From positions 1-13,900 of the forward strand of contig JBHLNT010000109.1 in the NCBI GenBank assembly GCA_048941265.1: a stretch of DNA of 13,900 bases. The letters are read 5' to 3'. The notes beneath the pieces were generated by a model that made no database searches, was not told where the DNA came from, and was given only the letters and a program-made list of their open reading frames with translations. The stretch is from Promethearchaeota archaeon. Its GTDB lineage: Archaea; Asgardarchaeota; Lokiarchaeia; Sigyniarchaeales; SOKP01. This document shows, one piece after another, positions 1 to 13,900 of the stretch. The stretch's first letter is position 1. Every line of letters begins with the position of its first letter. Both the position numbers and the translations under genes were made by a program.

Positions 1-132
1 GCAAGAGATGAAAATTTTGACCTTGTTATAATAGGAGAAAAGGTACACCACTCTATATTAGATAATTTATTCGGTTCAGTGCCAACACATATAATTAATG
101 ATACAGACAGTGATGTTTTAGTATTACATTAA
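1..132 (+). CDS. Universal stress protein (USP family), C-terminal fragment; 5' end outside the window
   Basis: Frame 1 translates ARDENFDLVIIGEKVHHSILDNLFGSVPTHIINDTDSDVLVLH* (TAA 130-132), matching the USP C-terminal pattern DLvviG-x(~12)-GSV-x(~10)-VLV. Not in the ORF track. Confidence 0.85.
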   Translation, partial: ARDENFDLVIIGEKVHHSILDNLFGSVPTHIINDTDSDVLVLH

Positions 133-173
133 TTTTACGATTTTTTATATATCTTTAATTTTTTTAAATTTTT
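133..173 (+). terminator. T-rich tracts after the USP stop, candidate archaeal oligo-T terminator
   Basis: Several T4-T7 runs follow TAA 132. Weak evidence in such an AT-rich genome. Confidence 0.3.
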
Positions 174-192
174 ATCCATTGCGGTGAAAATT

Positions 193-321
193 ATGGCAAG
201 CAAAAAAAAATTAAGATTTTGTTTTTATTGTGGTTCATTATTACCTGATTTCAATGAAATTAAAAACAACCATTGTCCATATTGTGGAGTTAAATTACCA
301 TATAAAAATAACAAAGAATAA
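193..321 (+). CDS. 42-aa zinc-ribbon / rubredoxin-like microprotein
   Basis: MASKKKLRFCFYCGSLLPDFNEIKNNHCPYCGVKLPYKNNKE*; two knuckles, CFYCG and CPYCG; archaeal SD GGTGA at 183-187, 5 nt before the ATG. Not in the ORF track. Confidence 0.8.
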   Translation: MASKKKLRFCFYCGSLLPDFNEIKNNHCPYCGVKLPYKNNKE

Positions 322-331
322 GAAAAAAAGA

Positions 332-1573
332 TTAATAATTTTCATTTTTTATCTTAGATGGTATTTTCTTAACTTCTTTAGCAAGTTTAGAAGCAAGTAA
401 TTCGCCTTTTTCTAGTTGATCATTCTTTGGAAAACCTCTATAAATTATTGGATCAGAGATATCCCATTCCATATTATTTGATAAATCATCAAAAACTTTT
501 TTAGCACCTCCACTCCATCCATAGGACCCAAAGAATAGCACCTTTTTATACTTCATACGTTTTTTGCTTAAAAGCTCCATTAAATATTTCATTGGAGGGA
601 ACATTTCATATTCATAAGTAGGAGCTCCTATTATTAATCCTGCTGATTTATATATATCGGATAATATAAAAGAAGGATTTTCATTAGGGACTCGATGAAT
701 TGTAACAGGAACTCCTTCTTTAGCTATTCCACTAAGAATCGCTTCAAGCATCGCTTCTGTGTTGCCATACATACTACCCCACACCATACAAATTTCGGGT
801 TCAGCAAAATCTCTATTATAATTTGCGTAGCGTTGATACTTTCTGATGACAACATCAGGTTTACCTCTCCAAATTAAACCATGCGATGGAGCAATCATCC
901 TAATATCCAAATTTTTTAATGAATCAATTGCTTTTATAACACTTGGAGAGAACATTGCAATTATATTTGCGTAATATCGTAGCATTTCCTGTTCCCAGTA
1001 AGTTTTATGATCTTCAGGAGTCTCATCATCAAATATACTGCCACGATGGACTCCAAATGCACCAAATGCGTCTCCAGAAAATAAAATTTTAGAGTCAGCT
1101 TCGTAAGTAACCATAGTCTCAGGCCAATGTACATTAGGGATTTCAGTAAAAATAAATTTCTTATTTTGGCCCAGATCTAGTTGATCCCCAGTCTTAACAA
1201 CTCTCACATTTTCTGTAATCCCATAAAAACCTTCAACCAACTCAGCTCCGCGTTTTGTCGTAATAATTTCTCCACCAGGAGCAAGAAGGTCAAATAAGTA
1301 AGTAAAACCAGTATGATCGGGCTCAAGATGATTAAATACAATGTAATCAATATCCTTAACTTGTATGGGAATGGATCGTAGTTTATTTAATAATATATGA
1401 GAGGCCCCGGCCCATTCTCTAACAAGTTCTATTATTGCAATTTTATCACCTTTCACGATATATGAATTTAAAGCAACACCATTCGGAATAGGCCAAATCC
1501 CTTCAAATAGATCTTCTGTATGGACATTTGCACCAACCCAATACACATCATCGGCTAGTTTAACAGCTCGCAC
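332..1573 (-). CDS. fprA: Flavodiiron protein (A-type flavoprotein; metallo-beta-lactamase diiron domain + flavodoxin domain), putative O2/NO reductase
   Basis: Diiron motifs NHLEPDH, VHWPE, SGDAFG, PSHG; flavodoxin motifs SMYGNT, GAPTY, FGSYGWSGGA. GTG start with GGTGA SD (tcacc 1580-1584 on +). Confidence 0.95.
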   Translation of the reverse strand: MRAVKLADDVYWVGANVHTEDLFEGIWPIPNGVALNSYIVKGDKIAIIELVREWAGASHILLNKLRSIPIQVKDIDYIVFNHLEPDHTGFTYLFDLLAPGGEIITTKRGAELVEGFYGITENVRVVKTGDQLDLGQNKKFIFTEIPNVHWPETMVTYEADSKILFSGDAFGAFGVHRGSIFDDETPEDHKTYWEQEMLRYYANIIAMFSPSVIKAIDSLKNLDIRMIAPSHGLIWRGKPDVVIRKYQRYANYNRDFAEPEICMVWGSMYGNTEAMLEAILSGIAKEGVPVTIHRVPNENPSFILSDIYKSAGLIIGAPTYEYEMFPPMKYLMELLSKKRMKYKKVLFFGSYGWSGGAKKVFDDLSNNMEWDISDPIIYRGFPKNDQLEKGELLASKLAKEVKKIPSKIKNENY

Positions 1574-1833
1574 TTATTCTCACCAAATTGGATTAATAAA
1601 ACTATGTATTTCATTATTTTAAGTGTTCTATAGTTTTCAAAAATCATATGATAATTAAATTGTTTTCTATTAAAAAATACTTTAAAATAAATTTGTAAAA
1701 AAAAATCTTCACTAATTTTAAGTTATCTAAATTTTTTTTTTTTTGCTATTTCGTTCTTTATTATAGTTGCAGTGAAAGTCGTATTAAAACTATATTTTTA
1801 TATTAATCGTTAACGAAATATACATGATGAATA

Positions 1834-2496
1834 ATGATCGATATCTTACTATTTATTACGGCCTTAATTTCAGCTATAATTTCATATTTAACCGGAGTTG
1901 TTTTCTTAATCTCATATCTTAAAGAACATAAATTTAACCGATTTTTATGGTGTATTGCTTTCATATTATATGCCATTGGTCATACAATAGCCGCAATATG
2001 TGCGACATTATCATTGGACAGTCAAACTTATCTGTTAGCGATGTGGGTATATGTAAACTTAAGCGGGGCTGGAACTACAGGACTAATATTATATTCTACA
2101 TTTCCATTTATTACAGAAAAACTTAAGTTAAAATTACTTATAACTGGCATTTTTATTGTTTTTTATGTTATTGGCAGCGCCCTTCTTGCTTTTGTACTGC
2201 CTGCTGAAAATCCATTGGCATTTGTAAATCCTACGAAACATACTCCGCTTAATAATATGAGTTGGTGGGTCGTTGAATTACTTATTCCTGTTTCTTTTTT
2301 CATCGGAATTGGATTTTTCAAGCATTACAGAATCACAGGAAGCAGATGGGGTCTCTTGATAAGTTTATCTTTTATTATATATGCAATTATCCTGTTTATC
2401 TGGCCTGTTCCTGAATTAAAACCTATATTTTACATAATACGTACCATATCTGTAACTTTACTCTGTATAGGAGGTGTATTCTTAGCCCAAGAATGA
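1834..2496 (+). CDS. Integral membrane protein with about 7 TM helices, function unknown
   Basis: 220 aa with seven hydrophobic segments of about 20 aa and short basic loops (KEHK, KLKLK, KHYR); TATA-like TTTTTATA at 1795-1802. Confidence 0.8.
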   Translation: MIDILLFITALISAIISYLTGVVFLISYLKEHKFNRFLWCIAFILYAIGHTIAAICATLSLDSQTYLLAMWVYVNLSGAGTTGLILYSTFPFITEKLKLKLLITGIFIVFYVIGSALLAFVLPAENPLAFVNPTKHTPLNNMSWWVVELLIPVSFFIGIGFFKHYRITGSRWGLLISLSFIIYAIILFIWPVPELKPIFYIIRTISVTLLCIGGVFLAQE

Positions 2497-2502
2497 TTAA
2501 TT

Positions 2503-3528
2503 TTAAAATTTATCAAACTTACTCATTAATATTTTATCGGCCACATTTTGCCGACCTCTCGATTTGAGAATGAGCCGAACGGCATAAAGTTCGTCGCTTT
2601 TTATTTTTATTTTCATATGTTTACGAATTTCTTTAAAAATATGCTTTTCAGGTAATTTTTGTATCAGTACTTCTTCCAATAGGTCTGCAACCTTCATTAG
2701 AATAGATATTTTCTGGCGTAAGAAAATAATCGCAGCATCATTATTACCCGTTTTTTGTGCATCTTGAAGATATCTCCGTATAGCATCATGAGCATCTTTA
2801 GAAATTTCACCAGTCTCTACAATTCCATATTTCATATTGATAACATAACTTCCAGGAGCTAAATCAGCACATTCATCTTTTACAATCAGATCATTATCAA
2901 AGATAAAGATATCGAGAAAGATCCTTTTAAATATGGAAAGTAGAGCAGTTGAGGAATCAAAATCTCCACATAAGACAAGAGGATTTTGTTGTAATAAACA
3001 CGAGATCATATCAATCATAATTTCTCCAAAGACTTTACAGGCTCCACTAAGAGTTAATTCTTTAGAAGCAACCAATTCCAAGATACTGATTTCTTTTCTT
3101 AACTTTTCAAATTTATTATTAAATTCAAGAAAAATTTTTTTTAGTTCTTCATATTTCTGAAAAATTTCAGTGTCTTTACTGTCATCTGCAATATATAAGC
3201 TTTTAAATATATTAGTGCGGTTAGCAATTCTTTCAGCGGCTTCCTTTAATAGATCATACAGTTTTTCATTGTTAAAACTAATTTCAGTAATTACTGAAAG
3301 CATTACCATTTCGTGATTTCCTCTAGCCCATAGGGAAGGGATCATAAAATTAATATTTGTGATTTTTAGATTATCATCTTTTAGAATAAACTCAAAAAAA
3401 GGATCCTCTGCTTCGAGATCAAATAATCCTTTTATTGTGTTCTTTATTTTACTTGGAACCTTTTCTGGAAAAGATAAAAAAATACTTGGTCCTTTGATAA
3501 CATCAAAATAAGATAATACAAATTGCAT
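2503..3528 (-). CDS. DENN-superfamily protein (longin/uDENN + cDENN + helical dDENN-like), folliculin/SMCR8/NPRL2-like eukaryotic signature protein
   Basis: N-terminal LSYFDVIKGP (F-x4-GP), FMIPSLWARGNHEMVMLSVI (ARG motif), central VFGEIMIDMISCLLQQNPLVLCG, helical C-terminus; all resemble recalled folliculin/SMCR8 segments. Confidence 0.7.
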   Translation of the reverse strand: MQFVLSYFDVIKGPSIFLSFPEKVPSKIKNTIKGLFDLEAEDPFFEFILKDDNLKITNINFMIPSLWARGNHEMVMLSVITEISFNNEKLYDLLKEAAERIANRTNIFKSLYIADDSKDTEIFQKYEELKKIFLEFNNKFEKLRKEISILELVASKELTLSGACKVFGEIMIDMISCLLQQNPLVLCGDFDSSTALLSIFKRIFLDIFIFDNDLIVKDECADLAPGSYVINMKYGIVETGEISKDAHDAIRRYLQDAQKTGNNDAAIIFLRQKISILMKVADLLEEVLIQKLPEKHIFKEIRKHMKIKIKSDELYAVRLILKSRGRQNVADKILMSKFDKF

Positions 3529-3676
3529 CTGTAATTTAACTCTTTTCCCATTTCTTTAGAGAATTTTTTTGGAAGCGTTTATGAAAATATAAAAATTGAA
3601 CTATTTAATGTTTTTTAAAATTGATAACATATATGAAAGAATATAATCTATGTGATTTACTTAAGACCAAATAAAA

Positions 3677-4264
3677 TTACTTTATATTTGAAAAATCTTC
3701 AAATTCAAATTGATTGAATTTATTAGTATAAATAAAATCTTTCAAAGGAAATCTTCCAGGTCTTCTTGCTTCTGTTTTTTTCATTAGATCAGTTAATTCA
3801 GGATACACTTTATTAGATTTTTTACCGATAATAATAAGAGAAATAATCCTCATATCATGCGGGATTTCAAGAATCTTTTTTACAATATTTTCCTCGAAGC
3901 CTGCAATAGGATGAGCAACTAAACCCAGTTCCGTAGCCCTTAATATCAAGAAACCTGTTGCAATTCCAGTATCGAATAAGTAATAAAGGCGTTCTTTAAT
4001 AATACAATCATTCTTCATGTTACTAAATACTACAATTATCATTGAGGCTCGCTGAATCCATTGATTTCCGGGAATAATGCTAGTAAAAAGTTTTTTTAAT
4101 TGATCCTCGTTGTATACAAAAACAAATCGCCAAGGCTGCGAATTTTTACAAGACGGTGCCATCTGTGCAGATTTAGCTAATTCTGTAATTAAATCCTTGG
4201 TTATTTGAACAGGATCAAGAGATCGGAAGCTTCTTCGTATTCTTATTGTTTCTTTTACATCCAT
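3677..4264 (-). CDS. Nitroreductase family flavoprotein (FMN-dependent)
   Basis: IRRSFRS, AQMAPSCKNSQPWRF and DTGIATGFLILRATELGLVAHPIAGF match the nitroreductase consensus. Confidence 0.93.
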   Translation of the reverse strand: MDVKETIRIRRSFRSLDPVQITKDLITELAKSAQMAPSCKNSQPWRFVFVYNEDQLKKLFTSIIPGNQWIQRASMIIVVFSNMKNDCIIKERLYYLFDTGIATGFLILRATELGLVAHPIAGFEENIVKKILEIPHDMRIISLIIIGKKSNKVYPELTDLMKKTEARRPGRFPLKDFIYTNKFNQFEFEDFSNIK

Positions 4265-4662
4265 TAAATTTTAACCCATGAACATTATTTAATTTAATAA
4301 ATAACATTATCTGTTTGATAAAATTAAACGCAGAATTTCAATCTTTTCCTTTCAATTATTTTTAAATTAAAGAGAAAAACAATCATAATTTATAAGGAAA
4401 ATCTTATAGATAAAGCGATTAAATAATAGAATTTGAAAAACAATTTATCTTAAATCACATTAAATTAAGAAGTATTGGCCAATTTAACAAAATAAAAATG
4501 ATTTTTGAAAATTTGGAATTTAATAAGAAAATCGAATATTTAATTGACTCATTAATTAACAAATTATTAGGTTAATGTTTATAAATTTATTTAATTCTTT
4601 GTGTTTTAGTAATTATTACATGTTAGAAAAAAATAATTTCAAAACTTAACAGAGGAATAAAA

Positions 4663-5820
4663 TTGAAGTTAGGATCAATAAAAGGAATTGAAATAAAATT
4701 ACATTTCTCCACGTTAGTTATAGTAGGATTAGTAGGATTTTATTCAGCTACATTCTTATTAAGTCTTGATCCAAAAGCTACATTAACAGAATTGATAATA
4801 GTTGCGATTTTAAATGGGATTATAATTATTTTTTCTATCCTAATTCATGAATTAACTCATTCTTTGATGTCATTACATTATGGCCTTAAAGTCAGTGAGA
4901 TTGAACTATATCTTTTTGGGGGCGTCTCTAAAATAGAGGAAGAACCAGTAACACCTAAAAGTGAATTAATTATTTCAGTATTAGGTCCGATCAGTTCATT
5001 AATTTTAGGAGGCATATTCCTAATCTTTTTCGGTTTGATAGGAAATGCTTTACCTGCTTGGTTATACGTAACTTTATTATACTCTGGAATAACTAATATT
5101 GGACTTGGTGTTTTTAACTTATTACCTGCATTTCCTATGGATGGTGGAAGGGTACTAAGAGCATACTTATGGAATAAAAGAAGTAACATTATTTCTGCAA
5201 CCAAAACCGCGTCTAGGATTGGTGTTTTTTTAGGCTATTCCCTCATTGTTATTGGATTTATTCAGATCTTATTTACAGGGATTTTTGCGGGGATCTGGTT
5301 AATATTAATAGGATCTTTTATTAATACGTCAGCAAGAAAATCTTATATTCAGACTGTAGATGATGTAACATTATCTCGTCTCAGTGTAAGGAATATTATA
5401 GGAGCATTGAACTTAAGAGACGTTATAGCAACTTTAAAATTGGAAATACCGTTTAATATGGTAATAAATGATGCTATAAGGAATTTTTTCATACCCTATA
5501 AAAAAGTATTTTTTCCAGTCATAAGAGGAAACGAGATCACTGGAATAATTCATATAGAAGATATAAAGAAAGTTCCTGTTGAAGAGAGATCACAATTAAT
5601 AGTCGGTTATATTGAGAAACCTCTATCAAACTTTCCATCTATTTATATCGAAGAAACAGGAAAAACTGCGTTAAAAAAGTTAATAGAAATGAAAACCTAT
5701 CCACATGTTATAGTCGTGAGAAAACAAGAAGATAACCAAATTATCGGTTTTATAAATGAACAAGATATATATACGGCAATAAAGTTCTGTGAATTGCATC
5801 CAGAAACTTGTCAGATATAG
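4663..5820 (+). CDS. Site-2 protease (peptidase M50, intramembrane Zn metalloprotease) with C-terminal CBS-like domain pair
   Basis: HELTH (HExxH), LYLFGGVS, FNLLPAFPMDGGRVLRA; C-terminal FPVIRGNEITGIIHIEDI and IIGFINEQDI are CBS-like. TTG start with AGAGGA upstream. Confidence 0.93.
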   Translation: MKLGSIKGIEIKLHFSTLVIVGLVGFYSATFLLSLDPKATLTELIIVAILNGIIIIFSILIHELTHSLMSLHYGLKVSEIELYLFGGVSKIEEEPVTPKSELIISVLGPISSLILGGIFLIFFGLIGNALPAWLYVTLLYSGITNIGLGVFNLLPAFPMDGGRVLRAYLWNKRSNIISATKTASRIGVFLGYSLIVIGFIQILFTGIFAGIWLILIGSFINTSARKSYIQTVDDVTLSRLSVRNIIGALNLRDVIATLKLEIPFNMVINDAIRNFFIPYKKVFFPVIRGNEITGIIHIEDIKKVPVEERSQLIVGYIEKPLSNFPSIYIEETGKTALKKLIEMKTYPHVIVVRKQEDNQIIGFINEQDIYTAIKFCELHPETCQI

Positions 5821-6441
5821 TATAATTTTTTAATAATATTTCTTAGCTCCTCTTTAATTCTTTTCTAACATAGAATCGGAATTTTATTTTAAAATTTTCT
5901 CCACTATTAATAATAAACATTTCCCTAAATCTAATTTTTGTGGAAATACAAAACCACTTAAGGATAAGTTAAGAGATTCATATACATTTACTTACTGAAA
6001 CTATAGAACATCCCACAGTATCTGAATTTAAAAATTTAAGCAAGATGGAAAATTAGAGGCAAAAAAAGGATAATAAATAAGTTTCAATTAAAGATTTGAG
6101 TTAATAAACTTAATTTAATTAATTGGAAATTTAAATTTTAAAGATTTTATTCCCATTTTGAAAAATCTTAAATAATAAAAATCATACTATTATTATAGAT
6201 AAAAATATGATTTGATATTTACCAATCTCAGTTTTTCTTATAGATTGAAAATTTCCCTTTGCATTTAACAAATCATCTCAATATAAGATAATAATTACAA
6301 TTACTTGATTGATTAAGGGATATTATTTTTTATTATTTCAACAGAAAAATTGACTTTATCATATTACGACATAGTTATTGCATACATATTGGGAAAAATC
6401 TTTTAAAAATTATTTTAAAGAGATAAATCTTCTGAAATACA

Positions 6442-6460
6442 GAAAAAAACCCTATAAATT
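6442..6460 (+). promoter_or_regulatory. Candidate BRE/TATA promoter for a leaderless transcript of the 6484-8704 operon
   Basis: GAAAAAAACCCTATAAATT; TATAAA at 6453-6458 ends 25 nt before ATG 6484, which has no properly spaced SD. Confidence 0.4.
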
Positions 6461-6483
6461 AAAGAAATAAATCAGTTTTAGGA

Positions 6484-6774
6484 ATGAAAAAATATTATTG
6501 TACCAAATGTAAAAGAAATCATTATCGTGGAAAAATATATGAAAATCATTTAAACTATAGAGAGATTAAAAATAAAAAACTTAATCCAAATCATAAAAAA
6601 AAAAAGTCTATTCCCTCAGATAGATTTATTGAATTTGATATTAACGAACTTCGGCCTATTGCTCGGCGTCAAATTCGAACGTTGGTTATGAAAATGAATC
6701 ACACTAAAAATTTTAGATTATATACAAAAGAGATTAATAAAATTATACTTCATGAAAAAGATTTATTAATGTGA
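6484..6774 (+). CDS. Small basic protein with N-terminal putative CCHH zinc finger
   Basis: CTKCKRNHYRGKIYENH = C-x2-C-x3-H-x8-H, Lys-rich linker, amphipathic helical C-terminus; stop overlaps the next start (GTGA 6771-6774). Confidence 0.75.
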   Translation: MKKYYCTKCKRNHYRGKIYENHLNYREIKNKKLNPNHKKKKSIPSDRFIEFDINELRPIARRQIRTLVMKMNHTKNFRLYTKEINKIILHEKDLLM

Positions 6775-8105
6775 AAAAGTTGCGGATTAAAATTTTTGAA
6801 GAATTGCTACCATTGGTAAATGTTTTTAAGACTATTGAAAAATCAATCAAATCTAAATTTAGAATCTCCAATAACTCTCAAATGTTCAAAAACTCTTTTC
6901 TAATCATAGCAATAAACCAAGAAAGTTATGCATTAATTATTCGTGGGTCCAAAGGAATACTGAAAAATAGATTAATAATTTCAGTAGTCGTATTAGATGT
7001 AAATGCAATTCCGATACTTTTAAAATCTAAAAAAAATCTGAAAGTCATTGAAAATTACTTATATGAATTGGTTATAACAGAATTTAATAATAAAGTACTC
7101 GATCCATTTAAAAAAATATTAGTTGAAAGCAAAGTTAATTCACAACATAAAAATAAGATTTTAATCGCTGAAAGGAATGTTTTAAATCAAATATTACAAG
7201 TTTTATACGAGGAATTTAATTATAATGATGATTTAATGAAATTTCCTTTTTCTGTCTTCAATATTGACAGGACTTGGGAATTTTGGGTAAAAATTTATGG
7301 TAAATATTTAAAGAAAATAGAAACTACTATAGTAAAAAGTAATAAAAACGCAATTAAAACCTATAAATATTATGATTTTGCTCTACCAAAAGAATTTTTT
7401 CCAAGAATTATTGATTTAATTATAATAGAGAATTCAAAAGGAACAAAGAATTCGATAAATATAAGAGAAACTAAAGAATTGGATAAAGAAGCGGATACAG
7501 ATGATAATTTCAAAAAGTCTGTAAAAAGGATTGGATTTATTTATGCTTATAAAAAACGAAGCCCAATGAGGCTTATTGATGTTCTTAAATTAACTGAAGA
7601 GGTAATAAAATTCATTCATGTATTTAAGAATAAAAGTATTAACAAAGATACCGAAATAAAACCAGTTATAATCTTATTATCCCTTTATGGATATGAGAAA
7701 AGAATAGGGAAATATTTGAGAGACCATTTGCATCATGACTATAAACACTTTATTCCGATATTTATTGCACCTCCAATAGATAATGAAATCTGGCATAATT
7801 TTGATGCGAATAAGGATTTAAGTCAAGAAGATGAAGTAGCTAAAAATAGAGCGAAACAATATATAAATCTCTATAAAAAAGATTCAAAAAGTTATAAATA
7901 TATTAAACACAATATACAAGATGCAAAAGAGAATTATAGTGAAATCCTAGATAGGGAGAAAGAAGCGAAAGAAAATTTTGAATTTGTTGATAGATGGTAT
8001 AAAATCTTAAATATTGACAAATTAAGTGAACTGTTAAATGTAATGGACGATAAGCATAAGGATCAAGATGAAATTGATAAAATTAAAATTTTAAGTGAAT
8101 GGTAA
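6771..8105 (+). CDS. Hypothetical protein with probable degenerate PD-(D/E)xK (Mrr/restriction-endonuclease-like) domain
   Basis: 444-aa ORF coupled to both neighbours. RIIDLIII...IGFIYAYKK..PMRLIDVLKL...VIILLSLYGYEKRIGKYL follows the motif order of Mrr-type domains but lacks the E/Q of (E/Q)xK. The CDS is solid; the fold call is tentative. Confidence 0.6.
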   Translation: MKKLRIKIFEELLPLVNVFKTIEKSIKSKFRISNNSQMFKNSFLIIAINQESYALIIRGSKGILKNRLIISVVVLDVNAIPILLKSKKNLKVIENYLYELVITEFNNKVLDPFKKILVESKVNSQHKNKILIAERNVLNQILQVLYEEFNYNDDLMKFPFSVFNIDRTWEFWVKIYGKYLKKIETTIVKSNKNAIKTYKYYDFALPKEFFPRIIDLIIIENSKGTKNSINIRETKELDKEADTDDNFKKSVKRIGFIYAYKKRSPMRLIDVLKLTEEVIKFIHVFKNKSINKDTEIKPVIILLSLYGYEKRIGKYLRDHLHHDYKHFIPIFIAPPIDNEIWHNFDANKDLSQEDEVAKNRAKQYINLYKKDSKSYKYIKHNIQDAKENYSEILDREKEAKENFEFVDRWYKILNIDKLSELLNVMDDKHKDQDEIDKIKILSEW

Positions 8106-8704
8106 TGTCTAAATTGAAATTGGATTATGAAATAAATAATGTCGTCTCAACAGTTAAATTAGAAATTTCAGAAAGATTAGATCTTATAAAAATAGCGCGT
8201 AAAGCTCCTGAGTCAGAATATAATCCTGAGAAATTCCCAGGATTAATATTAAGATTAGAGGATCCTAAAGCATCTTTTCTAATATTTTCAACGGGTAGTA
8301 TGGTAATAACTGGACTTAAAAATGTTTTATTGGTTGAAAATGCAGTAAAGAATCTATTTAAAATGCTTAAAAAATTTGGATTAAAATTACCTGAACCCAC
8401 AATCAAAATTGAGAATTTAGTGGCAAGTGGAGATTTACACACCTCTATAGATTTAAATAAAGCGGTTATTTTTATGGACTTCGCAATGTACGAACCAGAG
8501 GTTTTCCCAGGCCTAATTTACCATATGAAAGACCCTAAAGCCGTATTTCTAATTTTTTCAACAGGTAAAATAGTATGCACTGGAGTAAAAGATGAAGAAA
8601 GTATTAAGGAGGCCATTTTAAAATTAAATCAGGAAATTTATGAACTTAATTTAACATATGAGTCTCCTGTTGATGAAGAATATGAAGAAATTTATTTTTT
8701 GTAG
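8105..8704 (+). CDS. tbp: TATA-box-binding protein (archaeal type, probably a secondary paralog)
   Basis: Two repeats: NVVST...YNPEKFPGLILR..PKASFLIFSTG and NLVAS...YEPEVFPGLIY...PKAVFLIFSTGKIVCTG; acidic tail DEEYEEIYFL. ATG 8105 overlaps the upstream stop (TAATG); ATG 8099 is an in-frame alternative. Confidence 0.97.
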   Translation: MSKLKLDYEINNVVSTVKLEISERLDLIKIARKAPESEYNPEKFPGLILRLEDPKASFLIFSTGSMVITGLKNVLLVENAVKNLFKMLKKFGLKLPEPTIKIENLVASGDLHTSIDLNKAVIFMDFAMYEPEVFPGLIYHMKDPKAVFLIFSTGKIVCTGVKDEESIKEAILKLNQEIYELNLTYESPVDEEYEEIYFL

Positions 8705-8774
8705 CCTATTCCTTAATAATAATTAATAATATTAATTAAACTCGGAGATGGGGAGAAATAGTAAGTGTTTTCTC

Positions 8775-9356
8775 TTAATGAATCCAACTTCTTTTTTTAT
8801 CATAAAAGATAACGTGAACTGGATTTTCATTATTATTTATATTTATAACTTCATTTAAGATTGGCTTCTTTTTCTTTAAAATATTATGATTAATTTCCCA
8901 TATTTTTGACTCTTTTATGATAATGCAGAAAACTCCTTTTTTTCTAAGAAAATGATTATATAAAAACCGGTAAAAATGAAGTAACTGAATTTCTTTTGGA
9001 GAATATTCCTTTAATCTGCTAACGATTACGAGATCAAATTTACCGTGTCTAAGTAGAAAATCTAAAAGAGAAGATCCATCAAAGGCATTGACATAATAAG
9101 TTTTAAAATTCTCGAAGGCTTTATTTCTCTCTTTAATTAAATCTAATGTTTTCTTGGATTTATCTGTTATAAGAAATTGCGATTCAGGAAAAAGGTTGAA
9201 TAATCGCTCTAATTCTTTACCTAAAATTCCACCTATAATTAGAATTTTATTAGTTTTGAGGTTGATTCCGGATATAAGGATTCTTAAAAACTTATCTAAA
9301 TTCTCTTTAGTATTAAATAAAGAAAAATTACTGTTATTCTCAATTTTGGAGTACAT
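8775..9356 (-). CDS. Class I SAM-dependent methyltransferase-fold protein, degenerate
   Basis: Motif order KILIIGGILG (I), LITDKS (II), YYVNAFD (III), KFDLVIVS (IV), FLRKKGVFCI (VI); SD GGAGGT (acctcc 9365-9370 on +). Confidence 0.7.
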   Translation of the reverse strand: MYSKIENNSNFSLFNTKENLDKFLRILISGINLKTNKILIIGGILGKELERLFNLFPESQFLITDKSKKTLDLIKERNKAFENFKTYYVNAFDGSSLLDFLLRHGKFDLVIVSRLKEYSPKEIQLLHFYRFLYNHFLRKKGVFCIIIKESKIWEINHNILKKKKPILNEVININNNENPVHVIFYDKKRSWIH

Positions 9357-9545
9357 TAATTTTAACCTCCCATTAGTTTTTATAAAGAAATTTTATGTTA
9401 TTTAATTTTATACTTACATTTCATAATTCAGATACCCAGATTGGGGAAAATTTCGTTCATGAAATAACATTCCATAAGGTAGATACTCAGAAAATGGTTC
9501 GACACCATTTAGGAGTATTCTTTAAAATTGAAAGCAAGAATAATG

Positions 9546-9785
9546 TTATAATTTCCTTACTAAAATTTGTTTTGAAGCCTCAATAATTTCAATTCTAGGC
9601 AATTCTTGAATTTTTTTTACAAGATCTACTTGATTTTTTACTGTCCTCCAATTTGACTTAGCTAAGCCCGAAATTTCGCTAATCGTGTGAAATTTACCAT
9701 CTTCCAAGGCATTGTAAATACCCTCTATAATTTTCAGTGTTGTTTTTCTTTGAGCAGATTCATTTTGACTAATGTACTTCACCAT
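9546..9785 (-). CDS. Small winged helix-turn-helix DNA-binding protein
   Basis: IIEGIYNALEDGKFHTISEISGLAKSNWRTVKNQVDLV is a three-helix HTH pattern, followed by a beta-hairpin wing IEIIEASKQILVRK. Confidence 0.8.
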   Translation of the reverse strand: MVKYISQNESAQRKTTLKIIEGIYNALEDGKFHTISEISGLAKSNWRTVKNQVDLVKKIQELPRIEIIEASKQILVRKL

Positions 9786-9840
9786 TTAATAGGTAGGAAA
9801 ACACAATATTCTTCTTATTGTAGGATAAAATTTCTAAAAG

Positions 9841-9856
9841 TATATAAATGTTTTTA
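9841..9856 (-). promoter_or_regulatory. Candidate BRE/TATA promoter of the wHTH gene
   Basis: Minus strand reads TAAAAACATTTATATA; consensus TTTATATA occupies 9841-9848, 55 nt upstream of the start codon. Confidence 0.5.
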
Positions 9857-10142
9857 TTTATGATAAGGTTATAAGTTTTAGTAATAAAGTTATAATTTTT
9901 TATAATATGTTTATGCTTTATTCAAAATTCTATTTAATTAAATAGATAATAGTTTTATATTTATTTAAATGATCGTTAAATTTATATTAGTAGTTTAGTT
10001 ATAATTATCTGGATTTAGATACTTTTATGATAAACATGCATACTATAAGGAAGAATATGTCTGTTTTTAAAATTAAAACATCGGATTGTGAATTTAGCAC
10101 AAGCCGATATTTTGAATAATTTTGAAATTGTTCACATTTATA

Positions 10143-10163
10143 CTCCTAAAAACTCTTAGGAGG
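10143..10163 (+). promoter_or_regulatory. Shine-Dalgarno AGGAGG (10158-10163) largely sequestered in a perfect 7-bp hairpin
   Basis: CTCCTAA (10143-10149), loop AAACTC, TTAGGAG (10156-10162); ATG 10171 follows the SD by 7 nt. Confidence 0.6.
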
Positions 10164-10170
10164 CGATTTT

Positions 10171-11916
10171 ATGAAAGAAAATAAACATTATATATCAAAA
10201 AAGGTAATAAGGAAAAAGATATTAACTGCTTGTATTGGTCAATGTGTACATGTAGCAGGAATTCATAACTTTATTAATATTGCTCAAAAGTTAGGAAATG
10301 AATGTATATTCTTAGGTCCGGCAACTTCAATTTCAACTATTATTAATGAAATTCGAAAATGCAAACCTGATATTGTAGGTCTTAGCTATCGTTTAACTTC
10401 CTCAACCCTTAGACCTTTACTCAAAGATTTTTTTATCCAATATGATAAATTAGAAAAAAAACCAGAAGAACTATTTTTCGCAGGGACTCCAGAAGTTGTT
10501 AAAGTAGCAAAAGAATTTAGAAAATTTTCTAAATTCTTTATTGGAGGAGAGTCCAAATTCAAACTGATTTCTATTTTAAAAAATGACTTTATTGATTCTA
10601 AGGATATAACAAAAATTCCAATGGACTTAATTTCTCGTATTAAATGGAAAAAGCCATATCCGATTATCAGGGCTCATTTTGGATTACCAAGTTTTCAAGA
10701 AACAGTAAAAGGAATAAAAAAAATTGCTGGAGCTGAAATATTAGATGTGTTATCAATAGCACCCGATCAAAATACACAGGCAAATTATTTCCATCCAGAA
10801 GATCAAGTTAAGGAATTGTCTGGTGCTGGAGGTATACCGCTAAGAAAAAAAGAAGAATTTATTAAACTTCATAGAGCAAGGTTAAGAGGAAATCATCCAT
10901 TGCTTAGAATATATGCCGGAACACGAGATTTTATAAAATTGGCTGAATTATATCAGGATACAATTCAAAATGCCTGGGCTGCGATCCCGATTTTTTGGTT
11001 TAATCAGATGGATGGACGTGGTCCTTTAGCATTAAAAGAATCAATAAAACAGCATTTAGAAACGATTAAATGGTATGCGAAAAAGGATATTCCTGTAGAA
11101 ATTAATGATTCGCATCATTGGAGTCTCAGAGATGCCCCAGATGCTATAGCAGTAGCAGATATGTATTTAAGCGGGATAATTGCCAAGAATTTAGGAGTTA
11201 AACATTTCGTGGCTCAATTTATGTTTAATACCCCTCCTTCAAGTTCGTTTGACATGGATCTCGCAAAAATGACAGCCAAAAATGAACTTCTTCATACGTT
11301 AGTAGACGATTCGTTTAAAGTAATTAAACAAGTTCGAACAGGTTTAGCAAGTATGCCATTAAATTTGCAGAAAGCGAAAGGTCATCTTGCAGCAGCGACA
11401 TTCGTTCAACTTGCTCTTAAACCAGATATAGTCCACGTAGTGACATATTCTGAAGCTAGACATGCGGCAAAGCCAGAACATATTATTGAAAGTTGTAATA
11501 TAGTTAACCACGTTATCGACAGAACCTACTCTAGTAATATTAATTTATTTGATGATAAAATTGAACAAAGAAAAGAAGAGTTGATTCAACAAGCTAAATG
11601 GATTATTGATTTACTACCTCGATTAGCAAAAAATCCTACTGAAAAAGCGAATCCTTGGACAAATTACAAAATCCTAAACAGATTAGTAAAATATGGTATT
11701 TTCGACGCTCCTCATCTAAGGAATAATCAATTTGCTCGTGGTGAGATTAAAACAAAAATAATTGATGGTGCCTGCTATTCATGGGATCAAAACTTACAGA
11801 AAAAGCGGGATGAGATTGAAAGAATCAAGGATATTATGGCAAAATACCCCGATAAGTTCTCAAATAAAATAAAATATACTGAAAATTTATCACCCTATAA
11901 GGTGATGGAAAAATGA
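10171..11916 (+). CDS. Cobalamin-dependent mutase-like protein: N-terminal B12-binding domain fused to a glutamate mutase E-like TIM barrel
   Basis: ACIGQCVHVAG (DxHxxG variant), FLGPATS, PDIVGLSYRL and FFAG mark the B12 domain. The remainder follows the motif order of glutamate mutase epsilon (YAGTRDFIKLAE, AKNLGVKH, GLASMP..LQKAKG, VHVVTYSEA, GIFDAP). Confidence 0.8.
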   Translation: MKENKHYISKKVIRKKILTACIGQCVHVAGIHNFINIAQKLGNECIFLGPATSISTIINEIRKCKPDIVGLSYRLTSSTLRPLLKDFFIQYDKLEKKPEELFFAGTPEVVKVAKEFRKFSKFFIGGESKFKLISILKNDFIDSKDITKIPMDLISRIKWKKPYPIIRAHFGLPSFQETVKGIKKIAGAEILDVLSIAPDQNTQANYFHPEDQVKELSGAGGIPLRKKEEFIKLHRARLRGNHPLLRIYAGTRDFIKLAELYQDTIQNAWAAIPIFWFNQMDGRGPLALKESIKQHLETIKWYAKKDIPVEINDSHHWSLRDAPDAIAVADMYLSGIIAKNLGVKHFVAQFMFNTPPSSSFDMDLAKMTAKNELLHTLVDDSFKVIKQVRTGLASMPLNLQKAKGHLAAATFVQLALKPDIVHVVTYSEARHAAKPEHIIESCNIVNHVIDRTYSSNINLFDDKIEQRKEELIQQAKWIIDLLPRLAKNPTEKANPWTNYKILNRLVKYGIFDAPHLRNNQFARGEIKTKIIDGACYSWDQNLQKKRDEIERIKDIMAKYPDKFSNKIKYTENLSPYKVMEK

Positions 11917-13040
11917 GATTCTGCGTGATTGGAGCAGGATCTGGTGGACGTGCATTTGCTGCGTATCTTTCCTCAAAAGGTCAATCAGTCTCGCTATATA
12001 ATCGTTCCTATTCAAGAATAAGTGAAATTCAGCAAAAGGGAGGTATTGAGGTATCAGGAGAATTACAAGGGTTTTTTCCAATATCTTTGATTACACAAAA
12101 TATGAGATTAGCCGTAAAAAATGCAGATATTATACTTGTTGTCACGCCCGCTTTCGCTCATAAAGAGATCGCACTGAAGATCGCTCCTTTTCTAAAAAAT
12201 GGTCAAATAGTTATTCTAAATCCAGGAAGAACTTTTGGAGCTGTAGAGTTTCTTAGAAATATTGAAAAAATAAGAGGAAAAATCCCAATTTTTGTCGGAG
12301 AAACGCAAACTCTCTTGTTTACGGCAAGAGCATTAGAAGAAAATCGGGTAAATATCATTAAAATTAAAAATTCAGTAAATTTTTCTACTTTCCCAGATAA
12401 ATATTCAGATCTCATCTGGGAAATACTGAATGAATTCTTTCCTCAATTTATTCCAATAGAAGATTACCTTGAAGTTACTCTTAACAATATTGGTATGCTG
12501 ATTCACCCGGCTTTATCATTGTTCAATGCAGGTCCTATTGATTATGGAAAAAACTTTAAGTTCTATAAAGAAGGTGCTACACCACAAATTTGTCAAGTTC
12601 TCGAACAAATTGAAATCGAGCTTAACGAAATATTCCAATGTTTGGGTTTAAGACAATTAAGATACGAAAAGTGGGCGAAAAAATGTTATGGTATAAATGC
12701 AAATTGTATACACGATACAATACAACAGATTGAGGCTTATAAAGACATTAATGCTCCTAATCACTTAATAACGAGATATTTTACTGAAGATATTCCAACC
12801 GGTCTAGTGGCTATTGCATCATTAGGTCAATTTCTTGGGATTAAGACACCAACTATAGACGCTATCATTCATCTATCTAGCATAATTTGCGGCACAAATT
12901 TCTTAAAAGATGGTAGAACTATTGAACGATTGAAATTGGAAAATTACATAAAAGCTAGAATAAATAGAGAGAAATATTTAACAGAAGAATTAATTTTCAA
13001 TTTCGAAAGAAATTTAAGAACTAGTGAAGATGACATCTAA
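11913..13040 (+). CDS. NAD/NADP-dependent opine (octopine/nopaline) dehydrogenase family protein
   Basis: Rossmann VIGAGSGG, ADIILVVTPAFAH, ILNPGRTFGA, LNNIGMLIHP, FKFYKEG and the family signature RYFTEDIPTGLV; ATGA overlap with the mutase gene. Confidence 0.92.
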   Translation: MRFCVIGAGSGGRAFAAYLSSKGQSVSLYNRSYSRISEIQQKGGIEVSGELQGFFPISLITQNMRLAVKNADIILVVTPAFAHKEIALKIAPFLKNGQIVILNPGRTFGAVEFLRNIEKIRGKIPIFVGETQTLLFTARALEENRVNIIKIKNSVNFSTFPDKYSDLIWEILNEFFPQFIPIEDYLEVTLNNIGMLIHPALSLFNAGPIDYGKNFKFYKEGATPQICQVLEQIEIELNEIFQCLGLRQLRYEKWAKKCYGINANCIHDTIQQIEAYKDINAPNHLITRYFTEDIPTGLVAIASLGQFLGIKTPTIDAIIHLSSIICGTNFLKDGRTIERLKLENYIKARINREKYLTEELIFNFERNLRTSEDDI

Positions 13041-13100
13041 TCCTCATTAGTTCTTGAAAGAAAACATATCTTTTAGATGGATGTAATTTAAAAAATAATA

Positions 13101-13140
13101 AAATAGGAAAAGGATTACTTTTTTTTCCCTATTTAATTTT
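13101..13140. terminator. Candidate bidirectional terminator between convergent genes
   Basis: AAATAGG (13101-13107) pairs with CCTATTT (13128-13134) around an AAAAG/T8 core; T-runs on both strands nearby. Confidence 0.4.
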
Positions 13141-13231
13141 AGTTTTAGGAGGATAACTAAAAAAAAGGTTTAGGTTTGAAAAATATGATTTATCAAAATA
13201 GACTTTCCTTTTTTCTTTGCTAATTCTTTAA

Positions 13232-13900
13232 TCAGAGAATTTTCCTGATATAAATTATTGATGCAAGTAGAATTCCAGAGAAATAAAAAAAATTAACCGT
13301 CCATAAATAATGAGAAATATTTGCATAAATTTTTAAAGTATATAGCGGCCCTACACATGCAACGATTCCAATAATTATTGTCGAGATCAAAAGAGCTATT
13401 TTTTCATAGTTTTTAATTTCGCTTTTATCAAATATGAAAATTTTTAACCAAAAAACAACGCAAATGAAAGCAATAGGAGTAATTATGAAAGCGGCAATAG
13501 CTAAAAGTATTAGAAAAAATACCGCAAATTTATTTTGCCATAATTTTAATAGCTCATTTCCGGATAATTGATTTTGAAGTTGTAGTTTGGCATATTTAGA
13601 ACGTAAAGTGTAATACTTTTTCCTAATTTCTCTACCAATCTGTTTAGCACCAAATTTCCAAGTAATAGCTCTCCCTTGGACGATTGCATCTTTAAAATTA
13701 TTTTTAATAATAGGATTAATGTATAAGAAAATCAATAATGAAATAATACTGAAAATGTATATAATATTATCGATCCATGCAAATCTGTTATCCCAAATTC
13801 CATACATCAACAGTCCTCCTTCCCCAACAAAACTAGAATATATTCTATAAATGGCATAAATGTTGACTAAAAATATAATAATTATTTGGATAATAATAAA
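13232..13900 (-). CDS. Polytopic membrane protein, hypothetical; probably truncated by the window edge
   Basis: The frame stays open upstream of the track start 13810 (FIIIQIIIIFLVNIYAIYRIYSSFVGEGGL) to position 13900, adding another hydrophobic helix; at least 5-6 TM segments and a basic loop. Confidence 0.75.
   Translation of the reverse strand, partial: FIIIQIIIIFLVNIYAIYRIYSSFVGEGGLLMYGIWDNRFAWIDNIIYIFSIISLLIFLYINPIIKNNFKDAIVQGRAITWKFGAKQIGREIRKKYYTLRSKYAKLQLQNQLSGNELLKLWQNKFAVFFLILLAIAAFIITPIAFICVVFWLKIFIFDKSEIKNYEKIALLISTIIIGIVACVGPLYTLKIYANISHYLWTVNFFYFSGILLASIIYIRKIL

Follow-up and report, generated by a model that had tools for sequence, protein, structure and literature searches.

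The question raised by this locus is whether a tbp gene that ends a compact three-gene array in an Asgard archaeon belongs to a dedicated alternative-TBP module, in which the products of its two upstream neighbors would act together with TBP. A reading of the sequence alone had proposed such a module, and had named an accessory or defence locus with a co-opted TBP as the alternative. The DNA analyzed, called here the window, is a stretch of 13,900 nucleotides from a Promethearchaeota genome.

Gene packing, upstream DNA, and the TBP paralog

All three genes lie on the forward strand. The first, ORF1 (6484 to 6774), encodes a basic protein of 96 amino acids. ORF2 (6771 to 8105) encodes 444 amino acids when read from GTG 6771, or 441 when read from TTG 6780. 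The tbp paralog (8105 to 8704) encodes 199 amino acids, with two TBP repeats (8123 to 8377 and 8402 to 8644) and an acidic C-terminal tail. At the first junction, GTGA (6771 to 6774), the ORF1 stop codon TGA (6772 to 6774) overlaps the GTG that opens the 444-amino-acid frame; at the second, TAATG (8103 to 8107), the ORF2 stop codon TAA (8103 to 8105) ends on the first base of the tbp ATG at 8105. This packing, on which the sequence-only reading had relied, is seen in the sequence, with the caveat that ORF2 has an alternative start. One public gene call and the Atlas record begin ORF2 at TTG 6780, in which case ORF1 and ORF2 no longer overlap by 4 nt but are separated by 5 nt. Because ORF2 relatives begin M-K-K-L-R-I-K or M-R-I-K, the GTG and TTG starts are both plausible. 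A second in-frame ATG for tbp is present at 8099; relatives of the same TBP clade begin M-S-K/E, and thus the start at 8105 fits, rather than that at 8099. We infer that ORF1, ORF2, and tbp are co-transcribed as one operon. A search for sequencing records that cover positions 6300 to 8800 gave nine DNA-type metagenome entries from four studies, each with part of the stretch, and no RNA entry.

The gap before ORF1 (5821 to 6483) has the 663 bp reported earlier, yet it holds a conserved non-coding block (6155 to 6375, forward strand) with similarity to two related loci, L035 and L036, and so is not featureless. Identity to L035 in 40-column windows was 78–98% over positions 6183 to 6381, compared with 2–55% in the remainder of the gap and 83.7% in the ORF1–ORF2 coding DNA. 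The 5′ part of the block (about 6155 to 6245) and a AAGGGATATT motif also precede ORF1 in the more distant L036; the block thus travels with the module. It includes a BRE/TATA-like stretch, GAAAAATCTTAAATAA, near 6160 to 6180, and may serve the three-gene operon as a promoter or leader. Two other identities for the block were rejected. A structured RNA was not indicated by the single-sequence fold (z −0.31) or by a three-sequence consensus fold (7 pairs, 0 compensatory changes), and the block had no Rfam match; as for a repeat element, the genome holds only one weak second copy (78% over 54 nt, E 0.0015). A sigma-70 promoter scan gave 30 sites with 25.7 expected, the consensus being irrelevant to an archaeon.

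The window TBP matched Pfam PF00352 in two stretches with 181.8 bits (cut-off 22.9; E 2e-54), and the nearest solved structure in a profile search was the Sulfolobus TBP 1mp9 (E 1.7e-63). By NCBIfam it is not a canonical TBP: its best match, to NF001592, scored 213.2 bits, below the equivalog cut-off of 270. The number of tbp copies in the genome had been asked beforehand; the 5-Mb source MAG has four, and the window gene is a true extra paralog. In a tree of 152 rows it falls in a separate paralog clade of 19 (SH-aLRT 99), and the canonical TBP copy of the genome (contig C56) falls in a different clade of 105. Seventeen positions divide the window-TBP clade from canonical TBPs, including K65S and R140H, at two positions that are invariant in the 105 canonical sequences; further clade-marking positions lie within 72–79 and 88–101. 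F44, F61, F134, and F151, which we take to be the DNA-kinking phenylalanines, and Y129-E130-P131-E132, presumably the C-terminal stirrup that contacts TFB, are invariant in an alignment of 25 TBP sequences. Because features for TATA binding and bending are retained, the most likely role of the window TBP, judged from its sequence, is that of an alternative general transcription factor. Neither TFB nor any other informational gene was found among the 12 window ORFs scanned with Pfam and NCBIfam, as the sequence-only reading had stated for tfb and core informational genes. Elsewhere in the genome there are 23 TFIIB-repeat matches in 12 ORFs, corresponding to about 12 TFB genes; with four TBP genes, combinatorial TBP/TFB use is plausible.

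Predicted proteins encoded by ORF1 and ORF2

The N-terminus of ORF1 carries a zinc-knuckle-like motif, C6-x2-C9-x3-H13-x8-H22, followed by a Lys-rich linker and then a conserved C-terminal helix-type segment (L56 R57 P58 I59 A60 .. Q63). A search of 5.8 billion clusters gave 18 relatives. C6, C9, H13, and H22 are near-invariant; the CCHH ligands noticed in the window sequence are thus conserved. ORF1 belongs to no Pfam or NCBIfam family, and no Pfam zinc-finger model matched it. Like a classical C2H2 zinc finger, it has Y-x-C-x2-C, a His 12 residues past the second Cys (C9 to H22), and basic surroundings; unlike one, it has no His or Cys 3–5 residues past H22. It therefore departs from the classical spacing C-x2-4-C-x12-H-x3-5-H, into which C6, C9, and H22 fit. 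Because H13 is the only other conserved ligand, the fourth ligand would be H13, giving C-x2-C-x3-H-x8-H.

ORF2 is present in single copy in the genome. Relatives numbered 18 by word search, and a profile search of 1.84 billion proteins gave only 45 representatives at E ≤ 1e-3; on these searches the family is confined to Promethearchaeota-type Asgard archaea. There was no Pfam or NCBIfam family for ORF2, and Pfam searches of 17 relatives at E ≤ 0.1 gave only scattered sub-threshold matches to different families; no sequence relation to any Pfam nuclease family was found for the protein or these relatives. The ORF2 profile had only three chance matches at E ≤ 10 among all PDB sequences. The ESM Atlas provided no usable feature match, its model being poor (pLDDT 0.34) and its structure matches meaningless.

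The N-terminal domain of ORF2 (residues 1–150; 6771 to 7220, forward strand) is predicted to be an alpha+beta two-layer sandwich with the order beta-alpha-beta3-alpha, and it models as a fold of the KA1/Bet v 1/“TBP-like” type (AF2 pLDDT about 70–94). VIA matches were to Flpp3 (Z 9.5, 91 residues aligned, rmsd 2.7), the BamC N-domain (Z 9.4), Roco COR (Z 9.3), the METTL16 VCR (Z 9.2), and KA1 (Z 8.8); Foldseek gave the AlkA N-domain, RnlA, and the phosphoglucomutase C-domain at E 0.04–0.1. Short ORF2 relatives of roughly 300 amino acids lack this domain and align to residues 146–430 only.

The C-terminal domain (residues 155–415; 7233 to 8015, forward strand) is predicted to form a PD-(D/E)xK-like core followed by a long helical hairpin. 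In the model (pLDDT 76.4) the elements run alpha-beta-beta-beta-alpha-beta, with a disordered and variable loop at 224–247. The same core order is found in AF1548, the nuclease domains of Can2/Card1/VC1899, NucS/EndoMS, and the RPB5 N-domain. All VIA matches were weak: AF1548 Z 7.3, Can2 Z 7.2, VC1899 Z 7.2, NucS Z 6.3, and RPB5 Z 6.4–6.8. The top non-helical fold matches are PD-(D/E)xK proteins, again weak (Z 6–7.3; Foldseek E of at least 0.04), the best Foldseek match being MspJI (E 0.044) and none reaching 1e-3. The nuclease fold claimed for ORF2 thus has a counterpart in the modeled PD-(D/E)xK-like core, though every structural match of this domain is weak, at Z 7.3 or below.

As in PD-(D/E)xK members, an Asp starts beta2 (D215 in “IIDLIII”) and a Lys lies just past beta3 (K261); unlike them, ORF2 has no middle acid, and Z reaches only 6–7.3 at rmsd 3–4.4 Å. 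Residues conserved in 35 ORF2 sequences are E184, D202, R212, D215, K261, K273, E277, S304, W341, and N343; position 215 is D in 32 and E in 2 of 34, and position 261 is K in 30 and R in 5 of 35. Position 259, the (D/E) place of (D/E)xK, is occupied by A, T, C, S, or N in 35/35 sequences. ORF2 therefore lacks the catalytic motif, having no acid two positions before the Lys; E184, D202, or E220 might stand in for the missing acid. Because the central acid is absent throughout the family, ORF2 is probably not an active nuclease.

These residues bear on a rival explanation, co-regulation without contact: ORF1 and ORF2 would form an independent DNA-transaction unit, and the TBP paralog would share its promoter, a specialized programme being switched on under the same condition, as happens with TFB3 in the Sulfolobus DNA-damage response. 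The unit might, for example, pair a structure-specific or damage-related nuclease with a DNA-binding subunit of zinc-finger type. The best ORF2 fold matches are the nucleases AF1548, Can2, NucS, and MspJI, and the core keeps E184, D215, and K261/K273; stress-specific TFB paralogs are described in excerpts of PMC7289017. The ORF1–ORF2 pair, moreover, is older than its association with TBP, and in most genomes it occurs by itself. However, the (D/E) of (D/E)xK is replaced in every ORF2 sequence aligned, no repair or replication genes recur beside ORF1–ORF2 in 16 loci with 62 neighbors, and tight stop/start packing with tbp across the 48–100% range of ORF2 divergence is left unexplained. We consider this explanation somewhat unlikely.

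The nuclease-like fold and the small overlapping upstream gene could also suggest a defence, toxin-antitoxin, or mobile cassette with a co-opted TBP, in which ORF2 would be the effector and the small zinc protein its regulator. Some ORF2 fold matches are defence nucleases (Can2, Cap4, Avs3, and Shedu), the distribution of ORF2 is patchy even inside the genus, and the G+C content of the module (22–27%) is slightly below that of its flanks (26–36%). Against these points, no PADLOC family at E ≤ 0.1 matched ORF1, ORF2, or any of three relatives; PHROGs matches were at chance level; no relatives were found in 2.9 million viral contigs; and the best BFVD fold match (E 1.2e-3, rmsd 15) was not meaningful. 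Around 16 relatives, the 62 neighboring genes scanned have metabolic or housekeeping functions, apart from two PIN or UPF0175 genes. The scanned window ORFs and the Rfam search gave no integrase, repeat, or tRNA gene, and one carrier contig, at 1.8 Mb, is chromosomal. The defence alternative of the sequence-only reading thus fared poorly, and we regard it as very unlikely indeed.

Linkage of the three genes and its inheritance

A clade TBP is also present on 16/29 contigs with a close ORF2 (48–100% identity). These are the window, L036 with direct adjacency, the pair TFG27067.1/TFG27068.1 with consecutive accessions, and 13 others, whose linkage was inferred from equal-sized contigs in the records and not from DNA that was read. 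All six linked TBPs placed in the tree, that of the window included, fall within the 19-row clade, and eight further ones were assigned to it through 90%-identity clusters of clade representatives. ORF2 and TBP diverge from the window sequences in parallel (ORF2/TBP identities of 70/84, 65/85, 62/84, 60/74, 54/74, 51/73, and 48/74%). The first junction in L035 is GTGA, as in the window; in L036, the ORF1–ORF2 overlap is 10 nt and the ORF2 stop is 5 nt from the tbp ATG. Relatives thus share the three-gene order but not its flanks: upstream of the trio, the window has an M50 peptidase gene and L035 one for a nitroreductase, whereas L036 has a small zinc-ribbon ORF there.

For the other 13/29 contigs with a close ORF2, no TBP was seen on the same contig. 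Several of these are long enough to expect one (51,038, 24,060, 10,246, 8,529, and 7,420 bp), and TBP may have been lost from, or be absent in, some close-ORF2 lineages. No TBP was found within 1.5–4 kb at any of 48 distant ORF2 loci (27–38% identity; some places are counted twice). Overlapping ORF1–ORF2 pairs without TBP occur in other genomes of the same family; in the distant loci L016, L037, and L039 the overlap is 20 nt, and the gene that follows a distant pair is often convergent. Because the pair is widespread without an adjoining TBP, we conclude that the two-gene unit came first and that TBP was added to it in a single sublineage. The claim of an alternative-TBP module is supported in part, by the distinct paralog, the recurrent order, the CCHH motif, and the modeled fold type, but has to accommodate a pair that also occurs without TBP.

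A further rival holds that the synteny is inherited and the genes are functionally unlinked: a duplicated TBP would have landed behind ORF2 by chance in a recent common ancestor, and the order would not yet have decayed. The module is in only 1/400 representative genomes of the phylum, its spread being known otherwise from unbinned or non-representative contigs, and searches of representative genomes for a close ORF2 (at least 48% identity) found none among 61 relatives, 135 of the family, 161 of the class, and 400 of the phylum. All carriers could be one shallow lineage, and the wider ORF2 family lacks the linkage. Weighing against this rival, carriers have diverged down to 48% (ORF2) and 68–69% (TBP) identity and have differing flanks, and the junctions stay within −10 to +5 nt. 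Furthermore, the window M50 peptidase, 54–63% identical across the genus by tblastn (56–64% in a second comparison), is already without its window neighbors; no other window gene lies at its loci in the genus. The M50 peptidase and methyltransferase flanks were also sought in the nine other genomes of the genus; because only the methyltransferase/B12-protein neighborhood recurs (G004 and G006), no empty site is definable. Chance retention of the order appears to us quite improbable.

The reading that we prefer, with confidence just short of even, is that the locus is an alternative-TBP module specific to this lineage, with partners that target TBP or promoter DNA in a way resembling the archaeal TBP-interacting protein TIP26 of Thermococcus. 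It builds on what is established, namely, the gene packing, the distinct paralog clade, the recurrent linkage, the narrow family distribution, and the modeled fold type. The trio would be an operon passed on vertically within a single sublineage of Loki-type (Promethearchaeota) Asgard archaea, in which an older, translationally coupled ORF1–ORF2 pair gained a duplicated tbp directly downstream and the three were kept together thereafter. ORF1 and ORF2 would be made in fixed proportion with the paralog TBP and would act alongside it at promoters. ORF2 may be a protein- or DNA-binding scaffold rather than an active nuclease, and ORF1 a nucleic-acid-binding partner in complex with it; together they might contact TBP and either keep it off DNA or steer it to particular promoters. 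On this basis, no better candidates than ORF1 and ORF2 are available for proteins that partner TBP in the archaea most closely related to eukaryotes.

Comparison with known systems

Extra copies of general transcription factors serve promoter choice or condition-specific programmes in haloarchaea (TbpA–F and TfbA–G) and in Sulfolobus (TFB2 and TFB3), according to excerpts of PMC7289017. The source genome, with its four TBP and about 12 TFB genes, resembles these multi-TBP/TFB systems. It differs in that the haloarchaeal and Sulfolobus paralogs are not known to close an operon that also encodes dedicated partners other than general transcription factors. Our literature search found no paper describing a TBP-terminated operon with such partners in Asgard archaea.

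Tk-TIP26 of Thermococcus kodakarensis (PDB 2czr) is a single polypeptide that also carries a zinc site, and TIP26 is restricted to Thermococcales. To our knowledge, it is the sole reported archaeal TBP partner, and its gene is not adjacent to tbp. In excerpts of PMC3424549, 2czr is listed as group 121 of the PD-(D/E)XK superfamily, “proteins that interact with TBP,” and the title cited there for the TIP26 structure paper refers to inhibition of the TBP/TATA-DNA interaction. Tk-TIP26 is an archaeal protein of non-nucleolytic PD-(D/E)xK-type fold that acts on TBP, and ORF2 is proposed to resemble it in these respects. The differences are several: 2czr is absent from the ORF2 profile matches to all PDB sequences (E ≤ 10) and is not among the matches listed in four ORF2 fold searches; the zinc motif resides in a small protein of its own, ORF1; and ORF2 has an extra N-terminal domain. 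What mainly speaks for the present locus is its genetic linkage with a dedicated TBP paralog.

A TBP clade genetically tied to two uncharacterized proteins offers a concrete three-protein system, amenable to expression in a laboratory host and to tests of whether the partners bind TBP, affect the choice of promoter, or inhibit. Should the link be only regulatory, the analysis would still have delineated a new ORF2 family restricted to Asgard archaea, a zinc protein, ORF1, as its partner, and a TBP clade of its own.

In eukaryotes, TBP is under the control of numerous partners, including TAFs, NC2, Mot1, and TFIIA, whereas in archaea it is generally held to need little besides TFB. No known archaea are closer to eukaryotes than the Asgard group, whose transcription factors have received very little study. 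A bolder reading, which we consider very unlikely, is that ORF1 and ORF2 are true Asgard TBP-associated factors. ORF2 would then dock on the diverged first lobe or the DNA saddle of the paralog, through its single “TBP-like-fold” N-domain and its RPB5-jaw-like, catalytically dead nuclease-fold domain, and ORF1 would tether the ORF2–TBP complex to DNA. If this were true, the operon would encode a prokaryotic counterpart of TBP control of the TAF/NC2/Mot1 type in the lineage closest to eukaryotes, and ORF2 would possibly be a relative of the eukaryote-specific N-terminal domain of RPB5.

Organization of the module and its upstream gap

The module occupies positions 6484–8704 of the window and belongs to a MAG of 5.0 Mb (361 contigs, completeness 91%, contamination 4.8%); the sources named for relatives suggest Promethearchaeota (Loki-type Asgard archaea). 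It consists of ORF1 (6484–6774, 96 aa), ORF2 (6771–8105, 444 aa counted from GTG), and tbp (8105–8704, 199 aa), all on the same strand and preceded by a non-coding gap of 663 bp (5821–6483). The sequence-only reading had described a translationally coupled operon, and the GTGA (6771–6774) and TAATG (8103–8107) junctions on which it relied were borne out when the sequence was read. An alternative ORF2 start, TTG at 6780, is used in the Atlas record and in one public gene annotation, and both N-termini occur among relatives; thus, ORF1 and ORF2 either overlap by 4 nt or are separated by a 5-nt spacer. For tbp, a start at 8105 agrees with the M-S-K/E N-termini of the closest TBP relatives. As had also been claimed, no TFB or other informational gene was found among the 12 window ORFs scanned; the neighbors encode a flavodiiron-type protein, a nitroreductase, an M50 peptidase with a CBS domain, a methyltransferase, a B12-domain protein, and an octopine-dehydrogenase-like protein. 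The B12-binding/methylaspartate-mutase-E-like gene (581 aa) and the octopine-dehydrogenase-like gene (together 10171–13040) overlap by 4 nt (11913–11916), and the former adjoins the methyltransferase gene (8775–9356), an adjacency also kept in genomes G004 and G006.

Within the gap, a block at approximately 6155–6375 was 78–98% identical to the corresponding sequence of L035, another locus with a close ORF2 relative, as compared with 83.7% for coding DNA and 2–55% for the remainder of the gap. Part of this block also lies upstream of ORF1 in L036, a second such locus. The block begins with a BRE/TATA-like string; it gave no RNA structure signal, no Rfam match, and no real second copy elsewhere in the genome. 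We infer that it serves as the module's promoter, leader, or operator. The gap contains a further TATA-like string (TATAAAT, 6454–6460) approximately 25 nt ahead of the ORF1 ATG. An 18-codon, TTG-started frame (6350–6406) has the same ATC-TTT-TAA end in the window and L035, which share 9 of its 18 residues; the frame may represent a small upstream ORF or have arisen by chance.

The TBP paralog

The window TBP matched Pfam TBP with an E value of 2e-54 and two repeats, and missed all of the NCBIfam TBP equivalog cut-offs (213 vs 270 bits). A count of tbp copies, which bears on the proposal of an alternative TBP, gave four in this genome, on contigs C56, C76 (the window's contig), C301, and C253. 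The same genome contains 23 TFIIB-repeat matches spread over 12 ORFs, or about twelve TFIIB/TFB genes. In a quick IQ-TREE analysis (152 rows, LG+G4), the window TBP fell inside a 19-row clade (SH-aLRT 99), and the C56 copy fell inside a 105-row clade (SH-aLRT 98), joined there by the majority of the relatives' best TBPs; the C301 and C253 copies formed long branches, that of C253 being very divergent (branch length 3.0). The C56 protein is extended at its N terminus by a long acidic stretch, and its gene adjoins a small GTPase gene. Across 40 related genomes the top match was 62% identical to the window TBP, a value similar to that of the in-genome C56 copy (58%). Residues F44, F61, F134, and F151 and the YEPE stirrup are retained across the 19-row clade, and 17 positions otherwise conserved in canonical TBPs are changed, including K65S and R140H. 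We read the TBP of this clade as a probably functional but specialized TATA binder.

ORF1 and ORF2

ORF1 had 18 relatives in 5.8 billion clusters, and the named sources were all Asgard-type. Residues C6, C9, H13, and H22 and a C-terminal L-R-P-I-A-x-R-Q segment are nearly invariant; the ligands are not spaced as in classical C2H2 fingers, and Pfam gave no match.

A word-based search gave 18 ORF2 relatives. When 1.84 billion representatives were scanned in full with a HMMER profile, no more than 45 scored at E ≤ 1e-3, and many of those were fragments. No Pfam family was detected in ORF2 or 17 relatives. The AF2 model had a pLDDT of 72.7 for the whole protein and 76.4 for residues 146–444 alone. 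Residues 1–150 are modeled as a beta-alpha-beta3-alpha sandwich, with best fold matches to Flpp3 (Z 9.5), BamC-N, the Roco COR domain, the METTL16 VCR, and KA1 domains; Foldseek added AlkA-N, RnlA, and the phosphoglucomutase C-domain. The predicted fold is of the broad KA1/Bet v 1/"TBP-like" type, a likeness that does not amount to homology with TBP.

In the model of residues 155–415 (7233–8015), the elements run alpha-beta-beta-beta-alpha-beta, as in PD-(D/E)xK proteins, and a long helical hairpin comes after them. This region matched AF1548 (Z 7.3), Can2 and VC1899 (7.2), NucS (6.3), and a number of nucleases of restriction and defence systems; every score lay in the range graded "common arrangement". 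Repeated matches to RPB5, a eukaryotic RNA polymerase subunit (Z 6.4–6.8, approximately 110 residues aligned) lay in this range too and scored no better than those to nucleases; the RPB5 N-terminal domain has a eukaryote-specific nuclease-like fold. Over 35 ORF2 sequences, E184, R212, D215, K261/R, K273, E277, S304, W341, and N343 are conserved. Because the position two residues ahead of K261 is acidic in none of the 35, this domain may be a non-catalytic scaffold.

Relatives of approximately 300 aa without the N-domain are common in the same family. These short forms (L013–L015, L022–L033, and L053–L061) consist only of the PD-(D/E)xK-like domain and helical tail, are also common in MAGs labeled Hod- or Thorarchaeota, and had no detectable ORF1 relative beside them.

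Distribution and interpretation of the linkage

The defence nucleases among the ORF2 fold matches are in keeping with the other proposal made from the sequence, an accessory or defence locus that had co-opted a TBP. The searches did not bear this out: there were no PADLOC matches, only chance-level PHROGs matches, no relative in viral contigs, and no meaningful BFVD match. Of the 62 neighbors scanned at 16 distant loci, only two were PIN or UPF0175 genes, and the genes were otherwise of metabolic or housekeeping type. (Downstream of the distant ORF2 relative at L011, the start of 3015–3905, in genome G013, gives the impression of a gelsolin/villin-type domain protein.) The G+C content is 22–27% for the module and 26–36% for its flanks, a small difference given how much of this region is non-coding or fast-evolving. 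We consider a defence or mobile cassette improbable.

Recurrence of the three-gene synteny was indicated for part of the close ORF2 clade and for none of the distant loci, where the ORF1-ORF2 pair, when present, occurs without TBP. ORF1 relatives lie directly upstream of ORF2 relatives at L010, L016, L020, L035, L036, L037, L039, L047, and L052, and overlaps among relatives are 10–20 nt; ORF1-ORF2 is an old pair. No TBP was found within 1.5–4 kb of distant ORF2 relatives (27–38% identity) at any of 48 loci (L010–L034, L037, L038, and L039–L061), some places being counted twice. TBP linkage is limited to the close clade, for which 29 contigs are known (48–100% ORF2 identity), 27 of them drawn from the protein collection and the other two being the window and L035. 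Sixteen of the 29, the window among them, carry a TBP of the 19-row clade. In L036 the linkage was read directly, tbp beginning 5 nt past ORF2 and being cut by the contig end; in a 15,554-bp record it follows from consecutive accessions (TFG27067.1/TFG27068.1). Thirteen of the 16 linkages rest on ORF2 and TBP records sharing an identical contig size (3,940; 3,363; 1,826,018; 59,274; 9,405; 29,222; 152,895; 5,014; 3,483; 4,315; 33,707; 16,418; and 11,008 bp). No TBP was seen on the other 13 contigs, many of them of small size or, like L035, breaking off within ORF2; because five of them are 7–51 kb, absence of TBP from some lineages is possible.

The nearest ORF2 among 400 representative genomes of the phylum was 38% identical (G008, same genus), as compared with 54–77% for best matches of other window genes within the genus, indicating that carriers of the module are relatives outside the representative genomes examined. 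Identities of ORF2 and TBP to the window drop in parallel along the relatives, and flanking genes are unlike one another in the window, L035, and L036. In L036, a 71-aa zinc-ribbon ORF (309–524, forward strand), starting M-V-E-F-C-E-N-C-G-G, lies directly upstream of the module; its match to the RPB9/RpoM zinc ribbon was sub-threshold (E 0.006, 16.8 bits, cut-off 25.2).

The gene packing, the dedicated clade of paralogs, the parallel divergence, and the change of flanking genes speak for selection keeping ORF1, ORF2, and tbp together. Synteny that was simply inherited, without function, is an explanation that we regard as rather unlikely. The existence of the ORF1-ORF2 pair without TBP would fit co-regulation of tbp with an independent DNA-transaction pair, which is a less favored but credible explanation. 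The reading we favor, tentatively, is that the three genes form an alternative-TBP module, ORF1 and ORF2 acting together with TBP or upon it. In full-text literature searches, no paper was found that describes such an operon or the ORF1 and ORF2 families. TIP26 (2czr) is the only archaeal TBP partner known to us as a precedent. PMC3424549 classes TIP26 in the PD-(D/E)XK superfamily, and, according to PMC7289017, multiple TBP/TFB sets confer promoter specificity.

Follow-up and report, generated by a model that had tools for sequence, protein, structure and literature searches.

Shine-Dalgarno (SD)-sequestering hairpins such as the bacterial RNA thermometers ROSE and fourU, both of them families in Rfam, limit initiation by tying up the SD with an anti-SD, CUCC, in a short stem (4–7 bp) placed immediately ahead of the start codon. 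The leader described here has a stem of this kind, whereas it lies in an Asgard archaeon, matches nothing in Rfam, and adds a longer covarying stem together with two conserved single-stranded blocks. Cobalamin riboswitches—in Rfam, RF00174 and the AdoCbl variants—likewise occupy leaders of B12-related genes, mostly genes for B12 synthesis or uptake rather than for a B12-using mutase; ours differs from them in having no multi-helix aptamer and no cmscan match at E ≤ 10. The trp and pyrBI attenuators of E. coli combine a leader frame that overlaps a stem with U residues behind it, as is also seen here, but at our locus the U-run is absent in 15/42 copies and there is no antiterminator alternative. 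To our knowledge, archaeal termination does not rely on hairpins, and archaea have so far yielded very few cis-regulatory RNAs; among the papers reached on Lokiarchaeota riboswitches and on Asgard UTR or SD hairpins, judged by title, none reports such an element in Asgard archaea.

At the DNA level, operators of the TrmB, Phr, and MDR1 types in archaea resemble this locus in that an inverted repeat lies downstream of a TATA-like box and a divergent winged-helix gene adjoins it. In contrast to those sites, substitutions here are strand-asymmetric in an RNA-like manner, the arms vary while helix 3 of the divergently encoded protein P0002 is invariant, and the leader occurs without that protein's gene in 5/26 genomes. 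Bacterial control by upstream ORFs offers a further parallel. A Mg2+-transporter leader of Salmonella is described as carrying a small ORF and as placing a masked ribosome-binding site under upstream-ORF-dependent control (PMC8092293), and leaderless polycysteine short ORFs are described from mycobacteria (bioRxiv 10.1101/834739). So far as these two sources portray the systems, the likeness consists in a short frame, whose peptide need not be conserved, over structure before a sequestered ribosome-binding site, and in a candidate GTG start (in block D, below) at the predicted 5′ end; the difference is that the candidate frame here is broken in 8/42 copies and has no conserved alternative pairing. 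The stop of that frame lies about 22 nt before the anti-SD, which is too far for direct unmasking.

The window, that is, the whole 13,900-nt stretch of DNA analysed, contains the following features around the leader.

9546..9785, − strand: divergent gene P0002 (79 aa), a predicted winged-helix protein.
9962..9975, no strand assigned: box C1, TATTTAAATGATCG, an A/T box whose columns in alignment A1 vary little or not at all.
9976..9990, + strand: box C2, with TTTATATT at 9981-9988 (invariant columns in A1).
10000..10012, + strand: block D, TATAATTATCTGG, a conserved A/T stretch with a nearly invariant final G (10012).
10056..10079, + strand: block E, TATGTCTGTTTTTAAAATTAAAAC, a conserved pyrimidine/T-run followed by an A-run (alignments A1 and A3).
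10057..10119, + strand: candidate upstream ORF of 20 codons, MSVFKIKTSDCEFSTSRYFE and stop, running through hairpin 1.
10075..10113, + strand: hairpin 1 with its A-run/U-run extension (sequence, folding, and covariation).
10113..10130, + strand: block F, TGAATAATTTTGAAATTG (consensus TGAATAATTGAGAAAT), conserved and single-stranded (nearly invariant A3 columns).
10143..10163, + strand: hairpin 2, anti-SD CTCCTAA (10143-10149) against TTAGGAG (10157-10163).
10171..11916, + strand: gene 1 (P0001, 581 aa), a predicted N-terminal B12-binding domain with a glutamate-mutase-E-like TIM barrel.
11913..13040, + strand: gene 2 (375 aa), an opine (octopine/nopaline) dehydrogenase-like NAD(P) enzyme (PF02317, E 7.4e-40).

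The leader is a new, lineage-specific structured 5′ element masking the ribosome-binding site of the operon of a fused glutamate-mutase-like B12 enzyme. The SD, GGAGG at 10159-10163, lies within hairpin 2, and the start codon of gene 1 follows at 10171. Across orthologs a conserved CUCC stands opposite the GGAG of the SD, with 94.6% of hairpin 2 cells paired in alignment A3 and about 96% in alignment A5, so that an SD pairing with an upstream anti-SD is kept. The median SD pairing probability of 0.97 (40 copies), against 0.57 in a background of 447 genes of the same genome, bears out the proposal of an earlier note on this DNA that hairpin 2 hides the SD; the probability exceeds the background 90th percentile in 24/40 copies. 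A CTCC placed 3–22 nt ahead of a GGAG SD is a rare layout, occurring in 6/455 other genes of the genome. Pairing of CUCC with GGAG would mask the ribosome-binding site of the mutase by default and hold its translation low.

Direct reading of hairpin 1 returned every letter and coordinate that the earlier note had given. Its left side consists of AAAAC (10075-10079), ATCGG (10080-10084), A (10085), and TTGTG (10086-10090), its loop is AATTTAG (10091-10097), and its right side consists of CACAA (10098-10102), G (10103), CCGAT (10104-10108), A (10109), and TTTT (10110-10113). The core stem, 10080-10090 with 10098-10108 (11 pairs, 1 mismatch), is GC-rich as had been remarked, at 41% G+C against 20% over the 385-nt intergenic region. 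The leader also folds better than dinucleotide-shuffled DNA, as the note's reading called for: 10060-10180 reaches a folding energy of −28.7 kcal/mol, against −16.1 ± 3.2 for 200 shuffles, none of which equals it (z −3.95). For the hairpin-1 segment alone, z is −4.2 in the window and has a median of −4.2 over 41 distinct orthologous copies; it falls below −2 in 36/41, and the 5/41 copies with poor hairpin-1 folding count against the leader model. Both hairpins exist where they had been placed, beyond chance.

Homologous leaders were read in front of the orthologous gene at 23 loci. Model R1 gave 24 + strand matches (E ≤ 1e-6) among 42 further loci, made up of 38 metagenome loci (20 matched) and 4 additionally fetched loci, and placed the leader in 26/135 genomes of the same Asgard (Lokiarchaeial-type) family. 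Each such genome has one copy, except G006, which has a second, paralogous copy, and G128, which has a gene-less relic. The locus itself is the single copy in the window's own genome; two other matches there, at E about 0.9, were discarded as noise, one being the reverse strand of the locus. Several hairpins were also seen at −110 to −50 in orthologous loci without the motif; they had no chance control and so are not evidence.

Pairing was scored in A3, a MAFFT alignment not fitted to structure, and in A5, a model-fitted alignment of 42 distinct copies. By shuffle tests, which overstate significance because the copies are relatives, A3 has 88.4% of its cells paired, the shuffled alignments 84.0 ± 1.0 (0/500 reach the observed value), and double changes fall at 8/15 pairs against 4.8 (3/500); in A5, 88.3% are paired against 83.1 (0/500), with double changes at 13/15 pairs (0/500). 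Slid controls give 33–48% in A3 and 24–44% in A5. Within hairpin 1, pairing is kept through double changes at 9/11 pairs (42 distinct copies), and L077 (a paralog) as well as L114 and L103 (both divergent) have a stem at the same place with a different sequence. Both hairpins are conserved with covariation; the earlier note had asked for conserved pairing in orthologous leaders, and its suggestion of a structured RNA leader before a B12-type enzyme gene is upheld.

The substitutions carry a strand signature. Intermediates between C-G and U-A, and between G-C and A-U, are G.U in hairpin 1 and not A.C, with G.U:A.C at 30:3 in 23 copies and 45:7 in 42 copies, while the general C>T excess on the same strand is 1.6-fold only. 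This asymmetry points to a + strand RNA rather than a DNA operator. Exceptions in hairpin 1, namely 7 A.C and 61 other mismatches over the 42 copies, count against the leader model. Comparative evidence indicates that selection maintains base pairing in both stems of the sense RNA; kept by compensating mutations in dozens of Asgard relatives, the hairpins look like a new RNA control element. An all-against-all covariation scan returned isolated, clade-correlated column pairs only and no further stacked covarying pairs, and RNAalifold, run over all 215 nt upstream, gave a consensus of the two simple stems and nothing else.

The leader had also been called switch-like, with a riboswitch among the proposals, and neither description is supported. 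Searches with cmscan against Rfam came back empty for 9700-10300 at E ≤ 10, for the whole window at gathering score, and for seven orthologous loci at E ≤ 1, in agreement with the remark that elements of known cobalamin riboswitches are missing. The words TGTGAA (10087-10092) and TTCACA (10131-10136), put forward as an alternative pairing that excludes hairpin 1, are present, but as an alternative pairing they are confined to this window. A complement of at least 6 nt to the left arm of hairpin 1 occurs in the spacer in 3/41 copies, and once either hairpin-1 arm is blocked, RNAalifold no longer returns any consensus structure. A metabolite aptamer is unlikely, given a hairpin 1 whose loop and inner stem are free to vary and the lack of a multi-helix junction. 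With two simple stems only, a variable loop, no junction, and no mutually exclusive fold, the leader is probably not a riboswitch.

Conservation extends upstream of the stems. Box C1 is recognisable in 9/9 divergent loci examined and may be the TATA box of the divergent gene or a factor site. Box C2, present in 9/9 divergent loci examined, reads ATATTTAAATAT in most orthologs and, judged by archaeal promoter geometry, would be the operon's best candidate TATA box. Block D is nearly invariant in A1 at T47, A48, A52, T55, and G57 (numbered on the first row); the last corresponds to window position 10012, and the centre of C2 is 27 nt away from it. We predict from these positions that block D is a promoter-proximal element and that transcription starts near 10012, giving a leader of about 159 nt. 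The best promoter candidate falls upstream of 10070, in keeping with the note, which had required a transcription start upstream of about that position. Block E contains the ATG (10057) of the upstream frame, resembles a TATA box in several copies, and in the paralog L077 has a canonical TTTATATA. Block F includes the stop triplet of the frame (10117-10119), and is also conserved in L077 and recognisable in L019. TATA-like words before 720 SD-supported starts and in a 258-gene A/T-rich subset showed no positional peak, so typical leader lengths are not derivable genome-wide. The upstream regions of tRNA genes were set aside as a promoter guide, aragorn having found 10 tRNA genes only, too few for the purpose.

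The candidate upstream frame reaches up to 30 codons in the window when in-frame starts further upstream are counted. Its stop column reads TAA 34, TGA 5, TAG 2, and TTA 1 (n = 42); a stop is present in 41/42 copies, the sole copy without one being the gene-less relic, and the conserved triplet lies 8–10 nt behind the hairpin-1 stem. The start column is more variable, with ATG 22, TTG 6, and other 14 (n = 42). No stop interrupts the frame along the stem in 35/42 copies, and an in-frame start precedes the stem in 34/42; the frame is broken or without a start in 8/42, with the stems still present. Stops number 4 in 704 codons of this frame, compared with 60 and 63 in the other two, and a permutation of stop avoidance gave 4 observed against 10.8 expected under a null that is poorly calibrated, since frame 2 deviated too. 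The peptide is not conserved: of the three frames, this one has the smallest synonymous fraction (0.156 vs. 0.213 and 0.245), and entropy by codon position is 0.82/0.94/0.68, the third position not being the most variable. The frame and its conserved stop hint at a possible ribosome-dependent control.

We lean modestly toward reading the hairpins as the structured part of a ~160-nt 5′ leader on the RNA of a two-gene operon, in a Lokiarchaeial-type Asgard archaeon, with a masked ribosome-binding site. Hairpin 1, an 11–14-bp stem that drifts in sequence and keeps its pairing, stands 30–35 nt ahead of hairpin 2; what the leader would control is how accessible the masked ribosome-binding site is, mRNA stability, or both. 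Our best guess is that the regulatory input would be a trans-acting machine and not a metabolite aptamer. More specifically, and only tentatively, ribosomes on the short, possibly leaderless, upstream frame may melt hairpin 1 and so set translation of the masked gene, or the stem with its conserved flanks E and F may bind a protein, an RNA-binding regulator. The parts of this model that we infer are where transcription starts, that the upstream frame is translated, and how the two stems communicate; the lack of a conserved alternative pairing linking hairpin 1 with hairpin 2 counts against it.

A different account, to which we give a low probability, places the conservation in DNA: block E would be the TATA box, transcription would start mid-palindrome, and a dimeric repressor would use the inverted repeat as its operator and keep RNA polymerase from being recruited. 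The repressor could be, for example, P0002, whose conserved gene adjoins the leader in 21/26 leader-bearing genomes. By sequence P0002 has no Pfam match at E ≤ 0.001 (sub-threshold noise at E ≤ 10), no NCBIfam match, and no meaningful PDB match; its AlphaFold2 model (mean pLDDT 87.5) has an H-H-H-beta-hairpin topology, and the top Foldseek matches, although weak (E 0.05–0.3), are all winged-helix DNA binders. The operator account draws further on the TATA-like character of block E in many copies, on the repeat centre lying about 24–25 nt behind block E at constant spacing, and on the fact that operators overlapping the start are the usual layout of archaeal repressors. A start 23–26 nt downstream of block E would fall in the hairpin-1 loop, which counts against the leader model, and with block E as the only promoter the left arm of hairpin 1 would not be transcribed. 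Yet block E is a poor TATA in L093, L114, and L019, and the conserved stop triplet is left unexplained. The arms change among copies (ATCGGATTGTG, ATTGACTTGGG, CTGATTTGTG, ATCTGATTTATGCA) while P0002 never varies in its predicted recognition helix (S44, N45, W46, T48, K50), and five leader genomes have no P0002 match at all (G074, G096, G097, G116, G128). A symmetric DNA operator is also hard to square with the G.U:A.C asymmetry, since 45:7 is unexpected in such a duplex site; with this ratio and the varying arms, the repeat does not look like the sequence-conserved, strand-symmetric site of a dimeric factor. The two operators named in the earlier note, TTGTG-N7-CACAA and a Rex-box-like stretch at 10120-10137 (the Rex box consensus is TTGTGAA-N4-TTCACAA), are not conserved in orthologs, and TTGTG-N5-9-CACAA as a regulon motif has 8 genome sites against 4 for a control pattern, with nothing recurrent.

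Were hairpin 1 with its U-run a transcription attenuator that halts RNA polymerase early, read-through would follow whenever a protein, or a ribosome translating the upstream frame, kept the stem from forming. The A-run and U-run flank the stem, 27/42 copies have TTTT no more than 12 nt beyond it, and the frame spans the stem, but 15/42 copies lack T4 and T5 occurs in 2/42 only. Archaeal polymerases reportedly need longer oligo-T tracts and no hairpin, no antiterminator fold is conserved, and in a pattern scan hairpin 2 alone was terminator-like; we regard attenuation as unlikely. A metabolite riboswitch for adenosylcobalamin or the operon's substrate, or an RNA thermometer on the SD hairpin, would suit the B12-type enzyme gene downstream, the short SD-masking stem of the kind that thermometers use, and the sequence conservation of single-stranded blocks E and F. 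Both are nevertheless very improbable given the absence of any Rfam match, cobalamin classes, ROSE, and fourU included, the variable hairpin-1 loop in a leader of two simple stems with no junction or conserved loop, and the lack of a conserved alternative fold. Scarcely credible is the reading of the open frame as a true small-protein gene (20–36 aa), with the stem incidental or its terminator: rare in-frame stops, the stop conserved in 41/42 copies, and an in-frame start in 34/42 speak for it, whereas a start column that is not a start in 14/42, a frame broken in 8/42, and third codon positions that are not the most variable speak against it. With a synonymous fraction of 0.156, the frame shows neither the synonymous excess nor the variable third position of a small protein-coding gene, and was rejected as one.

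For the favored leader model, the locus provides a concrete motif that can be aligned over about 42 distinct copies, a covariance model ready for use, and a testable prediction, that the SD is masked by CUCC. If the upstream frame is translated, the leader would bear on translation control before eukaryotes, and if ribosomes drive it, uORF-type control typical of eukaryotes would operate in their closest archaeal relatives. An RNA-binding regulator, if that is the input, would serve a new B12-dependent pathway.

The leader also marks an uncharacterised operon that joins a fused glutamate-mutase-like B12 enzyme to an opine-dehydrogenase-like partner, and its tight control suggests a conditional, probably amino-acid-fermenting, pathway. 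P0001 matches PF02310 at E 6.5e-7, its 29.7 bits falling short of the cut-off of 32.1, and PF06368 at E 0.0021. Its AlphaFold2 model (pLDDT 80.9) retrieves glutamate mutase in Foldseek (6h9e_B, E 5.5e-16), followed by ornithine/lysine aminomutases and methylmalonyl-CoA mutase; with the PF02310 match, this makes gene 1 a predicted adenosylcobalamin-type mutase with a B12-binding Rossmann domain and a mutase TIM barrel. The expected B12-binding motif is DxHxxG; P0001 has CxHxxG, in which C25, H27, and G30 are invariant. Gene 2 overlaps gene 1 by 4 nt.

Reading the window sequence directly returned both hairpins of the leader, in sequence and position, as the earlier note had described them. The features discussed below are as follows.

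8099–8704: TBP gene
9546–9785, minus strand: P0002 gene (79 aa), divergent from the mutase gene
9962–9975 and 9976–9990: boxes C1 and C2
10000–10012, 10056–10079 and 10113–10130: conserved blocks D, E and F
10057 (ATG) to 10117–10119 (TAA): upstream frame of 20 codons, running through hairpin 1
10075–10113: hairpin 1 with its A-run/U-run extension
10080–10090 with 10098–10108: hairpin 1 core, ten Watson–Crick pairs, one A/G mismatch and a 7-nt loop
10143–10149 (CTCCTAA) with 10157–10163 (TTAGGAG): hairpin 2, covering GGAGG 7 nt ahead of the start codon
10171–11916, plus strand: gene 1, encoding P0001 (581 aa), start ATG at 10171

The hairpin 1 core is 41% G+C, against 20% for the intergenic region. 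Positions 10060–10180 fold at −28.7 kcal/mol (z = −3.95); 200 dinucleotide shuffles gave −16.1 ± 3.2 kcal/mol, and not one folded as well.

The "B12 operon" of the earlier note is apt if taken to mean a fused adenosylcobalamin-type mutase, as indicated by the domain and structural matches of P0001. The protein shows weak matches to a B12-binding domain (E = 6.5e-7, under the Pfam cut-off) and to glutamate-mutase E (E = 0.0021); its structure model, built with 21 orthologs (pLDDT 80.9), matches glutamate mutase E (6h9e_B, E = 5.5e-16), followed by ornithine and lysine aminomutases and methylmalonyl-CoA mutase. B12-binding domains carry a DxHxxG motif; that of P0001 reads CxHxxG, with C25, H27, and G30 invariant in the 21 orthologs, and no NCBIfam model names the fused mutase. 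The second gene, opine-dehydrogenase-like (PF02317, E = 7.4e-40), overlaps the mutase gene by 4 nt, and the pair constitutes an uncharacterised B12-dependent pathway. Elsewhere in the window (6484–8704), two ORFs of 96 and 444 aa without a family match overlap head-to-tail with the TBP gene and look co-transcribed with it.

In the databases, organisms carrying homologues of a neighbouring protein are labelled Promethearchaeota/Hermodarchaeota. Of the 135 genomes of this Asgard family, 56 contain the mutase gene at E ≤ 1e-100; sister families have it at lower identity. Comparison of upstream regions identified the same order of elements in 23 loci. Boxes C1 and C2, both of the ATTTAAAT type, come first, then block D (TATAATAATATAG) and a variable stretch; block E (T-run/A-run) precedes hairpin 1, and block F (TGAATAATTGAGAAAT) lies between that hairpin and ACUCC ... 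GGAGG. A covariance model derived from these loci (R1) detects a single copy in the genome of the window and the leader in 26 of the 135 family genomes; across 42 further loci it gave 24 plus-strand matches at E ≤ 1e-6 (20 of 38 metagenome loci, taken from 41, and all 4 additionally fetched loci). Leader copies adjoin the mutase gene wherever the contig allows, except for a second copy in genome G006 and the copy in G128. Given this distribution, the leader is specific to one gene at a single locus, in one part of the family, and is not a repeat or regulon motif.

The G006 exception (L077, G006:C46, 1440–1694) is a paralogous leader at a contig end that cuts off the gene behind it; it retains the same boxes, F, and ACUCC/GGGAGG around a quite different stem sequence. 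The G128 copy (L076, G128:C31, 1583–1708) is truncated to E, hairpin 1, and F, lies directly past the stop of an unrelated gene, and has neither an SD stem nor a mutase gene behind it. In an uncontrolled survey, mutase orthologs lacking the R1 motif (L019, L018, L022, L027, L028, L030) often had a stable hairpin of another kind, roughly at −110 to −50; L019 also retains an F-like block (ATGAATGA...).

Both stems are kept in orthologous leaders. RNAalifold on a 215-nt upstream alignment recovers hairpin 1 and the anti-SD/SD stem and no other helix, and for 36 of 41 copies the hairpin 1 stem has a folding z below −2. The MAFFT alignment A3, made blind to structure, has 88.4% of its cells paired versus 84.0 ± 1.0% after shuffling (0/500), with double changes at 8 of 15 pairs versus 4.8 (3/500); sliding the partner by 1–3 columns lowers pairing to 33–48%. 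Alignment A5 covers 42 distinct copies; it was fitted to R1, so that it leans towards the model, and gives 88.3% versus 83.1% (0/500) and double changes at 13 of 15 pairs (0/500). Because the copies are relatives, these shuffle statistics overstate independence. More telling are stems at the same place with different sequence: ATTGAC...GTCAAT, CTGATTTGTG...CACAGATCAG, and, in the paralog, ATCTGATTTATGCA...TGCATTCATCAGAT.

Masking of the ribosome-binding site is an unusual and conserved property of this leader. Nearly every copy has CUCC:GGAG pairing (A3: 94.6% of cells), and the computed SD pairing probability has a median of 0.97 in 40 copies (omitting a relic and one copy without an SD) versus 0.57 in 447 genes of the same genome, with 24 of the 40 above the background 90th percentile. 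A CTCC placed 3–22 nt upstream of a GGAG SD occurs in just 6 of 455 such genes. The earlier proposal of a structured leader hiding the SD of a B12-enzyme operon is thus upheld by conserved pairing and SD masking. The leader is a new, lineage-specific RNA within the known class of SD-masking leaders; the literature searched, seen in part, yielded no description of such RNAs in the Asgard group.

The "switch-like" and "riboswitch" elements of that proposal found no support. Blocking either hairpin 1 arm leaves no consensus structure, an all-pairs covariation scan found no further stacked pairs, and a left-arm complement of at least 6 nt lies within the spacer in 3 of 41 copies; the suggested TGTGAA/TTCACA alternative is present in the window only, among 41 copies. 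The hairpin 1 loop is not conserved (42 copies), and no Rfam family matches the leader in the window or in seven orthologous loci, in agreement with the earlier note, which found no elements of known cobalamin riboswitches. A terminator would also be a weak reading: 27 of 42 copies have TTTT behind the stem, but 2 have TTTTT.

Whether the element acts as RNA or as DNA was the main question, since an inverted repeat next to a divergent winged-helix gene might be an operator; the earlier note, too, considered DNA operators. P0002 has a predicted helix-helix-helix-beta-hairpin fold (pLDDT 87.5) whose best structural matches are all winged-helix DNA binders, albeit weak (E = 0.05–0.3); it has no Pfam family at E ≤ 0.001 (sub-threshold noise at E ≤ 10), no NCBIfam match, and no meaningful hit in PDB sequence searches, and occurs in this Asgard group only (22 database clusters). 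The substitution pattern of hairpin 1 argues for RNA. Half-changed pairs are G.U rather than A.C by 30 to 3 in 23 copies and 45 to 7 in 42 copies (alongside 349 Watson–Crick pairs and 61 other mismatches), whereas a symmetric duplex site would predict equal numbers; the general C>T over G>A excess on the leader strand is just 1.6-fold, and the routes from C-G to U-A and from G-C to A-U pass via G.U. The arms differ from copy to copy whereas P0002 has an invariant predicted recognition helix, 5 of 26 leader genomes have no P0002 match, and P0002-like genes at other sites adjoin C-type boxes without the hairpin 1 stem. One serious point in favour of an operator is block E: many copies of it resemble a TATA box, the paralog has a canonical TTTATATA there, and its spacing would put the start within the hairpin 1 loop. 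It is, however, a poor TATA in L093, L114, and L019. A Rex-like operator is not supported.

The ATTTAAAT boxes themselves may be the operator of P0002 or its own promoter. More divergent P0002 copies lie elsewhere beside CATTATATTTAAATA-type boxes (L121). Another conserved block (9833–9850; GTATATAAAAGTATATAAG in relatives), about 50–60 nt ahead of the P0002 start, is a possible second P0002 promoter.

Of 42 copies, 35 keep the upstream frame open through the stem, and 34 have an in-frame start (ATG, GTG, or TTG) ahead of it, which is ATG in 29. Its stop column reads TAA in 34, TGA in 5, TAG in 2, and TTA in one, the gene-less G128 relic. The frame holds 4 stops in 704 codons; the other two frames have 60 and 63. 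Under a column-permutation null 10.8 would be expected, although the same null misfits frame 2. Fourteen of 42 copies have no start codon at the start column, the frame is broken with stems intact in 8 of 42, its synonymous fraction (0.156) is the lowest of the three (others 0.213 and 0.245), and variability does not peak at third codon positions. For these reasons the peptide is not under selection. Should the frame matter, the act of translation is what counts, a reading that is possible but less likely than not. Our best guess is that ribosome-dependent or protein-dependent control links hairpin 1 and blocks E and F to the masked SD, into which these elements would feed.

Transcription is predicted to start near 10012, giving a leader of about 159 nt. 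Boxes C1 and C2 are invariant in the alignment and recognisable in 9 of 9 divergent loci inspected; archaeal TATA elements are centred near −26/−27, and the C2 centre is 27 nt away from position 10012, a nearly invariant G in block D. In the source assembly (archaeal, 361 contigs, 5.0 Mb), only 10 tRNA genes were predicted by aragorn, run without intron search. Ahead of start codons in this assembly, TATA-like words have no preferred position, which suggests that leader lengths in this genome are very variable.
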